This document shows, piece after piece, positions 1 through 64,000 of a stretch of DNA of 64,000 nucleotides. Position 1 is the first letter of the stretch, and the number at the start of each line of letters is the position of its first letter. The stretch lies in NCBI RefSeq assembly GCF_053078305.1, contig NZ_CP166875.1; one strand, 5' to 3'. The notes under the pieces were generated by a model that saw nothing but the letters and a program-made list of their open reading frames with translations, ran no database searches and was not told where the DNA came from. The position numbers and the translations under genes were made by a program. This stretch comes from a plasmid.

Positions 1-546
1 ATGCAGGCACATGATGTCTGCGTAACAACGATGACAACGTTACTGGCTCCCTGGAATATCCGTCCTGCCGTTTTCCGTGACCCGGACAAACTCGCAGATT
101 ATCTGACAGGAGAGATTCTGACGGCTCTGGCTGACTGGTTTTATCTCAACCCGGAATGGCTGAACGGCAGGGTACGTTATCCTTTAAGCCGTGCCGGTGA
201 GTGGCCAGCAACACAGGATGCGTTCTGCCAGCTTATTTCAGCCAGCGATAATGTGGATATTATTCTCTGGCACAGTTTTCCTTTTGCCGGTGTTCATTCA
301 CAGGAATATTGCGGTGTACTGTTCCGCAAGAAAAAAGAAATTAATAAAGCCATCATTTATCCTGTACTTTCTTTATCACCTGTAAGAATGAATAAGGAAA
401 AAGAAAACTGGTTTCACACTGCCCGCAATTTATATGCAAAGACATCCGTCCGGACCGTAACGCTTCGTCCGGCACAGGCAGAATATCTGATGACAGGAAA
501 AATATTACCTGCTGAGTTATTCAGTATACCGTTATTACCCTGGTAA
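1..546 (+). CDS. hypothetical protein, possibly 5'-partial at window edge, upstream of the tra lipoprotein genes
   Basis: Open frame from position 1 to stop at 546; same strand and tight spacing with downstream tra genes; no recognisable motif. Confidence 0.3.
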   Translation: MQAHDVCVTTMTTLLAPWNIRPAVFRDPDKLADYLTGEILTALADWFYLNPEWLNGRVRYPLSRAGEWPATQDAFCQLISASDNVDIILWHSFPFAGVHSQEYCGVLFRKKKEINKAIIYPVLSLSPVRMNKEKENWFHTARNLYAKTSVRTVTLRPAQAEYLMTGKILPAELFSIPLLPW

Positions 547-635
547 TAACGCAGAGAAAAAACCAATAAATTTTTAATGGCACAGTCGTGTCATACCGTT
601 GCTGTACCCAAAACACCTCAAACCAGGAAACTGAA

Positions 636-1838
636 ATGATGATGAATATGCACATTACCCGAACTCTCATCGCATCTGCTGTTTTATTTTCCTTTAATTC
701 AACAGCCGCAACTTCATATTTTGAAGCCCGCAATGATGCAATGGGGGGAACCGGGGTAGCCTCCTCTCACTACGGTGTGGCACCTCTGGCAAACCCGGCC
801 CTGCTGACAAAAGCCGGTCCGGAAGATGACTTCAGTCTTCTGCTTCCGTCCGTTGGTGGGCAATTGTCCGATCCGGGTAATATCAGTGACAACGCAGACA
901 AAATCAGTGATGACTGGAAAGCCTTTGATCGTGCCATCGACAGTCAGAGCAACGTGTCGCAGACTGCTGCACGTCTGAAGACGCGACTTCAGGACTTCCG
1001 TCACACACATGCTGACGCACAGGTGGGAACATCTGCTGTGGCGACTCTTCCCGGTGACACCCTCGCTGCCGCTCTGATGCTGAAAAGCTACGGTACGATC
1101 AGTGTCGACGGTAAAGTCAGTGATGCCGACCTGAACTATCTGGAAAGCATTGCAAACAGTAACGGTCAGGATGTGGATAAAGACAGACTGACCTCTCAGG
1201 CTTTTGCCCGTGCCGCACTGGTCACCGATGTGGGTATTGCTCTGGCTACTGAACTGGAAACGGCCGGACAAAAGTGGTCTCTGGGCTTCACACCAAAATT
1301 CCAGCGTGTTGACCTGTTTAACTACAACGTGCTGGTTAAAAATTACGACAGCAGCGCTTTCAAAGGCGACCGTTACCACAACACCAGAAACGGCATTAAC
1401 GCTGATATCGGGGCCAGCATGGACCTGGATGACAACTGGACACTGGGTCTGGTCGCACAGAACCTGCTCCCCCGCAGTATTGAGACAAAGGAAGTGAACG
1501 GTGTCACAGAAACTTTCAGGATCCGCCCGCAGGTGACTGCCGGTGTCTCCTGGCACAACGACATGTTCACTACAGCACTGGATGTTGACCTGACCCCGGC
1601 CAGTGGCTTCACATCAGACAGTAAACGTCAGTTTGCTGCCATTGGTGCTGAATTTAATGCCTGGAAATGGGCACAGTTACGTGCAGGCTACCGCCAGAAT
1701 CTGGCCAGCAATGATGGCAGTGCGTTCACCGCCGGGCTGGGTATCTCACCATTTGATGTCGTCCATATTGATGTGGCGGGTATAGCAGGCACAGACAACA
1801 ACTACGGTGCCGTTGCACAACTGCAGTTCACATTCTGA
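636..1838 (+). CDS. secreted/outer-membrane protein of the transfer operon (TraF-like by position)
   Basis: ATG at 636 after AGGAAA; N-terminal signal-peptide-like segment (MMMNMHITRTLIASAVLFSFNSTAA); C-terminus ends ...AQLQFTF, typical of a beta-barrel terminal signature. Confidence 0.45.
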   Translation: MMMNMHITRTLIASAVLFSFNSTAATSYFEARNDAMGGTGVASSHYGVAPLANPALLTKAGPEDDFSLLLPSVGGQLSDPGNISDNADKISDDWKAFDRAIDSQSNVSQTAARLKTRLQDFRHTHADAQVGTSAVATLPGDTLAAALMLKSYGTISVDGKVSDADLNYLESIANSNGQDVDKDRLTSQAFARAALVTDVGIALATELETAGQKWSLGFTPKFQRVDLFNYNVLVKNYDSSAFKGDRYHNTRNGINADIGASMDLDDNWTLGLVAQNLLPRSIETKEVNGVTETFRIRPQVTAGVSWHNDMFTTALDVDLTPASGFTSDSKRQFAAIGAEFNAWKWAQLRAGYRQNLASNDGSAFTAGLGISPFDVVHIDVAGIAGTDNNYGAVAQLQFTF

Positions 1839-2196
1839 TCATCTCTGCCCCGGTACTGACCGGGGTATCCAGACCTGCATCCTCGCGTTTTCCGACCATC
1901 AAACGACACAGCCAGACCTGTAGTGCTGCCTCTGATCTGGCTGTTATCTGACATATCATTTTCGCATGAGGAAATGCATGTTTAACAAAAATAAAACGCA
2001 TATCGAAAACAAAGCCTTTATGGTGGAACCGTTCCGGGATCCGACAGCTAACGAATGTAATGTCGTGATAGCAAACGATATTTGTATCCGGGTAGCACTG
2101 TCTCCCTCTGAGGTGCTCCAGCCATTCAGCAAAAACACGAACCAGTAAATCCTCCCCACAACGCTTTCTTCTTTCACTGCTCAGGAAAAATACACC

Positions 2197-2649
2197 ATGA
2201 ACCGTATGATACCTGCGGGATGTCTCGCCGTACTCTGCCTGAACGGCTGCCATCTCCCCCCGGATAATACAGCTCCGACCAGAAAGTATGGTGCTGCCTC
2301 TGATGTCGCCGTCGCCCGGCATGCGCAGTATCAGCTATGGGGGCAGGGAATTTACTCTGCAGCCCTTCCGGAGCGTCAGTCCGGCGGCAGTCTGAAGGCT
2401 CACAGCGACCGTGTTTCCTTTGACTGGGAAGGCGATGCCCTGGAATTGCTCAACGAACTGGCCCGTCTGCGCGGCCAGCAGTTCAGCTACAGCGGCGTCC
2501 GTCTCCCCTTACCCGTCTCACTGCACGTCCGCGACATGACCTTTGCTGATGTCCTTCGTATCACTGAAGCCCAGACTGCCTGGCGGGCAACACTCTCGCA
2601 GTCAGCCGGGCGTTTACATCTGTCTTTTATGACGCCGGAGAAAAAATGA
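2197..2649 (+). CDS. T4SS lipoprotein (TraH/DotD-like)
   Basis: Lipobox LNGC after signal peptide; stop overlaps next start (ATGA); size and order match IncI traH. Confidence 0.5.
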   Translation: MNRMIPAGCLAVLCLNGCHLPPDNTAPTRKYGAASDVAVARHAQYQLWGQGIYSAALPERQSGGSLKAHSDRVSFDWEGDALELLNELARLRGQQFSYSGVRLPLPVSLHVRDMTFADVLRITEAQTAWRATLSQSAGRLHLSFMTPEKK

Positions 2650-3482
2650 AAACACACCTGTGTCTCCTGCTGTCTGCTCTCCTGCTTACAGGCTGTGCCG
2701 GACAGCATCACCGTTCTTCTGCCGTCATGACAGAAAACGCACCGCCCCCGGATATCCGTGCATGGCTGACGCCCTCCGGAAACCAGGATGATGGTATTTC
2801 AGATACCCGTCGTCAGATGCTCACGGATGCCGGCAGAACGCTGGGATTCCGTGGTGGAAAAGCACAGCGCTCATGGGAACTGATTCAGGCACTGAATGCC
2901 CGGGAAAGTACCCTGAATGCCCTGTATGATTTCCGGCCTCTCATCAGCAAGGAAGGCTGGCTGCCTCCTGTTATCGATGAAGCGCAGGATGTTGCACACA
3001 TCAGACCGGACCAGATAAGAACAGCCTCCCGTGTCTGGACCATCCTCCGCCCGGAACGCTTTGTCAGTAATCCACCTGGATGGCGTGACTGGCTGCTGAA
3101 AGGACTCTCAACCACCGCCACACCAGGCACTGAAGGCCGGGTTGTGCCGGAAGACCGGGCACAACGCAGACTATGGGAAAACGCCTTACGTCAGGGATGG
3201 CAGGAAGGGCGCCTCAACGCAGATCTCACACTGGAAGCTAATCAGAAGCGCCTGACCCGTGATTACCGGGGCATGATGCTTTACGCCCTTCTGTGGCGTC
3301 AGGGCATGATCACACGTCCAGATGTCACAGAGCAGATGCAGACGGTTACCGGCAACGGGCAAAAACTCATCACTGGCGATCGCGTCCGCCGCCTGAAAAC
3401 ACATGCTGAATTTACGCTGCAGAAATCGCGCTGGCGCCCTCTTGTCAGCACCGAAGGAGAGAAAAATGATATCACCAGATGA
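2646..3482 (+). CDS. T4SS lipoprotein (TraI/DotC-like)
   Basis: Signal peptide with lipobox LTGC; ATGA coupling to the preceding gene; position immediately before the DotB-like ATPase. Confidence 0.5.
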   Translation: MKTHLCLLLSALLLTGCAGQHHRSSAVMTENAPPPDIRAWLTPSGNQDDGISDTRRQMLTDAGRTLGFRGGKAQRSWELIQALNARESTLNALYDFRPLISKEGWLPPVIDEAQDVAHIRPDQIRTASRVWTILRPERFVSNPPGWRDWLLKGLSTTATPGTEGRVVPEDRAQRRLWENALRQGWQEGRLNADLTLEANQKRLTRDYRGMMLYALLWRQGMITRPDVTEQMQTVTGNGQKLITGDRVRRLKTHAEFTLQKSRWRPLVSTEGEKNDITR

Positions 3483-4614
3483 CTTCGGTACCTTCCCCTT
3501 CTCCCGTTTTACGGCAGAAGAGTTTCGCCATTTTTTTGCCTGGTGTGCCCGCCACCGCGTCAGTGATATTGATCTGACCGGCGGTTCACCGGTATCCGTC
3601 AGTCGCTTTGGACGGCGGGTTCGCTCATCCGTAAATCCCCTTCCGTCTTCCATCATGATGGCACTGAGTGATGAGCTGTTTGGGCGGGAGGTTCTTCCCC
3701 GGGTTCTGTCAGGTCATCCCGTGGATCGTACCATTCAGGTCAGCGGAGATGCCTCCGGCCGCTATGGCCTGCAGCGAGGTCAGCGTGTTCGCCTGCGCTG
3801 CCACCTGATACAGGGAACATCGGCAACAGAAGAAAAAGCCATTTCCGTCACCATGCGGGTGATCCCGTCAGATATTCCGGACATCCTCACTATGAATATT
3901 GAACCGGATCTGCTGGATGCCATGCTCAGAAAAACCGGCCTGGGCTTCATCTGCGGAGAAACCGGCTCCGGGAAATCCACACTGGCGGCGGCACTGTATC
4001 GCCACATTCTGAAAAATTTCCCCGATCGCAAAATAGTGACCTATGAAGATCCGGTGGAATACATTCTGGGCGGAGAGAATGACCTTCTGCCTCCCCATCA
4101 GGCCGAAATCGGGCGCGATGTGGAAAGTTTTGCTGCAGGACTTCGCTCTGCCGTTCGCCGTAATCCGGACATCATTGGTATCGGTGAAATCAGGGATTAT
4201 GAAACAGCAGATGCCGCAGTCCAGGCGGGTAATACCGGACACTTTTGTATCGGCACCATGCACACAAAATCACCCGGAGAAACCTTTGCCCGCCTGCTGG
4301 GATTGTTTCCTCCTGAAATCAGGGATTCGATGGCTGCAGCCACGCTTTCCCTCGTACAGTTCATTCTGGTGCAGGTACTGGTCAGAACAAATGACGGCGG
4401 CAGGCAGGCTGTCCGGGAATACATCGTCATAACTGACGAACTGCGCAATACGCTCTCCGGACAATCCCATGCAACATGGGGACATTACATTGACGAAATC
4501 ATTCGTCAGGAAAAACGGCGGATAAGGGATCAGGTTCTGACCATGTATCAGAACGACCGCATTGAGAAATCAGAAGCAGCGCTCTTCATCCCGGCCGGAG
4601 AGTTCCCCCGATGA
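3466..4614 (+). CDS. traJ: type IVB secretion ATPase, DotB/PilT/VirB11 family (TraJ-like)
   Basis: Walker A GETGSGKST; strong SD AAGGAGAG before ATG 3466; 382 aa; ATGA overlap with next gene. Confidence 0.8.
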   Translation: MISPDDFGTFPFSRFTAEEFRHFFAWCARHRVSDIDLTGGSPVSVSRFGRRVRSSVNPLPSSIMMALSDELFGREVLPRVLSGHPVDRTIQVSGDASGRYGLQRGQRVRLRCHLIQGTSATEEKAISVTMRVIPSDIPDILTMNIEPDLLDAMLRKTGLGFICGETGSGKSTLAAALYRHILKNFPDRKIVTYEDPVEYILGGENDLLPPHQAEIGRDVESFAAGLRSAVRRNPDIIGIGEIRDYETADAAVQAGNTGHFCIGTMHTKSPGETFARLLGLFPPEIRDSMAAATLSLVQFILVQVLVRTNDGGRQAVREYIVITDELRNTLSGQSHATWGHYIDEIIRQEKRRIRDQVLTMYQNDRIEKSEAALFIPAGEFPR

Positions 4615-4901
4615 AACGCGAAGGCTTCTGGCGGGATGTAACACCACCGCTCAACATTTATGGTGTCCCCCTGCCGTTTACCATGATTTACCTGCTGTTG
4701 TTTCCGTATCCGTCAAAAACGACATTCTGGGTGTGCAGCGGCATTCTGCTGTTTTTTATGCTCCTGGGATATTCCGGCTGGACAGTCCGCACCCTCTGTA
4801 TACGTCTGTACAGCCTGCTTCAGGGTAAGCAGGCATCGGGACGTCCCTGGTGGTACCGACACCGCACAGAATTACCCCGTGAATGGCACGGACCAGAATA
4901 G
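4611..4901 (+). CDS. small hydrophobic T4SS inner-membrane protein (TraK/IcmT-like)
   Basis: 96 aa, two hydrophobic segments; translationally coupled to traJ. Confidence 0.5.
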   Translation: MKREGFWRDVTPPLNIYGVPLPFTMIYLLLFPYPSKTTFWVCSGILLFFMLLGYSGWTVRTLCIRLYSLLQGKQASGRPWWYRHRTELPREWHGPE

Positions 4902-4964
4902 CCCTCTTTTGTCCATCATCCCGGCGTATCACAACGCCCTCATATTTAATCCCCGGAGAACGAC

Positions 4965-7900
4965 ATGAAGTCCAGATATCGTACCTGGCTTGCTGTCCCG
5001 CCTGAGGAGACAGAAGCCGTAAAAAATGCAGTCCCCCCGTTAAATGGCCGCAAAGCTGTCGCATGGGATCCAGAAAAAAAACTCTGGTATGCCCGGGCGG
5101 GTACCGAACTTTCACTGCTGGAGCGCTGGTTACCCCGGCCGCAGGAACTGTCGATGGATGCCGGCGATCCGGTCACCGAATTTGCTCAGGTCCTGGAAAA
5201 CGCCGGACTGGTTATTCAGGGATTGCCACAGATGGATGGCGCCATACACAGAGTCGCCACCCGGGATGACAAAAAAGGGGCCAAAAGTGGCGCATACAAG
5301 GCCTATCTTGATGGGCGCCCCGCCGGCTGGTACCGCGACTACCGGAGCGCCGATGACAGTCCCACAAACTGGGTATTTTCCGGCGGAGAACAACACGATC
5401 CTCTGGCCAGACTGCATCTGCGGGCATTCGCTCAGCAACAGCGCGATGATAACGCACGTAAACTGCAGCAACAGTACAACAAACAGGCCCGGTATGCCCG
5501 CTCCTATATTAACCAGTTACCACAGGCAACAGAGCATGAATACCTGACCCGAAAAGGGATCCTTGCCGCACCGGGCGTCCGTCTGAATAACAAGAATGAA
5601 CTCGTCATCCCTTTCAGTAACAGCCGGGGAGAAATACGTTCATACCAGCGTATTCCTGTCACCGGCGGGAAGGATGCCCGCATTCTGAAAGACTCAGAGA
5701 AAACCGGTAACTGGTTCACCTTCGGAACCCCGGAAAATGGCCGTCCCCTGTTATTTGCGGAAGGTTACGCAACTGCAGCCTCCCTGCACGAAGCCACCGG
5801 CCTTCCGGTTCTGATGACAGTTGATGCCGGCAATATGATTGACGTGGCAGAAAATGCCCGCCAAATCTGGACTGACAGCCCCTTTGTCTTCTGTGCCGAC
5901 AACGACCATCAACGGAAAATTAACAAAGGTGTTTCAAGTGCCCAAAAAGCTGCCGCAAGCACGCATGGCGAAGTCATTATTCCGGCCTTTACGGAGGCGG
6001 AAAAAGCACAGGGACTGACCGATTTCAATGACCTGGACGCCAGCAGGGGACGAGACGCCTTTCAGCGAGCCATGAACGCACAGTTAGAATATATCGGTAT
6101 CCCCACGCCCAACAATGACACTACTGACCGCCGTGAAGCTATCGTGATCGGCAACCTGATATTCACACCGGTAAAAGATGAGAAGCCACAAGTGTACCCT
6201 GAAAACAGACAGAGCACAGCCCCTGAACCGGCAGTGTCGGAACAGAATCATCCTTATGACATCCCTGCAGAAGAGACAGACAATCAGGCATATGAAGATG
6301 ACTATGCAGCATATGCATCCCTGCAGTCGGTAACTGCAGGGACAGCCTCCCCGAATGAACCGCAGGTGAATGCTGTTTCTGCCATTGACAGCAACGCAAA
6401 GAATACCTCTGCCGCCACCACTGACGACCGAAATGTATTAGCACAAGAACCCAATGCTGACGCCACAGTTACGACCACGGCTCACGACACCGGCACAGCA
6501 GAAACAGATTCACCTTCTGAACCTGCAGAGATTCAGCCAGTGCAGCAGGCCAGTCCTGAACCATCGGCTAAAGATAAACCACAGGAGAACGTAGTGTCTG
6601 CTACTGATAATGACGCAGAGAACACCTCTTCCGCCACCACTGCCCTCCGGAGTTACGACACACCGGAAACATCCGTCTCCGACGCAACCGGGACACAGCA
6701 CACCGCCACAACGCAACCTGAAGAACCACAGCAGGTCTCCATGGGCAGCGCTGACGACTGGAGCGCATTTGCGGAAGACCTCAATGCTGATGCTCCGGGG
6801 AATGCCACTGTTCACAGCACCGACAACGCGGAGACAAAGACACTTTCTGAACCTGCCGGGATGCAGCCTGTTCAACAGGCAACCCCTGAACCAACGGAAG
6901 AAAATAAACCTCAGGAAGAGGGCGTTATGTCTGCCACTGATACAGGTGAAGAGAGTGCCGCTGCCGCTATCGATGACGACCTGGACACAGTTGCGGAAGA
7001 CCTCAATGCTGATGTTACTGTGATGACCACAGCTCACCACACCGATACAGCAGAAACAGCCTCACCTTCTGAACCTGCAGAAATTCAGCCCGTACAGCAG
7101 GCAACCCCTGAACCAACGGCAGAAGATAAACCGAAGGAAGAGCGTCCAGTGTCTGCCACTGAGACCAGCACAGCGAATGAAACAGCCCGCCCTGAAACAG
7201 CATCGCTTTTCAGCCGCCTGCGCCGTTTTCTGACCGGTGGAAAATCACGTACCGCCGAACCTCCCGTTATTCAGGAGAACAAGCTTACGGAGGCCGAAAC
7301 TGCGACAGAGGCCGCAGCACCACCGTCACCACCTGAAACCAGCCCGGAAGACACATCGTCAGCAGAACCGGACACGATTATCTTTGCGCCCCGCCGGCCC
7401 AACAGTCCGCAGCGGCACAACCTGGACGAGATTATTAAAAATCTTACATACGATGAGTTACCCGACAATACTGCGCTCTGCCGCGTCGACGGCGAACCGG
7501 CATTCCTGGATAAACTCAACCGTCTGGAAATGGTGGATGGTGCCAGCACTGATGACAAAAAGGTCCTGGCTGCCCTTGCTGTGGCCACCAACTTCTATGG
7601 CGGCGTTATCGAGCTGACCGGCAGTGATGCCTTTAAACAAAAAGCCATGCAGCTGATTGTCGAATATGACATCAAGGTTCGCATGAAACTCCCGGTCCAG
7701 AGGGCTGCGCTGGAAAAACTCCGCCAGGAGAAAGGGATGGCGCATGATGCCATCGTCACCCACAGACCCACGCCGGAACTCAACCGCCTGTCACCGGAAG
7801 AGACAACAATGGCACAACCGGCCCCCCCTGTGTCACCGAAAGCAGAAACAGAGCAAACTGCAGGCAGTACGGCTGAAACACCGCATCCGGAAGCGCCGGT

Positions 7901-8981
7901 CACGGCAAAAGCTGAAGCCCCCCGGGCCGGCACACCGGAACAACCAGCCGCCCCGTCATCGTCAGCAGGAAACGTCGCTGTCAGTGCACAGCCACAGCAA
8001 CCCGACACACCGGAGGAAGAGCCCCCCGGCAAACTCAGACCCGGTGAAAGTGTGACTGCCGTCCTGACAAACTACGGAGAAAAAGAGTATGCGCCCGGAA
8101 AAGGGCGCTGCTTTTTTGTGGAGCTCACCAACCGCAGTGGCAAACGGGAATACTGGGGAAACGGCCTGGAAGAACTGGTCAAAAACCACCAGAAAGGCAA
8201 CCCCGTCACACTGACGCTGCAGGCGAGAGAAACATTCCGGCTGTCCGGTGAAACACGGGATCGTATCCGTAATATCTGGGCCATGACTCCTGTCAGTAAC
8301 GGCATTACCGTCGATAATGACCATCCTCATGCTGGTCAGCATATCCTGGATTTTCCGATGGCAACATTCAGCCAGGTGATGTTACAGATGCAACAACACT
8401 GGCCACAGATAATGCAGGAAGTTCGCTCCCCCAAAAATCCTCCCAATAATCTGTACATTGGTGAAGACAGGCAACCTGCATCAGCACCTCAGGATCAATC
8501 AATGCGACTCCCCCTCGCTGGTAATGCCCCCAATGAACTGATACCAGCCATCGCCTCTGCCGATAAGGACAATCGTCAGTTGAATCTTCTGCTGGTCCAC
8601 AGCGCAGATGATCATCTGCAGGGCGTGGTCCGCCTGAACGGCACCCTTTACCCGGCACTGGCCACCCCGTCAGCTGACAACCGTCAGCTGGTCATCAATG
8701 CCCTGACGGATAACGGTCTGCAGTTTGCCGGTTACGGTGAAGCTGTTAACCATGATGAGAATAATCATCAGCGTCCGTCCCCACAAATAATGCAGTTTCA
8801 CCTGAAGCAACAGGACTCCCCGTTGTTTGCCGCCATCCACAAACCGGAAGAGCAACCGGACAAGCTTTTCCGCTCTCTGGGTTTTGAGCAGACCTGGAAA
8901 GAGTGGTCTGACAGCCAAAAGGCGGAGGACAGGCAGGAAAAAACTCTGCAACAGGCACAATCCCACAGCCCCGGCCGATGA
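4965..8981 (+). CDS. Sog-like conjugative DNA primase, multidomain (1338 aa)
   Basis: Toprim-like motifs (FAEGYATAAS ... FVFCADNDHQ) in the N-terminal third; SD GGAGA before ATG; central acidic repetitive region; located between traK-like and traL-like genes as sog is in IncI1. Confidence 0.65.
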   Translation: MKSRYRTWLAVPPEETEAVKNAVPPLNGRKAVAWDPEKKLWYARAGTELSLLERWLPRPQELSMDAGDPVTEFAQVLENAGLVIQGLPQMDGAIHRVATRDDKKGAKSGAYKAYLDGRPAGWYRDYRSADDSPTNWVFSGGEQHDPLARLHLRAFAQQQRDDNARKLQQQYNKQARYARSYINQLPQATEHEYLTRKGILAAPGVRLNNKNELVIPFSNSRGEIRSYQRIPVTGGKDARILKDSEKTGNWFTFGTPENGRPLLFAEGYATAASLHEATGLPVLMTVDAGNMIDVAENARQIWTDSPFVFCADNDHQRKINKGVSSAQKAAASTHGEVIIPAFTEAEKAQGLTDFNDLDASRGRDAFQRAMNAQLEYIGIPTPNNDTTDRREAIVIGNLIFTPVKDEKPQVYPENRQSTAPEPAVSEQNHPYDIPAEETDNQAYEDDYAAYASLQSVTAGTASPNEPQVNAVSAIDSNAKNTSAATTDDRNVLAQEPNADATVTTTAHDTGTAETDSPSEPAEIQPVQQASPEPSAKDKPQENVVSATDNDAENTSSATTALRSYDTPETSVSDATGTQHTATTQPEEPQQVSMGSADDWSAFAEDLNADAPGNATVHSTDNAETKTLSEPAGMQPVQQATPEPTEENKPQEEGVMSATDTGEESAAAAIDDDLDTVAEDLNADVTVMTTAHHTDTAETASPSEPAEIQPVQQATPEPTAEDKPKEERPVSATETSTANETARPETASLFSRLRRFLTGGKSRTAEPPVIQENKLTEAETATEAAAPPSPPETSPEDTSSAEPDTIIFAPRRPNSPQRHNLDEIIKNLTYDELPDNTALCRVDGEPAFLDKLNRLEMVDGASTDDKKVLAALAVATNFYGGVIELTGSDAFKQKAMQLIVEYDIKVRMKLPVQRAALEKLRQEKGMAHDAIVTHRPTPELNRLSPEETTMAQPAPPVSPKAETEQTAGSTAETPHPEAPVTAKAEAPRAGTPEQPAAPSSSAGNVAVSAQPQQPDTPEEEPPGKLRPGESVTAVLTNYGEKEYAPGKGRCFFVELTNRSGKREYWGNGLEELVKNHQKGNPVTLTLQARETFRLSGETRDRIRNIWAMTPVSNGITVDNDHPHAGQHILDFPMATFSQVMLQMQQHWPQIMQEVRSPKNPPNNLYIGEDRQPASAPQDQSMRLPLAGNAPNELIPAIASADKDNRQLNLLLVHSADDHLQGVVRLNGTLYPALATPSADNRQLVINALTDNGLQFAGYGEAVNHDENNHQRPSPQIMQFHLKQQDSPLFAAIHKPEEQPDKLFRSLGFEQTWKEWSDSQKAEDRQEKTLQQAQSHSPGR
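6440..7170 (+). repeat. three imperfect tandem coding repeats inside the primase gene
   Basis: Repeated blocks LNAD...AET..PSEPAEIQPVQQA(T/S)PEPT..(D/N)KPQEE..VSATD beginning near 6445, 6781 and 7002; nucleotide copies about 85-95% identical. Confidence 0.7.
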
Positions 8982-8997
8982 GCCGGTAAGGACGACC

Positions 8998-9348
8998 ATG
9001 AACATGAAAAAAACGCTGCTGGTCATACTGACCGGCATCACCCTGGCATCACCGGTGGCAGGTGCCGCCACCTGCCGGGCGGGGGCCGCTGCCGAAGCCG
9101 GCAGCAAAGCAGCCTGGGAGCGGGCGCGCACAGCCAGCCAGGCATGGTCACAGCGAGAAAACGACGTCGCCTCCTCCCTGCAGTCCTGCCTGTCCCGCAT
9201 TAAGGACGTCAGCATCACTCTTCCGCAATTCCCCAGTCTGGACAAAATCCTTCGCGATCTGGAAAACCAGGTCTGTGATGCCGTCGTGGATCGGGTGAAT
9301 GAACATCTGCCGGGGAATATCGACCCCTGGAAAGACTATAACCTCTGA
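8998..9348 (+). CDS. small secreted protein (TraL-like)
   Basis: ATG 8998 after AAGGA; signal peptide MNMKKTLLVILTGITLASPVAGAA; 116 aa. Confidence 0.4.
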   Translation: MNMKKTLLVILTGITLASPVAGAATCRAGAAAEAGSKAAWERARTASQAWSQRENDVASSLQSCLSRIKDVSITLPQFPSLDKILRDLENQVCDAVVDRVNEHLPGNIDPWKDYNL

Positions 9349-9359
9349 ACAGGAGCCCC

Positions 9360-10055
9360 ATGAGCGAAGCACACCCCACATCCCCTGTCTCTCCGGAAAC
9401 AGATAACAGCGGAGATATTTATAAACAAACGCTCAGTACCATTGCACAGTCAGAACAACGGGCCGCACTGGTTCCCGGACTTGTCAGGGCCTTGCTGTGT
9501 AGCAGCGCAGCTCTCGTCATCAGTCTGACCGGCAATATCATACAGTACTGGCATAACAGCAACGTAACGCGTGAATACTTTGCCACCGACAATGGCCGGC
9601 TGGTCCGCCTGGCCCCCACCAGTCAGCCAGCCTGGAGTCAGAGCGACGTCATGACGTTTGGCAGCATGACGCTGAGCGAAGCTTTTAATCTGGATTTTGT
9701 CCACTACAGGAAACAAATCACGACACTGGCCCCCCGCTTTTCCGAAGCCGGTTTTGCCGGCTATGTGAATGCTCTTCAGGCCTCCAACATTCTGGACACC
9801 ATTAAAAAGGAGAAATTTAACCTCACGGCCACCATCGGGGCCGGCACGCTGGTGAATCAGGGCCAGATGGAAAACGGCATCTGGTTCTGGAAATTCCAGT
9901 ATCCGGTCAGGATGCGTCTGGTCGGTCAGAGCAGCACCCGCCCCGAGCAGGCCTTCACCTTTGAAATCACTGTCCGGCGCGTTGACCCACGAATCAAACC
10001 CGGCGGCATGGAAATCAGCCAGATGGTTTCCCGTAACGCCGCATCAGGAACCTGA
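9360..10055 (+). CDS. T4SS inner-membrane protein, IcmL/DotI family (TraM-like)
   Basis: SD AGGAG before ATG; single N-terminal TM segment then periplasmic domain; size and order match. Confidence 0.5.
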   Translation: MSEAHPTSPVSPETDNSGDIYKQTLSTIAQSEQRAALVPGLVRALLCSSAALVISLTGNIIQYWHNSNVTREYFATDNGRLVRLAPTSQPAWSQSDVMTFGSMTLSEAFNLDFVHYRKQITTLAPRFSEAGFAGYVNALQASNILDTIKKEKFNLTATIGAGTLVNQGQMENGIWFWKFQYPVRMRLVGQSSTRPEQAFTFEITVRRVDPRIKPGGMEISQMVSRNAASGT

Positions 10056-10065
10056 GACTCATATC

Positions 10066-11040
10066 ATGCAAATACATCATCTTCTTGGCGCACTGCTTAT
10101 TGTGTGCGGCACTGTCACGGCTGCAGATAACCCGAGCTGGCAGAACGCACGAACCCCACAGGCTGGCGGAAAGACAGGACAGGCTCCCGGGAACGCCCCC
10201 GCAGGCGGCCCCCCGCCTGCCACACAACTCACAGGCCCCCTGCCGCCACCTGCCTCTCCCCTTGTTCAGGAAGCCGCATCACTGGATTCCCCCCTGAATG
10301 CAGGTGAAATTCGGGAACTGCGGGGACGAATGGCCGATAACGAACGGGCCATCAGCGCACCTGTCACCAGTGTGGTGCCCCGTATCAGCTCCCTCACAGT
10401 AAATCTGTCACCCGGGGCCAGTCTGCCGCTTGTCCGAACCGCACTGCATAACGTCAGCGTGGTAACGTTCACGGACATCAACGGCTCCCCGTGGCCTCAG
10501 TCGGATCCGCCTTATAACGCGGCACCCGGTCACTTTGATGTGCAGTTCAACGGCAATATGGTCTCCGTCACTCCCCTGCGCGCCTGGGCTGCAGGGAATG
10601 TAACGGTCTACCTCAAAGGACTGTCTGTACCGGTCATTCTGAATATCACCAGTGGTGAAACCGACACCAATACCCTGAGTCAGGAGATCGACAGCCGTCT
10701 GGATCTGCGCATTCCCCGTCAGGGACCTGTCAGTCCTGTGGTAGCCGTACCATCAGAGAAGATTGCCCTGCATGATGCCACCCTGCAGGCCTTTCTGGAC
10801 GGTGTTCCTCCCGATGATCCCACCGTGCGTCGGCTGAAATTCTCCGGAAATGTTCCGGACACCACCATCTGGCAGCACGGCGATGATCTGCTCGTGCGAT
10901 CGCGGGCCATGCTGCGGGATGAATTTGAACAGACGCTGGCATCTGCTGACGGTACGCGTCTGTGGAAACTGCCGGTGACTCCCTTACTCACCTTCTCCGT
11001 GAATGGTCAGTCCATTCACGTCACCCCTGAACTGGAGTAA
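10066..11040 (+). CDS. T4SS core protein with Pro-rich linker (TraN-like, DotH/IcmK-like)
   Basis: Signal peptide MQIHHLLGALLIVCGTVTA; proline-rich segment; follows the IcmL-like gene. Confidence 0.45.
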   Translation: MQIHHLLGALLIVCGTVTAADNPSWQNARTPQAGGKTGQAPGNAPAGGPPPATQLTGPLPPPASPLVQEAASLDSPLNAGEIRELRGRMADNERAISAPVTSVVPRISSLTVNLSPGASLPLVRTALHNVSVVTFTDINGSPWPQSDPPYNAAPGHFDVQFNGNMVSVTPLRAWAAGNVTVYLKGLSVPVILNITSGETDTNTLSQEIDSRLDLRIPRQGPVSPVVAVPSEKIALHDATLQAFLDGVPPDDPTVRRLKFSGNVPDTTIWQHGDDLLVRSRAMLRDEFEQTLASADGTRLWKLPVTPLLTFSVNGQSIHVTPELE

Positions 11041-11043
11041 ATC

Positions 11044-12375
11044 ATGAGCGCAGAACAGGACACAGCCGCAAAGTCCGGCAAAAAACTGTCAGCCCTGCTG
11101 GTTCTCGGGGGCGTGATTATCATCGGGGGCGGATACCTGCTGCTCACCTGGCTTTCCCCCGAAAACAGCGCATCGCTCTCGTCAGTCAATATCAACAGCA
11201 CGACAACAGGCAGCGGGCGGACCGTGGTGGAGTCACAGCACTACCGGGATTTACTGCGTGCTGACAATGAGCGCGGGGCCGCAGAAGCATTACGTAATAA
11301 CCAGACGTTCATCGCCAGTCTGCCCAGGGGACTGGATACTGATCACGGAAAGAATCAAAGTAGGGATACTCAGCCTGCTGACCAGGCCGAGGGTTCTGGT
11401 CAACCATCAACGCCCCCTCAGGCAGATCAAACAGCCCGGGAAAAACAGCGGGAAGCGTTACAAAAACTGCTTGCCCGCATCAACACACAGCATCCTGACG
11501 CCCGCCCCCCGGTAGTGGCGGCTGCAATGTGGGGTACCACTGGTGCTCCCGGGATAAGCTCACACGCCTCACCACCCGGTACCGGCACATCACCACAACC
11601 ACGTCTGCAGGAGGCCAGTCTGGCAACCCCGGCAGCTCGTACAGGGATACAGCTGATACCGGCACTGACCCGCGTACCTGCCTTCATTGATACGGAAGTG
11701 GACTCTGACAATGCTGTCTCCCGCGTGGTGGCCTCCGTACCTGCCGGCCCATGGGCCGGGGCAGTCCTCTACAGCCAGGACGCCAGACTCGCCGGCAAGG
11801 GAATGGATATCCACTTTGACCGGATGATGTGGCGGGGCATGTTTCTGAAAGTCAATGCATATGCCCTGAATGAACATACCGGCATGTCATCCGTGGCCAG
11901 CGACGTGAACCACCGCTGGTTTAAGCATATCGTTCTGCCGTCTGTGCTCGGTGGGGTGGGCAGTGTCGGAAGTCTTTACAAAGACGCCAACACACAGGTC
12001 ATTCAGGGAAACTACGGCAGCATTACCGGCAGGGTGGGAATGCCTGATGGCGAGGCGCTGGCTGGCGTCATTGCAGGCGGCATGGCCGAACGGGGCAGTC
12101 AGTTGCTGACCCGCCAGGCGGAGAGCGAACCTTACCGGCAGGTGACAGTGTCACGCGGAGAGGTTGTCTCCATTCTGTTTGTTGAGCCGGTCATGAGCAA
12201 CGATATCAGTCCCCCCTCCTCCGGCACTGCCCCTTCTGTGCCACCGCCCTCCGGACGCCCGCTCACCCAGGAAGAAGCAGAGCGTCAGGCGTCTGACAGG
12301 ATCCAGGCAGCTGTCATGCGTAAACAGAACGAAATGCGGCAACGTTACGGAATACAACAGGAAAGTCATCCATGA
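11044..12375 (+). CDS. T4SS core protein, DotG/IcmE/VirB10-like (TraO-like)
   Basis: N-terminal TM helix, Pro/Gln-rich spacer, C-terminal globular domain; 443 aa; stop overlaps next start. Confidence 0.5.
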   Translation: MSAEQDTAAKSGKKLSALLVLGGVIIIGGGYLLLTWLSPENSASLSSVNINSTTTGSGRTVVESQHYRDLLRADNERGAAEALRNNQTFIASLPRGLDTDHGKNQSRDTQPADQAEGSGQPSTPPQADQTAREKQREALQKLLARINTQHPDARPPVVAAAMWGTTGAPGISSHASPPGTGTSPQPRLQEASLATPAARTGIQLIPALTRVPAFIDTEVDSDNAVSRVVASVPAGPWAGAVLYSQDARLAGKGMDIHFDRMMWRGMFLKVNAYALNEHTGMSSVASDVNHRWFKHIVLPSVLGGVGSVGSLYKDANTQVIQGNYGSITGRVGMPDGEALAGVIAGGMAERGSQLLTRQAESEPYRQVTVSRGEVVSILFVEPVMSNDISPPSSGTAPSVPPPSGRPLTQEEAERQASDRIQAAVMRKQNEMRQRYGIQQESHP

Positions 12376-13085
12376 AAAACGAACATGAAGATCCCGGCAG
12401 TTTTGGCGAAACAACGACACCGGCATCCGGCAAATCCTTCCTGAAACGCCAGTATATGGGATACAGCCTGCCAGTCTGGGCCGGCTGTGTCCTCATCATC
12501 CTGGCCGCAGTCTGGTACAAGTTTCTGCGGACACCCTCAGAGCCCCCTGCAGATGCAGGCTTCGCTGTCACACCGCCCGCAGCCGAAAGCTGGGCAGAGC
12601 CCATGCCCATGACGGAGACCGGGAGCGGAAACACCATGTCCGCGCCTCCTGTCTCCCCACAGGCAGACATGCAGCAGCTTGCCCGTGACCTGAAAGCAGA
12701 GCTGGACAGGCGGGATGAGGAAATCCGACGTACCCTGACCATGCTGAAAGAGAGCATCACAACCCTTGGCGACACCATACGGAAAGATGAGGCCTGGGCA
12801 CAGGAAACCCGTCAGTTGCTTGATGAAACCCGTAAGCAGGTGCATGCCCTGCAGATGCAGGGACCACTGCAAATCCCGACCGGGAATAACGGCCAGTCAA
12901 CGAAAACCCCGCCTTCCCGCCTGCAGGGCATGCAAATCATGTCGGTGGAAAAAGGAATGGCCTGGATCCGCTGGCAGGGTAGCGCCTGGGCAGTACGGGA
13001 AGGTGACAGGCTGGGGAATATCACCATCACCCGGATTGAACCGTCCAGCCGCTCAGTCATCACCTCTGCCGGTACATTACGATGA
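12372..13085 (+). CDS. T4SS membrane protein (TraP-like)
   Basis: Single TM segment (LPVWAGCVLIILAAVWY), coiled-coil-like middle; translational coupling on both sides. Confidence 0.4.
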   Translation: MKNEHEDPGSFGETTTPASGKSFLKRQYMGYSLPVWAGCVLIILAAVWYKFLRTPSEPPADAGFAVTPPAAESWAEPMPMTETGSGNTMSAPPVSPQADMQQLARDLKAELDRRDEEIRRTLTMLKESITTLGDTIRKDEAWAQETRQLLDETRKQVHALQMQGPLQIPTGNNGQSTKTPPSRLQGMQIMSVEKGMAWIRWQGSAWAVREGDRLGNITITRIEPSSRSVITSAGTLR

Positions 13086-13612
13086 TGAGCATTGATGCCC
13101 TGACAGCCATAGAGAACTTTGCCAGCGGTATATTCAGTGCAGGCATGGAGTTTCTCTTCACCTGGGGAGAGCTGCTGGGGATTATCGGCCTGATTGGTCA
13201 TCTGATGCGTGCCCGGGCTGAAGGGCGTCACAGTATGGGACCGGGAAAATTTATCGCCGGTATCGTCATCTGCGGCATGCTGGTCGCCCTGCCATCCTTC
13301 ATCAATGCCGGGGGTACCCAGATGGGATTCAGGGCAGATTCCTTCGGCCCTATCGCTTATGTACAACCAACCACCTTTGGTGCCGCTGCCGGTGCCGCCA
13401 ATGCCATGCTCTCACTGGTAAAACTGGCCGGAGTGGGGTTTGCCATGAACGGCATTTCCATCTGGCGTAAATCCCTGCTGGACGGGCATACCGCCCTGAG
13501 CAGCAGTGAGTCCATCAGCAAAGGAAACGTCAAGTTTGTTGCCGGCGTTCTGCTGGTTTTTATCGATCGCGTCATCGATGCCTCTCTGGCGAGTCTTGGT
13601 CTCGCCTTCTGA
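13082..13612 (+). CDS. polytopic T4SS inner-membrane protein (TraQ-like)
   Basis: Multiple hydrophobic helices; coupled to the preceding gene. Confidence 0.4.
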   Translation: MMSIDALTAIENFASGIFSAGMEFLFTWGELLGIIGLIGHLMRARAEGRHSMGPGKFIAGIVICGMLVALPSFINAGGTQMGFRADSFGPIAYVQPTTFGAAAGAANAMLSLVKLAGVGFAMNGISIWRKSLLDGHTALSSSESISKGNVKFVAGVLLVFIDRVIDASLASLGLAF

Positions 13613-13658
13613 TCCACATCCTTTTTCAGTAATTCAGTCTGTTAGTTAAGGAGACTAT

Positions 13659-14057
13659 ATGTCACGATTCCGTGCCATGGCGGCGCGTCTGTGCGCTGCA
13701 TTTATTTATGTTCAGTTATGCCTGGTGGCCTGCCGTGATCGGCTGATACGCCTGTTACTTCTGCTTCCCGTGATACTGCTGCCCCACACAGCGATGGCAA
13801 ACACCCTATTCGATATGATCAAAACCGTTGGCGATGGTGCAAAAGGCTCCAGCAGTTCATTTGTGGCTATCGGTCAGGTTATTGGCCTGGTGCTCTTTAT
13901 CGGCGGCCTGCTTGGCCTCAAACAAATCGGTAAAAAACCCGGTGCCGGGCTGGCCTGCCTGCTGTCAATTCTGGTCGGCCTCTGCCTTGCCGTCGTACCG
14001 GAACTGATGGGTAGCGGACAGAAAACGCTCGGTCTTTCTCCGGTTTCAATCAGTTAA
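13659..14057 (+). CDS. small T4SS membrane protein (TraR-like); start uncertain
   Basis: Two hydrophobic helices (VIGLVLFIGGLLGL, LACLLSILVGLCLAVV); alternative internal start at MANTLFD. Confidence 0.4.
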   Translation: MSRFRAMAARLCAAFIYVQLCLVACRDRLIRLLLLLPVILLPHTAMANTLFDMIKTVGDGAKGSSSSFVAIGQVIGLVLFIGGLLGLKQIGKKPGAGLACLLSILVGLCLAVVPELMGSGQKTLGLSPVSIS

Positions 14058-14113
14058 TCCGCAAAGGCACCGGGAAACCGGTGCCGTCTTCACACAATGA
14101 GGAGGACCAGACC

Positions 14114-14365
14114 ATGTCCTGTGAGCTGCCCCCTTTCACCCTGCTCAGAACAGAGCACGGCAACGTGATTGCCCGCGACAACCGGGATAATCAGGAGTTT
14201 GTGTTTGCAGAATGTTATTCCACCGCCATCGCAGCACTGATTCTGGCTGCCGTCACCCTGTATACAGAGAGAAAAACGTATGAACAAAACACCGCCACTC
14301 ATCGCCCCGGTCCGGGAACGCTGGCTTTTCCCGCTCCCGCAACCGGACACGGTATTCAGCGGTGA
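14114..14365 (+). CDS. small ORF (TraS-position); overlaps next gene in another frame
   Basis: ATG 14114 preceded by GGAGGA; overlaps 14280-15098 by about 85 nt, so one of the two boundaries is probably wrong. Confidence 0.25.
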   Translation: MSCELPPFTLLRTEHGNVIARDNRDNQEFVFAECYSTAIAALILAAVTLYTERKTYEQNTATHRPGPGTLAFPAPATGHGIQR

Positions 14366-15098
14366 ATCCCTGCTGCCACCACCAGTGCTCTCAACACCCG
14401 GACGCTGTCCCTGCTGTCGCAGGACCGTCACTCACCGCTTCATTCTGGAGGATTCATGGCCATTACAGCAGATGGCTGACACCTGCCGGGATACGGTCGT
14501 CCTGCTGGAAAAAAACCTCACCCGGGTGATGCGCCTGAAAAAACATCCGGTACCGGAAAATGCTGACGAAAAAAAGAAACACACCCGAACCCTGCAGGAT
14601 GCGGAGCGGTCCCTGGCACAGGCCCGCCTGTCGGCCAGGCGACTGGCCCTGCGTCATGTGGAAAAGTCACAAATCGTCACAACAGATGCACTCAGCGAAA
14701 ATGAAAGTGAACTGCTGCAGCCGGAAGGCCCGCCCTTTCATCTCTGTGCCTTCTGCCACGCCTGGCACTGCCTGAACGGCTACGCTGCCGCACAGGGGGT
14801 GATGGTCTGGCTCCCTGATTTGCATCCGGCCTCGGTAGTTGCTCTCAATGCACGGGCACTGAAGGAAATTTTCAGCGATGAGCGTAAGCGAGTCAGACAG
14901 GGACGGGCCGTACTGAATGCCCTGGTACAGAACCGCCTGGCCGTTGAGGAGAAATTTCGCACCTGGCGTCCGGCGGATTTTGCTGATGCACTGCGCCGCT
15001 GGCCGCCGGCACAGCGTAAAACGTTGAGGGAGAAAATGGACGGGGTGGCGCTCATTCTGCTGCCGGATTCGTTTCCTGACAAAAAGTACGTCATGTGA
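14280..15098 (+). CDS. hypothetical transfer-operon protein (TraT-position)
   Basis: 272-aa ORF, Cys-containing (CPCCRR, CAFCHAWHC), basic; same strand as the tra operon. Confidence 0.35.
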   Translation: MNKTPPLIAPVRERWLFPLPQPDTVFSGESLLPPPVLSTPGRCPCCRRTVTHRFILEDSWPLQQMADTCRDTVVLLEKNLTRVMRLKKHPVPENADEKKKHTRTLQDAERSLAQARLSARRLALRHVEKSQIVTTDALSENESELLQPEGPPFHLCAFCHAWHCLNGYAAAQGVMVWLPDLHPASVVALNARALKEIFSDERKRVRQGRAVLNALVQNRLAVEEKFRTWRPADFADALRRWPPAQRKTLREKMDGVALILLPDSFPDKKYVM

Positions 15099-15156
15099 CA
15101 CACACCGGTACCGATGACATTCTGCCGGCACACATTCAACTTACAGAGGAACAAAA

Positions 15157-15516
15157 ATGGATACACACTCTGCCGGATATCAGTTCACTGCAGATTCATT
15201 CCGGCGTTTTATTATACGGACGCTGACTGACAATATTCCGCCTGACGGAGATGAAAAAGAAATTGCCCGGTTCATTCTCCGCCACCCGGCATTTAACGGC
15301 GGCTGGCTGCTCTTTCTGGCTGCAGAAATTCATGAAAGATCCCGTACCCATAAAAGCATCACCGTCACAGTGAGCGTCGATAACTATCTCTCATGGATGG
15401 ATATTGCCGTATCCGGTCTCCCGGAATTACCGGATATGCCCTTCTGTGATTTTTTCATTCGCCGCCAGCAGTTTATCTATCCGGGTGTGCCCCCGACAAA
15501 ATCAGGAGAAGAATGA
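15157..15516 (+). CDS. hypothetical protein
   Basis: 119-aa ORF; stop overlaps next ORF start. Confidence 0.3.
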   Translation: MDTHSAGYQFTADSFRRFIIRTLTDNIPPDGDEKEIARFILRHPAFNGGWLLFLAAEIHERSRTHKSITVTVSVDNYLSWMDIAVSGLPELPDMPFCDFFIRRQQFIYPGVPPTKSGEE

Positions 15517-15896
15517 TGAAAATTCACCGCATATCCCCGGAGATGCTTATAACACTCATCCACGCACACCTGGCCGGAAAAACTGACAGTACCGCCAAAG
15601 AAGAGCACCGGCTACTCCGTCGTTTCCTGCGGGATGATGACGGCAGGCTGGCCGGCGTACTGCTGAATATTGCCGGAATACTTCAGTTCAACAGGGAATT
15701 AAGTGCGCGGCATAATTATCCGGCCACACCCCTGACTGAATTTTCATTAAGGAAACGGGGAAAACAACTTCATCTCTGTCTCTGCAGTCTCCGTTTCTTT
15801 TATATTCCTCCGGTATTTATACAAAACAAAAGAAGAAAATCTATTGTTGTACATCTTAATAAGATCACTTATAAACAAACCCATTCAATACGCTGA
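15513..15896 (+). CDS. hypothetical protein
   Basis: 127-aa ORF coupled to the previous one; C-terminal part runs into an AT-rich segment. Confidence 0.3.
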   Translation: MMKIHRISPEMLITLIHAHLAGKTDSTAKEEHRLLRRFLRDDDGRLAGVLLNIAGILQFNRELSARHNYPATPLTEFSLRKRGKQLHLCLCSLRFFYIPPVFIQNKRRKSIVVHLNKITYKQTHSIR

Positions 15897-16414
15897 CGAA
15901 GTGATTCATACTGATTATACTCATCTTTGCCTATATGTTTTTTAAGCGTATTAACAATATCATATTGAGGATGTCCTGAATTGTCAGTATACAGTGTTGT
16001 TGCAGGAAGGACTGCATAATCTGATATTTCACAACCTGTATACAGTTCTTTGTCAGTTCGGCAGGAATGGCAAAGAGAAAGACATGTATACAGGTCTGTG
16101 TTTTCTGCCTCCTCAGGAGATAACCACGACACATATTGCAAATCATCTGTATCAGGATAACAATTTTCTTCCTGAACCTGAACTCTGAAAATATAGAAAA
16201 ATAATTCATCTTTTGAAAGGCATGCTATTTTATTCCCCCAATGCACCGCATTATCAAGTTGATCCGATAAATAAATCCATCCTGGTGTCGTCTCTAACGA
16301 CCAGCATATAACAGAAGGAGCATCAGTTCTTATTTTCCCATCTTTTATTATTTGCAGACCTCTGCTCATTGTTGTCGCATGAAAAAGATTTAATATTTTA
16401 TTTTCAGCCTTCAC
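15869..16414 (-). CDS. hypothetical protein encoded antisense to the tra operon, AT-rich (181 aa)
   Basis: Long minus-strand ORF in a markedly AT-rich block between GC-rich tra genes; N-terminal motif LFHATT...GLQIIKDGKI. Confidence 0.4.
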   Translation of the reverse strand: MKAENKILNLFHATTMSRGLQIIKDGKIRTDAPSVICWSLETTPGWIYLSDQLDNAVHWGNKIACLSKDELFFYIFRVQVQEENCYPDTDDLQYVSWLSPEEAENTDLYTCLSLCHSCRTDKELYTGCEISDYAVLPATTLYTDNSGHPQYDIVNTLKKHIGKDEYNQYESLRQRIEWVCL

Positions 16415-16483
16415 TCTATTTCCTCATTTCCCAAGAAACATATTAAAAACGGAAAACATTACACATAACCTGGAGGACAAATC

Positions 16484-16576
16484 ATGACTTTAAATTTCCC
16501 TGCCGGGGAAACTACACTATTCTCAGCAAAAAACATCCTGACAGCAATACTCACTCTGCACAACTTACACGCATAG
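16484..16576 (+). CDS. small ORF (30 aa) with strong ribosome-binding site
   Basis: GGAGG 7 nt before ATG 16484; encodes MTLNFPAGETTLFSAKNILTAILTLHNLHA; lies just upstream of traU. Confidence 0.25.
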   Translation: MTLNFPAGETTLFSAKNILTAILTLHNLHA

Positions 16577-16638
16577 CGTTCCCATTTGAATACAGTTGCA
16601 GCCCGCGATTTATTTTGTCTTCCGGAGCCACCTCTGCC

Positions 16639-19600
16639 ATGAATATCAACCGCATTATTTTTGCCATTGAAGACTGTATCAGTACCCTGTCACGGTATTC
16701 CGTTTCCGCATTCTTCCCCGATTACTGTGATCTGCACACCGTCATCGGTCTGGACCAGCAGGACCGCGAACGCCGCCCCTGGCTGAAAGCCCCCTACATT
16801 GCCACCACAAAACAGGGGTATTACCTTTCCGTCTTTGAAATCAGCGGTGCCCTGAAAGAAATGGATGAAAACCCGGACCTGACAGCCCCCGGCACACTGG
16901 AATCACTGATTACAGCGCTGGCAGAGCGAATGAACACTGCCTATAAAAACACCGGTCACAAAATCAGTTTTGTTTTCGAACGCGATCCGGAGCGTGGAAG
17001 GGATGAAATCGAAGCCATGCTCTTACCCCAGCGAAAATCCATCGCACGCACGGGGATCCTGCTTCAGGACGTTCTGGATGAAAAAGTCACCACGCTCACC
17101 CCCTGGCTTGTCCGGGAACGCTGCTGGCTGACCGTCTGGAGCTCTGAAGAACTGCTGAGCCGGACCGATCGCAAGGACCACCAGACCCGTATCAGGAAAC
17201 TCGCTGAACACGCTCCGCCAGCCCGATTTGCGCAGGATCCATGGCGCTGGACACTTTCCGCACTCAAAATACGGCATGACGCCTTTCTGGACACGCTGGA
17301 GCAGGCCCTGACACATGATTCTGATGGTCTGCTGGTTCGCCTGATGGATATTCATGAAGTGGGACGGGAAATCCGCCGTCAACTGGAGCGCAACAGCACA
17401 CCTGCAGTATGGCAGCCTCATCTGCCTGAAGATGCCCGTCCTGCCGGCTGGCGACAGGGCGAGGATACCTCTGTATTCCACGCACCGTCGCTGAATCTGC
17501 AGTTATTCACCACACAGCCTGAAACACACGGCAGCCTGATAAAGGCCGGTGACCTCTGGCACGGTATGGTCGCCATTACCCTGCCACCCCAGAATCTGCG
17601 GACATTCAACCAGCTGGTCAGGGATGTGCCCCGCGCAATCCCCTGGCGTATCCGGATGGATCTGATGCCCGGCGGCATGAAGGCGCTTGGGGTCAAGAAA
17701 ACCCTGCTGACCTACAGCAGCTTTATTTCCCCTCTCCGGCCCATGTATGACTCGGTGATGATGCTGAATGACATCAACAAACATGATCCGGTCTGTATCA
17801 TGACCATTGTTGCCACCACATGGGGAAACAGCCGGGAAGTCTGTACCCGCAACCAGGCTCTCCTGAAATCTGCGCTGGAAGGCTGGGGAGTATGCGGCAC
17901 CACCACCACCTTCGGTGATCCGAGACGTGCCTGGGTGAACACGGTTCTGGCGGCCTCCCACGGTTCCGGTCCAGTCCCCCTTTACCCGCCCCTTTCACAC
18001 GCCCTTTCCCTGTTTCCCCTGAACAGGGCCGGCTCTGTCTGGCGGGGACAGGGAAATCTGATGATGCACACCGAAGACGGCTCTGCATGGGAGGTCGCGC
18101 TGGCATCGTCACAACAGAACAAGCACACGGAACTGACGCCCGGCGCACCCGGTCTGGGCAAATCGGTACTCATCAACGCACTGTCGGAGATCCAGATAGC
18201 CTCAGCCCAGAAGAACCTGCCTTTCATTGCCTATATCGACAAGGGATTCAGTGCACAGGGACTGGTACAGCTTATCCGTGACAGCCTGCCGGAGCAGAGA
18301 AAGGACGAAGCCGTGGGGATCATTCTGAGCAATGATCCGGAACACACCCGTAACCTGTTTGATGTGATGTACGGTGCTAAAAAACCCGCCACCCCGGAAA
18401 AGAACTTCATGGTATCTGTACTCTGCGCACTGTGCGTGGATACCGGCACCGGTCAGCCCTGTAATCCCGGTGACACCCGGCAAATCATAAGCAACCTGGT
18501 GGATCTGGCCTTCAGGGAGTATGGCGAAAACAACCCCAGACTGTACCGTGCAGGAACAGAGCCCCTTGTGGATCTCGCCCTGGAAGAGAGTGGCATCGCA
18601 GAACAACATGACGCTGGATGGTGGAATGCTGCCACCTGGTTTGAAATCAGGGACATGCTGCATATGGCTGGCAATATCCCCGCAGCCCAGCGGGCACACT
18701 ACCAGGCCATGCCCCTGCTGGCTGAAATGTCCGCCCTGCTGGGACAGCCATCCATCCGGGATGTGTTCGGCACAGTTCAGCGCGATAACTCAGCAGAATT
18801 GTTACTGGACTACATCCGCCGTGCCCTCGATCAGGGACACAGTGACTACCCGATGATGTCCGGCTGTACCCAGTTTATGCTCAGCCCCGACACCCGCGTC
18901 GTGGCCGTTGATCTGAACAATGTGGCCGGTGACAAGACACCTGCCGGGCGTCTGCGCACCGGCATCATGTACCTGCTGGCAGGACAAATCGCCGGAGGGG
19001 ATTTTGTCCTGCCGCAGTATCAGGAGGAAATACGGAAAAATCTCGACCCACGCTACCATGAGGTGATTTTCCGCCGCATTGAACAGCTTGATCAGGAGGT
19101 CAAGACCAAAGTCTATGACGAACTGCACAATGCAAAAGGGATCAATTTCATCTGGGAAGCCCTGGACACCCAGGAGCTGGAGCAGCGTAAGTTCGGGATA
19201 CGCACAGTGCTGAGCACCCAGCTATTGCAGGACTATCCACCGGCAGTTCTCAAATCCGCCAACACCCTCTGGTTGCTGCGTTACCGCCCTGACGAAATTC
19301 CGTTTCTGCGGGATAATTTTGGTGTCCCTGAAGTCACCCTGCGGCGCTTCCTGAAAATGCCGGAAGGGGCTGCACCGGATGGCAGCGGTGTCCCGGTACT
19401 GGCGGTGTTCCGTGTAAAAAACGGTACGCTGGCCCGGATCCTGAAATTCACTCTCGGTCCACTGGAGCTGTGGGCACTGAATTCCTCACCCAAAGACAGC
19501 GCCCTGAGACGTGCGCTGACGCAGGAGCTCGGGTCACTGCGGGCACGCCAGATCCTGGCAGAAAACTTTCCCCGTGGTTCAGCCACCTCACTGATAGAAC

Positions 19601-19683
19601 ACCGCGCCCGTACACATGACAGTGAAAACGTCATCCATGATCTGGCTGCGGAACTCATCCGTAAGCAGGGATATCACCTCTGA
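16639..19683 (+). CDS. traU: T4SS ATPase, DotO/IcmB (VirB4-like) family (TraU-like)
   Basis: Walker A PGAPGLGKS; 1014 aa from ATG 16639; stop overlaps next start. Confidence 0.75.
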   Translation: MNINRIIFAIEDCISTLSRYSVSAFFPDYCDLHTVIGLDQQDRERRPWLKAPYIATTKQGYYLSVFEISGALKEMDENPDLTAPGTLESLITALAERMNTAYKNTGHKISFVFERDPERGRDEIEAMLLPQRKSIARTGILLQDVLDEKVTTLTPWLVRERCWLTVWSSEELLSRTDRKDHQTRIRKLAEHAPPARFAQDPWRWTLSALKIRHDAFLDTLEQALTHDSDGLLVRLMDIHEVGREIRRQLERNSTPAVWQPHLPEDARPAGWRQGEDTSVFHAPSLNLQLFTTQPETHGSLIKAGDLWHGMVAITLPPQNLRTFNQLVRDVPRAIPWRIRMDLMPGGMKALGVKKTLLTYSSFISPLRPMYDSVMMLNDINKHDPVCIMTIVATTWGNSREVCTRNQALLKSALEGWGVCGTTTTFGDPRRAWVNTVLAASHGSGPVPLYPPLSHALSLFPLNRAGSVWRGQGNLMMHTEDGSAWEVALASSQQNKHTELTPGAPGLGKSVLINALSEIQIASAQKNLPFIAYIDKGFSAQGLVQLIRDSLPEQRKDEAVGIILSNDPEHTRNLFDVMYGAKKPATPEKNFMVSVLCALCVDTGTGQPCNPGDTRQIISNLVDLAFREYGENNPRLYRAGTEPLVDLALEESGIAEQHDAGWWNAATWFEIRDMLHMAGNIPAAQRAHYQAMPLLAEMSALLGQPSIRDVFGTVQRDNSAELLLDYIRRALDQGHSDYPMMSGCTQFMLSPDTRVVAVDLNNVAGDKTPAGRLRTGIMYLLAGQIAGGDFVLPQYQEEIRKNLDPRYHEVIFRRIEQLDQEVKTKVYDELHNAKGINFIWEALDTQELEQRKFGIRTVLSTQLLQDYPPAVLKSANTLWLLRYRPDEIPFLRDNFGVPEVTLRRFLKMPEGAAPDGSGVPVLAVFRVKNGTLARILKFTLGPLELWALNSSPKDSALRRALTQELGSLRARQILAENFPRGSATSLIEHRARTHDSENVIHDLAAELIRKQGYHL

Positions 19684-20300
19684 TGTACAGCATACACATC
19701 ACTCCCCGCTGCCGGCGTCCTGCACGGGGACAGGTCTTCCTGAAAACGCTGCGCGTGGACGGTGACAGTTTCAGCTTCACCCTGCCGTCCGCCTGCTTCA
19801 CGCTGCGTCCCTCCCCCAATCCCCGGGTCATTTTCGCCAGTGACAGACGGGCTGACGGGGAAATGAGTGGCGTTCGCCTGGCTCTGCCCGGAGAGACAGG
19901 CACGCTGATAACAACGGCCACCTGGCAGGTCAACGTGCCGGAGCGGCCTCCTTTTGATATACAGCATGTCATTCACTGGCTCCTGCCCTCGCCTCTCACG
20001 GCGCTGATGTCCGACAACACCTGGCTGTGGCCGGATAGCCCCGGCACACCGGCACTGACGGCGGGAGACTGGCCGGTAATGGAAACCGATACCCCGACGC
20101 TGAAACGCGTGAAGCGTCGTACCTTCACGCTCATCGATAACCGCAACCGTCAGGGATGGATCACCCGTCGCTTCCAGTGCTTCCCGCTGGCTCCGCTGCC
20201 GGAATCACACAGTCACCGCGTACCAGACATCCTGTATCCCCTGAAAACGGAGAAAAAAGAATGCAAAGACAACCAGCAACCACACTGCTTGCACTCCTGA
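19683..20300 (+). CDS. hypothetical transfer protein (TraV-position)
   Basis: ATG overlapping the traU stop (TGATG); 205 aa. Confidence 0.4.
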   Translation: MYSIHITPRCRRPARGQVFLKTLRVDGDSFSFTLPSACFTLRPSPNPRVIFASDRRADGEMSGVRLALPGETGTLITTATWQVNVPERPPFDIQHVIHWLLPSPLTALMSDNTWLWPDSPGTPALTAGDWPVMETDTPTLKRVKRRTFTLIDNRNRQGWITRRFQCFPLAPLPESHSHRVPDILYPLKTEKKECKDNQQPHCLHS

Positions 20301-21466
20301 TAGGCTGTACGGTTATCCCGTCCACCCACGCCTATCCTGTGACCGTAGTGGCCAGCCAGCCTGTCACCACACAAATCATGCCGGAGCTGGCCGCCATTCA
20401 GGGCGTGATGGCAGAGATGGTCCGTATGCAGACAGCCACCGGCACAGCCATCAACCAGAGTTCAGAGAAGCTGGCCTCTGTCATCGCACAGGATGGGCAG
20501 GCCACCCGTCAGCAGATGATATTCAGTAATGAAACCCGCCGGCTTGAGGAAGCCCGGAAGAGCTTCAGCGTGCCGGACTCCATCTGCAGTGAATCCGCCT
20601 CCGGAGTTGCAGCTGAAAGTCGCCGTGCAGCAGCGTCTGCGGCTGCACGTCTGAGTCAGGGAGGAGGCGTCAGCAGTAAACCCATCCGTGAACGTCTCTC
20701 CCGGGCAGCAGACTCACCAACCCGCGAGGCATATGACAGTGCAGGCATTCATGCCGGTTACTGCACGGAAGCTGAATATGCCCGCTTTGGCGGAACCGAT
20801 GTCTGCCCTGCCGTGGGCGAGCTGCCGGGCGGAGACAGCCAGGTGCGATCGCTCTATCAGGGTGCAGGCACAGCAGATAGCCCTGCCGCCCTCACCTGGG
20901 ATCAGAAACAGATTGATGCTGCCACGGCTTACATGAAAAACACCGCCAGACCGTCAGCGGGTCGTGCCCCGGGGAAAGGTGAAGTGGGAACACAGACCGG
21001 GCGCACGTATGTGGGCCTGCAGAATGAATACAACGGCATCATCGATGCCGCTTCTCATCCGCAACTGTCACTGATAGCTGACAGCACCCCTAATGAGGCC
21101 ACCCGTGGAGCGCTGACTGAAGCCCTGCAGTCACCATCCGCTGCGGCATATTTTGACCGGACCGCATCATCAGAGGCCCGCACCCGTGGTCACATGAGCC
21201 AGCGGGAGTTTGAGGCCTTTGAAGCCGGCAGACGCTATGCAAACACCGACTGGCAGCAGGATCTGCAGGGCATGGAAGGCGATAACCTTCTCCGTGAACT
21301 GCTGCGCACTACCGCCCTGCTGAACTGGCAGATGAACGACCTGAAAGAGCAGATACGCCAGGGTAATGTTATCGCCGGGCAGCAGCTGGCACTGGCGGCA
21401 CGACAGTATTACGGACAGCGTCTCGGTGAACTGTCACAGGCCATGAGCCAGGGGAGCGTAAGATGA
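20261..21466 (+). CDS. T4SS lipoprotein (TraW-like)
   Basis: SD GGAG before ATG 20261; lipobox LLIGC after signal peptide; 401 aa. Confidence 0.5.
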   Translation: MQRQPATTLLALLIGCTVIPSTHAYPVTVVASQPVTTQIMPELAAIQGVMAEMVRMQTATGTAINQSSEKLASVIAQDGQATRQQMIFSNETRRLEEARKSFSVPDSICSESASGVAAESRRAAASAAARLSQGGGVSSKPIRERLSRAADSPTREAYDSAGIHAGYCTEAEYARFGGTDVCPAVGELPGGDSQVRSLYQGAGTADSPAALTWDQKQIDAATAYMKNTARPSAGRAPGKGEVGTQTGRTYVGLQNEYNGIIDAASHPQLSLIADSTPNEATRGALTEALQSPSAAAYFDRTASSEARTRGHMSQREFEAFEAGRRYANTDWQQDLQGMEGDNLLRELLRTTALLNWQMNDLKEQIRQGNVIAGQQLALAARQYYGQRLGELSQAMSQGSVR

Positions 21467-22032
21467 AAGACGACAACAGCACCGACAAAAAAAAACCGGC
21501 CCCCCGTCTCCGCCGCATCGGTGACATCGGGATAAACCTGTTCGCACCACTGGCAGAAACCCGGTGGATGCTGCGCAGCTGCCACCATATGCTGGGCCAG
21601 CATAAAACGCGCCTGAAGCGCCTCATGCCCGACCGGCAACCGGAGAGTCCGGTCTGTATGACCTGGGAAGAAGCCGTCAGGGCCAGCGGCCTTACGGTCA
21701 ACGAACTGGATCGGCGTCTGCGACGTCGCAGGATGTTCTGGCGGACAGGATTCTGGCTGATGATGATACCGGTACTTCTGCTGTGCGGCATGGCCCTTGC
21801 TGCCACAGCGCTTCCGGCCATCACCCTGATACGTATACTGGCCTGCCTGTTACTGATGAGTGCCATTGCAGCACTGTGTGCCTCAAAAACCCTGATTGTG
21901 TCATACCGCCTCTGGCAACTGAATGAACGGCGGGTCAGCGAGGACGAACAGGGCACCTTCCCCGATTACCTGCAGGCCCGGCACGGCTGGAAACAGGCCA
22001 CATGGCTGGCCATTACCCACCGGCAGTACTGA
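21463..22032 (+). CDS. membrane protein (TraX-position)
   Basis: Coupled start (ATGA); two long hydrophobic segments. Confidence 0.4.
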   Translation: MKDDNSTDKKKPAPRLRRIGDIGINLFAPLAETRWMLRSCHHMLGQHKTRLKRLMPDRQPESPVCMTWEEAVRASGLTVNELDRRLRRRRMFWRTGFWLMMIPVLLLCGMALAATALPAITLIRILACLLLMSAIAALCASKTLIVSYRLWQLNERRVSEDEQGTFPDYLQARHGWKQATWLAITHRQY

Positions 22033-22104
22033 CCGTCCGGTCTGCAATTCCTTTTCCTCATTCCGGAGGCTGATGCCCTGCATCCCTTCGGTTCCGGAGT
22101 TATC

Positions 22105-24270
22105 GTGAAAATCATACCCAGAGCACTGAGTGCGGGTCTGGCGCTGGCTGCCGTACCTGCACAGGCATTCGTCACCTATCAGGACATTGTGAGCGCCGCC
22201 ACCAATCCGGATGACCTGTCGCGCCAGGCACTGGTCACCATTTTTGGCGACGTGGTCACAAATCCCCTGACAGCCAGCAGCAACACCATTATCGGCAACC
22301 TGTTCATGGTGTTTAACGCAATTATCGCCATTATGGGGATAGTCTGGTTCCTGTTTATTGGAATCCGCCATGTTGTCCGCACCGGCCACCAGGGCAATGT
22401 CTTTAACAACGGGCGGGACGTCGTCGGAATGCTCAGTATTGTGAGCGGTTTTATGATGATTGTGCCCACCGCTTCCGGCTGGAGCCTGGCACAACTGGTC
22501 ATGCTCTGGGGCGCATCCATCATGGGCATTGGTTCCGCCAATATCATGGTTCAGACGGCTGCAGAAAACATCGCTGAAGGCTATTCAATGACCGTACAGC
22601 CAGTTCATGTCTCCACCCGCACGGCAGCACGGGGAATACTGGAGATGGCGCTGTGCAAACACGCCATGAATGCAGGCCTCGATGACTTTAACCGTACTGC
22701 CCGTTCATCAACGCCCCCCATGAGCGAATCCTCACGGACAGAGAACGGCAGGTATACCATCACCGTTTCAAATGGCAGTGCCACCTGCGGTAGTGTGAGT
22801 CTCTCCGTAAAAGGGAATGGCAGCAACAACCAGTCCGCACTGGACTATTTTTTCAATCCCTTCATTGAAACGGAGTATCAGGGTGTCCTGACGGCACAAC
22901 GCTCCGCCATGGATACCATGCTCCGTGACCTGGACAGCGCAGCACAGGAATTTGTGTCAGCGTACCGGACCCGACGCGACACGGGTAACGGCAACCTGCC
23001 GGATATTGAAAGCCGTATTCAGAAGGCTGCCAACAGGTATGAAGAAACGGTGCAGAAGGCGTTGCCAACAGATAACGCAGAAACTGAGCGCAGGGAGCAG
23101 CTGAAATCCTACCTGACCACCTACGGCTGGGTTGCCCTGGGGGCCTGGTACCAGACCTTTGCCACTGCCAACCAGCGACTGGCAGAACTGGCCGACCGTG
23201 CCCCCACTGTGAGTGGAGTTTCATCGCAGGGCGAAGCAGGGGATACTGAATTCCTGAAGGAAGTAAAAGGAGCTTACCAGGCACAGTTGCAAAACTCACC
23301 ATATACACCTGCACTGGGAACAGCCACCTCCGCCAGTGAATACCAGGCATCTAATACACAGAATCCTCAATCAGCCCTGTTAGAGTTCATAGGGCCAGGG
23401 TTAACTCGATTTTCAAATAAAGTAGCAACCATACATTCAGGAACAGGAACAACGAGTCAGCAGGCAAATCCTCTGCTGAAAATGAAGGACATTGGTGATT
23501 ACACCATGGTCACAACCGAAACCATCTGGGCGGGTTATACCACTGTCAGGGTGCTTTCAACTGCCGGCAGCAACTCCGTTTTTGGCCGACTGGTCAATGC
23601 CGTCAGCGGCTTATCTGATGCCGCAAAGGCTTTTCTGGAAGCCTCCGCACCACCACTCTACTTCCTGCTGTTTTTGCTGTTCTGTGCCGGTTTTTCGTTG
23701 TCCATTTACCTGCCGTTTATCCCGTTTATCTTCTGGATGACCGGCATCGGCAACTGGATAGTCAGCGTACTGATTGGATGCGCCGCCGGCCCCCTGTGGG
23801 CCGCAACCCACCTGGGAACAAGTCAGGACAGAGGAAGTCGGGCCGCTTACGGTTACATCTACCTGATAGACAGCATGATCAGGCCTCTGTTGATGGTGTT
23901 CGGGTTCTTTTTTGCATCGGTCGCCATCGTGGCTGGCGGCACCATACTGAATGCTCTGTACGCTGCAGCACTAATGAATGTCCAGATAAATTCTGTGACG
24001 GGCGTGTTCAGCATGGCGGGATTTTTGATGATTTATGCCCGCGCCTGTACCACACTGGTTGCGGGCGTTTTTGCACTTCAGGCTTATCTGCCAGACCATG
24101 TGATTAATTTTCTGGGCGGACGTGATGGCGTTAATATGCTGGGGAATATGGTTTCTTCCGTCAAAGATATTATTGCCGGCGGAAACACCAATATACGCAG
24201 AACACCTGGCGTTCGTGAAGATAAACTGAAAAATATTAATAGAGATGATAAGGACGGAATAAAACAATAG
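22105..24270 (+). CDS. traY: large polytopic membrane protein, DotA-like (TraY-like)
   Basis: GTG start after GGAG; signal peptide; multiple TM clusters at both ends; 721 aa at the distal end of the tra operon. Confidence 0.6.
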   Translation: MKIIPRALSAGLALAAVPAQAFVTYQDIVSAATNPDDLSRQALVTIFGDVVTNPLTASSNTIIGNLFMVFNAIIAIMGIVWFLFIGIRHVVRTGHQGNVFNNGRDVVGMLSIVSGFMMIVPTASGWSLAQLVMLWGASIMGIGSANIMVQTAAENIAEGYSMTVQPVHVSTRTAARGILEMALCKHAMNAGLDDFNRTARSSTPPMSESSRTENGRYTITVSNGSATCGSVSLSVKGNGSNNQSALDYFFNPFIETEYQGVLTAQRSAMDTMLRDLDSAAQEFVSAYRTRRDTGNGNLPDIESRIQKAANRYEETVQKALPTDNAETERREQLKSYLTTYGWVALGAWYQTFATANQRLAELADRAPTVSGVSSQGEAGDTEFLKEVKGAYQAQLQNSPYTPALGTATSASEYQASNTQNPQSALLEFIGPGLTRFSNKVATIHSGTGTTSQQANPLLKMKDIGDYTMVTTETIWAGYTTVRVLSTAGSNSVFGRLVNAVSGLSDAAKAFLEASAPPLYFLLFLLFCAGFSLSIYLPFIPFIFWMTGIGNWIVSVLIGCAAGPLWAATHLGTSQDRGSRAAYGYIYLIDSMIRPLLMVFGFFFASVAIVAGGTILNALYAAALMNVQINSVTGVFSMAGFLMIYARACTTLVAGVFALQAYLPDHVINFLGGRDGVNMLGNMVSSVKDIIAGGNTNIRRTPGVREDKLKNINRDDKDGIKQ

Positions 24271-24340
24271 AGTACAAAACAGTATTGCCATATTCACCTG
24301 AAGAGTTTAAAATATATTCAGGTGAATATGGAGGTTTATT

Positions 24341-24991
24341 ATGAACAAAACGAAAAGCAGATATCCTTCCTGGTGGGCATATTACCACTTGGCCCGCAAC
24401 GCTTATTTCTTATTAGGAATACCGTGTTTACTTTTATACTCAGCCGCTTATACATCAGATTTATTAGATGATAATCTAAGACATTCAACAAGCCTTTTTA
24501 TTTTGGCATATGGATGTTATTTTCTTCTTTTTATTCCCCCACTCTGGCTATATCTGAGAACTAAGGCAAAGAAAAAGAAAATCCTACAGGTTGTTAAGAA
24601 GATAAAAGAAAGCAGTCCCTTTGCGCCGACCAGCGATTACGAGCAACTGTCATTCTCGAAGAGTTGCTATTTCGGGATCGACATTAAAAACGGCACCATG
24701 CTGTATGTGCGCATTTACCCAAACAATGTCATGGATGTGATTGGTCTGGATATTCACAACTTCACCCGAACAGTTGCTGAAGACGGCAAGCTGGAAATCC
24801 ACACCACCTATGTGAGTCTGCCGATGATCCCTCTTGAAATCTCCGGCATCTCAGCAAGGACGCTGGCCAACACCATGCACACCATGGCTGCACGTGGATA
24901 TGAGTACAAGGAACGTTTCCCACAGATGATCCGGTATCGGGTTAAAGAGTGGGAAAAAGTTGCCGGTGTTCCTGTTGCAGAAGTATTTTGA
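24341..24991 (+). CDS. inner-membrane protein, candidate entry-exclusion protein (ExcA-like by position)
   Basis: GGAGG before ATG; AT-rich; two N-terminal TM helices; immediately follows the traY-like gene. Confidence 0.4.
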   Translation: MNKTKSRYPSWWAYYHLARNAYFLLGIPCLLLYSAAYTSDLLDDNLRHSTSLFILAYGCYFLLFIPPLWLYLRTKAKKKKILQVVKKIKESSPFAPTSDYEQLSFSKSCYFGIDIKNGTMLYVRIYPNNVMDVIGLDIHNFTRTVAEDGKLEIHTTYVSLPMIPLEISGISARTLANTMHTMAARGYEYKERFPQMIRYRVKEWEKVAGVPVAEVF

Positions 24992-25023
24992 GGTAGCTAT
25001 CAACTGTTAGACGATAATCCGTC

Positions 25024-25055
25024 AGCCGGTTTTCTCTGAACCGGCTTTTTCTTTT
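25024..25055 (+). terminator. intrinsic terminator after the tra/exc operon
   Basis: Inverted repeat AGCCGGTT / AACCGGCT followed by a T-run. Confidence 0.5.
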
Positions 25056-25264
25056 CAGGCAGAATGCCTGTCTGCCGTCTATCTCAGGACGCCGCATGGA
25101 GTCTCTATGTTTTCCCCACAAATTCTTAGCACTGTCTTGCCCACTGTAGACAAAATCAATACAATTCTGCATATCAGTTATCTATAAAAGATAACAATAT
25201 CATTATAAATAATTATCATATCCACACACTCAAGGCAGTACCTAGAAAACATAAAGATAAAATC

Positions 25265-26848
25265 ATGTCTACCCGCAGCAATTTTCCAGCACGACATGGT
25301 ACTCCATGGAATACTGAAGAGTTACAGCGTCTTCTCGTATCCATAGCGGAGGGCGTCTCGCTAAAAAAACTTACTCAAACACATCAACGATCGTCCGGGG
25401 GAATACGTGGAGCAATCAAACGCCTGCTTCCTTCTGAGTTTCTTGAGTTCAACGATATAAACACGGTGAATGATCTCAGCAATTACTTCAACAAGATTCC
25501 TCGCCAAGAACACAATAGTATCATCAATAATTTAATATCATTGAGCACTGCAAAAACAATTGCTCATGATAAAGTTGAAATACAAAAGAATAGTTTTAAA
25601 CAAAATACCCCACTCCCCCTCTGCCAACCCAATACAGATTTTAAAGATTATATAGCCGATGAACATGATGTCATTATGCTAATTCATTCTGCTATCGAAA
25701 GTTTATCTAATAAACGACATCAATATATTCTTCTAATGCGACTCGGCACAGATGATTCACCTCATTCTCTGGCAGATATTGCCGTCAAATTAGGAATTTC
25801 CCGTGAAAGGGTAAGACAACTTCAGGAACGAGCCCTTGGCTTACTAGCTGCTAAATCTCGCTATGAAGGGACACCTGGAGCTTGCCTTAAAGCCCTTATT
25901 AACTCAATAGGTAATTCACCATATGATATAGCAGTATGGATTTATCGTATTGTTCATCGGGATTTCGTTACATCCTCTGACTTAGCCGCCAAATTCATTA
26001 TTTTTACCGCAGGCATTCCTAAAGCAAGACGAGATGAAATAAAAAGTTCGCTCTCATTAATATCACAATTACAAAAGCAGAGGTTACGTGAACGAAGAGC
26101 AGAATTAGCACACGCTCGCGCTCAGGAAAGAGCCCGAATCAAGAAAGAAAGAGTTGAGTTCATATTCAGTAAATGGCTAGACAATACACATTGGCCAAAA
26201 TATATCGCACCTCCTCCCCCCGTAGAACAGCTATGTTCACAGAGAGCGGTTAATGATACTGACATATCTGGATTCTTTTACTCTCAAAAATTAGGTCGTA
26301 CAGTCCAGTACGAATCAGGGCTTGAGTTTAAAATAATGAATCTATTAGAATGTTGCGATCAGGTTCTTTTCTATCAAGAACAACCATTTTCTATTCCATA
26401 TTGTTTTAAAAACAAATCAAAAAAATACTATCCAGATTTACTCATTGCGACAGTTGATGGTCGGTGCCTACTTATGGAAGTGAAGCCAACAGACCGAATG
26501 ACCTTGAGTCTCACGAGAATAAAAAGTAATGCAGGTCGCAAATGGGCACATACTCGAGGATGGGGATGGTTGGTCATTAGTGATAGGTTCTCGTTACGTC
26601 AGCTGGAAGAACATGCCATCTCAACAAACACATGGAAACTTATAGAGGCTGAACTGAAAACATCAAGGATTTTAGCATGGCGTGAAATGATGGAGTTACG
26701 TACACGATACGAGATTCATCGTTTAGATCTTATTGCATATATCATTCAGTCTGGTGCTGAAGTGGATAACTTTTATCGAATTACCCCGAAAATATCTAAT
26801 AATACATCTAACCAGAGACAACTAAATGAGAGCGACTGTCATAATTGA
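25265..26848 (+). CDS. fusion protein: sigma-70 region-4-like HTH and C-terminal TnsA-like PD-(D/E)xK endonuclease domain
   Basis: Strongly AT-rich 527-aa ORF; HTH segment SLADIAVKLGISRERVRQLQERALGLL; C-terminal YESGLEF...YYPDLLIATVDGRCLLMEVK resembles the TnsA/restriction-endonuclease fold. Confidence 0.5.
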   Translation: MSTRSNFPARHGTPWNTEELQRLLVSIAEGVSLKKLTQTHQRSSGGIRGAIKRLLPSEFLEFNDINTVNDLSNYFNKIPRQEHNSIINNLISLSTAKTIAHDKVEIQKNSFKQNTPLPLCQPNTDFKDYIADEHDVIMLIHSAIESLSNKRHQYILLMRLGTDDSPHSLADIAVKLGISRERVRQLQERALGLLAAKSRYEGTPGACLKALINSIGNSPYDIAVWIYRIVHRDFVTSSDLAAKFIIFTAGIPKARRDEIKSSLSLISQLQKQRLRERRAELAHARAQERARIKKERVEFIFSKWLDNTHWPKYIAPPPPVEQLCSQRAVNDTDISGFFYSQKLGRTVQYESGLEFKIMNLLECCDQVLFYQEQPFSIPYCFKNKSKKYYPDLLIATVDGRCLLMEVKPTDRMTLSLTRIKSNAGRKWAHTRGWGWLVISDRFSLRQLEEHAISTNTWKLIEAELKTSRILAWREMMELRTRYEIHRLDLIAYIIQSGAEVDNFYRITPKISNNTSNQRQLNESDCHN

Positions 26849-27467
26849 TGACGCACAGGACGGAAAAAATAATAGCTGCCGGACAGCAGCAACCAGCAGT
26901 CGTCCGGTAAAAAAGACAAACAAGGCGCATTGAGGTCAGCCTTCGCAACAATCCGGCGGCAGATTCTCTACCGCCGTGTTGCCCGTTAACGTTTAACTTC
27001 GTAGGCTAACGTTGCCACAAGCACCGTATTTCCCTGCTCGATACGAAATCCGCAAAGCGAATCCCTCACCATCCAGACAAAACACAGTATCGTCACACAG
27101 ACGACGATTAACATCATTAAAAACGTTCGTTGTGGCATCGCAGCCCCTCCATTGCCTTTCGGCCGTCATCGGGCTACTATAATGTTGTTGAGGCATTACA
27201 GTGGGCCCTGGGTTGATTGATAAAAAAATCGCCTGGGGCTTTCTGCTACATGCCGTCCACAAAACGCTTTCGGCATACAGCCTCAAGCGCCCGCCGCTAT
27301 TCTAATCGTTTTCCAGTCCGCCACAATCCTTTTCATGCCACCACGTATTTTGTGTCAGGGACAGAAATAAAGCCGGAAAGTGACTACGTGTGCACACATC
27401 TGTTTTCCGGGCTGCAGGCATCGTGTTATTTTCTGAAATGCAAAATAATAAAAAACAAGGACACATC

Positions 27468-27710
27468 ATGAAGGATGAAATACACAGTACCAGCATTAAC
27501 CCGGATGTTGTTGAGCAGTTTCTGGCCCTTATGAACACACATTGTAAATCCTCAGAAGAGGCACTCGCCATGCTGAGTACGCTTTGTTACAACCTGATGA
27601 TGACATGCGGTATCCATTCCATGGACAGCCAGATGCTCAATGGGCATGGGATATCCATGCAACTTCAGGGGATTGATATTGCCGAAAGGCCAGGCAAGAA
27701 TATTCACTAA
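27468..27710 (+). CDS. hypothetical small protein
   Basis: ATG 27468 preceded by AAGGA; 80 aa. Confidence 0.3.
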   Translation: MKDEIHSTSINPDVVEQFLALMNTHCKSSEEALAMLSTLCYNLMMTCGIHSMDSQMLNGHGISMQLQGIDIAERPGKNIH

Positions 27711-27994
27711 CCTGAACAGGGTCTGAAAACGCTGATTTTTCAGCGTCTCTGCAGGCTAAAACTGATGATGTAATGACAACAAAATTTCTGCGTTTGTACC
27801 CCACCGATGAAAAAGACAAAAACTCACACCGGGCTTCTCATCATTAAAGATAAAACCCGACGTGTCAGCCTCTACGAAACGCCAACGGCATGGTGTATCA
27901 GGGGGCAGGAGTGCTACAGCAAAAGTACAGGACGCCGCTGTGGCAGCCACGACAGTCTGAGCAGACTGCGCCTGGACAGCATTAAGCCTGTTGA

Positions 27995-28378
27995 ATGAGT
28001 GGTGGCACCATGAAAGATAACAACACAACCTCCACCCCAGAAGCCTGGAAAATGCGTTTTCTGGCCAACGGGACATCCGGCACATGGTTTTACACTGACG
28101 ACATTGCAGTCACTGACGCGTGGCTTCGCGCGCACCCGGATGATGTGGAGGTTATCCCTCTCTGCCGGATACAGCCCCGCCAGCATTCCCATGAACAACA
28201 TATTGAAGAACTCCGCGCAGCCCTGGCCCGGATGCTCCATATGCATCATATGATGCTGGAAACCACACATTACCGGGAAAATATCACCGATGCCCGTTGT
28301 ATCCGTGAAATGCATGAAGCGCCATTACAGGCGCTCAATATTCTGTCCAGATACCCGCATAAAAAGGACGAGGTGTGA
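27995..28378 (+). CDS. hypothetical protein (His-rich)
   Basis: 127-aa ORF, first of three tightly linked small ORFs. Confidence 0.3.
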   Translation: MSGGTMKDNNTTSTPEAWKMRFLANGTSGTWFYTDDIAVTDAWLRAHPDDVEVIPLCRIQPRQHSHEQHIEELRAALARMLHMHHMMLETTHYRENITDARCIREMHEAPLQALNILSRYPHKKDEV

Positions 28379-28381
28379 CGC

Positions 28382-28597
28382 ATGTGGCTACTGATTTTCT
28401 GGCTTTCATCGCCCTTTAATGTCTCTTCCGGTGATGCCCGTCAGCCCACACTGGCGGTGCACAGCCAGGCCTTTCATACCGAACGGGCCTGCCGCGATGC
28501 ATTGCGCGCCATTAAAAAGGAGAATGTTGGCGAATTTTCTCTGCGGGGCGTTTGTGTTTCTGACGGAAATACGAAGGAGGAGGCTGAGAGCTCATGA
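28382..28597 (+). CDS. hypothetical small protein
   Basis: 71-aa ORF starting 4 nt after the previous stop; N-terminal hydrophobic segment. Confidence 0.25.
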   Translation: MWLLIFWLSSPFNVSSGDARQPTLAVHSQAFHTERACRDALRAIKKENVGEFSLRGVCVSDGNTKEEAESS

Positions 28598-28845
28598 CGG
28601 ATATTACTGACAGACATACACTTCGCCGTATGTCCTGGTCGGAACTCATCACGGCAGGACAGGAAGCAGAATTTCAGCATGATTACGAGCGTGCCAGAAT
28701 AGTGTGGTCATTCGCCTTACATGTTGCAACAACCACGATTAACAAAAATCTGGCCATAGCTCATATTCGACGCTGCGATACTTTGTTGCATAAATCAAAG
28801 GCTGTACCCGGAAACAACCCGTGTGGTTCCGGTCAGCGAGTCTGA
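28594..28845 (+). CDS. hypothetical small helical protein
   Basis: 83-aa ORF overlapping the previous stop; predicted helical. Confidence 0.3.
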   Translation: MTDITDRHTLRRMSWSELITAGQEAEFQHDYERARIVWSFALHVATTTINKNLAIAHIRRCDTLLHKSKAVPGNNPCGSGQRV

Positions 28846-29475
28846 GACCTCAACATCCCGGGTGATGATTGTCATTCCGGACTGACGCAGCCGCTGCACA
28901 TCTGCGGCAATACGTTGAATACCAAGCCAGAACAGACCATCCAGCGCGGTGACAATTAACCCGCTTTCCAGCGCCAGTTTCAGCCGTGCTGTCGGGGCTT
29001 TAACCTGCCCGGCTATATCAGTGAAACAACGCGTCGTCATGCCATAGCTGTCCGCCCGCCGTATTCGCGTCGCAAGACTGTAACTGAAGCTATCCGGCAC
29101 GCCGGATAAGTCATTCTGCAGACTGTATACACATCCCCGCTGCCGCTCATTGAATACAACTTTTTTCTGGCTGAGCTGCCATTCCCGCCGCACGCTGTCA
29201 ATCATCTGCGGTGTCCGGGTTAACAGCAGACGAAACGGCAGTTCAAAACTGGTCACATAATCAACATTAAGTAAGGCAATCCGCAGCCGCTCCCTGGCTC
29301 CTGCTCCGGTATCACGGCATTCACGCATGACATCTTCCCACTGGCGCATCAGTCGCGGTGACTCATTCCTGGCCCTGAACTGATATTTCTCAATCTGATA
29401 ATCAATATGTTCCTGCATACCGTCACCGGATATCTGTTGCCGTATCATCACGGATATCAGCGTACTGGAATTCAT
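28795..29475 (-). CDS. hypothetical protein with putative C-terminal DNA-binding region
   Basis: 226-aa minus-strand ORF convergent with the small-ORF cluster; C-terminus LDGLFWLGIQRIAADVQRLRQSGMTIITRD looks HTH-like. Confidence 0.35.
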   Translation of the reverse strand: MNSSTLISVMIRQQISGDGMQEHIDYQIEKYQFRARNESPRLMRQWEDVMRECRDTGAGARERLRIALLNVDYVTSFELPFRLLLTRTPQMIDSVRREWQLSQKKVVFNERQRGCVYSLQNDLSGVPDSFSYSLATRIRRADSYGMTTRCFTDIAGQVKAPTARLKLALESGLIVTALDGLFWLGIQRIAADVQRLRQSGMTIITRDVEVSDSLTGTTRVVSGYSL

Positions 29476-29577
29476 GCCCTGCGTGAAGTATCACACTGCC
29501 AAAAAAAACACACCTGAACGTTATTATTTCGCAATATTAATTGCACCTGTTTTCATAAATAAAAAGGAGACGATGAA

Positions 29578-30045
29578 ATGATAAAATATATCTTTTCACT
29601 CACCATTATTTTTTCCGCTTCTCTCTGTGCTGCACAGATTCAGGGGCACGTCATCCGCGTTCTTGATGGTGATACGCTGGAAATATTACAGGACAAAAAG
29701 CCTGTCAGGGTCCGTCTGGCTAATATTGATGCACCGGAAAAGAAACAGCCCTTTGGACGCTGGTCAGCCACTCAGCTGAAGGACCTGGTGGCCGGAAAGC
29801 CCGTAACCGTGCAATACGCGCAGACAGACAGGTATGGCCGTATTCTCGGCCGGGTCTATACCGCTGACGGCACAGAAGCAAATCGCTGGCAGGTCCGTAA
29901 CGGCGCTGCCTGGGTGTACCCGGACTACAATAATGACTATACTCTCCCGCCGCTCCAGCGTGATGCCCGCGCCCTGAAGCGGGGATTATGGGCAGATAAA
30001 AATCCGGTACCACCATGGACCTGGAGAAAACAGAATAAGAAATAA
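29578..30045 (+). CDS. nuc: secreted thermonuclease (staphylococcal nuclease/SNase family)
   Basis: SD AAGGAGA; signal peptide; SNase motifs VIRVLDGDT, RVRLANIDAPE, DRYGRILGRVY. Confidence 0.75.
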   Translation: MIKYIFSLTIIFSASLCAAQIQGHVIRVLDGDTLEILQDKKPVRVRLANIDAPEKKQPFGRWSATQLKDLVAGKPVTVQYAQTDRYGRILGRVYTADGTEANRWQVRNGAAWVYPDYNNDYTLPPLQRDARALKRGLWADKNPVPPWTWRKQNKK

Positions 30046-30385
30046 TTATTTGCTGATATGAAGAAAAAAACCATTTCAAAGAAAATAAATGGCAAAAATA
30101 CAGCATGGAAAAAAATTGCCATTTTTACCGCCGCGTTATTTTTAATATTTGCTGTCTGCTGGTCGTAATAAGCAGAATAACAGAAAGGTGTAAAAATGAA
30201 CCTGGTTGATGCATTTGTCACTAAAGTGATATCCGGACCGTATGAAGAATACGGAAAATGGTGGGTGGATGTAGAATATATTTCCTGGGGAGTTCCGGGT
30301 AAAAGCCGGCTCATGTTTGACTCACGGGAACAGGCACAGGAAGTGCAGGAAGGTTTTCGATTTTTAACCTGAGCATATTTTGTTA

Positions 30386-30415
30386 AAGGGCAGAAGGCGG
30401 TGACCCTCTGCCCTT
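30386..30415. terminator. hairpin after toxin copy 1 (bidirectional)
   Basis: Perfect 9-bp inverted repeat AAGGGCAGA ... TCTGCCCTT. Confidence 0.4.
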
Positions 30416-30434
30416 AAGTACGTTTCCGGGATTA

Positions 30435-30530
30435 TCAGTCAACCAGTTCCCGGATCAGTTCCAGGAGAGCTATCACTGCGTTAGCCACAGCAACAACCGC
30501 CCTGAGAACGATGATTAACAGGTTAATCAT
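30435..30530 (-). CDS. DinQ/TisB-like small hydrophobic toxin peptide, copy 1 (31 aa)
   Basis: Encodes MINLLIIVLRAVVAVANAVIALLELIRELVD; GGAG 8 nt before ATG; the IALLELIR core matches DinQ as I recall it. Confidence 0.4.
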   Translation of the reverse strand: MINLLIIVLRAVVAVANAVIALLELIRELVD

Positions 30531-30845
30531 CCGCTTCTCCATCAATGGAGAAAGAACACCGTGGTTTGCCCTTACATTGCCTGTCGCCACGTTTTCTATA
30601 GTGTCAGTTATAGACAGTTCTTCTCCGGCCAGAGCACCAAAACCAGCACCACCTGATGTTTTGGCCAGGACTTGCAACCTGTTCATCCCGGTGAACGATA
30701 TGCCGGAAAGAACGTGCCTCAAAGCTGACACACCGAGTATATACTTATACTGTGCTTGCAGAAATATTATTTCAGCCGTATTATTTCATAGTCAGTTATA
30801 GGCAGTTATCTTCCGGTCAGGGCTACCAACTTCGATCCGGAATCG

Positions 30846-30876
30846 CAAAAAAACCGGCCTCACCAGTCGGTTTTTT
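30846..30876 (+). terminator. A-tract / hairpin / T-tract terminator, possible 3' end of an antisense sRNA
   Basis: AAAAAAACCG-loop-CGGTTTTTTT; sits at the far end of the toxin leader. Confidence 0.4.
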
Positions 30877-31077
30877 TGCGTCTGTACCTCCTCCCCGGAC
30901 AGCAGTTCTCTCACTCCCGTTGAATATTTCCTGTTGAATTTTACGAAAATACGGCAAATGGGAGATATCGAATATATTTCCTTGGGTGTAGTCGGTAAAA
31001 ACCAGCTCATGTTTGACTCACAGAAACAGGCTCTGGAAGTACAGAAAGTAATCTGTCCGTAGATTATTAAAGGGCAG

Positions 31078-31107
31078 AGGGCGGTGACCCTCTGCCCTTA
31101 AGTACGT
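31078..31107. terminator. hairpin after toxin copy 2
   Basis: Same 9-bp inverted repeat as at 30386. Confidence 0.4.
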
Positions 31108-31118
31108 TTCCGGGATTA

Positions 31119-31214
31119 TCAGTCAACCAGTTCCCGGATCAGTTCCAGGAGAGCTATCACTGCGTTAGCCACAGCAACAACCGCCCTGAGAACGATGATT
31201 AACAGGTTAATCAT
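31119..31214 (-). CDS. DinQ/TisB-like small hydrophobic toxin peptide, copy 2
   Basis: Identical 31-aa peptide and GGAG site to copy 1. Confidence 0.4.
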   Translation of the reverse strand: MINLLIIVLRAVVAVANAVIALLELIRELVD

Positions 31215-31575
31215 CCGTTTCTCCATCAATGGAGGAAATCACTGTTGTTTACTCTTACATTGCCTGTCACAACAGCTCTTTCATTGTTAGCTGAAAAGAG
31301 ACTTCCTCCGGCCAGAGCACCAGACGCAGCACCACCTGTTTGTCCGGCCAGGTCTTTGAATAGCACAGATCCATAGTCCCGATGGATTGATGCGAAGGTA
31401 AGTCTCCAGACAAGGCTAACTTGCTGATTATACTTGTTTCAGGCGATATCGCTACTCCCGGAACAATAGACTGTAACGAACAGATTGCGATCAGGTGAAT
31501 ATAACGATATTCTGGTAACGTTAGTTGAAAAGAGACTTCCCCCGGGCCAGAGCCACCCACTCTCCCTGGGATCGC

Positions 31576-31606
31576 AAAAAAGCCGGCCTCACCAGTCGGC
31601 TTTTTT
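31576..31606 (+). terminator. A-tract / hairpin / T-tract terminator (second copy)
   Basis: AAAAAAGCCG-loop-CGGCTTTTTT; same loop sequence as at 30846. Confidence 0.4.
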
Positions 31607-31750
31607 GTGCCTGTCTCTCACCACCTTCTGCTGTTCCTGTGAAAATGCCCTGCTGAATTCAGCCCTGCCCGGTCATTACCGGCGATTGTTCGCATTAATT
31701 CCACTCAGCCTCATCCCGAAATTTATCTATTTATCGATGGAGGAATCCTC

Positions 31751-33067
31751 GTGTCTTACCAACACTCCCCCACAACAGAAGACCCGATGAACATATGGTA
31801 TATCGTTGGCACCATATGTCTGCTCTTTGCGCTTCTCATCTGGCTCTTTTTACCCGACATCGTCTTTGCCACCTGCCTGATCCTGCACACAATGTGGGGG
31901 ATGACTGACTGGGGGCCTTTTCACCATTTTGCCGCCCCCCGTTACAACCTGCTGGCCATCACTGCTAACAACGCGGCAACCATCACTTTCGGCCAGTGGC
32001 TGGATGTTATGTCCCGGACAGTGGGGATCCTCTGGTTGATTCTGCTTCCCATGACATTCGGCTTTCTGTGGATGTGGTTTCACCATCCGGCCCAGCCCCG
32101 TTTTACCCGCAGGCCACTGAATATCCACACACTGCCCCATATTTTTTCAGCTCTGTCACCGGCGATCGCCCCCGTTCTGGCTGATGGAGACAACAACAGA
32201 CTCTTCCACGGACAAAAACGTCCCGAGCGCCGTGTCGCACTAACCCCCGAAGTCTTTGTGGAGCAGAACAACCTTATCCGCAACATGCAGCTCGATGTTG
32301 CGTCCACACGCCAGTGCTTCATGGCGCAACTGGGGCAACCACTGACCAGCTGGAAAGACATGGCCCCACATGAAAAAGCGCTCTTTGCCATCTTTGGCCT
32401 GCAGTTCTTCCTCGGTGACCGGAAAGCAGCGGTAGCCCTGATGAACAACCTCAATCTCTCCTGCAGGCTCAAAAGTAAACGGGACCAGGGGCGTTTCAGC
32501 ACGCCGGTGTATTCACTGGCCAGAAACGCCTTTATCCGGGTCATCAAAACAGAAGGCGCACAACAGTGGCTCAGGCAGCACCGTTACGTTCGCAGCGGTC
32601 TGGTCTGGCTTTACGCACATGATTTGCGCCTGACGCCTCCGAACTGGCTGTGGCTCAAGGGCGTTGACCGGACGCTCTTCTATGCCCTTCACCGGGCAAA
32701 CACCACAAAAGGCTTCATCGAAGGGGCCGGCGTGGTGGCCGTTGCCCGGGCAGAAAATGAAGCCAGCCGTCTCGGCCTCCCCTGCCCGGAACCCTGTGTG
32801 GAAGAGGCCATTGAAGGGCTTCGACGGGACATGCTGGGGCTGGGCCTGATATGGGACGAACCTCAGCCAGATCGCGATCGTAAACGTCAGATCAGGACCC
32901 GCTGGTCACTCACGGATGACGTGATACCCCGCCGCCATGATAACGACGAAGACACTGACACTGGTGAAACCACCGAAACCACCGAAACCACCGAAACCAC
33001 CGAAACCACCGAAACCACCGAAACCACCGAAAAACAGCATCCCGCCGACAAGGAAAAAGAACAATGA
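31751..33067 (+). CDS. T4SS inner-membrane protein, DotM/IcmP-like (TrbA-like)
   Basis: GTG start after GGAGG; N-terminal TM helices; C-terminal ETT tandem repeat; precedes the trbB/trbC-like genes. Confidence 0.5.
   Translation: MSYQHSPTTEDPMNIWYIVGTICLLFALLIWLFLPDIVFATCLILHTMWGMTDWGPFHHFAAPRYNLLAITANNAATITFGQWLDVMSRTVGILWLILLPMTFGFLWMWFHHPAQPRFTRRPLNIHTLPHIFSALSPAIAPVLADGDNNRLFHGQKRPERRVALTPEVFVEQNNLIRNMQLDVASTRQCFMAQLGQPLTSWKDMAPHEKALFAIFGLQFFLGDRKAAVALMNNLNLSCRLKSKRDQGRFSTPVYSLARNAFIRVIKTEGAQQWLRQHRYVRSGLVWLYAHDLRLTPPNWLWLKGVDRTLFYALHRANTTKGFIEGAGVVAVARAENEASRLGLPCPEPCVEEAIEGLRRDMLGLGLIWDEPQPDRDRKRQIRTRWSLTDDVIPRRHDNDEDTDTGETTETTETTETTETTETTETTEKQHPADKEKEQ
32966..33028 (+). repeat. in-frame tandem 9-bp repeat (gaaaccacc, 6-7 copies)
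   Basis: Perfect tandem units encoding (ETT)n at the TrbA-like C-terminus. Confidence 0.85.
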
Positions 33068-34188
33068 CCATCCACTACACTGCAACACTGAATAATAAAC
33101 ACCTGTCCCTGACCGCCCTGTACCCTGACGGTAATCGGGAGGTGATTGCCATCCTGCCGGTAACAGAACTGGGCGCACTGATTAACCGTAATAACAGGCT
33201 GATGCACCTGTCCTTCAGTTCCCCTTTTCGCGAAATAACCGAAACGGTGCTTGTTGATACCGTTGATGCAGAACGTCCCGGACATCACATCGGCAGAATG
33301 CTCTCAGCGATTGATGCCTGCCTGGATGCCGAATATGCCGGAAAAGGAAAACATCCCTCCCGGAAATATGGCTTCTGGCGGACACTGATGTGTGGCTTTA
33401 TCGCCGGAATTGCTCTGCCGGCGACAGTTGCAGGTTACCACTGGATGAAGGCAGAGCCCCCTTCCACGCTGGCTTACCCTAAATCTCAGGAATGGAGAGC
33501 TGAACCAGTAACCGACACAGAGACACCACGCCCACATACGGAACATCATGTTAACAGCATCCCGGCCCGCCCGGCTCCCACACAGCAGGAACCTTCTTCT
33601 GCCCCCGCCCCGACGGCAGTGACGGAAGAACAACACGTTCAGGCCGCTGAGGCCCGCCGTAATCTGGCCACAGTACTTAAACGCAACGCAGACCGGGGGA
33701 TGTTCACCATTAACCTGTCCACTGGTCATGAACGCACGCTGTACGCCTTCCTTGACCCCGCATGCATCAACTGCCGTCTGCTGGAACCCGCGCTTAAGCA
33801 ACTGGCCCGGGAATTCAGCGTGGTGATTTATCCGGTCTCCGTGATTGGCGGGGAGTCCAGTACAAAGCGGACTGCTCCGCTGCTGTGTGAACCGGACTCA
33901 CAAAAACGGGCGACCGGATGGCATCAGCTGTATTCCGCTGACAGTGGTATGGCCCCCACCGGCGATGCACCGGCCGCACAGGATGGACAGTGTCTGACCG
34001 CCGCACGTGCTGCCATCGATGTCAATAACCAGGCTTTCCGCCAGTTCGGTTTTGGCGGAACCCCCTGGGTGTTATCAGATACCGGCTGGCACCTGCCGTC
34101 CGGCATCCTGAAAGACGCCACTTCCGTTCGCCTCTTCCTGAAAGCAACAGATAGCGAGGAGTATCACAATGAGCCAGCACCACGTTAA
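33064..34188 (+). CDS. thioredoxin-fold protein with CxxC motif (TrbB-like)
   Basis: ATGA coupling; CINC motif in LDPACINCRLL; hydrophobic N-terminal segment. Confidence 0.45.
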   Translation: MTIHYTATLNNKHLSLTALYPDGNREVIAILPVTELGALINRNNRLMHLSFSSPFREITETVLVDTVDAERPGHHIGRMLSAIDACLDAEYAGKGKHPSRKYGFWRTLMCGFIAGIALPATVAGYHWMKAEPPSTLAYPKSQEWRAEPVTDTETPRPHTEHHVNSIPARPAPTQQEPSSAPAPTAVTEEQHVQAAEARRNLATVLKRNADRGMFTINLSTGHERTLYAFLDPACINCRLLEPALKQLAREFSVVIYPVSVIGGESSTKRTAPLLCEPDSQKRATGWHQLYSADSGMAPTGDAPAAQDGQCLTAARAAIDVNNQAFRQFGFGGTPWVLSDTGWHLPSGILKDATSVRLFLKATDSEEYHNEPAPR

Positions 34189-36469
34189 TCCTGACCTCAT
34201 ACACCGCACGGCCTGGGGAAACCCGCTGTGGAATGCACTGCATAACCTGAACATCATTGGTCTGTGTCTGGCCGGCAGTATCATTACGGCCCTGATATGG
34301 CCACTGGCCCTTCCTGTCTGTCTGCTGTTCACCCTGGTCACCTCCGTGATATTCACGCTGCAACGCTGGCGATGCCCCCTGCGTATGCCCATGACGCTCA
34401 GCCTTGATGACCCCTCCCAGGACAGAAAGGTCAGGCGAAGCCTCTTCAGCTTCTGGCCCACCCTGTTTCAGTATGAAGCAGATGAAACATCCCCCGCACG
34501 GGGGATTTTTTATGTCGGTTACCGCCGTATCAATGATATCGGTCGTGAGCTCTGGCTGAGCATGGATGACCTCACCCGGCATGTCATGTTTTTTGCCACC
34601 ACCGGTGGCGGTAAAACAGAAACCACCTTTGCCTGGCTGCTCAACCCGCTCTGCTGGGGAAGAGGCTTTACCTTTGTTGACGGAAAGGCACAGAACGATA
34701 CCACGAGGACAATCTGGTATCTCTCCCGACGTTTTGGCAGGGAGGATGATATCGAGGTCATCAACTTCATGAACGGCGGAAAATCCCGCAGCGAAATCAT
34801 TCAGAGTGGCGATAAATCCCGCCCACAGTCAAACACCTGGAACCCGTTCGCATTCAGCACCGAAGCCTTCACCGCCGAAACCATGCAGTCCATGCTGCCC
34901 CAGAACGTTCAGGGCGGTGAATGGCAGTCACGGGCGATAGCCATGAACAAGGCACTGGTCTTTGGCACAAAATTCTGGTGCGTCCGGGAAGGTAAAACCA
35001 TGTCCCTGCAGATGTTACGGGAACATATGACGCTGGAAGGGATGGCAAAACTCTATTGCCGTGGCCTTGATGACCAGTGGCCGGAAGAAGCCATCGCACC
35101 ACTGCGAAACTACCTGCAGGATGTCCCGGGATTCGATATGTCACTGGTGAGAACGCCGTCAGCCTGGACTGAGGAGCCCCGTAAACAGCATGCTTATCTC
35201 TCCGGTCAGTTCTCGGAAACGTTCACAACCTTTGCCGAAACCTTCGGGGACGTCTTTGCGGCAGATGCCGGCGACATCGATATTCGCGACAGTATTCACA
35301 GCGACCGCATTCTGATTGTGATGATCCCTGCACTGGACACATCGGCCCATACCACGTCGGCACTCGGTCGTATGTTCGTCACCCAGCAGAGCATGATCCT
35401 CGCCCGTGACCTGGGCTACCGCCTGGAAGGCACAGATGCACAGACCCTGGAAGTCAAAAAATACAAAGGCAGCTTCCCCTATATCTGTATCCTTGACGAA
35501 GTCGGTGCCTACTACACAGACCGCATTGCTGTGGAGGCCACCCAGGTACGTTCACTGGAGTTTTCCCTGATAATGATGGCGCAGGATCAGGAGCGAATTG
35601 AAGGGCAGACCTCCGCCACCAACACCGCCACACTGATGCAGAACGCCGGCACCAAATTCGCCGGACGCATTGTCAGTGACGACAAAACGGCAAGAACGGT
35701 GAAAAATGCCGCCGGTGAAGAGGCACGGGCCAGAATGGGCAGCCTGCAGCGCCACGATGGTGTGATGGGTGAGTCCTGGGTGGACGGTAACCAGATCACC
35801 ATCCAGATGGAAAGCAAAATCGACGTGCAGGATTTGATCAGACTGAATGCCGGTGAGTTCTTTACCGTTTTCCAGGGGGATGTGGTGCCGTCAGCCTCTG
35901 TGTATATTCCGGACAGCGAGAAAAGTTGCGACAGTGATCCGGTGGTCATCAACCGCTATATTTCCGTTGAAGCCCCCCGGCTGGAGCGTCTCCGCCGTCT
36001 CGTCCCCAGGACAGTGCAGCGCAGGCTCCCCACACCGGAGCATGTCAGCAGCATCATCGGTGTACTGACAGCAAAACCATCCCGTAAACGTCGTAAAAAC
36101 CGTACAGAGCCTTACCGTATCATTGATACATTCCAGCGCCGGTTGGCAACAGCGCAGACATCACTGGATCTGCTTCCGCAATATGATACAGATATCGAAT
36201 CCCGGGCAAACGAACTGTGGAAAAAGGCTGTGCACACTATCAATAACACAACCTGGGAAGAACGCCGGGTATGTTATATCACACTGAATCGTCCGGAAGA
36301 GGAACACTCCGGTCCTGAAGATATACCTTCAGTAAAGGCGATTCTGAATACCCTGCTCCCCCTGGAGATACTGTTACCGGTCGCTGAAAATAATAAATCG
36401 CAGACAATAAATAATGATCATCCCCAGAAATCATGTGGAGCACAACCAACAACTGACGAAAAATACTGA
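34169..36469 (+). CDS. trbC: type IV coupling protein, DotL/IcmO (VirD4-like) family (TrbC-like)
   Basis: N-terminal TM helices; Walker A FFATTGGGKTET; 766 aa; SD GAGGAG. Confidence 0.7.
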   Translation: MSQHHVNPDLIHRTAWGNPLWNALHNLNIIGLCLAGSIITALIWPLALPVCLLFTLVTSVIFTLQRWRCPLRMPMTLSLDDPSQDRKVRRSLFSFWPTLFQYEADETSPARGIFYVGYRRINDIGRELWLSMDDLTRHVMFFATTGGGKTETTFAWLLNPLCWGRGFTFVDGKAQNDTTRTIWYLSRRFGREDDIEVINFMNGGKSRSEIIQSGDKSRPQSNTWNPFAFSTEAFTAETMQSMLPQNVQGGEWQSRAIAMNKALVFGTKFWCVREGKTMSLQMLREHMTLEGMAKLYCRGLDDQWPEEAIAPLRNYLQDVPGFDMSLVRTPSAWTEEPRKQHAYLSGQFSETFTTFAETFGDVFAADAGDIDIRDSIHSDRILIVMIPALDTSAHTTSALGRMFVTQQSMILARDLGYRLEGTDAQTLEVKKYKGSFPYICILDEVGAYYTDRIAVEATQVRSLEFSLIMMAQDQERIEGQTSATNTATLMQNAGTKFAGRIVSDDKTARTVKNAAGEEARARMGSLQRHDGVMGESWVDGNQITIQMESKIDVQDLIRLNAGEFFTVFQGDVVPSASVYIPDSEKSCDSDPVVINRYISVEAPRLERLRRLVPRTVQRRLPTPEHVSSIIGVLTAKPSRKRRKNRTEPYRIIDTFQRRLATAQTSLDLLPQYDTDIESRANELWKKAVHTINNTTWEERRVCYITLNRPEEEHSGPEDIPSVKAILNTLLPLEILLPVAENNKSQTINNDHPQKSCGAQPTTDEKY

Positions 36470-36558
36470 AGGAATACAAATATTTTCTGGTGACCATATC
36501 TGTCAATCCGACTGTAAAACCCTGTTCACTAAGTCCGGGGTTTTACGGCACACTGGAT

Positions 36559-36580
36559 AAGGGCCGCAGACACGGCCCTT
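36559..36580. terminator. bidirectional hairpin between convergent trbC and nikB
   Basis: AAGGGCCG-cagaca-CGGCCCTT. Confidence 0.45.
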
Positions 36581-36689
36581 AATTCAGAGTTAACCGGGTA
36601 TAAACTCAATTCAGTGACTACTCCCGCCCTTATTGACGAAGGTTCCTGCCGTTTTGGGGCTGAATCTTTGCACCATCACTTATCCGGGC

Positions 36690-39410
36690 TTACATTCCAG
36701 GTGATGGTGGCTCCCATGTTTTCTCCTGCCGTAACGTATAATTATCATCATGGCTCTCCGATAAACGGGTCTGCTGTCTGATATATTCCCGGTAATACTG
36801 CTCACTGCGTTGACGGTGCAAATCCACGTCCGGACGAGTAATGGTGAAGTGTCCGTTTCCGGTTATTCCCGCTGCATTGTGCCAGGCCACCATTTCTGCA
36901 AACACATCATTAAACTGCTGGTATGAACCTTCCGGCTCAAAACCAAGCTTTCCGTTGCGGCTGAACAGAACTGGCGCAATTAAATCAAGCTTCTCTGCCA
37001 GTTCATTTCGGTCCGTGTGATGGTAGAACACAACCCGATCTCCGTAATCCGTACAGACATTTTTTCCTGTCCGCGTATCCCTGAAATGAACACTTCCATT
37101 TTTCTGAAGACGAGCTTCAAGTTTTGCAACATTATTAAAAAGTGGCGTTCCTCCGGGTTCGCAGAGTACGACACAACGATCAGCATTAGTTGTGCGTCTT
37201 TTATCCTTATTACGCGAGCGACGATCACGATAATCCCAGCCACGTAACTGCGATACTGCAGCCCTGTCTCCCTGAGCCGCCTGTTGTTCCACCCACTGCC
37301 GGTAGGACAAAGGATACCACTTACCCTCCGCAATCAGTGACAACCGCTCTTCCTTCACACTCTCCTTCAGCCTGATCAGCGCCTGCATACGCTGCACTTC
37401 CGCAATATGGTAATGCAGCTTACGCAATTGTGGATCCCGGAACTGCACACGGATATACGCCTTGCGCCGACGGCAGGCAGCATGAATTTCCCGTAACCGT
37501 TCTCCGTAACGTAAGTCGGGTTTACGCCAGTGCTCCTTCCATGCAAGATAACGCGCACGCAAATCTTCCCGCGCAGCTGCACGGGCTTCACGGCGCTCAC
37601 GACGAATCTCAGGATCGCGCCGGAAGCCTGGTTCCACTTCATCACTGGCAGCAAGTTCCGGATTGTAACGACATTCAGGCTTCACCCGTTCGAAAATATC
37701 TGCAGCCGCAATTTCAAATGGCCCGGCCTGAGGCTCGGCACGGGATAACGTCAAATCCGGGTGGATACTGCTGGCCTTCACCGGTGTCAGCTCATGATTA
37801 AACGCATCCACAATCACAAGACCATGATGCTGTTTCTGCAGCATAAGCCCTTTACGCGCAAACATCTCATGACATGCCTGCCAGCTGAAATCCCCGCCAG
37901 CTATCATCTCTTCAATCTGGCTCCTGCACTGAATAAGAGCGTATCCCCACAGACTTTCCTTATCGGAAAACAGTTCACGCTTTATAGCCCCCTGCGGACC
38001 TGTGCCCATCCTCATGCGATACCATTCGTAATCACTGACAGGCTGAGAGCCAATACTGTGTCCCCGGAATCGTTCTCCGGGAACGACCTGAGTAAAAATA
38101 TCCTTCGGTACAGGCTGCCATCCACCATCCAGATCCTGCATATAATCCAGCGTCATTAACGGCCACACACTGTCTGCACGTACTGGTGTCTGTTGTTTAT
38201 CAAATCCATCATGCAGTACCAGATGCCCGTGCTGAATCCCCATCCATAATCCCGCCTCTGCCAGAGTACGGTGTACAGCCAGGCAGCTTTTCAGTTCACC
38301 ATTGCGCGCCATTGCCGGTAAGCGTTCGGCAAAATGACGGCAGGCGTACTGTTTCAGACTCTCCGTTTCTGCCACTTTTTCCGGCCGGATATCAACGTTT
38401 ATGGCTTCCGGATCATAACGACCGGGTGTCCCCACCTGACTGAAAATATCTGTCGGTACAGGCTGATATTCCCCCAGTTTCCGCCCCAGTTTTTCAGCCG
38501 TCCATGACGGTCCGAACGAACTGAGTGCAACACCTTCCCGCGCTCTGTCCCAGCCATCCTTCACCACCAGTTCCCCTTCCTGCATCGTGATATACAGACC
38601 ATCGCTGGCCAGCCGTTTATGCAAAGATAACCAGTCCTGTGCAGGCTCTTCACGCAGCCCGGCAATCGACATCTGAGCAATATATTCCCTGAACGTCTGC
38701 TTTTTCCCGCGTCGCCAGGCATTACGGCGCTCACGTACCAGCGCTGTTTTGCGCACAATACGGTTGCCGGGTGCATGCACAAAGCAGCCATTATCCGGCG
38801 CGAATCCGTGCTTAAGTTCAAGTTCACGACATGCACGGCTGAGTTTTTCCTGGCTCCACGGAAGGCAATTGATATAGCCGGTTTCAGGGTGGACACGATT
38901 CACTGCAACATGTACATGCAGGTTATCCGTGTCTGTATGAACGGCTGCCACATACTGATGTTTTGACAGCTCAAGGGATTTCAGGGTGTGACGCACACAG
39001 TCAAAAAGCTGCTCAGAACGCGGACTTTCGTGCGCAGGCCAGGAGAGAATATAGTGAAAAACAGGATCTGTATCATCTTTGGAAAAATGAGCAAGGTCTG
39101 CTGCTTTCTGCATTTCTTCAGCCGCAGATTCAAGAGACAAACAGTTATGAAAGCAGGTCACACCATAGAAATTCACCCACTGACTGCCGTCTTTCATCAC
39201 ATCAATCAGGGAAACAAATTTTTCATTACGCAGACGTGTTGCATAATCAACAAGACGTCTGAAGCGATTCCGGTGCGGAACCTCACCTTTCACTTCCGTG
39301 TCTGGTCTGAGTTCATCTTCCGGCACATCATCCCGCACTGAGGTGTACGCAATCAGGTCTTCAAAAGAAGACTTTCCGTCGCGTCTTTTTTTCGGAATGA
39401 TGGCATTCAT
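36690..39410 (-). CDS. nikB: conjugative relaxase (NikB-like)
   Basis: 906 aa; N-terminal relaxase domain with histidine motif HVHVAVNRVH; adjacent to nikA-like gene and oriT-like site. Confidence 0.8.
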   Translation of the reverse strand: MNAIIPKKRRDGKSSFEDLIAYTSVRDDVPEDELRPDTEVKGEVPHRNRFRRLVDYATRLRNEKFVSLIDVMKDGSQWVNFYGVTCFHNCLSLESAAEEMQKAADLAHFSKDDTDPVFHYILSWPAHESPRSEQLFDCVRHTLKSLELSKHQYVAAVHTDTDNLHVHVAVNRVHPETGYINCLPWSQEKLSRACRELELKHGFAPDNGCFVHAPGNRIVRKTALVRERRNAWRRGKKQTFREYIAQMSIAGLREEPAQDWLSLHKRLASDGLYITMQEGELVVKDGWDRAREGVALSSFGPSWTAEKLGRKLGEYQPVPTDIFSQVGTPGRYDPEAINVDIRPEKVAETESLKQYACRHFAERLPAMARNGELKSCLAVHRTLAEAGLWMGIQHGHLVLHDGFDKQQTPVRADSVWPLMTLDYMQDLDGGWQPVPKDIFTQVVPGERFRGHSIGSQPVSDYEWYRMRMGTGPQGAIKRELFSDKESLWGYALIQCRSQIEEMIAGGDFSWQACHEMFARKGLMLQKQHHGLVIVDAFNHELTPVKASSIHPDLTLSRAEPQAGPFEIAAADIFERVKPECRYNPELAASDEVEPGFRRDPEIRRERREARAAAREDLRARYLAWKEHWRKPDLRYGERLREIHAACRRRKAYIRVQFRDPQLRKLHYHIAEVQRMQALIRLKESVKEERLSLIAEGKWYPLSYRQWVEQQAAQGDRAAVSQLRGWDYRDRRSRNKDKRRTTNADRCVVLCEPGGTPLFNNVAKLEARLQKNGSVHFRDTRTGKNVCTDYGDRVVFYHHTDRNELAEKLDLIAPVLFSRNGKLGFEPEGSYQQFNDVFAEMVAWHNAAGITGNGHFTITRPDVDLHRQRSEQYYREYIRQQTRLSESHDDNYTLRQEKTWEPPSPGM

Positions 39411-39421
39411 CAGCGATTATC

Positions 39422-39754
39422 TCAGCGTCCCATTAAATCTCTTCGCAGAGTATTAGCGAGTTCTGTAATAGCAACGAGAACCTCTGCATACTCTTTATCT
39501 CCCGTGCGTTTTCCTTCCACAAACAGATGCTTCTGCAGGCGACCAAGACGCATCAGCTCTTTCAAAAACTCTTCGTCAATGCGGGCATTTATCTGTTTTC
39601 CCAGCACAGTTTTTCTTATCAGAGTTGAAACTGTCAGTCCGTTTTTTTCTGCCTTTTCTCTAACAATCTCAGCCTCTTCTGGTGAAAAACGAACAGCAAT
39701 GAGGACATTCTTTTGCCGTTTCTCACTGCCACTTCGGGTTTTCTTCTCACTCAT
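39422..39754 (-). CDS. nikA: relaxosome accessory DNA-binding protein (NikA-like)
   Basis: 110 aa, basic; sits directly between relaxase gene and oriT-like inverted repeat. Confidence 0.65.
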   Translation of the reverse strand: MSEKKTRSGSEKRQKNVLIAVRFSPEEAEIVREKAEKNGLTVSTLIRKTVLGKQINARIDEEFLKELMRLGRLQKHLFVEGKRTGDKEYAEVLVAITELANTLRRDLMGR

Positions 39755-39794
39755 GGTCTGCTCCTTACCGGGGTGTCGGGGCTAAGCCCTGACC

Positions 39795-39855
39795 AGGTGG
39801 TAATCGTATAGCCGTGCGTGCGCGGTTATACGATTACACATCCTGTCCCGTTTTT
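39795..39855 (+). other. predicted origin of transfer (oriT): inverted repeat plus nick-region-like motif
   Basis: Inverted repeat GGTAATCGTATA (39799-39810) / TATACGATTAC (39827-39837) followed by ACATCCTGTCCCG, which resembles IncP/IncI-type nick regions. Confidence 0.5.
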
Positions 39856-39986
39856 CGGTCCATTATAGCCTGTTATTTTTGTGCATCATAGTCTTATGCA
39901 GACGGCAGAGGCAGGGCGCAGCCCTGCCAGGAGTCAGTTTTTGATGATAAAATCAGACTTCAACATGAAACGGAGAGAAAGTGCCA

Positions 39987-40322
39987 ATGGCTTCTAAAAA
40001 ATTTTACTCAGATGATGACATCCAGCTGGCAAAAGCTGCTTTATCAGAATTGCCGGACCTCACCGCTCAACGGAAAACATTGCGTGATTTTCTTGATGCC
40101 ATTCGTGATGACATTATTGTCCTGGTAAGGACAAAGGGTTATGCACTGGCAGATGTTCGTGACACGCTCAAAAATGCAGGGTATGAAGTAGGAGAGAAGG
40201 CACTTCGTGACATTATTCGGGAAGCAGAATCGAAAAAACCATCCCGCCGTTCTTCCTCTAAAACAGCACCTAAAAAGACAGATTCAGGCAGGAAAGATGG
40301 CATCGATATGAACAACAATTGA
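39987..40322 (+). CDS. hypothetical basic protein adjacent to oriT
   Basis: SD GGAGAG before ATG 39987; 111 aa; Lys/Arg/Ser-rich C-terminus. Confidence 0.4.
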   Translation: MASKKFYSDDDIQLAKAALSELPDLTAQRKTLRDFLDAIRDDIIVLVRTKGYALADVRDTLKNAGYEVGEKALRDIIREAESKKPSRRSSSKTAPKKTDSGRKDGIDMNNN

Positions 40323-40407
40323 TGTGACAATGTCACATCGTGTTCTGAGATTATGATGATTACAGAAAAAAAAGCCCCGGCATAAATACCAGGGCTTTTC
40401 TGTTTAA

Positions 40408-41259
40408 TCAGACTCGTGGCGGCAATGCACCAGGATAATGCCGTGCAATAATATCATTCAGTTTTTCAACAAGGTCAGAACGCTTAAAGACAATGTGTAC
40501 GGTCCCTTTCTGGTAGCCACGCACCGTAAAATATTCCCCTTCTAACAGCTTACCGACATTGTCGCCGTTCCCGAGAAATTCACCGTACTGCGCCCCGATG
40601 CTGCTCCGGAAGTCAGGAACGTTGCGCCCCTCCAGCAGATAAAACGGACGTACCAGGTCATCCAGTGCCTCCCGTCCGCTGCAGTCCAGCGTCACACGCC
40701 CGTTACTCCAGCGGTACAGCAGGTTTTCAATAATGATTTTCTTACCCAGACGGCAGGGATTATTGGTTCTGTAATCCCATGACAATTTCCGGTAGACATC
40801 AATCAGTCCCTGTTCAAATGTTTGCATCTTACTGGCATTCAGATAGCGAAAAGTTGCCAGTACATTGTCCAGGGTGATTTCAGGACAGGTGTCGCTCATC
40901 AGCTGGCTGTTCCACTCATCACGCTGGCATGAACTCATGAAGGTGTACATGCCAGTATCCGTCATCAGGCGATCCCAGATTTTCCGGTCGGCAAGACGGG
41001 TGATATTCTTTTTTGCTTCTTCCGGTTTATCCATGCATCGAACGGAGTCAGTCACGCAGTCTTCAAACCCGTAGAGAAAAATGTCACCGGAAGCATCGAG
41101 CAGAATCCTGCGCGCTGTCGCCAGGCATTCCATCGCCTGCATGAACAGTGCAATACCTTCGTTACGCTGCGCGATAATGCGGTCGATGGCCACAGACGGA
41201 ATAATATCTGTCGTGCCGGCAGTATTCAGGTCAGCAGTGGGTAAAGTCTGATTCATCAC
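40408..41259 (-). CDS. hypothetical leading-region protein (283 aa)
   Basis: First minus-strand ORF downstream of hairpin element A1. Confidence 0.5.
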   Translation of the reverse strand: MMNQTLPTADLNTAGTTDIIPSVAIDRIIAQRNEGIALFMQAMECLATARRILLDASGDIFLYGFEDCVTDSVRCMDKPEEAKKNITRLADRKIWDRLMTDTGMYTFMSSCQRDEWNSQLMSDTCPEITLDNVLATFRYLNASKMQTFEQGLIDVYRKLSWDYRTNNPCRLGKKIIIENLLYRWSNGRVTLDCSGREALDDLVRPFYLLEGRNVPDFRSSIGAQYGEFLGNGDNVGKLLEGEYFTVRGYQKGTVHIVFKRSDLVEKLNDIIARHYPGALPPRV

Positions 41260-41269
41260 ATTGTCTCCT

Positions 41270-41660
41270 CATCGTCACGACTGCCGGGTCAGCCAGGTCA
41301 TTTCCCGGAGGAGCGAAGCTCCTTCTGCCGTCCGGGTCTTCGGGGATTTCCCCGCAGTGGACCTTTCCGATGGGGGCCCGTTTACCGCCTCACGGGACAG
41401 CTGTCCGGGGGCGGACGCAAAATTTTTAGCCGGGTTCATGGCTAAAAATTTTGTGGCCGGTGCATCTCACCCTGGACAGATGGAACGGGAGGGGGTTACG
41501 TCTGCCCCCTGGAAAGTCCACAGCGGGAAACAGGCCGCAGGGGTGGCGGCAGGAGGGAAGACTGCTGCGCCATCAGGCGCAGTTTCCTCACACACCGTCA
41601 GGTGTGCAGGGAGCGCAGGTCACGGCGCGACTGAAGAAAAACGACGGCACAACAATGGCA
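41270..41660 (-). promoter_or_regulatory. repeated hairpin element, family A copy 1 (Frpo/ssi-like ssDNA promoter candidate)
   Basis: Shares blocks with 44690-45070 and 60050-60420; contains perfect hairpin AAAATTTTTAGCC / GGCTAAAAATTTT. Confidence 0.4.
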
Positions 41661-41734
41661 TGTGGTGGTCACTGGCACACCACTCCCGCACAGGTGAAAA
41701 CAGAGAAAACCGCACGACATTTACAACCAAAAAA

Positions 41735-41820
41735 AAGTGAAATTTCTTCACTTTTTCACGCTTATTTTTCGCGTTGATTTGGTGATTATGATGATAAAAT
41801 AAAGTGAAATTTTTTCACTT
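41735..41820 (+). promoter_or_regulatory. two identical palindromes (AAGTGAA-N5-TTCACTT) flanking a putative promoter
   Basis: Palindromes at 41735-41753 and 41802-41820, AT-rich spacer with TTGATT; just upstream of the HTH gene. Confidence 0.4.
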
Positions 41821-41835
41821 TTTCAAAGGTGTTTT

Positions 41836-42087
41836 ATGACCGGCTGGGAACTGCGAATCTGGCGAAAAAGCATGCTCTGGTCACGCGAAAAAGCGGCCAG
41901 AGAATTTGGCGTGACGCAGAGAACATGGCACGCCTGGGAAAATGCGGAACAGGTGGATGTCACCGTCTGGAGGACCACCCAGGCACTTTCAGTCCGTGAC
42001 CTGCTGCCTCACATGCAGGGGATGCGTAAGGCAGATATCATCAGGCGTCTGGAAAATGAACTGGGGGAAACGGCAGGGAATGTGTGA
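41836..42087 (+). CDS. small HTH DNA-binding regulator (Cro/XRE-like)
   Basis: 83 aa; segment AAREFGVTQRTWHAWEN typical of an HTH; preceded by twin palindromes. Confidence 0.5.
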   Translation: MTGWELRIWRKSMLWSREKAAREFGVTQRTWHAWENAEQVDVTVWRTTQALSVRDLLPHMQGMRKADIIRRLENELGETAGNV

Positions 42088-42117
42088 GCGTGATTCACAG
42101 CCTGGCTGAATGCCAGG

Positions 42118-42324
42118 CTACTGCTCATCAGGAAACAGCTTTTTCAGTTCTTCACCGGAAAGTCCCGTGACCTCCTGAATCCGTTCCGGCGGCCAGCCTA
42201 TATCCCGCAGCCGGCAGGCTATTTCCCGCGCCACTTCAAGAACCCCTTGTTTAAAACCTTCTTTAAAACCTTCTTTAAAACCCTCGTCGAAACCTTTCTG
42301 TATAAGACGTTCTGCAATCGTCAT
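42118..42324 (-). CDS. stand-alone small protein resembling an Rpn C-terminal domain (RpnS-like)
   Basis: SD AGGAG before ATG; resembles the C-terminus of the adjacent Rpn (TIAERL..KG...TGLS.EEL.K); contains KEGF x3 tandem repeat. Confidence 0.45.
   Translation of the reverse strand: MTIAERLIQKGFDEGFKEGFKEGFKQGVLEVAREIACRLRDIGWPPERIQEVTGLSGEELKKLFPDEQ
42249..42287 (-). repeat. 12-bp tandem repeat x3 encoding (GFKE)n
   Basis: ttctttaaaacc repeated three times on the + strand. Confidence 0.8.
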
Positions 42325-42386
42325 GCTGTTTGCTCTGCTCCTGCTGGCAAAAAAGCCCGGGATTTTGCCGGGCTTTGTGGTTCTCA

Positions 42387-43301
42387 TCAGTGAGTGATTT
42401 TCTTCAGTTCGTCATCGGAAAGTCCGGTAGCCTGCTTAATCTGCTCCGGCGTCATCCCCATTTTCTGAAGCTGGCACGCAATAGCCAGGGCTTTTTCAAG
42501 CGCTCCTTCCATGCGTCCTTCCATCCTGCCTTCCTGGCGACCTTTTTGCTCAAGACGTTCTGCGATAGTCATCAGTTTATCCTCATGCTGCGGCAGACGC
42601 TCAGCCAGCGCCCGCATAAATTCCGGTGATACAGAGTCCCCTGCGTTAACGATGTAATGAATCAGAACACGCACCTGTTCATCTGAAATTTCCACCATGA
42701 CCTGCGGGAGTTTGTCCAGCAGCTCCATCATGTCACGATGGCGGATATGCTTCATCAGCAGCGTCAGTGCGGCCATCCGGCGATGGTTCATGATTTCATT
42801 GTCATCAACGACAGTGATATCAACCAGCGGAAACGGCTTTGTGTATATTTTAGCCGCAAGAGCCGGATTCTCAAAACAGCCCAGCCAGTTCATGCTGTAC
42901 GGGTACGGGCTGCGCTCACCGTGATAGAACAGCACCGGAATCACCAGTGGCAACGTTTTGTGCTGCTCCAGATGTCTCTGCATCGCCGCCACACTGTAAC
43001 GTAACATGCGAAAAGGCATGTACAGATTTTCGGTGCTCTGGTGCTCGATGAGCGTATAAACATAGCCGTCTTCACCCCCGGTGGTTTTCACGCTCCAGAG
43101 GATATCGCTGGCGTACTGATGCAGGTCCGGCTCTACAAAGGTGGCGGGTTCCAGCTTCAGCGTGGACAGGTCGCACAACTGCCGGTACTCCGCAGGAAGA
43201 TGCAGTTCCAGAAAATCTCTGGCGACGTCGGGATTCGCCAGGAACGACCGGAACGCGGCATCATGCGGCGTGGGCGTTGTGGTGTTTTTCTTCTTACTCA
43301 C
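42387..43301 (-). CDS. Rpn-family recombination-promoting nuclease (YhgA-like PD-(D/E)xK)
   Basis: 304 aa; N-terminal region typical of YhgA/Rpn proteins; C-terminal repeat domain QEGRMEGRMEG ... TGLSDDELKK. Confidence 0.65.
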   Translation of the reverse strand: MSKKKNTTTPTPHDAAFRSFLANPDVARDFLELHLPAEYRQLCDLSTLKLEPATFVEPDLHQYASDILWSVKTTGGEDGYVYTLIEHQSTENLYMPFRMLRYSVAAMQRHLEQHKTLPLVIPVLFYHGERSPYPYSMNWLGCFENPALAAKIYTKPFPLVDITVVDDNEIMNHRRMAALTLLMKHIRHRDMMELLDKLPQVMVEISDEQVRVLIHYIVNAGDSVSPEFMRALAERLPQHEDKLMTIAERLEQKGRQEGRMEGRMEGALEKALAIACQLQKMGMTPEQIKQATGLSDDELKKITH

Positions 43302-43687
43302 GGTTCCTCCATCAAATCAGCAGCATCGCAGCAATCATCGCCCAAATCCCCACAACCGAGAGGACAGCAATTGCGTTCAAAGCCATGACAACAATAGCCG
43401 CGTTCTGAGTCACGGCGTATTTCTTCAGCAATCTCTTCTGCGGAAAGGTAATCAAACTCCTCACGGGCCAGTTCCAGGACCAGTAGATGTTGTTCTGTCG
43501 GCAATGTGGCCACAAAATTATCAATAGCAGCACTCAAACGTCGCTGATATAGCTCATAAACAAGACCACAACGGGGCATTAGTTCTTCGGATAATAGTTC
43601 CAGTTTTGAGCGAATTCTGTCAGCGTTGAAAGTGACTTCATCAAAAGACATATGAAAAGCTTTGTCAGTATCAAAACAAGACTTCAT
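43298..43687 (-). CDS. hypothetical acidic protein with Cys-rich C-terminus
   Basis: SD GGAGG before ATG 43687; C-terminus CCHGFERNCCPLGCGDLGDDCCD. Confidence 0.4.
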   Translation of the reverse strand: MKSCFDTDKAFHMSFDEVTFNADRIRSKLELLSEELMPRCGLVYELYQRRLSAAIDNFVATLPTEQHLLVLELAREEFDYLSAEEIAEEIRRDSERGYCCHGFERNCCPLGCGDLGDDCCDAADLMEEP

Positions 43688-43863
43688 TGTTATCTCCAGC
43701 CCTCCCGGGCCCTGAATGAAAGAGAATCTGTTTCCCTTTTCTGTTTTTTGTGGAGACACCATGCAACACAGACGTCGTGATGTTTTTCATCTTGCTCACG
43801 GTTCCTCCTGGTAAAGTACCTGAACACATCCTGCCACCTGCACAGGCAGACGGCAGGGGTTAA

Positions 43864-44130
43864 TCAGTGACAGACCCGTTCAATTTCAAGCGCGCGGAGC
43901 AGGTGGCCCCATTCGCTGACTTTCATGGCGGGGATACGTACCCGCTTCTGCTCACTGCAGCGTCTGGCGATATGACCGCCCATCGCCAGGACGTCCGGGT
44001 TAATCTCATCCGGTGCCAGTTCCTGGCGTCTGAAGCGGGTATGGCGGTGCAGGGGTTTATTCTCCCGCAGGCACTCTTCACGCAGACGCTTTACATACTC
44101 GGCGGTTGCGAAGATAATTGATGGTCTCAT
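43864..44130 (-). CDS. hypothetical basic protein (88 aa)
   Basis: SD GGAG before ATG 44130. Confidence 0.4.
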   Translation of the reverse strand: MRPSIIFATAEYVKRLREECLRENKPLHRHTRFRRQELAPDEINPDVLAMGGHIARRCSEQKRVRIPAMKVSEWGHLLRALEIERVCH

Positions 44131-44222
44131 GGCATAATCTCCATAGTTAGTGAATGAGATGCCGGACTTCCGTACGGGGAAGCGCCGGCGGAGAGAGGCA
44201 GGGTTTATCGCCCTGCTTTTTT

Positions 44223-44657
44223 TCATTCCGGACAGCGACGCAGTGCCAGCGCGAGCGCTTTCATCTTCCAGCCTTCCGGCGTGCGGTACATCACCTTCCA
44301 GTAGCCGTCGATGAACACATAATGGAAGCGCACCTCTTCAGTGCTTTCCGTGGCGATGGCCTCCCTGAAAGAACGGTACTCACGCGCCTCACTGTCCATC
44401 CGGAAACCACTGTCACGTCCGTAATAAGCCGTCACACCGTCCACCGGGTTCTGAAGCGTATGCCCGGCGGGTTTGTCGCAACGGGGACCGAGGCAACGGA
44501 TATCACCGTGTTCAACCAGGGCTTCGGCCTGCTGACCGGTGGCATAGTGGGTATGCAGGATGCGACCGTTCCAGGTCGGCTCACCGTGCAGGTGGCAGTA
44601 AACGGTACGGAACACCCCGTCGCGGCAAAAAACGGAAATCGTGCTGCTGACTGTCAT
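44223..44657 (-). CDS. hypothetical leading-region protein (144 aa)
   Basis: SD AAGGAGA before ATG 44657; directly downstream of hairpin element A2. Confidence 0.45.
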   Translation of the reverse strand: MTVSSTISVFCRDGVFRTVYCHLHGEPTWNGRILHTHYATGQQAEALVEHGDIRCLGPRCDKPAGHTLQNPVDGVTAYYGRDSGFRMDSEAREYRSFREAIATESTEEVRFHYVFIDGYWKVMYRTPEGWKMKALALALRRCPE

Positions 44658-44689
44658 GAAAACGTCTCCTTCTGCTGAATCAGGTCGCC

Positions 44690-45070
44690 GGGCCGACCGA
44701 TTGCTCCCCCGGAGGGGCGAAAGCCCCTTCTGCCGTCCACTTCTTCGGGGTTTCTCCCCGCAGTGGACCTTTCCGATGGGGCAGCGACAGCCACGGCACG
44801 GGGCAGTTGTCCGGGGGCAGACGCAAAAGTTTTTGACGCTTGCGGCAAAAAGTTTTGTGGCTGGTACATCTCCCCCCTGGACGGCTGACACGTGTTGTGG
44901 CCGCTTCAGCCCCCGGAAAGTCCACAGCGGGAAACAGGCCGCAGGGGTGGCGGCGGAAGGGCAGACAACTGCGCCATCAGGCGCAGTTTCCTTACACACC
45001 GTCAGGTGTGCAGGGAGCGCAGGTCACGGCGCGACAGAGGCGGCGCGACCGGAACGGTCGCTGCAAGCCT
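44690..45070 (-). promoter_or_regulatory. repeated hairpin element, family A copy 2
   Basis: Same ordered blocks as copy 1; hairpin CAAAAGTTTTTG / CAAAAAGTTTTG with TTGACG in the stem. Confidence 0.4.
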
Positions 45071-45388
45071 GGTTTTTCAGACATCGGACCGTAGCGGCAG
45101 CCCGAAACCGCGCCAGCGGGTTCGGCGGAGACTGGCGGGTGCGCCAGCAGCTGCCTGTCGGAGTCGGGCCTGACGACCGGATGCCGCCAGGCAGCCGGGA
45201 GCCGAAGGTGTCCCCGCCTCCGGAAATCAGAACAACAGAAACGACATAACAGAAAAATGCCTCACACCATGACGGGCAGGAAGGGCAGCGCCGCAGGCGC
45301 GGCCCTCCTGCATTTCAGGCAGGCGTAAGCCTGCCAGGGTTTTCCGGCGGCCTGGCAGGCCATACCCCCGCCGGAGCGGGGGAGTAAA

Positions 45389-45889
45389 TCACCGACGGAA
45401 CACATGACCGTCAATAAAGGTGAAGGAGTCCAGGAATAAATCCCGCGCATACGCCTCATAGTCAAAATAGAGCGCCACCGTCTCCGGCACGTCAGCCAGC
45501 AGGCCGGTATCACTGGCGAACTCAACCGCAAAAGCCTCCTCACTGTCAGCCTCGCCCCACCAGGCATCGCGGAAGCTGTCAAAATCCGTCTCACCGGTAT
45601 CATCCACCCAGAGACGATAAGCCTCTTCGCAGCCTTCATCCCGTGCCCGGCGGAAGCCTTCAACCCAGGCCCAGTTGATATGACATTCAGAGGCCATATT
45701 CCCCGGGAATCCCTCATAATCCTGAAACATCAGTTCAGGATCGGCTTCATCCTGGTGAAGAGCACGGCAGGCGGCGAAAAAGTCGCGCTCATCATCAAAC
45801 GTGGTCAGGTCAAACCAGCGTCCGGCGATGCTTCCACAGTTGTATTTGTGCCAGGTTCCAACGTATACAGCAGGTGCAACAACAGACAT
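45389..45889 (-). CDS. ardA: antirestriction protein ArdA (DNA mimic)
   Basis: 166-aa highly acidic protein starting MSVVAPAVYVGTWHKYNCGSIAGRWFDLTTFDDE, recognised as ArdA; SD GGAGGA. Confidence 0.85.
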   Translation of the reverse strand: MSVVAPAVYVGTWHKYNCGSIAGRWFDLTTFDDERDFFAACRALHQDEADPELMFQDYEGFPGNMASECHINWAWVEGFRRARDEGCEEAYRLWVDDTGETDFDSFRDAWWGEADSEEAFAVEFASDTGLLADVPETVALYFDYEAYARDLFLDSFTFIDGHVFRR

Positions 45890-46302
45890 TCCCGAATCCT
45901 CCATAGTCACATGTTCTGCGACACCGGGCGGTGCCGTGCCTCCATCTTTGCCGGGCCTGCAGGGATGCAAGGGCGCAAGGAAAGCCGCAGCCCGACGCGC
46001 ACGGCTGACGGGAGTTGGAGGGTGAGACCGCGAAATCTGAGCGGGTGAACGACCGGAAAATCACGGCAGACGGGAAGGAGGGACCGGGTGACCGCAGCGG
46101 TTCATCTTACCTTGCAACCCGCCCGCAGAAGCCCGGCTACGATGGAGGCACGGCACAGCCCGCACACGACGCTGAGGCCACATAACTGAAAACCCACAAG
46201 GCCATGCCCCGCATGGCCGGGTAAAGCGGAGCCTGCGGCGACATCCTTTTGCTCTTTCCGGGGACCGGCTGGAAAAGGCGGAGATTTTCCCCGCCAGCGT
46301 CA

Positions 46303-47073
46303 TCATTTCCGGATTTTCGCCAGTGCATCCGCCATGCTGCGGATTTCAGTCCGGGCTTCCAGGACCACCTCCCGCAGAATATCCCGGTCAAACCAGCGAC
46401 GGGACGGTTCATCAGGTATACGCAGCACATCGCAGGCCAGCCCACTGGACAGGATATGCTCCACACACTCACTGACCAGATACATTTCCACCGACGAAAA
46501 ACGAGCGCCCCGGTTCAGGATGGCATCGAGCACCACGGGCAGGTTTTCGTCGTCTTCATCGAGCCAGCAGGGGTGATCGCTTTCCTTCACAACCAGACGA
46601 AAGCGGCGCGTCTGGCGGGTCAGCAACGTCTGACCGGTGGTAGTCAACGCCGCACGGATACGCCGCGCATCTTCTGCCACCCGGCAACTGACACTGCATA
46701 CTGCATCGCGCACCGCATCAAGAACTGCCCTGATTTCGTCTTCGGTCAGCCATTCTCCGGCATACGGGAAAGACACCTGCGTTCCGTCTGCCGGAAGTAC
46801 CGGCAGCGACTGCCACTGACTGCCGGACAGAACAAGTTCCGCCCCGGTTCCGGTCAGTTTCTGAATGGCAGAGGCCAGGAGCGGCGGCAGTACGCCGCCG
46901 TGACGGTTGATAAGTAACGTCGCCAGCCGGGGCGCATCCAGCCGCACGTAAATGCTGATCCAGCCCGGATACTTCGGGTTCCGCTGGTCAACATCCGTTT
47001 CTTCCGGCCAGCCCTGCGCCAGCAACAGGTTGCTGGCGTGGCGATAAATCAGTGCATTCAGCGTTTCATTCAT
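46303..47073 (-). CDS. hypothetical leading-region protein (256 aa)
   Basis: SD GGGAG before ATG; same strand as ardA. Confidence 0.5.
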
Positions 47074-47117
47074 AATTCATGAACTCCCTGTATCGCCGCC
47101 CGAAGGCGGCGATAACA

Positions 47118-47552
47118 TCAGTCGTTTTCGTGTGTGTTGTTTTTCAGCAGGGTGCGGGCCTGATTAACCACCTCCTGACGGCGGGTGACGCATTCCGGGA
47201 CGGCGAGGCCATGATCCCGGGCGGCCCATTCACGTTTCCACAATGCCTGCTCAGCGGTCTGAATCAGGGACGCCAGCAGTTCAGCAGGGACGGTCACCTG
47301 GCGGTTTTCGCTCACGTTATTGATGATCTCCATCACCGCAGCGGAAGAAATACCGGACTCAATCCGCTGTTCTTCCGGGATGTCCTCCAGGCGTGCCAGG
47401 ACGGTCCTGATTTCATGACCGGTCAGAGAAATTTCCATACCGTCAGCCAGTGCCTGAATCTCTTCCGGGGACCAGACAACCAGCATCAGCGGCGTGTTCT
47501 CCGTATACTGCGCTGCCAGCTCACGGCAGAGCGTTTCGCATGTTCCGTACAT
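47118..47552 (-). CDS. hypothetical leading-region protein (144 aa)
   Basis: SD AAGGAGA before ATG 47552. Confidence 0.45.
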   Translation of the reverse strand: MYGTCETLCRELAAQYTENTPLMLVVWSPEEIQALADGMEISLTGHEIRTVLARLEDIPEEQRIESGISSAAVMEIINNVSENRQVTVPAELLASLIQTAEQALWKREWAARDHGLAVPECVTRRQEVVNQARTLLKNNTHEND

Positions 47553-47565
47553 TCTCGTCTCCTTC

Positions 47566-47787
47566 TCAATCTTTAAAGCACGCATCCAGTTCCAGAATTT
47601 CGGTATATGCCTCCATCAGGAGGCGGTTTGCGCGAAACAACGTCTGACGCACCAGACGTTCCGGCAGGGTGTCAGCATTAAAGCTGTACCGCCGCTCCAT
47701 CTCATTCATGGTTGTACGCAGGTCGCACATGGCATTGGCCACATCCGCCACTTCGGCGCGAAGTTTTTCGTGTCCGGCATAGTTCAT
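47566..47787 (-). CDS. hypothetical small protein (73 aa)
   Basis: SD GGAGG before ATG; start overlaps the methyltransferase stop. Confidence 0.4.
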   Translation of the reverse strand: MNYAGHEKLRAEVADVANAMCDLRTTMNEMERRYSFNADTLPERLVRQTLFRANRLLMEAYTEILELDACFKD

Positions 47788-48471
47788 TTACGCAGCCTCC
47801 GGCATAAACCAGTCATCATTCGCGGCCCCCTGCTGCATGGCCCGTTGTACGGCGGCAAGGCGTTGCTGCCCGGCACGGTGATACTGCTCAAGCAGCTCGA
47901 TACCGATATACCGGCGTCCGGACTGGAAGGCGGCCACGCAGGTTGAGCCGCTGCCTGCAAACGGGTCCAGCACAATTGCGTTCGGGTGTGTGAAGCTCTC
48001 AATCAGCGGTTGCAGGCTGGTAACGGGCTTTTCCGTCGGGTGATGACGATTGCCTGAATATTTCCAGCCCAGCACGTCCGGCAGCGGGTTTTGTGGCAGA
48101 CGTGGACGGCCTTTTGCCAGGATGTAGGCACATTCGTGGCGATAGCCCACATATGCGGCCTTCGATGTGTAGTTTTTGGTGAAGACCAGGTGACCAACAA
48201 CGCTGAATCCCGCATTTTTCCAGGCAGACATAAAACGATCGACGCGATTCCAGCCATAGAAGCTCACCATTAACGCGTCTTTTTTGAGTACGCGGTACAT
48301 CTCATTACAGGCCGGTTGCAGCCATTCATCGGTTTTATCGCCGGCAATGGTACGCCCCTGACGGTCACGAAAACCGACGAGGTACGGCGGGTCGGTGAGG
48401 ATGAAATCAATGGCGTTATCAGGGATACGGGCCATAACATCGATGCAGTTACCGAGGACAAAACGGGACAT
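47788..48471 (-). CDS. orphan DNA methyltransferase (N6-adenine/N4-cytosine class, DPPY motif)
   Basis: Motif IV FILTDPPYL; C-terminal AdoMet-binding segment VLDPFAGSGSTCVAA; SD GAAGGAG; no adjacent restriction enzyme gene. Confidence 0.7.
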   Translation of the reverse strand: MSRFVLGNCIDVMARIPDNAIDFILTDPPYLVGFRDRQGRTIAGDKTDEWLQPACNEMYRVLKKDALMVSFYGWNRVDRFMSAWKNAGFSVVGHLVFTKNYTSKAAYVGYRHECAYILAKGRPRLPQNPLPDVLGWKYSGNRHHPTEKPVTSLQPLIESFTHPNAIVLDPFAGSGSTCVAAFQSGRRYIGIELLEQYHRAGQQRLAAVQRAMQQGAANDDWFMPEAA

Positions 48472-48485
48472 ACCAAACTCCTTCT

Positions 48486-48830
48486 CTTACAGAGGGCACC
48501 GGGAGGGCCCCCCTGTGGTGCCCGTTCCCCGCTGCCTGTGGGCTGTTCACCGCGTCCGGTAACGGGTCAGGCCGACCGTGGAATACCGCAGCCGTCGTCT
48601 TTTTGACGGCAAGGTTATGCCGCGAAAGCGGCTTGAAGGGCGTTCATCAGAAAAGGGCGACGGGCTGGCGTACACTGTCACCGGTGCCAGCCGGGAGCGG
48701 TAAAAGCGCCCGTCCCGTGCCCGGCCGGACGCGGGACACTGACCACAGGCAGCGTTTATGCCGCGCCGCGTCAGCCGGCGCAGTAAAAAGAGGAGCACGG
48801 CGACATCCTTTGTCGGAAAAGAAACGGGCG
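48486..48830 (-). promoter_or_regulatory. long imperfect-hairpin element, family B copy 1 (Frpo/ssi-like ssDNA promoter candidate)
   Basis: Near-identical to 49800-50115; distal arms complementary (CGCTGCCTGTGG ... CCACAGGCAGCG); contains TTGACGG. Confidence 0.45.
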
Positions 48831-48855
48831 GTTGCCCGCCCGTCTCCGTCATACT

Positions 48856-49782
48856 TCATCCGCCATAATGCGCCACCTTGTCGACTATCCACGCAGGTCC
48901 GGTGACTTCCGGCAGCTCATCGTCATCTGTCGGGGAAGACCATTCCAGTTCCCCCCACAGCACATCAACGAGCTCTCCGCGCTCATACAACTGCCAGCCA
49001 CAGAAATTGCAGCCCTGTTCGGCGTACCAGTGCTCCAGCGTGCAGCCGAAACGGCGGCTTAATTCTGCAACAACGTCGCTTTCCGGCTGACACCACGGCG
49101 TGTCGAAATCTACCTGAATGAAGTTTTCCCCCTGACTGCTGATATTCAGGTCATACCCACAAGGCCACTTCACGCCATACCGTTCTGTATACCAGTGATA
49201 TGCAGAAGGAACACCGTTCAGAACACCGCCGTTAAAGCCATTCACTTCAATATCCAGGCGGGTCGGCAAAACCGTCAGCAGGTCAAACGGCATGGTTTTT
49301 TCCGGCAGTACGTTGTCACACAGACGGTTCCACCACACCGATACATCCTCGTTACCCCAGATGTCACACCAGTCACCTCTTTTTGCGGTGAAATGCACAG
49401 TGATAGTTTCCCTGACATCATCCGGTAACTCTTCCCAGCGACGCTGTCCAGTACCGCTCTGCAGCCAGAGTTCATGCAGCATCAGGCAGTTTTGCTCATC
49501 CAGCAGTACACCGTTCTGCAGGTGTGTCAGCCAGCGGGTGAACGCGATATTTTCCGGTGATACAGCACCACGTCCGGCAGCCGTCACTCCGGGGCACTGC
49601 TCAGAGCGGATATTTTCAGTGATCTGCAGAAGTCCGGCACTTCCGGCCAGAAACAGCTGAATACCTTCATTTGTGGCGCGGCGATAAAACGGTGTGACTG
49701 CACCGCTGGCCAGTCGTTTAATCTCAGCAATCTGTGCCGGTTCACCAGAAAAATACATACGATTCGAGCACCAGTTTGGCAT
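48856..49782 (-). CDS. hypothetical leading-region protein (308 aa), Trp/Cys-rich
   Basis: SD GAGGAG before ATG 49782; directly downstream of element B2. Confidence 0.5.
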   Translation of the reverse strand: MPNWCSNRMYFSGEPAQIAEIKRLASGAVTPFYRRATNEGIQLFLAGSAGLLQITENIRSEQCPGVTAAGRGAVSPENIAFTRWLTHLQNGVLLDEQNCLMLHELWLQSGTGQRRWEELPDDVRETITVHFTAKRGDWCDIWGNEDVSVWWNRLCDNVLPEKTMPFDLLTVLPTRLDIEVNGFNGGVLNGVPSAYHWYTERYGVKWPCGYDLNISSQGENFIQVDFDTPWCQPESDVVAELSRRFGCTLEHWYAEQGCNFCGWQLYERGELVDVLWGELEWSSPTDDDELPEVTGPAWIVDKVAHYGG

Positions 49783-49799
49783 GGGAATTCTCCTCACAG

Positions 49800-50115
49800 G
49801 AGCACCGGGAGGGAGCCCCTGTGGCGCCCGTTCCCCGCTGCCTGTGGGCTGTTCACCGCGTCCGGTAACGGGTCAGGCCGACCGTGGAATACCGCAGCCG
49901 TCGTCTGTTTGACGGCAAGGTTATGCCGCGAAAGCGGCTTGAAGGGCGTTCATCAGAAAAGGGCGACGGGCTGGCGTACACTATCACCGACGCCAGCCGG
50001 GAGCGGTAAAAGCGCCCGTCCCGTGCCCGCCGGACGCGGGACACTGACCACAGGCAGCGTTTATGCCGCGCCGCGTCAGCCGGCGCAGTAAAAAGAGGAG
50101 CACGGCGACATCCTT
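49800..50115 (-). promoter_or_regulatory. long imperfect-hairpin element, family B copy 2
   Basis: About 97% identical by eye to copy 1 over roughly 310 bp. Confidence 0.45.
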
Positions 50116-50159
50116 TTCCCCTGAACATCCGTCAGCCTTTCTCTGCGGCAAGATCAATC

Positions 50160-50385
50160 CTTAACAGAAAAAAAACCAACAAGCACCCACATAAAAAACA
50201 AAAAACCCAAGCAACACCCACACAAACAAAAAAAACACCCAGAAAACACCCAAAGACAAACAACAATAAAGTAATGAAACCCATAAAACACCCAAAAAAA
50301 GACAAAAAAGATTAAATAGCACTTGAACGCCACCAAAAAAATACTATTATGGGTATAGACACCCAAACGACACCCAAAAGAGGAT
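50160..50385 (+). repeat. parC-like centromere: A/C-rich iterons (ACACCCA and variants)
   Basis: At least 8 direct copies of (A)ACACCCA in a C/A-rich tract directly upstream of the ParM-like gene. Confidence 0.45.
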
Positions 50386-50388
50386 TTT

Positions 50389-51360
50389 ATGATTAAGATA
50401 TTCTGTGATGATGGTTCTACAGCGGTTAAGCTGGCATGGTTTGAAAACGGGGAACTAAAAACCCTCATTAGTCACAATTCTTTCAAGGAAGGCTGGAACA
50501 CATCAGGATTTGGCAGTGAGAAAACTTATAATTACTTAGTCGATGGAGAGAAATATGCGTTTGATACACATAACCCATCAGCAATAGTCACAACCAATAT
50601 TGAGTTTCAATATAGTGTAGAAAATCGTCTCGCTGTACATCACGCACTACTACAAACAGGAATGGAGCCTGGGGATGTAGAGCTTTGGGTTACATTACCT
50701 GTATCTGAATATTTCACTACAGATATGCAAGAGAATTCGGATAACATAAGAAAAAAAATAGAAAACCTGAAAAAAGAAATTACACTGAATAAAGGCAGCG
50801 TATTTTCAATCAAGAAAGTTCATGTATTACCCGAGTCTCTACCTGCAGCGTTGACCTCTCTCGAAGAGGATAAAGTCAGTGATCTTGAAACGTCCCTTGT
50901 CGTCGATCTTGGTGGAACAACTCTTGATTGTGGCGCTATAGCTGGCAGATATAAAAATGTAACACAAGTATCCGGAGAACCTGGTCTTGGCGTAACTCTG
51001 GTAACAACGGCGACAATGAATGCCCTGAAACAGGCAGGAACGCATACCAGCTACTATATTGCAGATCAACTGGTTAGAAACAGAAATGCTGATGATTTAT
51101 TCGAAATTGTTGTTAATGACAGCAGTAAAATAGATGATGTGAAATCAGTAATTGAAAACAGTATTACAAGACTTTCAGACAGAGTTATAAATCATTTACA
51201 CTCGTACAAAGGGATAAATCGTATATACATGACTGGTGGTGGTGCGGAACTAATCTACCCTGCAATAAAAAAAGCATTCCCCTTATTAAAGGATAAAGTA
51301 AAAATTTTACCAGATGCGCAATTAGCCCTTGTTATTTCTATTGCTGAAATAAATCGATAA
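50389..51360 (+). CDS. parM: actin-like plasmid segregation ATPase (ParM/StbA family)
   Basis: N-terminal IFCDDGSTAVKLAW and phosphate-2 motif VVDLGGTTLD; overall resemblance to R1 ParM; 323 aa. Confidence 0.75.
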   Translation: MIKIFCDDGSTAVKLAWFENGELKTLISHNSFKEGWNTSGFGSEKTYNYLVDGEKYAFDTHNPSAIVTTNIEFQYSVENRLAVHHALLQTGMEPGDVELWVTLPVSEYFTTDMQENSDNIRKKIENLKKEITLNKGSVFSIKKVHVLPESLPAALTSLEEDKVSDLETSLVVDLGGTTLDCGAIAGRYKNVTQVSGEPGLGVTLVTTATMNALKQAGTHTSYYIADQLVRNRNADDLFEIVVNDSSKIDDVKSVIENSITRLSDRVINHLHSYKGINRIYMTGGGAELIYPAIKKAFPLLKDKVKILPDAQLALVISIAEINR

Positions 51361-51371
51361 TGAGGTACAGG

Positions 51372-51923
51372 ATGAGTGATGAACGTCGTAAATTATGGCT
51401 ATACTTATATCCTGATGAGCCACAGCAAAAATCCGCAATAGAAACCATTGAAGAAATACCTCAAAGACAACGTTCTGATTTCTTCAGAGATAGTATTGTT
51501 GCAGGTATTGCATTATCAAAACTCGATAAACGATTACCTGCACTTGTATCTATGTTACTACAGCAAGATAGTAATATAGATACTCTTGTACGTATTTTAA
51601 AAATACTATTCCCCAAGCTTGATATTGACTCAACGGAAGATAAATCTACACTCTGTGCCGTTGCTTGGCAAAAAAGATGTCGGGATGAATTACAACAAGG
51701 CACACCATGGTCTGCCTGGTTTGCGATTAGTGAGGATGAATATAATCATCATCTTAATCATCCAGAATCAAACAGTCAGGTACGTGCATTATGGGCTTAT
51801 GATGAAAACGAGCAGAAAAAGGATATACAGGATAAAGAGAGAACGCCCTTTCCGGAGGCCAACACCAATACAAGTTCAGAAACATTGAGTAATGCTAAAA
51901 AATTATTTGGTAATTCAAATTAA
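51372..51923 (+). CDS. putative partition adaptor (ParR/StbB-position)
   Basis: Immediately follows the ParM-like gene; no motif recognised, assignment by position only. Confidence 0.35.
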   Translation: MSDERRKLWLYLYPDEPQQKSAIETIEEIPQRQRSDFFRDSIVAGIALSKLDKRLPALVSMLLQQDSNIDTLVRILKILFPKLDIDSTEDKSTLCAVAWQKRCRDELQQGTPWSAWFAISEDEYNHHLNHPESNSQVRALWAYDENEQKKDIQDKERTPFPEANTNTSSETLSNAKKLFGNSN

Positions 51924-51936
51924 TTATTCAAAGAAA

Positions 51937-51958
51937 ATCCCGGTCGAAGGGCCGGGAT
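51937..51958. terminator. bidirectional hairpin between convergent parR-like gene and helicase
   Basis: ATCCCGG-tcgaaggg-CCGGGAT. Confidence 0.45.
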
Positions 51959-52033
51959 GTTTACACGTTAACCACCCTGCAATTCTGCCACTCCTGATGC
52001 GGAATAACAGGACAGGACCGGGAACAGTCAGGC

Positions 52034-53560
52034 TCACTTTTTTCTCCGTCGTCTGCCACGCGCTCTGCTGCCTGTATTTTTTTCCCGGGATGCCGGCTCA
52101 CTCTGCAATGCCGGGGGAGGTACCTGTTTCAGGAGCTGGCGCAGCACACTGTTGAGGATCAGCGTCCGCCGAGCCCGTGTGGCAGCCACATAGAGCAGGT
52201 TGAGTTCATCCCGCAGTTTCTCTTCAAATTCCTGCACATTGTCCGTTCCCGGCTGCTCAAGCTCCTGAAAATCCTCATGCAGCCTCACTGTGTCCCATTC
52301 CAGGCCTTTGGCCCTGTGCACCGTGGTGACAGTCACGGCAGCAGCCTTTTCGTCACGGACCTCATATTTTCGCAGCGTGGCCACATGTTCCGGCAGCGGC
52401 GAAAACTTCTGAATGATAGCCACTGACTGCAGCATTTCCGCGTCCCGGCTTGCCTTTGCCGTCGCCTCATAGTCAGAGAACGACTCCCACGCAGCAAAGC
52501 GAGCCGGCTCCCGGATTTTTTCCGTCATTCCCACAGAAAACCACCACAGATCCAGCAGGCGGGCAACCGGCCAGGCATTCATACCGTTGATCCAGTATGT
52601 TTTCTGCTTCCTCCGGGCCGCGTGAAGCGCAGCACCAATCACGCCCATCACTGTCCGGCACAGCACCGCACAGTGAGGCATATTCCTCTCGGGTTTCAGC
52701 AACAGACGGTCATCACCGCCAAGCCCACAGACTTTTTTCGTCTCCCCGTCCAGAGCCAGCACAGCATTTGCCACATCTGCCACACAGGGACCGAAACGGA
52801 AACTGCCGGTAAGCCACAGCCTGTCTGCCGTGGCCAGAGAGGGGGTATTCAGCGCATCCACGGCACCCCGGAAGCGATAAATCTGCTGATGTGGATCACC
52901 CACCATCACCAGCGTTCCACGGTGGCGCAGGACCAGGTCGGAGATCACCGGACTGGCGTCCTGGGCTTCATCAAACAGGATTTCATCGTACTTTGCGGAC
53001 AGATCCGGCTGCGAAAGCTGGTACAGCTTCAGATACAGATCATGAACGACCGGAAAGTCATCACTGCGGTCGCACATTCTTTGCCAGAGACGCACGGCCA
53101 GCGGCAGCACCTCTGCTGCGCGCAGTGGCGGCCTGGCACGGACATGCACCTCAGACAACGTCGTGTCCGCACTGTTCATGAAAGCCTGTAGGGTTTCCCT
53201 GACGGCCGCAGCCAACGGCCACTGGCGCAGTGAAAGCGCCCCGGCGATATCAGTAATGCCCAGGGAAGGCACGAGACGGTGGGAGTAATGTCGTCCAAAT
53301 TCCGGCCACGCCAGCTGATGTGCAGTCCGGCAACAGACATTCACCGGGAAGCGTGCCTGAGCCTCCTCCCGGACAGACCGGTTGAATGCGATATAGAGCA
53401 TACGGCGTTCAGGCCGGGCCTGCGCATAAGCCACCAGTGTGGCTGTTTTGCCGGTGCCGGCAAAAGCCCTGACAACCAGTCGCTGTCCCTGCCAGTTAAT
53501 GACAGCCTGTTGTTCAGCGGTCGGAGCGTGACGGATTTTCCTGACCGGGTGCTGAGTCAT
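52034..53560 (-). CDS. UvrD/Rep-like superfamily-1 DNA helicase (about 508 aa)
   Basis: Walker A AGTGKTAT, motif II FDEAQD, C-terminal VTTVHRAKGLEWDTV; ATG overlaps the upstream stop (ATGA). Confidence 0.7.
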   Translation of the reverse strand: MTQHPVRKIRHAPTAEQQAVINWQGQRLVVRAFAGTGKTATLVAYAQARPERRMLYIAFNRSVREEAQARFPVNVCCRTAHQLAWPEFGRHYSHRLVPSLGITDIAGALSLRQWPLAAAVRETLQAFMNSADTTLSEVHVRARPPLRAAEVLPLAVRLWQRMCDRSDDFPVVHDLYLKLYQLSQPDLSAKYDEILFDEAQDASPVISDLVLRHRGTLVMVGDPHQQIYRFRGAVDALNTPSLATADRLWLTGSFRFGPCVADVANAVLALDGETKKVCGLGGDDRLLLKPERNMPHCAVLCRTVMGVIGAALHAARRKQKTYWINGMNAWPVARLLDLWWFSVGMTEKIREPARFAAWESFSDYEATAKASRDAEMLQSVAIIQKFSPLPEHVATLRKYEVRDEKAAAVTVTTVHRAKGLEWDTVRLHEDFQELEQPGTDNVQEFEEKLRDELNLLYVAATRARRTLILNSVLRQLLKQVPPPALQSEPASREKNTGSRARGRRRRKK

Positions 53561-54183
53561 TTTGCCGTTGCGTCCTCCCCGTCCGTCATCCCGGCCAGAG
53601 CGACCTGTTTTTTCTCCCACCGTCGGTCCCGGATGGCCAGCCAGCGTTGAGCATTTTTTGCCTCATCCTCAGAAACCAGCCCGGCAGGCTTACCGTCGAG
53701 GTCATAGCGGGTGGCACCGGTGACAGCGGTACGCAACAGATAGACACGGCGGGAGGTGATACAGGATACGGCACAGTCCCATTCATCCCGGGTGAGTCCG
53801 GCTTCAGGGTGCTCAGCCAGCCAGGCAGGAATATCGCGGGAGATACCGACCCTGAGAGGCAGAAAACCGCCGCCTTCAGCGCGAAGATGCGGGAAAATCG
53901 CCTTGACCTTTTCCATGCACTGGTCGGTGAACTCCCGTGTCCAGTGCTCTCTGAGGGGTCTGCGTGGTGGTCTTCCTTTCCTTTTTTTTCCGACGGCAGC
54001 AGGCGCAGGAGACGCATCCTGGATGGGGGCTGGCAGCTGCTCATCAGCAGCAGCCGGTGGTGCCCCCACTTCCGGTACAGGCGAAATGACAGTCTCTGTT
54101 TTATCGACGACAGGTGGTGGTGAAATAACGCGACGTTTTTTCACCACAATGACGGGCGTTTTCTTTTCCTGATTCCTGGCCAT
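53557..54183 (-). CDS. ProQ/FinO-domain RNA-binding protein (FinO-like)
   Basis: Basic/Pro-rich N-terminus; C-terminal domain aligns by eye with FinO (PLRVGISRDI ... GATRYDLDGKP ... EDEAKNAQRWL). Confidence 0.55.
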   Translation of the reverse strand: MARNQEKKTPVIVVKKRRVISPPPVVDKTETVISPVPEVGAPPAAADEQLPAPIQDASPAPAAVGKKRKGRPPRRPLREHWTREFTDQCMEKVKAIFPHLRAEGGGFLPLRVGISRDIPAWLAEHPEAGLTRDEWDCAVSCITSRRVYLLRTAVTGATRYDLDGKPAGLVSEDEAKNAQRWLAIRDRRWEKKQVALAGMTDGEDATAK

Positions 54184-54635
54184 TAATACCCCGACAAGAT
54201 TAAATTCTGGTTAACGATATCATTATACAGCGAATAATATAATTATGGTTCACGTATTATTATCCGTGACTCTTTCCTGGTAACTCCCGCATAATAACTT
54301 CACTTTTCCAGTATTCCAGAAGATGATGTTTTTTCCTCGATAATAAAAATGTGCCAATATGGAAATAAGAAATCGGATTTTTTATCAGCATACGCAAATT
54401 TTCAGATAACAATGAATACAGATGTATTTTATATACACAGATAAAACCGCGCAACAGACATAAATATGACAGTAGCATGAAAAAGCAGAGAGAGACAGGG
54501 TGATACAGAAAAGTAACTATTTTTTTAGCTATAGTATTATTGGTTTTACCTATTTTCGTGATTGTGTTTCTGTATATTGGGGGTTCGCGCCCATTTCCTC
54601 TAAAAGTCTCACCTTGCTTAGGTAATTAATTGAAT

Positions 54636-55217
54636 TTATTTATAAAACGTTGCAATTTTAGCATCATTTTTTATTGTTCTTTTTAACCTGAAGTACGTCG
54701 ATCGAGAGATACCTGTTTTTTCTGTCACACTGCCCAGAGATTCTCCCTGTGATATAAGCTCCAACGCTGTAGGCGTTCGTGGATGCTTCTTCCTGCCAAA
54801 TTTTACGCCTGCGGCAAGTGCCGCTATTCTTCCGTCGTTTGTCCGCTCCAGAATACGCTCACGTTCCGCTTCAGCTACAGCAGCAAGGATTTGGATAACC
54901 ATTTTGCCCATTGTCCCTTCTGTACTGAGACCGTTCTCCAGGAACCGGATGGCGATCCCCTTTTTGTAACAGCTATCAACCACACGAATCATGTCAGCAG
55001 TGTTACGCCCCAGTCGGTCCATTTTTGTACAGATGATTACGTCGTCTTTCTCTGCACGGGCCAACAACCGCTGTAGTCCTTCCCGTTCATCAGTTGCGCC
55101 AGTCATCATATCCGTAAAAATACGATCTTCCCGTACCCCGGCATTTTTTAGCTCCGAGATTTGATGTGTTAGCTTCTGATGACTGGTTGATACCCGTGCA
55201 TACCCCAATAACGCCAT
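54636..55217 (-). CDS. tnpR: serine recombinase (resolvase TnpR)
   Basis: N-terminal LLGYARVSTSHQ catalytic motif; C-terminal HTH. Confidence 0.8.
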   Translation of the reverse strand: MALLGYARVSTSHQKLTHQISELKNAGVREDRIFTDMMTGATDEREGLQRLLARAEKDDVIICTKMDRLGRNTADMIRVVDSCYKKGIAIRFLENGLSTEGTMGKMVIQILAAVAEAERERILERTNDGRIAALAAGVKFGRKKHPRTPTALELISQGESLGSVTEKTGISRSTYFRLKRTIKNDAKIATFYK

Positions 55218-55373
55218 TTTTAGTCTCACTTATCGTTTTTGACACTGCATGGTATCATAATGTACAAAATACGATTTTTGAAACCTGCTTTTATGCTGTT
55301 TTAGACAGGTATCAGATATCTTAATATTTGATACTAGCCATATTTAACAAATATTTAGCATTTTGGTAAATGT
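55218..55373. promoter_or_regulatory. res site region between divergent tnpR and tnpA
   Basis: AT-rich 156-bp divergent intergenic region; subsites not resolved. Confidence 0.4.
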
Positions 55374-58300
55374 ATGCAGAAGTACAAGAAAAGAATTAGT
55401 ATATTAACAAAAAGTGAAATAAATGAATTATATCAAGTCCCCTCTTTTAATCCTGTTGAAAGGGATGAGTTTTTTTCGCTGGATATCAGCCTTAAAAGAG
55501 AAATTGATAAAATAATAAATATAGAAAGCAGGGTGTATCTGATATTAATAACAGGGTATTTCAGATATAAACCTGTGATTCCTGAATTTACATTAAAAGA
55601 CGTAAAAAGGGATGTGAAATATATTATCCAGACATATTATAAAAACGAAAGTACTAATCTCAATTTAAACATACCTAAAAGTACAAAGTACCGCCTTGTT
55701 AAACGAATGCTTTCTACTCTAGGATTTGAACAACTCACCCCATCTATAAAAAATGAGTTAAGTGAACGTCTGAATGATGTTGCTACTATATGTATGGAAC
55801 CAAAATATATTTTTGATGAATTACTTGCTTTTTTAGGACAGCGGCGTATAGCTCTTCCTGGATACAGTACTGTCCAGAACCTCGTTTCAGATGCTTTAAA
55901 CTTTGAAAGGAAAAGGACAATTAATATTTTGTCAAAGAGAATTTATCCTGCCACTGCACAAAAGATTACATCCATCATCCATGATGATGGAATATTAAAT
56001 TCCATCAGGGGATATAATTATAGCACGAGAGACTTCTCAGCATCAGAAATAGAAAATGAATTAAGAACTCACAATGTGATAAGTAGTATTTACTATGAAA
56101 TAAAAGATATAATTAATTCATTAGGTATATCCCAGGGAAACATGGAGTACTATGCAACTATCGTAAAACACAGTACAACATTCAGACTTAAGCGACACCC
56201 TAAATGGCAAGGAATACTTTATTTGTGCTGCTACTTGTACTTCAGATACAGAGAGATAAATGATAAAATAATCACAGCCTTCAGATATTTAGTAAAAAAA
56301 CATAAAGACGCTTCAGTTTTGTTTGCAAAAGCTCGGGCAACAGAGGAAATAGATCTAATAAATAAAAAGCTTAAGTTTGCGAGTAAAATATTTAACTTCT
56401 TCGTTGATAGTAACATTGAAGACAGCATCCCTTTTGGATATGTTCGTGAAAAGGTTTTTTCACTTATATCGAAAGATGATATGCATCTTGTGAGTGAATT
56501 TTTTGACAAAAATAAAATCGATGTAATTGAATATCAATGGCAGTATATTGACAGCCATCACCTTAAGATCGCCAATTCAATCCGAAAGCTTTTTCTGGCT
56601 ATAGATATAGTATATGACAACGAGAAGTCTGTTATTGGCCAGCAAATTACTGCTGCCAAGGATGATCTCAGAGGAAAAGGAAAGCTGGATGCTAAGGATC
56701 TGAGGGTAATTCATCCATCCGAGAAAAATTACATTGTAAAAGAAGGAGAAATTAACACTCAACGATTCGAATTTCATATGTACAGCAGGGTATCTAACCA
56801 TCTGGAAAACGGTGTCTTTTATGCTGCGGAGAGTGAACAAAACAAGAGACTGGAAGATGATCTCATAGAACGAAGTTACTGGCATAAGAATAAATCGATT
56901 TTGATAGAGAAAACAGGCCTTGAACGACTTATCACACCAATAACGCAGACTCTTAATGAGCTGGAGAATACCTTTAGCGATAAACTGGCTCGTATAACCA
57001 TTGGAATAAACTCAGATGCTAATGAGTTTGTGAAAAAACAACCACACTCCAACAGATTACAGTGGAGTCTGGCCAGTAAAAAATGGAAGACCAGCATCGA
57101 TAATCCGATTTACAATCAGATAAAAAATATCGGAATAGTTGACGTAATGAAGTATGTAAACAATGAGACGAATTTTTTGTCTGTGTTTAATGCCATATCA
57201 TCCAGGAAAAATAATCTTGAAGCTGACTATAATGACCTTCTTGCCTGTATATTTGGTAATGGCGCAAATTATGGTGTTCACAGAATGGCATCTGCATCAG
57301 ACCGTAGTATTGGAATACTACGTGATGTGAATGACAAATTCATTCGTCCAGAAACAACAGGAATGGCCAACACAGTAATATCTGATGCAATTGCAAATCT
57401 TTCTGTATATAAATACTGGACGATAAATGAAGATTCTCCATTTGGAAGTGTTGATGGGCAGAAGCACACTTGCAGAATAAATACATTTAAAGCCCGTTAT
57501 TCTGCCAAGTATTTCAGAAAGGGGAAAGGGGTTTCTGCGATGACACTGGTATCTAATCATGTGCCATTATCAACTGTGGTAATTTCTCCAAATGAATATG
57601 AAGGTCATTTTGCATTTGACTTGTTATATAACAACACCAGTGAAATACAACCAAAGTCATTAGCGACTGACAATCATGGTATAAACAACGTTAATTTTGC
57701 GATTCTTGACATTTTTGGCTATCAGTTTTCACCACGTTATGCAAAATTCAAGAAAATATTTAATGAATTATTTGATGTTATACTGGAGAGTGATAAACTC
57801 ATTATAAAACTTAAAAAACAATTTAACTTTAAGCTCATTGAACATGAATGGGAAAACATCCAACATATTATTTGTTCTTTAAGCAGAAAAACAACCATTC
57901 AAAGTACGGTTGTTAAGAAGTTATCTAATACAAAGCGTAGCAACAAGACATTAGCAGCACTTCGGGAGTATGACCGAGTTATAAAATGCATATATGTCCT
58001 GGATTATGCTGACAATAAAACCTTAAGGCAATTTGTGCAACAAGCACTGAACAGAGGTGAAGCTTATCATCAACTAAGAAGAGCAATAGCATCAGTAAAT
58101 GGAAATCAATTTCGCGGTGGTAATGACTACCAAATAGATCAATGGAACGACTGTGCGAGGTTAATAGCTAATTGTGTAATCTATTATAATTCAGCAATAT
58201 TATCCAGGCTGGTCGAGAAATTTGAAAAAGAAAATAATAAAAAAGCGATAGATGTTCTGGCTAACTTATCCCCAGTAGCATGGAGACACATTCTCCTTGG

Positions 58301-58412
58301 AGGGAATTATTCTTTTGAAGATCAAGTTGCGATCACAAATTTGGACAGTCTTTTGGAGGGAGTAGACCCACTAAGTGATATCGGAGATATTGAGTCCGAA
58401 TATGACGGTTAA
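55374..58412 (+). CDS. tnpA: Tn3-family transposase TnpA (1012 aa)
   Basis: Size, N-terminal region and position inside the IR-bounded element. Confidence 0.8.
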   Translation: MQKYKKRISILTKSEINELYQVPSFNPVERDEFFSLDISLKREIDKIINIESRVYLILITGYFRYKPVIPEFTLKDVKRDVKYIIQTYYKNESTNLNLNIPKSTKYRLVKRMLSTLGFEQLTPSIKNELSERLNDVATICMEPKYIFDELLAFLGQRRIALPGYSTVQNLVSDALNFERKRTINILSKRIYPATAQKITSIIHDDGILNSIRGYNYSTRDFSASEIENELRTHNVISSIYYEIKDIINSLGISQGNMEYYATIVKHSTTFRLKRHPKWQGILYLCCYLYFRYREINDKIITAFRYLVKKHKDASVLFAKARATEEIDLINKKLKFASKIFNFFVDSNIEDSIPFGYVREKVFSLISKDDMHLVSEFFDKNKIDVIEYQWQYIDSHHLKIANSIRKLFLAIDIVYDNEKSVIGQQITAAKDDLRGKGKLDAKDLRVIHPSEKNYIVKEGEINTQRFEFHMYSRVSNHLENGVFYAAESEQNKRLEDDLIERSYWHKNKSILIEKTGLERLITPITQTLNELENTFSDKLARITIGINSDANEFVKKQPHSNRLQWSLASKKWKTSIDNPIYNQIKNIGIVDVMKYVNNETNFLSVFNAISSRKNNLEADYNDLLACIFGNGANYGVHRMASASDRSIGILRDVNDKFIRPETTGMANTVISDAIANLSVYKYWTINEDSPFGSVDGQKHTCRINTFKARYSAKYFRKGKGVSAMTLVSNHVPLSTVVISPNEYEGHFAFDLLYNNTSEIQPKSLATDNHGINNVNFAILDIFGYQFSPRYAKFKKIFNELFDVILESDKLIIKLKKQFNFKLIEHEWENIQHIICSLSRKTTIQSTVVKKLSNTKRSNKTLAALREYDRVIKCIYVLDYADNKTLRQFVQQALNRGEAYHQLRRAIASVNGNQFRGGNDYQIDQWNDCARLIANCVIYYNSAILSRLVEKFEKENNKKAIDVLANLSPVAWRHILLGGNYSFEDQVAITNLDSLLEGVDPLSDIGDIESEYDG

Positions 58413-58478
58413 CAACATGATAAATAATGGTTTTTATGCTAAGAGTGAGACTTTTGGAGGAAATGGGCGCAGAACCCC

Positions 58479-58702
58479 TGTATCTGCCGTTCGGTTTTTG
58501 CACGAAGTTTTTCTGAGCTTTTACCGAACTGCATACGTTGCAGTTTCGCAACCAGCGCCTTCAGCCGGTTGATTTCGGAAGCATAAGCCGCCACCCGCTG
58601 TGAGAGCAGGCGGTTGTATTCAGCCATCTGGCGGATGGTGTCCTGTTGCGTCTGCAACAGTGCCCGCAGGCGGGCGTTCTCATGAGCAAGTGAGGTGTCC
58701 AT
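58479..58702 (-). pseudogene. IS66 tnpC 5' fragment
   Basis: Leucine-zipper-like N-terminus (ENARLRALLQ...) ending inside the Tn3-family IR. Confidence 0.5.
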
Positions 58703-58721
58703 ATCCTCACTTTACAACGGG

Positions 58722-59069
58722 TTATATGCGGATTCCAGCGCGTTCCGTTCGTTTCGGGTGCTTCCAGTTGATACCTTCAAGAAGCATGGATAACTGAGCC
58801 GGAGTAAGGTGCACCTTGCCGTCACGGGTGACTGGCCAGACGAAGCGGCCCCGCTCCAGGCGTTTGGTGAAGAGGCACAGTCCGTCACTGTCAGCCCACA
58901 ACACTTTTATCTGGTCACCCCGGCGTCCGCGGAAGATGAACAGGTGTCCGGAGAACGGGTCATCCTTCAGGACGTTCTGAACTTTTGATGCCAGGCCGTT
59001 AAAGCCATTTCGCATATCGGTGATACCTGCAACCAGCCAGATACGCGAACCTGCAGGGAGAGATATCAT
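58722..59069 (-). CDS. IS66-family accessory protein TnpB (orf2)
   Basis: 115 aa with RIWLVAGITDMRNGFNGL motif. Confidence 0.65.
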   Translation of the reverse strand: MISLPAGSRIWLVAGITDMRNGFNGLASKVQNVLKDDPFSGHLFIFRGRRGDQIKVLWADSDGLCLFTKRLERGRFVWPVTRDGKVHLTPAQLSMLLEGINWKHPKRTERAGIRI

Positions 59070-59746
59070 CAGTGGCTGCTCCCTTTTATTTCGCGGATAA
59101 GTGTCTGTAATAACGCCGGCGTCAGTTTACCTTTAAGCCTGAGAGTTCCGGCCGGCAGAACCAGCTCACAACACAGACTGTCGGACGGTGTATTTATCTG
59201 CTCTGGTTCCTGTGCGGGGGCCGGGATTTTATTATCCGGCTCCGGCGTTAACGTCACGGGAAGCAGTGCCGGCATATTTTTTCCGGAAGGCAGCAGGCCA
59301 CCTTTCCGGTATTGATGGCGCCAGTTGAAGAGCAGGTTATCGTTGATTCCGTTTTCCCGGGCGATCTGCGCCACACAGGCTCCGGGCTGCAGTGACTGCT
59401 CCACTAAGGCGATTTTAAACTCATAAGGGAAGTTGGGCCGCCGGGGACGTTTTTTTACCACGGGGGCTTCGGATATAACGGTGCTTTCAGGACGTACGAC
59501 TGGTACCGTGGAAAATTGTCCGTAAAGGCAGGCATCAAGTTCCTGCTCCGACATGCCTGCGGGCAAAGGCCACGAAAGGCCAGCTCTCCGAAAGCGCACG
59601 AACATACTACAAACTGTTGATTTTGGTACACCCAGGCGACGCCCGGCCACAACCCGGGGTAAATGTTCTTCAAAGTGAAGACGTAAAGCTTCAGTGATCC
59701 AGGTCCGGTGTTTCATACGATAGTGTCCATTAAAAATGATGGACAT
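59069..59746 (-). CDS. IS66-family orf1 (HTH transposase accessory protein); true start may be 59716
   Basis: C-terminal half FPYEFKIALVEQSLQPGACVAQIARENGINDNLLFNWRHQYR typical of IS66 orf1; stop overlaps tnpB start. Confidence 0.6.
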   Translation of the reverse strand: MSIIFNGHYRMKHRTWITEALRLHFEEHLPRVVAGRRLGVPKSTVCSMFVRFRRAGLSWPLPAGMSEQELDACLYGQFSTVPVVRPESTVISEAPVVKKRPRRPNFPYEFKIALVEQSLQPGACVAQIARENGINDNLLFNWRHQYRKGGLLPSGKNMPALLPVTLTPEPDNKIPAPAQEPEQINTPSDSLCCELVLPAGTLRLKGKLTPALLQTLIREIKGSSH

Positions 59747-59798
59747 TATTTTTGTAGAGCCGGAGGAAACAGACCAGACGGTTTAAATGAGCCGGTTA

Positions 59799-59964
59799 CA
59801 AACAAATTCGCTTCATAAATTTCATAGTGCAGACCACATCCCCAATGAGCCTGCTTTTCCAGCCTGCTGATCACCACATCAGCCCGGATAACATCAAAGG
59901 GATTGCGGGAATGAATATTACGAATAAAGCCATCGGTACGTGCTGCTGACATATTTCTGCCCAT
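59799..59964 (-). pseudogene. 3'-truncated ORF interrupted by the IS66-family element
   Basis: SD AGAGGTG before ATG 59964; reading frame runs into the IS terminus; directly downstream of hairpin element A3. Confidence 0.3.
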
Positions 59965-60049
59965 CTTTAATACACCTCTGTTTTTTGCCCCCATCATCTG
60001 TTGAGTTTCGGGAGCCGCGGTTTTGACGTTTTGCGGGGACCTGCCTTTT

Positions 60050-60420
60050 GTTCCCTCCGGTATTCACCATCACCTGTTTGAGAACCTTCGCCGCAAGGGG
60101 CATCACTGCCACGGCCGGAAACGACTGTCCGGGGGCAGACCGCAAAAGTTTTTGCCTGCTTTTGGGCAAAAAGTTTTGCGGGATGTGCATTTCACCCCTG
60201 GACTGGCGGAGACGGTTGTGGCTGTCTTTGCCCCCGGCGACAGGGGCTTAAACAGGTGTATGGCACCGGACACAACAACGGGCAGGGACCCGCCGCAACG
60301 ACGAAGAGCGCGTGCGCGAAACGGCGTTGCCCCTTACATCCCGGCGGCCTTTTGCCGGGATGCCAGGAGCGCAGGCCACGGCGCGACAGAGGCGGCGCGA
60401 CCGGAACGGTCGCTGCAAGC
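60050..60420 (-). promoter_or_regulatory. repeated hairpin element, family A copy 3
   Basis: Shares the CAAAAGTTTTTG hairpin and the 60-bp block CGCAGG(T/C)CACGGCGCGACAGAGGCGGCGCGACCGGAACGGTCGCTGCAAGCC with copy 2. Confidence 0.4.
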
Positions 60421-60856
60421 CCGGGGTTTCGCGTCAGGGATGGAAGCCCGCCAGGGCGGAGACAGCTTCGCTGGCTCCGTTCACGACAGCCCGCCCCGCC
60501 TGGGGGACGCCCGGAAAAGGCATAAGCAGGAGAACAACAAAACAGACAATAATCAGGGCAGCAGTAATCAGAGTCAGAACAGGAGGAAAAAGAGAATAAT
60601 CAAAGGGAAGGTGATGTGATTTCCGACAGGTCATAAACAGAGAAGGCGGGGGAAAAGAACGGGCGCCGCAGGCGCGCGTTCATCCCCGTTCCCGGAGGGA
60701 ATCGGCCTTCCTGGCAGTCTGGTTGTTCATGCTGCTGCAATGTCAGCAAGGAGAAAGGGGCCACCGGCGAACCAGCAGCCCCTTTATAAAGGCGCTTCAG
60801 TGCAGTCAGACCAGCATCAGCCCTGAAAAGGCGGGCCTGCGCCCGCCTCCAGGTTG

Positions 60857-61015
60857 CTACTTACCGGATTCGTAAGCCATGAAAGCCGCCACCTCCCTGT
60901 ATCCGTCTCTGTAACGAATCTCGCACAGCGATTTTCGTGTCAGATAAGTAAATATCAACAGTGTGAGACACACAATCAACACACACCAGACAAGAGAGCT
61001 GCGTGGTAGTTTCAT
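60857..61015 (-). CDS. hok: Hok/Gef-family type I toxin
   Basis: Encodes [52 protein letters not shown]. Confidence 0.8.
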
Positions 61016-61072
61016 GGCCTTCTTCTCCTTGCGCAAAGCGCGGTAAGAGGCTATCCTGATGTTGTCAGACAT
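60857..61072 (-). CDS. mok-like overlapping leader frame
   Basis: In-frame upstream extension ([19 protein letters not shown]-) of hok, as in hok/mok/sok loci. Confidence 0.4.
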
Positions 61073-61289
61073 ATGGGATGCCTCGTGGGTTAATGAAAAA
61101 TTAACTACGGGGCTATCTTCTTTCTGCCACACAACACGGTAACAAACCACCTTCACGTCATGAGGCAGAAAGCCTCAAGCGCCGGGCACATCATAGCCCA
61201 TATACCTGCACGCTGACCACACTCACTTTTCCTGAAAATAACCCGCTCATTCAGGCTGTTTACGGGTAATCTGTGTGATTGTTGCCGCA

Positions 61290-62009
61290 TCACGCCGCCT
61301 CCCGGAGTTTGTTCGGCACCATCCACCGCTCCATCTCACGGACAGCGTGACCCGCCTCCCTTGCTGCCATACCTGCCTCTGCGATGACCTGCCAGAATGG
61401 CATATCCTGCCACTGCCAGCGTTCCATCCCGGCCAGTGACGGAAAACGCTCACCCCACTGCCAGAACAGGGTTTCCAGGTCATGCTCTGCCACCCGGTCA
61501 CTCCAGCGTGCATACCAGCTTCCGACTGTTTCCGGTGAATGGAACGCCAGTTCGATTTCAGCCTGAGCGACCAGCGTCTGGTACGCACGGGCTTTCTGCT
61601 CTGCCTCCCGTGCCTGCTGGCGGCTGTACTTCTGCATGACCAGCACGGATTTATGGCGACTGCGTTCCCTGACACGGAACCGCACCGACGGGAACAACCG
61701 CTCTGCTGCATCACCGGGAAGGGGAAGGAGGCAGACCTCGCCCTGTGTTTCAATCAGCACATCGACGGCATACAGCCACTGAGAACGGTTGCCGCGCAGT
61801 TCTTCTGCGGTCAGGGACGGCATGAAAAATCGCAGGTCAGACAGCGAAATCCTGCGGCTTCCGTTCAGACAGCGGAAAAACGCCCCCGCATACGGATATT
61901 CCGCCAGCGTGTTACCCTGGTGGCGGCGTTTTTCTGTCTCCGCCACCGCCCGCCATGCGGCCTGTTGCTCTGTGCTGAGAGGAACCAGTGCCTGTGAACG
62001 TGCGCTCAT
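61290..62009 (-). CDS. psiA: plasmid SOS-inhibition protein PsiA
   Basis: 239 aa starting [22 protein letters not shown]; coupled downstream of psiB. Confidence 0.8.
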
Positions 62010-62440
62010 GCCTGACCTCCTTCCGCCATCAGGATATGGATGATGTCACTGACGCTGTATCCCTGTTCATCCAGTGATGCCGCCAGTGCCAGTGAATGGC
62101 TGACAGCTTCCGGTGCAAACCGCCGCTGCACCTGAACCACCGCAAACGGCTCACCACCGGCATTCACCAGAACCAGCACCCAGACCTGAGAGACATCGCC
62201 CGGTGAACATAACGCCAGGTGAAAACGTTCGTGGGCAGGCGTGAAACGGACCTGGACGGGGAAAAAGCCGCCGAACTCGCTGCCGTACTCGCCATTCATC
62301 GTCCAGTTGTCCGGCGCATCCAGTTCCCGCATCACGGCGTGTGTCAGCTCACGGCGTTCATCACTTCCGGCAGCCCGGATATCTTCATATTCCTGTGCGC
62401 TCATGGTCTGTAATACATTCAGGGTCAGTTCAGTTTTCAT
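62006..62440 (-). CDS. psiB: plasmid SOS-inhibition protein PsiB
   Basis: [41 protein letters not shown]... recognised as PsiB. Confidence 0.9.
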
Positions 62441-62494
62441 CACGGTATCTCCCTTGCTGCCGCCCCGTCTCCGGCGGGGCGGTGTGGTTGTTCA

Positions 62495-64000
62495 TCAGGC
62501 GGCATCAGCCAGGTTATCGGCGCGTTCAGTGGCATCCGTCTGTGGACGTGGTGAACCCATCCAGCCAGGCACCCAGCGGTTGTCTTTCATGTGGAACTCT
62601 GCATGTTCAGCGGCATCGCCTTTCTTCATCTTCTCCGCGTCCCGTGCGGCACCGGACAGTCCGGCATCATTCAGGGCATCGATAATCTGCGGCTTTTTCA
62701 GGTGACCGAAGAAGTTTGCTTTTGTCGGCTGCCACCAGTCACGCATGTGAAAGCCGATGGCGCTCTCCAGCGAGTCCAGCGGACTGCGTGACGTGTGACC
62801 ATACTCGCGGGTCTGAACGCCGTGGATGCTGCACGCGGTGCAGAAACTGAGCAGTGATAACAGCACGTCCTGGCTGAGTGACAGGAACGTCGTCATGTCC
62901 CGTGCCCATCCCTCCGGTAACAGGGCAGCAAGACGGGCTTTTTCTGCCATCATCGCCATGAATGCGGCACCGTCCTTCCCCGATGGCGCATCGCTGGTCA
63001 GCGAATAATGTTTACATTCCAGGCTGATTTGTGCTGGTTTACTGTACGCTCCGCTGCCAAACACATTCAGGCAGAGCGTCCATGCCAGCAGTGCCAGAGA
63101 TTTGTCCGGTTGCTGCATGAGTGCCGCCTGGACTGCCAGCGTGCGTTCGGAAGACATTTTCGTCAGCAGTGGCAGACTGATTTCCTCCACTGACGCTTTC
63201 TCCTGCACCTGTTCCGTGCGGTCAGCGTCGTCAGTCACGTCATCTTCACTGCGCAACTGCACACCACGCTGGACACACACATTACCGTAACGCCAGGACA
63301 CCACCACGCCACTTCCGGCACGCATCTCCGGCGTCCACGCCCTGACCTTCGCCATGCAGTCAATCAGCTTCATTTCTGCTGCCAGCAGGTCAGATTCCTC
63401 ACACTGGTTTTCCAGCGCGTCGTAACGCATCATCAGTTCGTTCAGGCGTTCTTCTTCTGCCTCCGTCAGCACCGCTTCCGGCTCCGGCAGGTTGCGGTAT
63501 GCCCGGGAATCTTCACGGCACTCACCGACAGGCTCCATGCGTCCGGCGCACCATTCCCAGCCTTCGGCTTCCCGAAGGTGTTCAGCGACAGCCTGGAGTT
63601 TTTCCAGCAGGGCGGCATCGAGCGCCACGCAGTCCACATAGCCACCCTCGTCATCGCTGAACAAATCAGTACGCAGTTCGTCAGGTGAGAAAGCATCAGC
63701 CCCCACGAAGCGGAATTTAGTGTTGTCCTTCACCGCCACTTCACTTTCCGTAATCAGATTGCGGATAACCCGCACATCCGGTTTACCGCCCCATCCTGAC
63801 TGGCAGGCCGCTTCAAACACCTGCACCTGACGCGCGGTGTCGTTCTCCAGCGCCAGCGCCTGACAGTGCTCGGTGGTGATGCGGTCTTCTGCCAGCGCAT
63901 CGAGGATGACAGGCGCAAGGTCTGCCAGTTTCAGCATTCGCTGAACGTGGCGGGGCGAATAACCCAGCAAATCACCGATTTGTGCAGGTGTTTTGCCTTC
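62495..64000 (-). CDS. ParB-like nuclease-domain protein of the leading region, 5'-truncated by window end
   Basis: Frame stays open to the window edge; N-terminal visible part has ParB-type HTH (IGDLLGYSPRHVQRMLKL). Confidence 0.55.
   Translation of the reverse strand, partial: EGKTPAQIGDLLGYSPRHVQRMLKLADLAPVILDALAEDRITTEHCQALALENDTARQVQVFEAACQSGWGGKPDVRVIRNLITESEVAVKDNTKFRFVGADAFSPDELRTDLFSDDEGGYVDCVALDAALLEKLQAVAEHLREAEGWEWCAGRMEPVGECREDSRAYRNLPEPEAVLTEAEEERLNELMMRYDALENQCEESDLLAAEMKLIDCMAKVRAWTPEMRAGSGVVVSWRYGNVCVQRGVQLRSEDDVTDDADRTEQVQEKASVEEISLPLLTKMSSERTLAVQAALMQQPDKSLALLAWTLCLNVFGSGAYSKPAQISLECKHYSLTSDAPSGKDGAAFMAMMAEKARLAALLPEGWARDMTTFLSLSQDVLLSLLSFCTACSIHGVQTREYGHTSRSPLDSLESAIGFHMRDWWQPTKANFFGHLKKPQIIDALNDAGLSGAARDAEKMKKGDAAEHAEFHMKDNRWVPGWMGSPRPQTDATERADNLADAA

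Follow-up and report, generated by a model that had tools for sequence, protein, structure and literature searches.

A small-gene chain on a conjugative I-complex plasmid of Escherichia coli ends in a putative divergent relative of the ANR family

The DNA that we analyzed, called the window here, is a 64,000-nt stretch (contig NZ_CP166875.1 of RefSeq assembly GCF_053078305.1) of a conjugative I-complex (IncB/O/K/Z) plasmid of E. coli. The segment under study is bounded by excA/pnd on one side and nuc/trbA on the other. Several IncK2/Z plasmids match the region at 100% identity, and pMS7163B, the plasmid of the published TraDIS experiment, matches it at 99.7%. An earlier note, made from the letters and a list of open reading frames (ORFs), had described a cluster of four small ORFs of 80, 127, 71, and 83 amino acids (aa) and a fifth of 226 aa, and the ORF list contains all five exactly where they had been placed. 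The cluster was incomplete, as a sixth gene, orf63, sits inside the 284-nt gap between the 80- and 127-aa ORFs and had been overlooked. The ORFs were said to be chained by 4-nt gaps or overlaps, which holds from the 127-aa to the 71-aa ORF (a 3-nt gap) and from there to the 83-aa ORF (a 4-nt ATGA overlap) but not across the 284-nt gap. The true coupled chain consists of products of 63, 122, 71, and 83 aa, and orf80 lies 96 nt upstream of it (Table 1).

Table 1. Features of the segment and its immediate context (positions in the window).
Feature	Position	Strand	Product and remarks
hok/sok (pnd)	26986-27292	-	Type I toxin-antitoxin system; HokA NF007290, E = 1.3e-18; context
sok RNA	27136-27292		Rfam RF01794, 124.7 bits
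orf80	27468-27710	+	80 aa; AAGGA Shine-Dalgarno motif; conserved hypothetical
orf63	27807-27998	+	63 aa; first gene in the four-gene chain
orf122	28010-28378	+	122 aa; the 127-aa ORF if started at 27995
orf71	28382-28597	+	71 aa; GAGG Shine-Dalgarno motif
orf83	28594-28845	+	83 aa; putative divergent ANR-like protein; strong AAGGAGGAGG Shine-Dalgarno motif
ECs1377-family HTH gene	28795-29418	-	207 aa; over-called as 226 aa (28795-29475)
nuc	29578-30045	+	Secreted thermonuclease family; Pfam SNase, E = 6.5e-22; context, outside the small-ORF chain

The stop codon of orf63 overlaps the first ATG of the 127-aa ORF (ATGA). The ATG at 28010 has a GGTGG Shine-Dalgarno-like motif and is also the RefSeq start; it is the more likely start of this ORF, giving 122 aa and an 11-nt gap after orf63. 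Shine-Dalgarno motifs precede orf122, orf71, and orf83, and none was found for orf63 in the window lineage. We infer that the four-gene chain is an operon that is at least partly translationally coupled, and its gene order is kept in three diverged lineages (loci L002, L005, and L006-8 and the window type). A scan for consensus promoters returned 3 sites versus 4.0 expected from shuffled sequence, and terminators were likewise not above the shuffled level. On the other strand, the helix-turn-helix (HTH) gene converges on orf83, as the earlier note had seen, with a 51-nt overlap of the 3' ends, and is divergent from nuc. Codons 1 to 19 of the 226-aa ORF are interrupted by a stop in two diverged copies, and M20 is the conserved start. 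Therefore, 226 aa was an over-call and the real length is 207 aa, with which the RefSeq call concurs.

Using the Nei-Gojobori method, we compared the window genes with diverged copies, with nuc as a control. The dN/dS ratio was 0.17 to 0.49 for orf80 (copies 56 to 71% identical in protein), about 0.10 for orf63, 0.15 to 0.22 for orf122, about 0.075 for orf71, and 0.23 for the HTH gene; the nuc control gave 0.12 to 0.15. For orf83, dS was saturated in comparisons of the window with the diverged copies; elsewhere in its family, dN/dS was 0.245 for L006 versus the chromosomal window-type copy L011 and about 0.38 for a pair of diverged copies. Within the window lineage, the core of orf83 showed pN/pS values of 0.2 to 1.1, with changes concentrated at residues 19 to 34, and its constraint is therefore weaker than that of its neighbors. 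The small ORFs are intact in the plasmid and chromosomal copies examined, and frameshifts in relatives, which the earlier note had named as evidence that would count against it, were absent from those copies. The six ORFs are real genes under purifying selection, like nuc, with overall dN/dS values of about 0.07 to 0.3.

Because a toxin-antitoxin-like module had been suggested for this region, we asked whether one product might poison the cell and its neighbor neutralize it. Small genes with overlapping start and stop codons would suit such an addiction module, and true type I systems are already present in the flanks, with hok/sok at one end and a pair of dqlB/AgrB copies at the other. The genes are also small and plasmid-borne and have overlapping frames, as in the type II operons ccdAB and pemIK; unlike those two-gene operons, this locus has four to five genes, no toxin or antitoxin domain, and no gene that is TraDIS essential. 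No block gene matched a toxin-antitoxin, toxin, or defense family in Pfam, NCBIfam, PADLOC, or PHROGs. In the published TraDIS data for pMS7163B, all block genes had logCPM values of 12.6 to 13.3, the same as nonessential cargo, and the essential genes repA and parB had values of 0.98 and 7.8 (PMC10286972, S1 Table A). For single genes, the data gave a logFC of -0.78 and a logCPM of 12.9 for orf80 and logFC values of +2.08 for orf122 and +1.62 for orf83 (gene 00580) (PMC10286972). Values of +1.3 to +2.9, in line with those of other cargo, were obtained for these genes, so carrying them may have a small fitness cost. Insertion density in the input library was normal in each gene and, because insertions are abundant in every gene, none behaves as an indispensable antitoxin. 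Furthermore, genes of the block occur singly in other replicons and form no fixed pair. We conclude that the region is not a toxin-antitoxin module, a reading that we regard as extremely unlikely. By the published TraDIS, neither plasmid maintenance nor surface conjugation requires the block genes.

The block is present in 992 of 5,426 complete E. coli genomes (18%), on plasmids and in pathogenicity islands. The window arrangement with the 51-nt HTH overlap is found in about 355 plasmids. The virulence cargo that accompanies the block consists of iha and genes for SPATE autotransporters. At each of the eight chromosomal loci examined, the gene directly upstream is iha or an iha-like receptor gene, and at seven of them a SPATE or sat gene is no more than 10 kb away; diverged copies lie directly downstream of espP and other SPATE genes (L003 and L005 to L008). 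Strains such as Nissle 1917 and ATCC 25922 also carry the orf83 ANR-like gene, in their iha/sat island. An intact YdeO/GadX/HilD-like AraC regulator lies 4 to 5 kb from the block in four of the five fetched chromosomal loci (L009 to L012), and in the fifth (L013), it is split by an insertion sequence (IS) element. This company, including the AraC gene, would be expected if the block were an appendage of the neighboring virulence genes that controls their expression or export rather than the plasmid or the host at large. However, neither a SPATE gene nor iha is found near the block in the window or the approximately 355 related plasmids. Between lineages, including the SPATE-linked copies, homology begins at the ATG of orf63 and not in shared upstream DNA, and the linkage may reflect shared IS-flanked recombination hot spots. 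We therefore consider such an appendage improbable. Parts of the block are also found apart: orf80 is solitary on one IncF plasmid (L017), ANR-like genes stand alone at L025 and L029, and orf63 and orf122 occur without the others at L003.

The earlier note had found none of the ORFs recognizable, which is only partly true. We found no family match for orf80, which adjoins hok/sok on I-complex plasmids and precedes the four-gene chain in chromosomal copies. Judging from its matches, orf63 is a phage-derived small protein. It has the motifs KTHTG and GRR...RRLxLxxIKP, matches phrog_1226, 7520, 5148, and 4183 (E values down to 7e-17), and has homologues in 100 phage records, with 43 to 53% identity among the matches listed. 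A zinc site that had been considered in orf63 was dropped because the cysteines vary among the phage homologues. The orf71 product, with a conserved MWxLIxW N terminus and two conserved cysteines, is likewise phage related (phrog_3766, E = 2.5e-11; Klebsiella phage homologues 41% identical). The orf122 family was seen in E. coli only and had no match in any library searched; its invariant cysteines and histidines are C52, LHMHH at 76 to 80, C97, and H102. Its AlphaFold2 (AF2) model, built from 7 sequences, was poor (pLDDT of 48) and was therefore left out of the fold search. The 207-aa, 127-aa, and 63-aa proteins and the ANR-like profile gave nothing meaningful when compared with PDB sequences.

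These phage connections raise the question of whether the chain is phage-derived conflict cargo that excludes superinfecting phages or plasmids or counters host defense, like the "ea/nin" morons. In phages, the homologues of orf63 and orf71 belong to accessory clusters of the early region, where their neighbors are replication, Ea, and Nin genes or exonuclease and integrase genes; the 207-aa family is also found in one phage early region, beside a recT-like gene; and orf63, orf71, and orf83 have PHROG relatives. The chain resembles lambdoid "ea/nin" arrays in its tiny same-strand genes, its overlapping stops and starts, and its mixture of unrelated families, two members of which have homologues there. 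Unlike those arrays, it resides on a conjugative plasmid and in pathogenicity islands, and blastn found no copy of the chain DNA in the phage collection. In addition, PADLOC gave no match for any of the six genes, and all of the matched PHROG families are of unknown function. The locus lies outside the leading region, where the anti-defense genes of I-complex plasmids are clustered (PMC10286972), and the sole gene with a functional lead suggests transcriptional modulation. A conflict function is decidedly unlikely in our judgment.

The convergent gene, in contrast to the statement that nothing was recognizable, clearly belongs to the ECs1377 family. The protein scored 299.6 bits against the equivalog model NF052300 (E = 7e-90; model positions 2 to 190 of 190; cut-off, 190 bits). 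The C-terminal HTH that had been noted corresponds to Pfam HTH_39 (PF14090), which covers residues 165 to 226 in the 226-aa numbering (E = 6.5e-6) and scores 26.4 bits versus a cut-off of 21.3. In the confident AF2 model (pLDDT of 92.8), there are two winged-helix domains, and residues 129 to 206 form a helix-helix-helix-helix-strand-strand arrangement that matches ArsR-, MarR-, and Stf76-type winged-helix domains. The model thus points to a two-domain winged-helix protein of the ECs1377 family with predicted DNA binding. Like other members of this family (NF052300; PHROG 24243; named after an ORF of E. coli O157 Sakai), it has about 207 aa and a C-terminal HTH_39 winged helix. The chromosomal members examined lie in tRNA-island backbones beside AlpA-like and UCP030791 genes, and the plasmid member is paired instead with nuc. 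A search for operator repeats in the nuc-HTH intergenic region, at 29419 to 29577, found short, unconvincing repeats only.

Could this protein be the dedicated regulator of the chain, so that all six genes form one regulatory unit? The genes are adjacent and convergent, and the 3' overlap of 51 nt recurs in the window and the approximately 355 plasmids. The HTH gene, however, keeps a different partner. The HTH-nuc pair stays together at L002, L004, L018, and L030, and it is the small ORFs that change place; at L002 and L004, a phosphoethanolamine-transferase cassette occupies the position that the small ORFs have in the window, and at L002, the chain lies downstream of nuc. On chromosomes, the HTH gene decays to a pseudogene, and about 800 copies combine such a decaying fragment with intact small ORFs. 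Elsewhere, the ECs1377 family occurs in island backbones without the small genes. We consider a single unit of this kind very unlikely.

The last gene of the chain, orf83, is unannotated in RefSeq plasmid records, most plasmids having no annotated feature under the match, and it is mislabelled elsewhere as "neurotensin receptor R8" and "FlgM." A literature search turned up passing mentions of ECs1377, the "neurotensin receptor R8" ORF, and the genes described here but no functional study of any of them. The conserved core of orf83 spans approximately residues 10 to 66 (about 57 aa); the last 17 codons are antisense to the 3' end of the HTH gene and are not conserved elsewhere. Relatives of 103 to 107 aa also exist. 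All members of the orf83 family matched a single model, NF033650, which describes the Aar-like AraC negative regulators (ANR). The window orf83 scored 20.6 bits (E = 3e-4; model positions 9 to 52 of 54), which is below the 32-bit cut-off, and other variants scored 15 to 31 bits, with most covering model positions 4 to 52 of 54. The alignment runs across all three ANR helix regions. A profile search of 1.84 billion proteins with the orf83 family found P0207 (E = 1e-19) and P0211 (E = 3.5e-10), which score 41.1 and 34.9 bits on NF033650, both above the cut-off. Because the window protein is below the cut-off and these relatives are above it, the link to ANR is transitive rather than direct. Comparison by hhalign of the family with the single Aar sequence gave a probability of 8.6%, and tblastn of orf83 against plasmids (E of 10 or less) did not reach annotated ANR genes.

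Residues that define the ANR family were then compared. The signature comprises seven residues, with the consensus A10, E14, A22, W26, A29, W43, and R47, corresponding to A14, E18, A26, W30, A33, W45, and R49 in Aar (PMC4983702). Four of the seven are exact in orf83 (E26, A34, W38, and A41), and two of the remainder are conservative. G22 stands at Aar A14 (Ala in close relatives), H57 stands at Aar R49 (Lys in other lineages), and L53 takes the place of Aar W45, which Aar reportedly needs to be active. In an ungapped alignment, Aar residues E18, A26, W30, A33, N42, and C53 are conserved in orf83. ANR proteins have a mass of less than 10 kDa (PMC4983702), and that of orf83 is about 9 kDa. Like Aar of EAEC 042, Rnr of Citrobacter rodentium, and Cnr of ETEC (NF033650; PMC4038620, PMC4983702, PMC5570504), orf83 is small and is carried by an enteric pathogen on a mobile element, it aligns over nearly the full model, and a GadX/YdeO-class AraC gene is near some chromosomal copies. 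Unlike them, it is longer by 12 residues at the N terminus and has a tail that varies, and it closes a chain of four genes, whereas an ANR gene is solitary and AraC activated. The orf83 product resembles the ANR family as a divergent relative. No AraC-family regulator was found among the window ORFs scanned with Pfam or NCBIfam, and any AraC partner of orf83 would therefore have to be chromosomal.

Taken together, these results lead us to a reading to which we give an even chance, namely, that the region is an accessory mosaic composed of three independent pieces and not one functional module, and that it carries regulatory cargo including an ANR-family anti-activator. The first piece would be orf80, a stand-alone conserved gene. 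The second would be the one-strand chain of orf63, orf122, orf71, and orf83, in which orf63 and orf71 have phage homologues and the last product would be a divergent ANR-family anti-activator. The third would be the convergent gene of the ECs1377-family tandem winged-helix protein, in a divergent pair with nuc. Regulatory cargo is the most likely role of the genes, and the regulatory half of the earlier proposal is plausible in light of the ANR-like orf83 and the tandem winged-helix protein; its toxin-antitoxin half fell with the absence of family matches, the separable parts, and the TraDIS data. By analogy with Aar, Rnr, and Cnr, orf83 would most likely act by protein-protein contact, and its target would be the central dimerization region of AraC/XylS regulators (AggR/GadX/YdeO/HilD class), H-NS, or both. 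The outcome would be that host or island transcription is retuned once the element arrives. The winged-helix protein would most likely bind DNA and regulate the backbone of the mobile element, possibly at the nuc-HTH intergenic region.

A bolder version, which we think unlikely but worth stating, is that the chain serves as a mobile "regulator-hijacking" cassette, with the ANR-like product targeting GadX, YdeO, and/or H-NS, perhaps together with three cotranslated partners, including the Cys/His-rich orf122. The cassette would retune acid resistance and virulence genes (SPATEs and iha) or make the plasmid less costly to carry. If true, this would explain the intact retention of the block in 18% of complete E. 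coli genomes.

The locus is otherwise ordinary, being dispensable accessory cargo, and orf83 is an additional, previously overlooked gene that by sequence resembles the known ANR family. For annotation, a 63-aa gene and an ANR-like gene that are commonly missed or misnamed have now been placed, and the exclusion of a toxin-antitoxin module is a useful negative result. The putative ANR-like gene is carried by widespread IncK/B/O/Z resistance plasmids. If it is a true anti-activator, plasmids and islands could modulate AraC-class regulators or H-NS of their host, which would bear on plasmid fitness cost and virulence regulation.

An earlier note had described four coupled small ORFs converging on a 226-aa HTH gene, and ORF calling in the window found all five ORFs where it had placed them. 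The cluster is real and conserved, but its anatomy had been misread. Coupling holds for the 127-aa ORF (called orf122 here, with a later start; plus-strand genes are named by product length), orf71, and orf83 but not for orf80, which lies 284 nt from the 127-aa ORF. Inside this interval is an overlooked gene, orf63, annotated by RefSeq in some records, and the actual coupled order is orf63, orf122/127, orf71, and orf83 (the four-gene chain). orf63 ends in a stop codon that overlaps the initial ATG of the 127-aa version, for which 28010 is the better start, with a GGTGG Shine-Dalgarno-like motif. Three nucleotides separate orf122 from orf71, ATGA is common to the orf71 end and the orf83 start, and a Shine-Dalgarno motif is clear for both genes (GAGG for orf71, AAGGAGGAGG for orf83). 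The HTH gene encodes 207 aa instead of 226, and two diverged copies have a stop within the upstream 19 codons. It overlaps orf83 by 51 nt; the final 17 codons of orf83 are antisense of the HTH gene 3' end and differ in all other lineages. This overlap is apparently why orf83 is unannotated in most RefSeq plasmid records; elsewhere it is misnamed, for example as "neurotensin receptor R8" or "flagellar biosynthesis protein FlgM" (RefSeq and GenBank plasmid records). Between orf80 and orf63 is a 7-bp hairpin (ACGCTGA-TTTT-TCAGCGT) without a U-tract, partially conserved in the chromosomal copy.

Features of the region, with Nei-Gojobori dN/dS (diverged plasmid and chromosomal copies L002-L008, L011, L017, L018, and L030-L032) and pMS7163B TraDIS values (gene number, logCPM per gene, and logFC after conjugation; PMC10286972)
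Feature	Coordinates	Strand	dN/dS	Gene	logCPM	logFC
traY/excA	upstream of 527-aa protein gene	+				
527-aa protein (TnsA-N and sigma-70 region 4 domains)	25265-26848	+				
hok/sok	26986-27292	-				
Small-ORF cluster and HTH gene	27468-29475	both				
orf80		+	0.17-0.49	00550	12.9	-0.78
Hairpin	27729-27746					
orf63	27807-27998	+	about 0.10			
orf122	28010-28378	+	0.15-0.22	00560	13.2	+2.08
orf71		+	about 0.075	00570	12.6	+1.29
orf83	28594-28845	+	0.2-1.1 (core inside window lineage, dN/dS or pN/pS); 0.245 (family, L006 vs chromosomal window-type L011; dS vs window itself saturated); about 0.38 (family, two diverged copies compared)	00580	13.0	+1.62
HTH gene	28795-29418	-	0.23	00590	13.3	+2.94
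nuc	29578-30045	+	0.12-0.15 (control)	00600	12.9	+2.20
58-aa ORF	30196-30372	+		00610	12.7	+4.69
Two dqlB/AgrB type I toxin loci	about 30435-31608	both				
58-aa ORF, degenerate second copy	30934-31062					
trbABC	from 31751	+				
trbA	31751-33067	+				
repA					0.98	
parB					7.8	
pnd					12.5	-3.44

In diverged copies of the six genes, third codon positions took most substitutions, and no frameshifts were found among the diverged copies collected. Judged by these patterns and by low dN/dS, all six are genuine protein-coding genes. Constraint within the window lineage was weakest in orf83, whose changes were grouped in residues 19 to 34.

The sole match of orf83 was NCBIfam NF033650, the ANR (AraC negative regulator) family, which was the only or best match of every variant and was spanned almost entirely. 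Scores were 20.6 bits for the window orf83 and 15 to 31 bits for other variants, against a cut-off of 32 bits. Using an orf83 family profile against 1.84 billion representative proteins, we recovered relatives of which two exceed this cut-off: P0207 (E=1e-19 to the profile; 41.1 bits on NF033650) and P0211 (E=3.5e-10 to the profile; 34.9 bits on NF033650). ANR was the best match for 10 of 10 relatives tested from this search. We also compared orf83 with Aar, the ANR protein of EAEC 042 (sequence from pAA), for which signature residues and mutagenesis data are published (PMC4983702). In an ungapped alignment, E18, A26, W30, A33, N42, and C53 of Aar are kept, whereas W45 is Leu and R49 is His or Lys in the orf83 family. 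Because of the subcut-off scores, the above-cut-off relatives, and the partial residue match, we call orf83 a putative divergent ANR branch and stop short of certifying its membership.

The 207-aa protein falls clearly within the ECs1377 family (NF052300, 299.6 bits), with a phrog_24243 match and a C-terminal Pfam HTH_39 domain. This family is common across Enterobacterales, with homologues in 2791 of 5426 E. coli genomes; the chromosomal examples examined lie in island backbones adjoining AlpA-like and UCP030791 genes, and one occurs in the early region of an Erwinia phage. Both orf63 and orf71 fall in PHROG families without known function. Their homologues lie in accessory gene clusters within the early regions of phages, including Stx, Yersinia, and Klebsiella phages. 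No match to orf80 or orf122 was found across Pfam, NCBIfam, PHROGs, PADLOC, and PDB sequences, and the orf122 family was detected in E. coli only. Cys and His residues of orf122 invariant across all lineages (C52, L76-H-M-H-H80, C97, and H102) suggest a metal-binding site. An AF2 model of orf122 was too poor in quality and was set aside.

The earlier note had also proposed a toxin-antitoxin-like module. From 27000 to 30100, several E. coli and Shigella plasmids of the IncK2/Z group (I-complex, MOBP/MPF_I) match the sequence with 100% identity. Identity is 99.7% to pMS7163B (CP026855), for which Lian et al. published TraDIS data (PLoS Genet 2023, PMC10286972; S1 Table A, where orf63 is not annotated). 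Every listed cluster gene tolerated insertions, and none was required for surface conjugation (PMC10286972). This tolerance is direct evidence that, under those conditions, the genes do not serve as an addiction system or antitoxin, and the toxin-antitoxin proposal is not supported. Positive logFC values resembled those of other cargo (neo_1, +2.05; tnpA, +3.74), and the authors did not name the cluster genes as repressors (PMC10286972). The 58-aa ORF directly 3' of nuc, without a match in family searches, showed the strongest postconjugation insertion enrichment of the neighbourhood (PMC10286972).

Genuine type I systems do bracket the region: hok/sok and two tandem DinQ-like (dqlB) loci, each with an AgrB antisense RNA (Rfam RF02891; 30792-30879, 47.7 bits, and 31521-31608, 38.5 bits). 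The 527-aa protein between excA and hok has a sigma-70 region-4 HTH (residues 149 to 192) and a TnsA-like endonuclease N-terminal domain (residues 365 to 439); it is kept in pMS7163B (gene 520) and pRM10466-1 and missing from other relatives, e.g., NZ_CP024887. DotM-like TrbA ends in a low-complexity, acidic tail, a perfect (TE-T)n repeat (TETTETTETTETTETTETTE).

The orf80-orf83 block occurs in 992 of 5426 complete E. coli genomes, including Nissle 1917 and ATCC 25922, at 801 chromosomal and 260 plasmid places (identity of at least 90% in all records but one). An iha or iha-like receptor gene lies directly upstream in all eight chromosomal loci examined, and a SPATE gene or sat lies within 10 kb in seven. 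An intact YdeO/GadX/HilD-like AraC regulator lies 4 to 5 kb away in four (L009-L012) of five chromosomal loci. Chromosomal copies keep the small ORFs intact and the HTH gene as a decaying fragment. Virulence cargo is a recurrent neighbour: in chromosomal islands L009-L012, L022, L031, and L032 the block lies directly 3' of iha, with sat or a SPATE gene of 1363 codons nearby, and in plasmids L003 and L005-L008 directly 3' of espP-type SPATE genes.

Loci L002 and L004, from related I-complex plasmids, have the order hok, orf80, phosphoethanolamine-transferase gene, DUF2569 gene, HTH gene, and nuc. The phosphoethanolamine-transferase and DUF2569 genes (L002, 1721-3911; L004, 2694-4885) fill the slot of the window's small ORFs, marking the site as a cargo-exchange hot spot. 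The four-gene chain lies downstream of nuc in L002 and after other SPATE autotransporter genes in L005-L008; an IncF plasmid has espP followed by orf63 and orf122 only, and L017 has orf80 without the others. Between the two main lineages, homology begins exactly at the orf63 ATG. By these rearrangements, orf80 is one separable unit, the four-gene chain a second, and the HTH-nuc pair a third. ANR-like relatives of orf83 also occur singly, within tra regions and on pO157-like plasmids, so the other chain genes are not obligate partners.

Taken together, regulatory or accessory cargo is the best-supported reading, and the regulatory part of the earlier proposal is plausible. The cargo comprises a four-gene chain, related in part to phage genes, whose last product is an ANR-like putative anti-activator, and a separate winged-helix DNA-binding gene paired with nuc. 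These sequences are common and already deposited, and the novelty is modest, lying in the recognition of missed or misnamed genes and in the ANR link. Aar has been shown to inhibit AraC-class regulators by protein-protein contact or to modulate H-NS (PMC4983702, PMC5570504). By family resemblance only, we infer that the orf83 product would act likewise, inhibiting AraC-class regulators by contact or modulating H-NS.

Follow-up and report, generated by a model that had tools for sequence, protein, structure and literature searches.

The 64,000-nt stretch of plasmid DNA analysed here (the window; contig NZ_CP166875.1) carries, side by side at 29578-30168, two independent genes that are chance neighbours. 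They lie in the variable accessory islet that separates excA from trbA on an IncI-complex (IncB/O/K/Z-type) conjugative resistance plasmid. One is a nuclease gene (nuc), and the other is a 36-aa small open reading frame (ORF), absent from the RefSeq annotation, which very probably codes, or did so until recently, for a single-pass membrane peptide. The explanation that we consider likely as a whole is that of an exported nuclease next to a separate and genuine small-protein gene of the dqlB/agrB module, whose product would be a dispensable membrane accessory. A previous sequence-only reading had described a secreted thermonuclease followed by a possible 36-aa membrane peptide, and gave the coordinates and translations of both ORFs exactly.

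The features of the region are the following:

28795..29475, minus strand: HTH protein, 226 aa, ECs1377 family (NCBIfam NF052300, 299.6 bits against a cut-off of 190; Pfam HTH_39)
29564..29569, plus strand: Shine-Dalgarno (SD) sequence AAGGAG of nuc (read from the sequence; anti-SD duplex of -8.7 kcal/mol)
29578..30045, plus strand: nuc, 155-aa protein of the staphylococcal nuclease (SNase, thermonuclease) family (Pfam PF00565, alignment to SNase structures of the PDB, RefSeq name)
29578..29634, plus strand: predicted Sec-type signal peptide, MIKYIFSLTIIFSASLCAA / QIQ (n-h-c layout, by inspection of the sequence)
30058..30168, plus strand: 36-aa small ORF, basic N-terminus and one predicted transmembrane (TM) helix, I20-W35 (conservation, substitution pattern, AF2)
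30105..30107, plus strand: internal ATG, brought by the A6 allele into frame with the TM segment, giving a 20-aa product MEKIAIFTAALFLIFAVCWS (three-frame translation, L002 and L010)
30109..30115, plus strand: A7 homopolymer inside the small ORF, polymorphic A6/A7/A8 (alignment of 11 plasmids)
30196..30372, plus strand: 58-aa ORF, WP_001054907.1, hypothetical (pS 0.70 and pN 0.09 against R64; PHROG 8110)
30388..30413, no strand assigned: GC-rich, terminator-like hairpin GGGCAGA...TCTGCCC between the convergent 58-aa ORF and dqlB
30435..30530, minus strand: dqlB copy 1 (NCBIfam NF041473, 63.7 bits against a cut-off of 35; RefSeq annotation)
30792..30879, plus strand: agrB-like antisense sRNA copy 1 (Rfam RF02891, 47.7 bits against a gathering score of 40)
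31119..31214, minus strand: dqlB copy 2, from a tandem duplication of ~684 bp (NCBIfam NF041473, 63 bits; repeat families D1-D3)
31521..31608, plus strand: agrB-like sRNA copy 2 (Rfam RF02891, 38.5 bits, just below the gathering score of 40, E 6e-4)

Plasmid setting of the locus

Conjugative plasmids of the IncI complex from Shigella and E. coli showed 100% identity to the segment 29400-30450, and 493 plasmid records matched it in all. In an identical plasmid, NZ_CP026770.1 (replicon IncI-gamma/K1, MPF_I), the RefSeq gene order is traY, excA, hok, several small hypothetical ORFs, the HTH protein (minus strand), a 'thermonuclease family protein', the 58-aa hypothetical protein, dqlB (minus strand), a second dqlB, trbA, trbB and trbC, and the annotation leaves the interval from the nuclease to the 58-aa ORF empty. 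The trbA product carries DotM_C (Pfam). Given this gene order, the locus falls in the variable islet of the I-type transfer region, with the exclusion gene on one side and the trb genes on the other. Toxin-antitoxin (TA) systems crowd this islet, with hok/sok and dqlB/agrB present here, and TacAT or MqsRA in relatives.

The HTH gene is divergent from nuc, and the HTH-nuc pair was found again in other contexts (L004, L005, L025 and L026). The 226-aa HTH protein is probably a regulator or partner of the nuclease cassette.

The nuclease gene

The nuc product begins with MIKYIFSLTIIFSASLCAAQIQGHV. Its N-terminus is composed of MIK, 13 hydrophobic residues and C-A-A/Q, an A-x-A-like site, which together with the n-h-c layout bears out the signal peptide proposed from the sequence alone. 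The cut would probably fall after Ala19, and inspection of the N-terminus revealed no canonical lipobox. Canonical SNase motifs had also been claimed, and these were recovered by both searches: the Pfam SNase profile (PF00565) matched with 78.5 bits (cut-off 21, E 6.5e-22) over profile positions 1-107 of 107, and HMMER alignment to the S. aureus nuclease structures of the PDB gave an E value of 2.6e-12. In that alignment D32, R46, D51, E54, Y86 and R88 of nuc correspond to D21, R35, D40, E43, Y85 and R87 of SNase, and Y117 to Y115. All the ligand and catalytic residues align, and thus the Ca2+ site (Asp21/Asp40) and the catalytic Arg35, Glu43 and Arg87 are intact. Thr41 of SNase is replaced by Ala52 in nuc, but what this position supplies is a backbone ligand.

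In RefSeq the nuc product is WP_000598962.1, a 'thermonuclease family protein', and is so annotated in 493 plasmid records. Its scores against the NCBIfam equivalogs NucI (NF047694, 45.4 against 250) and EcnA (NF047969, 38.9 against 180) were far under both cut-offs, indicating a generic SNase family member. Related, more distant 'thermonuclease' genes are found on thousands of IncX3, IncF and other plasmids. nuc is an ordinary, already annotated gene, and a common cargo gene of enterobacterial plasmids. Its product is predicted to be a Sec-exported, Ca2+-dependent nuclease with the staphylococcal-nuclease fold.

With the SNase/thermonuclease family, whose plasmid homologues include Nuc of pCTX-M3/pOXA-48 and ParB of RP4, nuc shares the full-length domain, the Ca2+ ligands, the catalytic Arg, Glu and Arg, the N-terminal export signal, the plasmid location and the size class. 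It is located between excA and trbA, and not in a par operon. The Nuc of pOXA-48 was reported to have no role in plasmid stability (PMC12365149).

Coding evidence for the small ORF

The translation of 30058-30168 is MKKKTISKKINGKNTAWKKIAIFTAALFLIFAVCWS. The ORF is called 'hypothetical protein' in some GenBank and UniProt entries (OSL05395.1, ACF65803.1 and UniProt W0M0V6), and no family in Pfam, NCBIfam, PADLOC or PHROGs covers the 36-aa peptide. Literature searches returned no study of the nuclease or the peptide in IncI or IncK plasmids, and the peptide sequence was absent from the available part of the supplements of a Salmonella SL1344 small-protein census (PMC10117436). A 36-codon ORF in AT-rich DNA is uninformative alone, since the surrounding 5 kb, taken as the chance baseline, contains 73 ORFs of at least 25 aa. 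The evidence for coding comes from comparison with relatives, which were located by DNA searches and a six-frame HMM scan of the plasmid collection.

The IncI1 plasmid R64 has no nuclease at this position, but a HEAT-repeat gene instead, and both the 58-aa ORF and dqlB are present. Upstream of these two, R64 has an ORF with a conserved 36-codon core, MRRNNLRRNPHEKNIIWEKIAIITASAFIIFAVLWH, whose ATG and TAA align with those of the window ORF at 56% nucleotide identity. Nei-Gojobori comparison of the window and R64 in the ORF frame gave pS 0.88 and pN 0.34 (Fisher p 9e-6). For the TM half, pS and pN were 0.81 and 0.26 in its own frame, and no comparable synonymous excess was found in the five alternative frames (pS/pN of 0.40/0.37, 0.41/0.37, 0.43/0.33, 0.58/0.33 and 0.09/0.38). 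This hydrophobic half contains seven codons with a single synonymous third-position change and none with a single non-synonymous change. The same excess was observed in 16 of the 20 deep-lineage comparisons (p<0.01). Across six deep lineages pN/pS was 0.32-0.67, with p down to 1e-9 and synonymous sites near saturation; the codon alignments of three lineages of unequal length were protein-guided, which lowers pN somewhat, and those of the window, R64 and L026 (36 codons) were ungapped.

An exhaustive HMM profile search of 1.84 billion representative proteins returned only seven clusters, all of them with cores of 35-40 residues and the motif W-E-[KRQ]-[ILV]-A-[IM]-x-[TV]-A-x-x-F, with homologues of 36-40 residues in four lineages beyond the window and IncI1 that share W-E-K-[ILV]-A-[IM]-x-T-A-x-x-F. 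The clusters beyond the I-complex variants include MRKRKQKRGEGEKPLVWEKLAMLTAGAFLILAILGE (36 aa) and MMKNLKFHAEPPENNTFWERVAIVTAAAFILFAVFWRT (38 aa), a 61-aa protein with a like pattern in its first 37 residues, and a fourth with the motif at the C-terminus. The ORF has 36 codons in IncB/O/K/Z, IncI1 and L026, 38 in L022, and a core of 35-40 residues in L023 and L027. Trp17, Ala21, Ala25, Phe28 and Ala32 are invariant across the family. Within clades, variation falls in the basic half at the N-terminus and in the three final residues, and almost never in the core (KIAIFTAALFLIFAV / KIAIITASAFIIFAV). The peptide has a 16-residue hydrophobic core bracketed by the conserved Trp17 and Trp35, and AF2 on the family alignment predicted a single helix over residues 3-35, with pLDDT 93 over residues 21-30.

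The kept boundaries, the synonymous excess in one frame only and the distant homologues are the basis for regarding the small ORF as coding. The sequence-only reading had left the 36-aa membrane peptide as uncertain; these same lines of evidence make it probably real, with the correction that it is frameshifted in about half of the closest relatives (see below). The peptide represents a putative family of small proteins, uncharacterised so far and found only on MPF_I plasmids, and its ORF is a well-supported candidate for a conserved small membrane protein that was dropped by RefSeq PGAP.

Start signals of the small ORF

The absence of a clear ribosome-binding site, noted earlier from the sequence, held up: the best anti-SD pairing at the ATG at 30058 was -1.2 kcal/mol, whereas nuc reaches -8.7 and dqlB -6.4, and the median over all ATGs of the window is -2.5. 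No SD sequence was detected before the small ORF in five of the six lineages, and only L023 has GAGG, at a spacing of 10 nt. Promoter scans revealed no site ahead of the small ORF that recurs between contexts, and no promoter-like site on the plus strand inside it. The ATG is 12 nt past the TAA of nuc; in L026, the ATG and the end of the preceding ORF overlap.

Association with the dqlB/agrB module

The peptide was found in IncI1 and other lineages without nuc, and is therefore independent of it. Its upstream neighbours differ among contexts:

R64-type IncI1: HEAT-repeat gene on the opposite strand
Other IncI1: hha
L026: three unrelated ORFs
L023: TacAT module

In the hha context, homology with R64 starts 2 nt before the conserved ATG. 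Downstream, the window and IncI1 share the arrangement of peptide, 58-aa ORF, hairpin and convergent dqlB. L026 and L023 lack the 58-aa ORF, and there the same hairpin, then dqlB, comes straight after the peptide; in L022 the peptide starts 40 nt past the 3' end of an agrB-like RNA. In all, the peptide adjoins dqlB or agrB in five lineages. Judging from this gene order, the peptide belongs to a module composed of the small ORF, the 58-aa ORF, the hairpin, dqlB (minus strand) and agrB (plus strand), and not to nuc. The pairing of peptide and nuclease in the sequence-only reading thus describes an adjacency that exists here but is incidental.

The link with dqlB is not obligatory. Two IncK2/Z plasmids (L016 and L017) kept the peptide and the 58-aa ORF and lost dqlB-agrB, and no such peptide was found, in any frame, at the dqlB loci of IncX3, IncX4, IncX5 and IncL/M plasmids and of one MPF_I Salmonella plasmid.

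The 58-aa ORF was found only in I-complex plasmids, and in IncB/O/K/Z and IncI1 it is the partner that follows the small ORF; AF2 predicted four strands and one helix for its product (pLDDT 85). Two candidates for divergent homologues of it, P0076 and P0068, were rejected, since they proved to be metagenome contigs of this very sequence, riddled with indels.

Kristiansen et al. defined the dql family (PMC5066626). In pOXA-48, DqlB/agrB was shown to work as a type I toxin-antitoxin and addiction module without the peptide, and dqlB/agrB was reported for 83% of the IncB/O/K/Z and 67% of the IncI1 plasmids (PMC12365149).

Homopolymer polymorphism and dispensability

The A-tract at 30109-30115 varies in length among close relatives. 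The alleles detected are the following:

A7 (W-K-K), this window: in frame
A6, L002 and L010: frameshift
A8, pIP72: frameshift
Other 1-nt indels, L013 and L015: frameshift

In the alignment of 11 plasmids, the relatives with A8 or other 1-nt indels were L011, L013 and L015. When the A6 allele was used as a query, 32 of 60 evenly spaced rows among the 376 nuc-linked records were 100% identical (~53%), and in the same sample ~5% matched the A7 of the window and ~3% matched A8. Among the carriers of A6 is pCT (NC_014477.1), an epidemic plasmid sequenced by the Sanger method, so this allele is not a long-read artefact. The small ORF is therefore predicted to be ON in the window (A7) and OFF in the commonest allele, A6, of its closest relatives. 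The internal ATG at 30105, from which the A6 allele could still encode the TM segment, has no SD sequence.

In IncI1 almost all of the ~1,420 records retain the ORF length. About 64 IncI1 records (L019) have a 26-nt deletion that cuts the TM helix short, with the stop overlapping the start of the 58-aa ORF (CAATGA). From these counts the small ORF is intact in most I-complex plasmids overall, and off in the dominant IncB/O/K lineage, where the frameshift in about half of the closest relatives indicates that it is dispensable. The A6 state could represent decay, relief from a cost or reversible slippage.

Possible roles of the peptide

The most likely reading is that the peptide is a low-abundance, membrane-inserted accessory of a plasmid addiction and membrane-toxin islet, and is dispensable for plasmid spread. 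By the positive-inside rule, its Lys/Arg-rich N-terminal half would stay in the cytoplasm, and the 16-residue core between Trp17 and Trp35 would span the inner membrane, where the peptide could act as an accessory of the TA-rich islet. Given the lack of an SD sequence, translation is probably weak or coupled, and the position of the ATG just after the nuc stop would make termination-reinitiation possible.

AcrZ, MgtS and YohP are small single-pass inner-membrane proteins of enterobacteria. Like them, the peptide has fewer than 50 residues, one predicted TM helix with a conserved core and a positive-inside N-terminus, and was missed by annotation; unlike them, it is plasmid-borne and MPF_I-confined, has no homology to any named small protein by Pfam or NCBIfam, and its gene contains a polymorphic homopolymer.

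If the peptide affects membrane toxicity, plasmid stability or conjugation, it would be an added component of a widespread addiction locus, and if not, the gene would be a clean test case for non-SD translation and homopolymer on/off variation in small plasmid genes. Its carriers, IncI1 and IncB/O/K/Z, rank among the main vehicles by which E. coli and Salmonella carry ESBL and AmpC genes, and the adjoining type I toxin-antitoxin system was validated by experiment only in 2025.

Other roles were weighed against this accessory reading, and a leader ORF, an independent toxin and a modulator of DqlB each have a low probability. The first alternative, which is unlikely, is that the peptide acts as a type I-like membrane toxin or, at the level of the membrane, as a factor that modulates DqlB or gives immunity to it, with A-tract slippage as the switch. 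Similarly, but with a still lower probability, the peptide could be an unrecognised component of the dqlB/agrB locus, either a second membrane toxin or a DqlB modulator or immunity factor toggled by A6/A7/A8 slippage. A small hydrophobic peptide with one predicted helix, adjoining dqlB or agrB in five lineages within an islet full of TA systems, would fit such a role, and a weak translation signal with frequent inactivating indels is typical of toxic small genes. In kind, the peptide resembles DinQ/DqlB, Hok and TisB: it is likewise of the 30-50-residue class, hydrophobic, single-helix, plasmid-encoded and unannotated, and lies in a dqlB/agrB locus. However, its charged segment is N-terminal and long (~19 residues), no SD sequence was found for it, and Rfam and folding showed neither a cognate antisense RNA nor a structured 5' UTR. 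The only antisense RNA shown nearby by Rfam is agrB, which belongs to dqlB, scans revealed no conserved antisense promoter for the small ORF, and no inverted repeats link 30058-30168 to neighbouring DNA except for one of 18 nt (83% match) just upstream. The peptide matched neither the DinQ nor the DqlB models (NF041472/NF041473), to which the two true dqlB copies score 63-64 bits, nor any other NCBIfam, Pfam or PADLOC family. It is also kept in L016 and L017 without dqlB-agrB, is missing from most dqlB loci, and DqlB/agrB is self-sufficient in pOXA-48 (PMC12365149). Its likeness to type I toxins and to enterobacterial small membrane proteins is thus one of kind, and the antisense RNA that defines a type I system is missing.

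The small ORF could also be a leader or coupling ORF of the mok/hok type, in which the act of translation opens the start of the 58-aa ORF and the peptide itself is secondary; this is improbable. As in mok/hok, a short ORF lies directly upstream of another, with a possible pairing hiding the downstream start: only 27 nt separate the small-ORF stop from the 58-aa ATG, and CAUUUUUAC (30120-30128) can pair with GUAAAAAUG (30190-30198), the latter holding that ATG. The 58-aa ORF has a modest SD sequence (-3.9 kcal/mol), and in the IncI1 26-nt deletion variant the two ORFs meet at CAATGA. The pairing is AU-rich and is not kept in register in R64, however, with a weak alifold consensus (-7.8 kcal/mol). 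In contrast to mok/hok, the ORFs of the window do not overlap, and the peptide sequence, the TM core above all, is conserved across lineages, including L023 and L026, where it has no ORF downstream.

Even less probable is that the ORF is an untranslated by-product of DNA that is conserved because it serves the 58-aa gene as a promoter or 5' leader. The lack of an SD sequence, the commonness of frameshifted alleles and the start of the hha-context homology 2 nt before the ATG, which would be the 5' edge of the module, would agree with this, and an AU-rich helix can be drawn that joins the 3' portion of the ORF to the region around the 58-aa start. Nevertheless, the RNA folds no better than shuffled sequences (z -0.6 and -1.35), no plus-strand promoter-like site lies within the ORF, and L023 and L026 keep the peptide without the 58-aa gene downstream. 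The synonymous excess is in one frame only, and the peptide motif persists even though synonymous sites are saturated. A purely RNA or promoter reading is disfavoured by this frame-specific substitution pattern together with the weak folding statistics.

Finally, it is highly improbable that the ORF is a pseudogene remnant, namely the N-terminal signal or anchor left behind by a gene that was formerly longer. The positive N-terminus, the hydrophobic stretch ending in A-V-C and the frame shared with the 58-aa ORF would suit this reading. However, IncB/O/K/Z, IncI1 and L026 share the codon position of the stop, which differs by no more than two codons in L022 and L027, and only L023 (P0124) runs on, by ~25 residues to 61 aa. 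Moreover, three stop codons lie between the small ORF and the 58-aa ORF, F-A-V-C is no lipobox, Cys34 varies (L, F, S or Y in relatives), and a conserved TAA follows two codons after it.

Read-through of the nuc stop, fusing nuc to the peptide in their common frame, was also considered and was rejected, as the peptide occurs in IncI1 where nuc is missing, and the nuc stop codon is a strong TAA.

Relationship between the small ORF and the 58-aa ORF

The genes nuc (SNase-family nuclease), the small ORF (predicted 36-codon membrane peptide) and the 58-aa ORF share one reading frame (29578-30372). The small ORF ATG lies 12 nt downstream of the nuc TAA and in frame with it, and in the hha-context IncI1 plasmid L018 the small ORF likewise shares the frame of the hha stop. 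Such frame sharing of the small ORF with its neighbours is probably coincidental. A possible coupling between the small ORF and the 58-aa ORF was also considered: CAUUUUUAC (30120-30128), located within the small ORF, and GUAAAAAUG (30190-30198), which includes the start codon of the 58-aa ORF, show perfect complementarity, and their pairing could couple the two ORFs. However, the fold z-score of this region was only -0.6, and in the IncI1 plasmid R64 the pairing is out of register.

The 58-aa ORF was found only in I-complex plasmids. Comparison with R64 (pS 0.70, pN 0.09) shows it to be under strong purifying selection. The predicted fold of its product consists of four strands and a C-terminal helix (pLDDT 85), for which the search for structural neighbours gave no informative match.

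Features of the region and of the second sok locus

25265-26848, 527-aa ORF, between excA (24341-24991) and hok/sok
27136-27292, sok antitoxin RNA 1 (Rfam RF01794, 124.7 bits)
30196-30372, 58-aa ORF (WP_001054907.1, PHROG 8110)
30435-30530 and 31119-31214, minus strand, dqlB copies 1 and 2
30792-30879 and 31521-31608, agrB-like sRNAs, one per dqlB copy
~30852-30868 and ~31583-31595, bidirectional terminators, one per dqlB copy
61013-61184, sok antitoxin RNA 2 (Rfam RF01794, 87.2 bits)

Duplication of the dqlB/agrB locus

A tandem duplication of ~684 bp (30268-31640) has produced two dqlB toxin genes. The second unit lacks the small ORF, and its copy of the 58-aa ORF has been reduced to a degenerate 3' portion (30934-31062).

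Other features of the excA-trbA islet and related observations

The HTH protein of the ECs1377 family (28795-29475) and the nuclease (29578-30045) form a divergent two-gene cassette, also present in L004, L005, L025 and L026. In other plasmids the cassette is found again, with eptA and DUF2569 genes as its neighbours, a distribution that suggests a mobile regulator-nuclease unit.

The 527-aa ORF encodes an N-terminal TnsA-like endonuclease domain and a sigma-70 region-4 HTH; NZ_CP026770.1 lacks it at this place, with just ~630 nt between excA and hok. The two sok RNAs indicate two hok/sok (pnd-like) loci in the window, the first of which lies within the islet, as do nuc and the small ORF.

In L027, a metagenomic homologue, ~20 tandem CCAGAGA copies (160-300) lie in frame upstream of the peptide ORF. 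Tandem heptanucleotide repeats are liable to slipped-strand length changes, and this slippage-prone repeat echoes the A-tract polymorphism in the window's small ORF. The TrbA C-terminus, at the trbA 3' end (~32990-33050), carries an acidic (T-E-T-T-E)-like repeat, TETTETTETTETTETTETTE.

Follow-up and report, generated by a model that had tools for sequence, protein, structure and literature searches.

Within the window, by which we mean the whole 64,000-nucleotide stretch of plasmid DNA that was analyzed, two tandem units of ~700 bp lie between a thermonuclease gene and trbA, in backbone DNA of a conjugative plasmid of the I complex (IncK2/Z type). Each unit carries a small toxin gene on the minus strand, dqlB-1 or dqlB-2, and the gene for a small RNA (sRNA) on the plus strand, agr1 or agr2 (Table 1). 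The two nearly identical 31-residue reading frames that an earlier note had pointed out in this DNA are indeed present: they agree at 96 of 96 nucleotides (100%), and both encode MINLLIIVLRAVVAVANAVIALLELIRELVD. On 100% identical IncK2/Z plasmids, RefSeq carries two dqlB annotations.

Table 1. Features of the two modules (window coordinates; promoters and transcription start sites (TSS) are predictions).
Feature	Position	Strand	Description and basis
dqlB-1 toxin CDS	30435..30530	-	31 aa, single hydrophobic helix; ORF, NF041473, RefSeq position
dqlB-2 toxin CDS	31119..31214	-	31 aa, same sequence as dqlB-1; ORF, NF041473, RefSeq
dqlB-1 terminator hairpin	30388..30413	-	GGGCAGAGGG-loop-CCUUCUGCCC, then UUUAA; G+C-rich 10-bp stem with one G.U pair; sequence reading, aligns with dinQ terminator
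dqlB-2 terminator hairpin	31072..31097	-	perfect 10-bp G+C-rich stem, then UUUAA; inverted repeat I4, alignment
SD-sequestering hairpin, dqlB-1	30535..30552	-	anti-SD CUCC 30547-30550 with SD GGAG 30537-30540; inverted repeat
SD-sequestering hairpin, dqlB-2	31219..31236	-	inverted repeat, folding
agr1 target site, dqlB-1 5' UTR	30603..30646	-	holds element 3 GGAGAAGAAC; direct repeat D4 with 30791-30823
agr2 target site, dqlB-2 5' UTR	31286..31337	-	holds element 3 GGAGGAAGUC; direct repeat D9 with 31520-31545
dqlB-1 -10 box and TSS	30729..30741	-	TATACT 30736-30741, TSS ~30729 (GUCAGC...); predicted by dinQ alignment
dqlB-2 -10 box and TSS	31420..31432	-	TATAAT 31427-31432, TSS ~31420 (GUUAGCC...); predicted by dinQ alignment
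agr1, AgrB-family antitoxin sRNA	30792..30879	+	88 nt; Rfam RF02891 47.7 bits, full model 1-84
agr2, AgrB-family antitoxin sRNA	31521..31608	+	88 nt; Rfam RF02891 38.5 bits, E = 4e-4, full model 1-84
agr1 promoter	30756..30784	+	-35 TTGCAG 30756-30761, 17-nt spacer, -10 TATTAT 30779-30784; sequence reading
agr2 promoter	31485..31513	+	-35 TTGCGA 31485-31490, 17-nt spacer, -10 TATTCT 31508-31513; sequence reading
Degenerate partial copy of the 3' part of a 58-aa ORF (30196-30372)	30964..31048	+	direct repeat D3, 81%; left edge of unit 2

The peptide is matched over its full length (residues 1-31 on model positions 1-31, 63.7 bits) by NCBIfam NF041473, "DinQ-like type I toxin DqlB," an equivalog HMM with a cut-off of 35 bits, and it misses the DinQ model NF041472, where residues 18-29 only score 22.2 bits versus a cut-off of 30. 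The likeness of its IALLELIR segment to DinQ, which the earlier note had pointed to, holds up in BLASTP (11 identities in 17 positions, E = 9e-5, DinQ being the translation from MG1655), with an insertion of 7-8 residues in the window peptide relative to DinQ. The comparison to TisB made in the same note does not survive, because the DqlB and DinQ models alone were matched; the NCBIfam scan of the peptide (E <= 1) returned no TisB model, and the Rfam scan of the window (E <= 10) returned no IstR match. Nor did the NCBIfam scan of the peptide return a model of the Zor family. Judged by its sequence, the peptide is DqlB of the dql/dinQ family, a kind of small membrane toxin already named and validated.

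The likeness to dinQ extends well beyond the peptide. In a three-way alignment, both modules match MG1655 dinQ across the -10/+1 region, the leader, the Shine–Dalgarno (SD) hairpin, the coding sequence, and the terminator, and the comparison with dinQ–agrAB that the earlier note had suggested finds the mRNA and the sRNAs aligning end to end. The transcript ends of both modules are placed by prediction, and for dqlB-1 a consensus match at 30795-30766 offers an alternative promoter, with a start near 30759. A Rho-independent terminator, as is characteristic of the dql/dinQ family, lies 3' of the stop codon in both modules. Here the earlier note had described perfect 9-bp hairpins; the hairpins exist, but their stems are of 10 bp, and only the one at 31072-31097 is perfect. 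The U-tract that follows is short in both dqlB terminators, as it is in dinQ.

The GGAG that had been read as a ribosome-binding site does lie 6 nt upstream of the AUG in both dqlB copies, but this reading needs the correction that the GGAG is buried in a hairpin with the anti-SD CUCC. Folding predicts the SD to be paired in the full-length mRNA of both modules, with a probability of being unpaired of ~0 for dqlB-1, whose hairpin is by alignment a homologue of the stem-loop that encloses the SD of dinQ (PMC5066626). A further leader segment, element 3, offers the anti-SD strand an alternative pairing partner (-13.5 kcal/mol in module 1 and -17.4 kcal/mol in module 2), and this pairing covaries across 7 of 8 loci, the seven being those that could be scored by script. 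Homology, folding, and covariation together point to the 5' UTR organization of the dql/dinQ family, in which the SD stem-loop is closed and the pairing elements exclude one another. Upon 5' truncation, folding predicts opening of the SD for module 2 (probability unpaired 0.5-0.6 after removal of 40-70 nt, comparable with the +44 model of dinQ), weakly for dinQ, and not for module 1.

The sRNA genes run divergently from upstream of the respective toxin promoter and do not overlap the toxin gene. Both align with agrA and agrB of Escherichia coli, and 262 and 307 nt separate the toxin start codon from the sRNA 5' end, compared with 275 nt in dinQ–agrA. At the gathering score of the Rfam AgrB family (40), module 1 passes, and module 2, with agr2 slightly under the threshold in the same relative position, is borderline. 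The A-tract/hairpin/T-tract terminators at 30846-30876 and 31576-31606, which the earlier note had taken to end antisense sRNAs, do end agr1 and agr2, as the AgrB matches bear out; the sRNA it had expected over 30600-30876, however, is instead a short transcript at 30792-30879, divergent from the toxin ORF and clear of it. In the predicted folds, both sRNAs have an unpaired 5' specificity region, then a stem-loop, and then the terminator. In their consensus structure the 5' ~21 nt are variable and unpaired, the stem-loop that follows is conserved, and the terminator comes last; 6 base pairs show compensatory changes. The terminator loop is CCUCACCAG in the window versus ACGCAAAGU in E. coli. 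The promoters of agr1 and agr2 are laid out like the MG1655 agrB promoter (TTGCAA-17-TAGTAT), that of agr1 falling under the threshold of a consensus scan. RefSeq has no agr features, and the sRNA genes and true 31-aa ORFs of this family are patchily annotated.

Extended complementarity (~30 nt or more) between the sRNA 5' region and the toxin 5' UTR, a feature of AgrB, is found in both modules. RNAduplex gives -54.7 kcal/mol and 38 pairs for agr1 on the dqlB-1 leader and -60.9 kcal/mol and 40 pairs for agr2 on the dqlB-2 leader, the sRNA 5' end providing a contiguous seed of 16 bp and 20 bp, respectively. The crossed combinations reach only -36.8 and -41.2 kcal/mol, 18-20 kcal/mol weaker than the cognate ones, and shuffled sRNAs give -28.6 +/- 3.5 and -32.4 +/- 3.9 kcal/mol, against which the cognate duplexes stand at z = -7.6 and -7.3. 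Among eight toxin leaders tested against 12 sRNAs, the best duplex was with an sRNA of the same locus in six; for the leaders of both window modules, their own sRNA came second to a sRNA of the same type from another plasmid. The IncI-gamma sRNA (L003), for example, scores -61.4 kcal/mol on the module 1 leader, stronger than agr1. The two specificity types also recur separately elsewhere, the module 1 type at this IncI-gamma locus and the module 2 type at L007 Fb. Because the sRNA 5' ends differ and are matched to their own leaders, the modules are probably insulated from each other and would constitute two independent addiction modules.

We conclude, with a probability that we put at roughly 0.88, that the locus is a tandem pair of dqlB–agrB type I toxin–antitoxin modules of the DinQ-like family. 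The central claim of the earlier note, tandem DinQ-like type I modules each with its own antisense sRNA, is thereby upheld by the NCBIfam DqlB and Rfam AgrB matches, the alignment with dinQ/agrA/agrB, and the cognate complementarity. Each module would produce a minus-strand mRNA of ~350 nt, encoding the 31-aa hydrophobic DqlB behind a leader of ~200 nt, and a divergent 88-nt AgrB-like sRNA, which would start ~60-100 bp upstream of the predicted TSS of the toxin. By homology to dinQ–agrB, the primary toxin mRNA would be inert in translation because its GGAG SD is locked with the anti-SD in a hairpin. In a presumed 5'-processed mRNA, element 3 of the leader (GGAG plus a variable part) would take up the anti-SD, and the SD would be freed. 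The single-stranded 5' end of the sRNA would cover element 3 by pairing with ~38-40 leader nucleotides, and this pairing would re-close the SD hairpin and probably trigger cleavage by RNase III; both the switch mechanism and RNase III cleavage have been demonstrated for dinQ/agrB (PMC5066626). Provided that the toxin mRNA outlives the sRNA, as it does in other type I addiction modules, plasmid-free cells would make DqlB and die, which would amount to post-segregational killing.

Toxicity, rescue by agrB, and plasmid stabilization can be proposed here by analogy with homologues on two other plasmids. On pOXA-48, the locus acts as an addiction module in which the toxicity of DqlB is relieved by agrB (2025, PMC12365149); on pOXA-484, the dqlB–agrB locus is likewise toxic, rescued, and stabilizing (2025, PMC12317039). 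The dqlB–agrB loci of pOXA-48 (IncL) and pOXA-484 (IncX3) resemble that of the window in their 31-aa NF041473 toxin and divergent AgrB-type sRNA, in the ~35-40 nt of sRNA complementarity to the toxin 5' UTR, and in their location in a conjugative backbone near trb genes; DqlB of an IncX3 plasmid (L005) is identical to the window peptide at 24 of 31 residues, as counted by hand from the translations. They have been published as single modules, whereas the window has two in tandem, with differing sRNAs and targets and identical coding sequences. The dinQ–agrA–agrB locus of E. coli K-12 resembles that of the window in several respects: the mRNA is homologous from end to end, so that both have the SD stem-loop and the element 3/anti-SD switch, the sRNAs are homologous (Rfam AgrB), the layout is divergent and non-overlapping, and there is more than one agr paralogue. 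It combines one toxin with two sRNAs, as opposed to two toxins with two sRNAs here. The dql family received its name in 2016 (PMC5066626), dqlB has been reported on 83% of IncB/O/K/Z plasmids (2025 literature), and we find the tandem junction, at an identity of at least 95%, in ~127 PLSDB plasmids. The locus is ordinary for plasmids of its kind and already known. The impression that such a duplicated locus was undescribed is therefore mistaken, given the naming in 2016, the validation in 2025, and the RefSeq annotation of both copies.

Other accounts of these data have to be considered. One is that a single module works and the other is a decaying copy, comparable with agrA as a reported non-binding paralogue of agrB (agrA does not bind dinQ mRNA according to T1TAdb, citing Kristiansen 2016). 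The pairing of agr1 with its own leader is imperfect, with 27 of 36 Watson–Crick positions, and its energy is near the -51.1 kcal/mol of E. coli agrA on dinQ; agr2, for its part, is the sRNA under the Rfam gathering score. In addition, a natural variant locus (L004) retains agr2 but lacks the dqlB-2 toxin, which makes the second module dispensable, and another (L007) carries surplus agr copies. We nevertheless consider this account unlikely, as both modules have the intact, identical ORF, the SD hairpin, the terminator, a good -10 box, and the contiguous seed, and selection should act against an intact toxin that has no working antitoxin, yet the tandem junction occurs in the ~127 PLSDB plasmids noted above.

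Much less likely still is that the modules, instead of being constitutive addiction modules, are SOS stress toxins controlled by LexA, as chromosomal dinQ is. The LexA box of dinQ, which is under LexA regulation, matches the consensus CTGTATATATATACAG at 12 of 16 positions and overlaps the -10 box. At the corresponding position of both dqlB promoters CTG-N10-CAG is absent, and the upstream LexA box that the earlier note had thought worth seeking was found at neither promoter, a difference from dinQ. The only two CTG-N10-CAG sites in the modules, at 30653-30668 (8 of 16 consensus matches) and 31336-31351 (9 of 16), are homologous to a LexA-like site proposed at -119 of dqlB on plasmid pTF2 (heterology index 11.64; PMC12211044), but both fall past the predicted TSSs, within the conserved 5' UTR. 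Moreover, DqlB was not detected by SOS proteomics (PMC12211044), and the plasmid homologues act as addiction modules (PMC12365149). With promoters that have no operator and weak sites confined to the 5' UTR, we reject LexA/SOS control. That the repeat belongs to a longer protein gene, on the plus strand or as an extended 98-aa minus-strand ORF at 30435-30731, seems barely conceivable. The latter, initiated by GTG, does contain dqlB-1 in frame, and RefSeq has a 48-aa hypothetical CDS in the module 2 leader (~31267-31413). The N-terminal extension, however, is missing from copy 2, where the ORF has just 36 aa; the plus-strand ORFs over the units are short, with no conservation from one unit to the other; the leader aligns with dinQ as RNA, with covarying RNA pairings; and annotations of Dql peptides often wrongly extend the N terminus (Kristiansen 2016, PMC5066626). 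On the first two of these grounds we discarded a longer protein gene. We regard the hypothetical CDSs that RefSeq places in the leaders as spurious.

For the tandem pair of dqlB–agrB modules, the repeat architecture bears on how the pair arose. The earlier note had spoken of a duplication. The tandem units are real, but they are not recent duplicates, in that their leaders are 47-70% and the 5' parts of their sRNAs 44-50% identical. A direct repeat of 189 nt with 95% identity (30365-30553 and 31049-31237) is flanked by more diverged repeats, and identity between the units is mosaic: 100% in the coding sequence, 90% in the terminator and 3' UTR, 92% in the sRNA terminator, and 28% in the promoter region. 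Near-identity is confined to the block of coding sequence plus terminator. From the mosaic identity, and from the separate recurrence of the two specificity types on other plasmids, we rejected a recent simple tandem duplication. It is possible, although we hold the idea only tentatively, that the modules are functionally orthogonal, each sRNA silencing its own toxin alone (agr1 that of dqlB-1, agr2 that of dqlB-2), and that gene conversion holds the coding sequences identical as the sRNA/target pairs diversify. A remnant of a second toxin leader in the spacer between agrA and agrB of E. coli, by which the chromosomal locus would be a decayed tandem, is not supported; the local alignment scores, 14-20, lie inside the shuffle null of ~16 +/- 2.

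Two other type I systems invite comparison. The zorO–orzO/zorP–orzP locus of E. coli O157:H7, like the window, has tandem, nearly identical small toxins, each with a divergent, non-overlapping sRNA that pairs with the 5' UTR. The 3' end of Rfam OrzO-P (model 46-76) matches the window sRNA terminators at 30.8 and 28.7 bits, compared with a gathering score of 60, but zor–orz is chromosomal and its sRNA bodies differ. We rejected a zor/orz link because the OrzO-P match is limited to the terminator hairpin of the sRNAs. A blastn search of complete E. coli genomes with the module 2 leader returned plasmid dql loci and chromosomal hits of 72-73% identity, none of which was identified as zor; one chromosomal hit was checked by coordinate, that in BW25113 (~3.64 Mb), and it fits dinQ. 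The second system, hok/sok (pnd), is like dqlB–agrB a plasmid type I addiction system in which the structured toxin mRNA is stable and the sRNA is not. Unlike the agr sRNAs, however, Sok is a cis-antisense RNA that overlaps the mok/hok leader, and Hok, of ~50 aa, is unrelated in sequence. The window contains two sok matches, at 27136-27292 and 61013-61184.

As a discovery the locus carries little weight, because the family is named, is represented in NCBIfam, Rfam, and T1TAdb, has been validated experimentally, and is reported to be prevalent in this plasmid group; its practical value lies in correct annotation. I-complex resistance plasmids with two dqlB–agrB and two hok/sok modules should be harder to cure than plasmids with a single module. 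The only nuance not discussed before is the combination of diverged antitoxin specificities with identical toxin coding sequences in a tandem pair, and such modules may favor a plasmid in plasmid–plasmid competition. If the modules are indeed orthogonal, they would form a two-lock addiction system that could not be neutralized by a competitor of single specificity, whether an I-complex plasmid or a chromosomal agr copy. Where one toxin is lost, as at L004, agr sRNAs would then remain as orphans, which offers a route to loci such as the chromosomal dinQ–agrA–agrB and the agr arrays of L007.

The two identical 31-aa ORFs (MINLLIIVLRAVVAVANAVIALLELIRELVD) belong to a named toxin family. They score 63.7 bits (curated cut-off 35) on the NCBIfam model NF041473, "DinQ-like type I toxin DqlB," whereas the NCBIfam DinQ model covers just part of the peptide and gives 22.2 bits, below its cut-off of 30; the likeness of the IALLELIR core to DinQ proposed in the earlier note amounts to 11 of 17 identities over the core (BLASTP versus DinQ). 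An Rfam scan places a full-length AgrB RNA (RF02891) on the plus strand of each module, at 47.7 bits for agr1 (gathering score 40) and 38.5 bits (E = 4e-4) for agr2. The DqlB match, the AgrB matches, and the dinQ alignment described below thus support the interpretation of the earlier note, a type I toxin module with its own sRNA. The duplicated ORF, the GGAG 6 nt upstream of each AUG, the G+C-rich 3' hairpin (10 bp), and the A-tract/hairpin/T-tract element beyond each leader were all recovered, far beyond chance, from ORFs, repeats, and sequence. Two points need amending. The GGAG, proposed as a ribosome-binding site, is present but locked in a hairpin with an anti-Shine-Dalgarno (anti-SD) strand, and the terminator does end a plus-strand sRNA, but a short one of 88 nt that lies clear of the toxin gene.

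Features of the two dqlB-agr modules and their surroundings (window positions; identity between units, by unit 1 segment; the rows from the 36-aa ORF downwards list features outside both modules)
Feature	Strand	Module 1	Module 2	Identity
58-aa ORF (module 2, degenerate copy of 3' part)	+	30196-30372	30964-31048	
Terminator and 3' UTR		30373-30434		90%
3' hairpin		30388-30413	31072-31097	
Toxin CDS	-	30435-30530	31119-31214	100%
SD hairpin region		30531-30560		83%
Anti-SD hairpin		30535-30552	31219-31236	
Element 3		GGAGAAGAAC	GGAGGAAGUC	
Anti-SD strand		GUUCUUUCUCC	GAUUUCCUCC	
Leader (three segments)		30561-30729		47-70%
Cognate sRNA target		30603-30646	31286-31337	
CTG-N10-CAG		30653	31336	
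Predicted toxin start site	-	~30729	~31420	
Predicted toxin -10	-	TATACT, 30736-30741	TATAAT, 31427-31432	
Promoter region		30730-30791		28%
sRNA promoter	+	TTGCAG-17-TATTAT, 30756-30784	TTGCGA-17-TATTCT, 31485-31513	
sRNA (agr1, agr2)	+	30792-30879	31521-31608	
sRNA nt 1-52 (two segments)	+	30792-30843		44-50%
sRNA terminator	+	30844-30879		92%
A-tract/hairpin/T-tract		30846-30876	31576-31606	
WP_001346191.1	-		31267-31413	
36-aa ORF	+	30058-30168		
TrbA	+	31751-33067		
TrbA TET/TETTE run	+	~32990-33050		
sok RNAs (RF01794)	-	27136-27292; 61013-61184		

The locus had been called unrecognised, but it is already described. A 2016 paper (PMC5066626) defined the dql family, with plasmid members and a division into dqlA and dqlB, T1TAdb predicted the matching sRNAs, and two 2025 papers validated dqlB-agrB (PMC12365149, PMC12317039). 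The first of these two reports that 83.2% of IncB/O/K/Z plasmids and 67.4% of IncI1 plasmids carry dqlB. The 1455-bp region is 100% identical in many Escherichia and Shigella plasmids, on which RefSeq annotates "dqlB: DinQ-like type I toxin DqlB" twice; in one, NZ_CP023387.1 (IncK2/Z, MOBP, MPF_I), the pair is flanked by a thermonuclease gene and trbA. We found no mention of tandem modules or of distinct specificities on one plasmid in the searchable dqlB-agrB literature. This tandem two-specificity arrangement, to which zorO-orzO/zorP-orzP is a close analogue, is the sole undiscussed nuance.

Alignment to the MG1655 dinQ-agrA-agrB locus, a comparison proposed earlier, revealed homology from the -10/+1 region to the terminator. 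Both modules align with the dinQ mRNA in the -10/+1 region, leader, SD hairpin, CDS, and terminator, and agr1 and agr2 both align with agrA/agrB. The start sites predicted from this alignment give toxin mRNAs of ~350 nt (331 nt for dinQ) with leaders of ~200 nt. Both sRNA promoters share the layout of the E. coli agrB promoter (TTGCAA-17-TAGTAT). By their predicted ends, each toxin mRNA and its sRNA are transcribed away from each other without overlap, an arrangement T1TAdb also records in the DinQ/AgrB, Zor/Orz, TisB/IstR-1, and ShoB/OhsC families. Both sRNA terminator hairpins (30847-30877 and 31576-31606; loop CCUCACCAG) match the 3' end of Rfam OrzO-P (30.8 and 28.7 bits), which they resemble better than the E. 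coli agrA/agrB terminator; a 2024 paper (PMC11264685) noted that the zor 5' UTR resembles plasmid dinQ-like 5' UTRs.

In dinQ, a LexA box overlaps the -10 (12 of 16 consensus positions). At the homologous place, neither window module has a CTG-N10-CAG. The only two such sites in the modules match 8-9 of 16 positions and lie within the conserved 5' UTR; they are homologues of the LexA-like "-119" site proposed in pTF2 (PMC12211044). The upstream LexA box that the earlier note suggested seeking is therefore absent from the promoter position, and the modules are more likely to be transcribed constitutively, as an addiction module would be, than under LexA control.

The two modules appear to differ in specificity. 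RNAduplex energies were computed for the first 45 nt of each sRNA with the leaders of both toxins, with shuffled sRNAs as control. The dqlB-1 leader pairs with agr1 at -54.7 kcal/mol (38 pairs), with agr2 at -36.8 kcal/mol, and with shuffled sRNAs at -28.6 +/- 3.5 (cognate z = -7.6), although agr1 matches its own leader imperfectly (27 of 36 Watson-Crick positions). For the dqlB-2 leader, the values are -60.9 kcal/mol with agr2 (40 pairs), -41.2 kcal/mol with agr1, and -32.4 +/- 3.9 for shuffled sRNAs (cognate z = -7.3). On the same scale, dinQ scores -66.6 with agrB and -51.1 with agrA; T1TAdb, citing Kristiansen 2016, reports no binding of AgrA to dinQ mRNA. A wider comparison paired eight leaders with 12 sRNAs; its six sources were the window, the E. 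coli chromosome, and plasmids typed IncI-gamma/K1, IncX3, IncK2/Z plus IncQ1, and IncFII. For six leaders, a same-locus sRNA gave the best duplex; for both window leaders, the cognate sRNA ranks second, after a same-type sRNA of another plasmid. In the consensus structure of the 12 sRNAs, a variable 5' end of ~21 unpaired nt precedes a conserved stem-loop and the terminator, and compensatory changes occur at six pairs.

In all three full-length mRNAs (dqlB-1, dqlB-2, and dinQ), the SD is predicted to be paired (P unpaired ~0). The target part just 3' of CCGGAG, element 3, could serve as an alternative partner of the anti-SD strand; the two sequences covary among the window modules, dinQ (GGAGUGAGA with UCUCACUCC), and four further loci. 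In dinQ, element 3 sets the SD free in the processed mRNA, and AgrB binding removes element 3, re-closes the SD hairpin, and yields an RNase III substrate (PMC5066626); the pairing in the window modules corresponds to the same switch. Truncation from the 5' end is predicted to open the SD in module 2 but not in module 1.

Two tandem units are indeed present, spaced by 684-729 bp, but they are not evenly alike: identity is a mosaic (table), and a repeat search gives a 189-nt block at 95% and further blocks at 70-87%. L003, an IncI-gamma plasmid with one module only, has the module 1 specificity type (83.7% identity over query 1-690), and the module 2 type is also seen on Salmonella plasmid L007, so the pair is either old or mosaic. 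Gene conversion probably kept the toxin and terminator block alike in the two units. The tandem junction is found at >=95% identity in ~127 PLSDB plasmids; most related plasmids have one module.

The 58-aa ORF, a RefSeq hypothetical protein convergent with dqlB-1, is intact in unit 1 only, its 3' part having been co-duplicated with the toxin module. It has no NCBIfam match; it also adjoins the single dqlB of L003 and is absent beside dqlB on the IncX3, L006, and L007 comparison plasmids. In L004 (NZ_CP059004.1, IncK2/Z; 2097-2489), a natural variant of the locus, a ~422-bp deletion (window 30965-31386, junction at microhomology ATGG) removes the dqlB-2 CDS and target site and keeps the dqlB-2 promoter and agr2, leaving a lone toxin gene with two AgrB-like sRNAs after it, the topology of chromosomal dinQ-agrA-agrB. 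L007 (NZ_CP022492.1, IncFII-typed; 1558-3152) carries a different tandem dqlB pair, with two differing DqlB proteins. Five of its sRNA genes exceed the Rfam gathering score for the AgrB family; the first toxin is followed by three of them and the second by two, and each leader pairs best with the sRNA nearest its toxin.

Several neighbouring features were also noted. WP_001346191.1, a 48-aa hypothetical protein in RefSeq on identical plasmids, is probably a spurious call because it lies wholly inside the dqlB-2 5' UTR and has no module 1 counterpart. An unannotated 36-aa ORF (MKKKTISKKINGKNTAWKKIAIFTAALFLIFAVCWS) separates the nuclease gene from the 58-aa ORF. Its product would be rich in lysine at the N-terminus and hydrophobic towards the C-terminus, so it could encode a small membrane protein or be a chance ORF. 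TrbA weakly matches a DotM/IcmP model (68 bits, cut-off 230); the TET/TETTE run at its C-terminus (…TGETTETTETTETTETTETTETTEKQ) implies a short in-frame tandem DNA repeat, whose length may differ between plasmids. Two sok RNA matches (124.7 and 87.2 bits, in table order) mark two hok/sok (pnd-type) loci, which, with the two dqlB modules, make four type I toxin-antitoxin modules in the 64-kb stretch.

Homologues on pOXA-48 and pOXA-484 show toxicity, rescue by agrB, killing upon plasmid loss, and plasmid stabilisation (PMC12365149, PMC12317039). By analogy, we infer that the modules here would confer the same properties on their plasmid.

Follow-up and report, generated by a model that had tools for sequence, protein, structure and literature searches.

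Copy number of an in-frame nine-base repeat varies from 1 to 16 in the acidic C-terminal tail of the conjugation protein TrbA of IncB/O/K/Z plasmids

Introduction

The in-frame coding VNTRs of bacteria (loci of the MLVA type) are tracts with a length divisible by three, situated in low-complexity linkers or tails of proteins, that vary by whole units. The array described below lies in a gene of a conjugation apparatus, trbA, that has been studied in several plasmids of the I-complex. Furuya and Komano (1996), quoted by PMC10286972, found that R64 needs trbA for transfer. In the IncB/O/K/Z-type plasmid pMS7163B a trbA::Cm insertion abolishes conjugation and complementation brings transfer back (PMC10286972). 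Deletion of trbA likewise abolishes transfer of the IncK plasmid pCT, which is called highly conjugative and in which conjugation carries a measurable fitness cost (PMC6868128). The structurally described relative of TrbA is DotM of Legionella, which has a cytoplasmic domain composed of residues 153-380 and binds acidic, Glu-rich C-terminal signal peptides through patches of Arg residues (PMC5802825).

The DNA analysed here, called the window, is a stretch of 64,000 nucleotides of a plasmid (GCF_053078305.1, NZ_CP166875.1). Its trbA gene contains an array of perfect nine-base units close to the stop codon. The literature on the repeat sequence, on trbA with tandem repeats, and on IncK or I-complex plasmids was searched and gave no description of this locus. 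The array is probably a hypermutable in-frame coding VNTR, largely neutral, that is situated in a disordered acidic tail specific to the IncB/O/K/Z lineage.

The array and its reading frame

The array (Table 1) consists of seven perfect, uninterrupted GAAACCACC units, 63 bp in all. TRF, applied to the 64-kb window, extends it to position 33032 (7.4 copies, 100% matches) with a score of 134, the top short-period score across the window. The 18-mer formed by two units has six overlapping matches, all of them inside the array, and the number expected from 100 dinucleotide-preserving shuffles is 0.00. The array is far above chance expectation and is correctly placed.

The units are in frame with trbA and are translated into (ETT)7, that is, Glu-Thr-Thr repeated seven times, at residues 406-426 of 438. 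The tail of the protein reads ...DNDEDTDTG(ETT)7EKQHPADKEKEQ*, where the stretch before the repeat is also represented by WSLTDDVIPRRHDNDEDTDTG, and 12 codons separate the end of the array from the trbA stop. The first-pass annotation had described an in-frame simple-sequence repeat at the C terminus of TrbA, which is confirmed by the reading frame and by the family match of the protein. It had also counted "six to seven" uninterrupted units; the lack of interruptions holds, and the count is exactly seven.

Table 1. Coordinates of the array, of the genes around it and of an overlapping open reading frame
Feature	Position	Strand	Basis
trbA, 438 aa, DotM/IcmP-like subunit of the I-type (type IVB) coupling complex	31751..33067	+	Pfam DotM_C
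Acidic C-terminal tail holding the array, codons 373-438, predicted disordered	32867..33064	+	AlphaFold2
Polymorphic array, (Glu-Thr-Thr)7	32966..33028	+	TRF, shuffles, copy number 1-16 in relatives
Degenerate unit gaaaaacag (EKQ) bordering the array on its 3' side	33029..33037	+	
trbB, DsbC/thioredoxin-like	33064..34188	+	ATG overlaps trbA stop (ATGA)
trbC, DotL-like coupling ATPase, third gene of the trbABC operon	34169..36469	+	NCBIfam and annotation
Spurious antisense ORF with (GGF)n, 90 aa, not a gene	32906..33178	-	ORF list

trbA and its neighbours

TrbA matches the Pfam family DotM_C (PF23127) over residues 185-358 at 2.4e-47 with 161.8 bits (cut-off 27), and a profile built from TrbA and its homologues matches the Legionella DotM chain 6sz9_B at 3.6e-16. 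Its score of 68.2 bits against the NCBIfam DotM_IcmP equivalog NF033890 is below the cut-off of 230. Judged by these scores the protein is therefore a homologue of DotM and not an equivalog, and is correctly labelled as a member of the conjugative TrbA branch. The ORF carries the name trbA in plasmid records that are 100% identical to it. Its membership in the coupling complex is marked by position, as trbA adjoins the gene of a DotL-like ATPase in an MPF_I transfer region; this neighbour, trbC, scores 1011 bits against NCBIfam TrbC_conju (cut-off 800). The plasmids that match the locus are typed as MPF_I and MOBP with IncK2/Z, IncI1/B/O or IncI-gamma/K1 replicons. The locus belongs to the IncB/O/K/Z branch of the I-complex.

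Just upstream of trbA there is a direct duplication of ~400 bp (30241-30655 and 30942-31338, ~83% identity). In matching records the gene found in each copy is named dqlB, for a DinQ-like type I toxin.

The trbABC region is 100% identical to that of pO26-Vir. In a comparison covering positions 1-50116 of the window, the block 16635-42508 is 96.7% identical to this plasmid, the tra genes upstream are 84-91% identical, and the window outside the trb region is 84-97% identical, which rules out that the window is pO26-Vir itself. The window comes from a mosaic relative of pO26-Vir, and the pattern of identities indicates recombination between I-complex backbones.

Other tandem repeats are present elsewhere in the window. 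A 222-bp tandem duplication at 6752-7162 (1.9 copies, 79% matches, TRF score 534) lies, by position, inside a large gene that is annotated as an LPD7 domain-containing protein in pO26-Vir (6136-10197 of that record) and stands where I-type transfer regions have sog. A 12-bp repeat, CCTTCTTTAAAA, at 42245-42296 (3.2 copies, 96% matches) overlaps a small hypothetical minus-strand gene of the pO26-Vir annotation. Degenerate A/C-rich tandem repeats with periods of 31 and 11, for example AAAACACCCAG and GACACCCAAAC, are found at 50168-50378.

Copy number among related plasmids

A 367-bp query with the array at its centre found 471 plasmids in PLSDB, of which 60 records were sampled in even steps down the ranking. 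A second, systematic sample, obtained with the same query, was composed of 59 out of 392 E. coli records in RefSeq. Together the samples cover 119 of about 860 records, from two collections that overlap. The locus was found in 380 of 5,426 complete RefSeq E. coli genomes (~7%), where it is nearly always plasmid-borne, and is carried by Shigella plasmids as well.

The matched spans of the 60 PLSDB records deviate from 367 bp solely by multiples of 9, and every length difference in both samples is a multiple of 9 bp, with 1 to 16 copies found overall. In the PLSDB sample, the number of units n (with the number of records in parentheses) was 1 (7), 2 (9), 3 (2), 4 (5), 5 (5), 6 (10), 7 (5), 8 (3), 9 (3), 10 (4), 11 (1), 12 (2), 13 (3) and 16 (1). 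The corresponding numbers for RefSeq E. coli were 1 (7), 2 (12), 3 (4), 4 (8), 5 (6), 6 (5), 7 (4), 8 (5), 9 (2), 10 (1), 11 (1), 12 (1) and 13 (3).

Reading 21 loci base by base showed that every copy number derived from the span was right, that the insertions and deletions fall exactly in the array, and that the flanks are conserved. Arrays of up to 16 perfect units were read directly in relatives. With a query of 2,438 bp from trbA-trbB, the records in which a gap is the sole difference from the window had n = 4, 5, 6, 8, 9 and 11. The locus thus has the marks of a coding VNTR: perfect head-to-tail units, and whole-unit insertions and deletions between conserved flanks in close relatives. 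The earlier suggestion that the array could expand or contract is borne out by these 21 loci, with changes in whole 9-bp steps, and the unit number, when compared across isolates, proved to range from 1 to 16 instead of being fixed.

Assemblers can collapse or expand tandem repeats, and differences in copy number might in principle be artefacts of assembly or sequencing that obscure a fixed real number. There is hardly any likelihood of this here. The arrays are 9-144 bp long, well within an ordinary read, each difference is a whole number of 9-bp steps and the units have no mismatches. The plasmids were sequenced to completion in many laboratories and on many platforms, and independent records of related plasmids agree with each other; two plasmids with n = 13, for example, are 108,804 and 108,805 bp long.

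Allelic series and speed of change

Four close relatives (L013-L016) are 2-4 substitutions apart over the 8,375 bp outside the array, yet have 6, 5, 9 and 4 units. This corresponds to at least three array events against ~6 substitutions in 8.4 kb. By a very rough calculation a change in the array would be ~10^3-10^4 times as frequent as one at any single nucleotide site, a figure that could be inflated by recombination swapping alleles among plasmid backbones, so that the event count is to be taken as a rough lower bound and not as a measured rate.

The alleles form two series. In the first, pure GAAACCACC arrays of 1-16 units are followed by gaaaaacag (EKQ). In the second, a single GAAACCACC is followed by GAAACCACT units and the flanking unit reads gaaacccgg (ETR); alleles of 1, 2, 3, 4 and 8 units were found, the longest of which has a single internal GAAATCACT. 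The unit variants thus differ by lineage, ending in ...ACC in one and in ...ACT in another, showing that expansion occurred independently in the two series.

Among the sampled records, short interrupted alleles look stable within lineages, and all sampled members of a group with 84.7% identity have four units. The greatest variation in these records is found in the pure arrays of the window's own haplotype. Variability that is highest in pure arrays is expected if the units slip. Nine-base units are gained and lost whole, and the most plausible mechanism is slipped-strand mispairing when the plasmid is replicated or when DNA is synthesized in conjugation.

Consequences for trbA and trbB

Each unit adds Glu-Thr-Thr and one negative charge to the tail of TrbA, and each slippage event would add or remove precisely this increment. 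Since the unit is 9 bp long and in frame, no allele shifts the frame of trbA. The frame, the tail downstream of the array and the ATGA overlap with trbB are kept in all 21 of the sequenced alleles. The overlap of the trbA stop with the trbB start lies at a fixed distance downstream of the array, and trbB would therefore never be uncoupled. A unit that is a multiple of three, together with this fixed overlap, results in variation of length and not in phase variation. ON/OFF switching is ruled out by the 9-bp unit and by the sequenced alleles, all in frame; a phase-variable contingency locus would be known by a shifted frame or by altered promoter spacing, and neither a frame shift nor a promoter-like site was found at the array.

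The array might instead act as nucleic acid, either as a standby or enhancer element of the mRNA for trbB or as a protein-binding array in the DNA, in which case the copy number would alter expression. Its position, 36 nt ahead of the trbB start codon, is suitable for such a role, and most of its A/C-rich sequence is predicted to stay single-stranded in the mRNA (probability of being unpaired 0.45-0.83). However, in folding predictions that used 200 nt upstream plus 60 nt of trbB as input, the mean unpaired probability of the trbB initiation region (-18 to +6) was 0.75-0.76 for every n from 0 to 20. This predicted constancy argues against an effect on trbB translation by way of mRNA structure. 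Furthermore, the array is translated as part of trbA, and trbB begins at an ATGA overlap of the kind typical of translational coupling. Scans for promoters and terminators around the array gave nothing beyond the level of shuffled sequence: no promoter-like site is tied to it, and terminator-like sites around it were no commoner than in the shuffles. A period of 9 bp with 1-16 copies is a poor fit to an array of binding sites with a conserved count: unlike iterons, the units lie inside a constrained coding frame and their number varies 16-fold. A role at the level of nucleic acid is accordingly considered very improbable.

Several other ORFs cross the array, namely the antisense ORF of Table 1 with GGF repeats, two more on the minus strand and a plus-strand ORF with (KPP)n. 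As none of the six frames of the GAAACCACC unit contains a stop codon, open frames through the array arise automatically. The antisense ORF has 90 codons and a start codon, and might on that account be thought the real owner of the repeat. However, a family search with the antisense and alternative-frame ORFs gave no significant match, the best one (E = 0.057, for the antisense ORF) falling short of the cut-off, and the sense frame is strongly backed by homology. The substitutions point the same way. In diverged lineages, the 350 bp upstream of the array contain 22 nucleotide differences that cause 6 amino acid changes in the trbA frame, whereas three other frames have 17-19 each. Read in the codon-matched antisense frame, the differences again give 6 changes, but this frame carries 4 stops. 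The excess of silent substitutions between lineages is restricted to the trbA/trbB frame. The alternative-frame products (GGF, VVS, WFR and KPP repeats) were rejected on these grounds, in line with the first-pass annotation, which had called the GGFGGF ORF an artefact. The chance that the antisense ORF is a real gene is negligible.

The C-terminal tail of TrbA

An AlphaFold2 model calculated from an alignment of 24 homologues has a confident helical N-terminal membrane part and a confident DotM-like domain. It has no secondary structure after residue 364, and the pLDDT values are below 50 for residues 373-438 and 26-37 across the array. Alignments of homologues stop near residues 358-385, and the alignment with DotM stops at 358. 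By homology with DotM, the tail would be cytoplasmic and follow the folded DotM_C domain.

The tails of TrbA homologues have a net negative charge throughout the family. This shared acidity hints at some function of the tail that its length could modulate. In ~35 other enterobacterial TrbA clusters an acidic run is followed by x-(P/L/E)-F at the extreme C terminus, and the combination of an acidic run and a C-terminal Phe is found in almost all homologues outside the IncB/O/K/Z lineage, with endings such as ATDHEF, GDDDSPF, EDDELPF and DDDTLF (clusters P0003-P0041). The IncI1 representative (P0003, with 2,539 member sequences) ends in ...DDILPRPPATDHEF. These endings resemble DDDIPF, the C-terminal tip of SSB. 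The TrbA tail may thus normally be a docking peptide, perhaps an undescribed motif of the coupling complex, which leaves room for a function of the ETT tail. In TrbA of the IncB/O/K/Z plasmids the acidic-Phe end is replaced by ...DTDTG(ETT)nEKQHPADKEKEQ. The ETT array and the ...EKQHPADKEKEQ end are confined to this lineage.

Neutral variation or adjustment of transfer

Of the 471 matching PLSDB plasmids, 464 are typed as conjugative, the typing being a prediction from gene content. The array of pMS7163B, read directly, has five units. The published coordinates of pCT trbA (PMC6868128) span 1,263 bp, which is the length of the 1-unit alleles, and judging from this length pCT most likely carries a single unit. 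Alleles of 1 to 16 units all appear to be compatible with a working transfer system. This indirect evidence suggests that the copy number would have little effect on the frequency of transfer. As such a range of copies occurs in plasmids typed as conjugative, the variation in length is most likely neutral or close to it and would result from the instability of the repeat, without being a regulated device; this reading is drawn solely from the breadth of tolerated alleles.

In a different interpretation, the length and charge of the acidic tail would be set by how many ETT units it contains. The tail would be a tether, or else a pseudo-substrate within the same molecule, occupying the basic surface with which the DotM-like domain binds acidic peptides. 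The copy number would then grade the recruitment of relaxase or primase, and hence the frequency and the cost of conjugation, and the hypermutable array would let plasmid populations explore transfer rates. The binding of acidic Glu-rich C-terminal peptides by the Arg patches of DotM (PMC5802825) gives a precedent for such an interaction. In the alignment, the highly conserved patch residue R314 of DotM corresponds to the invariant R307 of TrbA, the homologue tails are all acidic and each unit adds one further Glu. The fitness cost of pCT conjugation (PMC6868128) suggests that graded transfer could be selectable. However, two of the three DotM binding sites are not conserved in TrbA: R196/R197 belong to an inserted segment of DotM without a TrbA equivalent, and Asp203 takes the position of R217. 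With one site of the three kept (R314), conservation of the acidic-peptide-binding sites as a set was rejected, which makes the pseudo-substrate idea speculative. Moreover, alleles of 1 to 16 units all persist with a broad spread and without a preferred length, and conjugative reference plasmids have both n = 1 (pCT, from its gene length) and n = 5 (pMS7163B). Adjustment of transfer by copy number is therefore considered unlikely, and a pseudo-substrate or tuning role of the acidic tail, suggested by analogy with DotM, is possible but no likelier than that. More doubtful still is a stronger form of the idea, in which the array would be a heritable and rapidly adjustable dial of conjugation. 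The tail would compete with acidic transfer signals for the basic groove at R307, the copy number would grade the loading of the coupling complex, and the dial would have been gained as the IncB/O/K/Z lineage lost its acidic-Phe C terminus.

Uses of the locus

The locus is a cheap and highly discriminating marker, with at least 14 alleles, that could help to follow resistance and virulence plasmids of the IncB/O/K/Z group, which is of epidemiological importance. Recurrent changes of the array will cause homoplasy in typing. The array is also a source of noise in annotation and clustering, as protein lengths vary by up to 45 residues within one gene. In the PLSDB and RefSeq samples, records with up to 9 units are named "trbA: IncI1-type conjugal transfer protein TrbA", and those with 10 or more are named "conjugal transfer protein TrbA", "secretion/conjugation apparatus DotM-related subunit" or "hypothetical protein". 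The tolerance of the TrbA tail to large insertions makes it useful for tagging this little-studied subunit of the coupling complex. Were it true that copy number tunes transfer, which is no more than plausible, the array would represent a new kind of mutable control on the spread of plasmids.

Comparison with known systems

TrbA of IncI1 plasmids (R64-type) is the product of the same gene, in the same position in trbABC, and is likewise needed for transfer. The IncI1 representative is 75% identical to TrbA of the window over 92% of the protein, and differs from it in ending with ...WSLTDDILPRPPATDHEF and in having no ETT repeat. Legionella DotM/IcmP (PDB 6EXA-E and 6SZ9; PMC5802825, PMC7280309) aligns with residues 3-358 of TrbA. 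The two have in common the DotM_C domain, the hydrophobic helices at the N terminus and an adjoining gene for a DotL-like ATPase, and the reported identity between R64 TrbA and DotM is 23% (PMC5802825 / PMC7280309). Nothing in the aligned part of DotM corresponds to the variable ETT tail.

As a DNA element, the array resembles contingency loci, which are likewise hypermutable simple-sequence tracts gaining or losing whole units, but it differs from them in giving variation of length only, with 21 of 21 alleles in frame. The resemblance to coding VNTRs extends further: the units are perfect, arranged head to tail and divisible by three, they are gained and lost whole, the changes are fast compared with point substitutions, and the segment is of low complexity and predicted to be disordered. 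In contrast to the VNTRs of chromosomal surface proteins, the trbA array is situated in the probably cytoplasmic tail of a plasmid conjugation protein, and no role in host interaction or antigenicity is apparent. In-frame VNTRs in disordered segments are well known as a class, and this locus is a further example.
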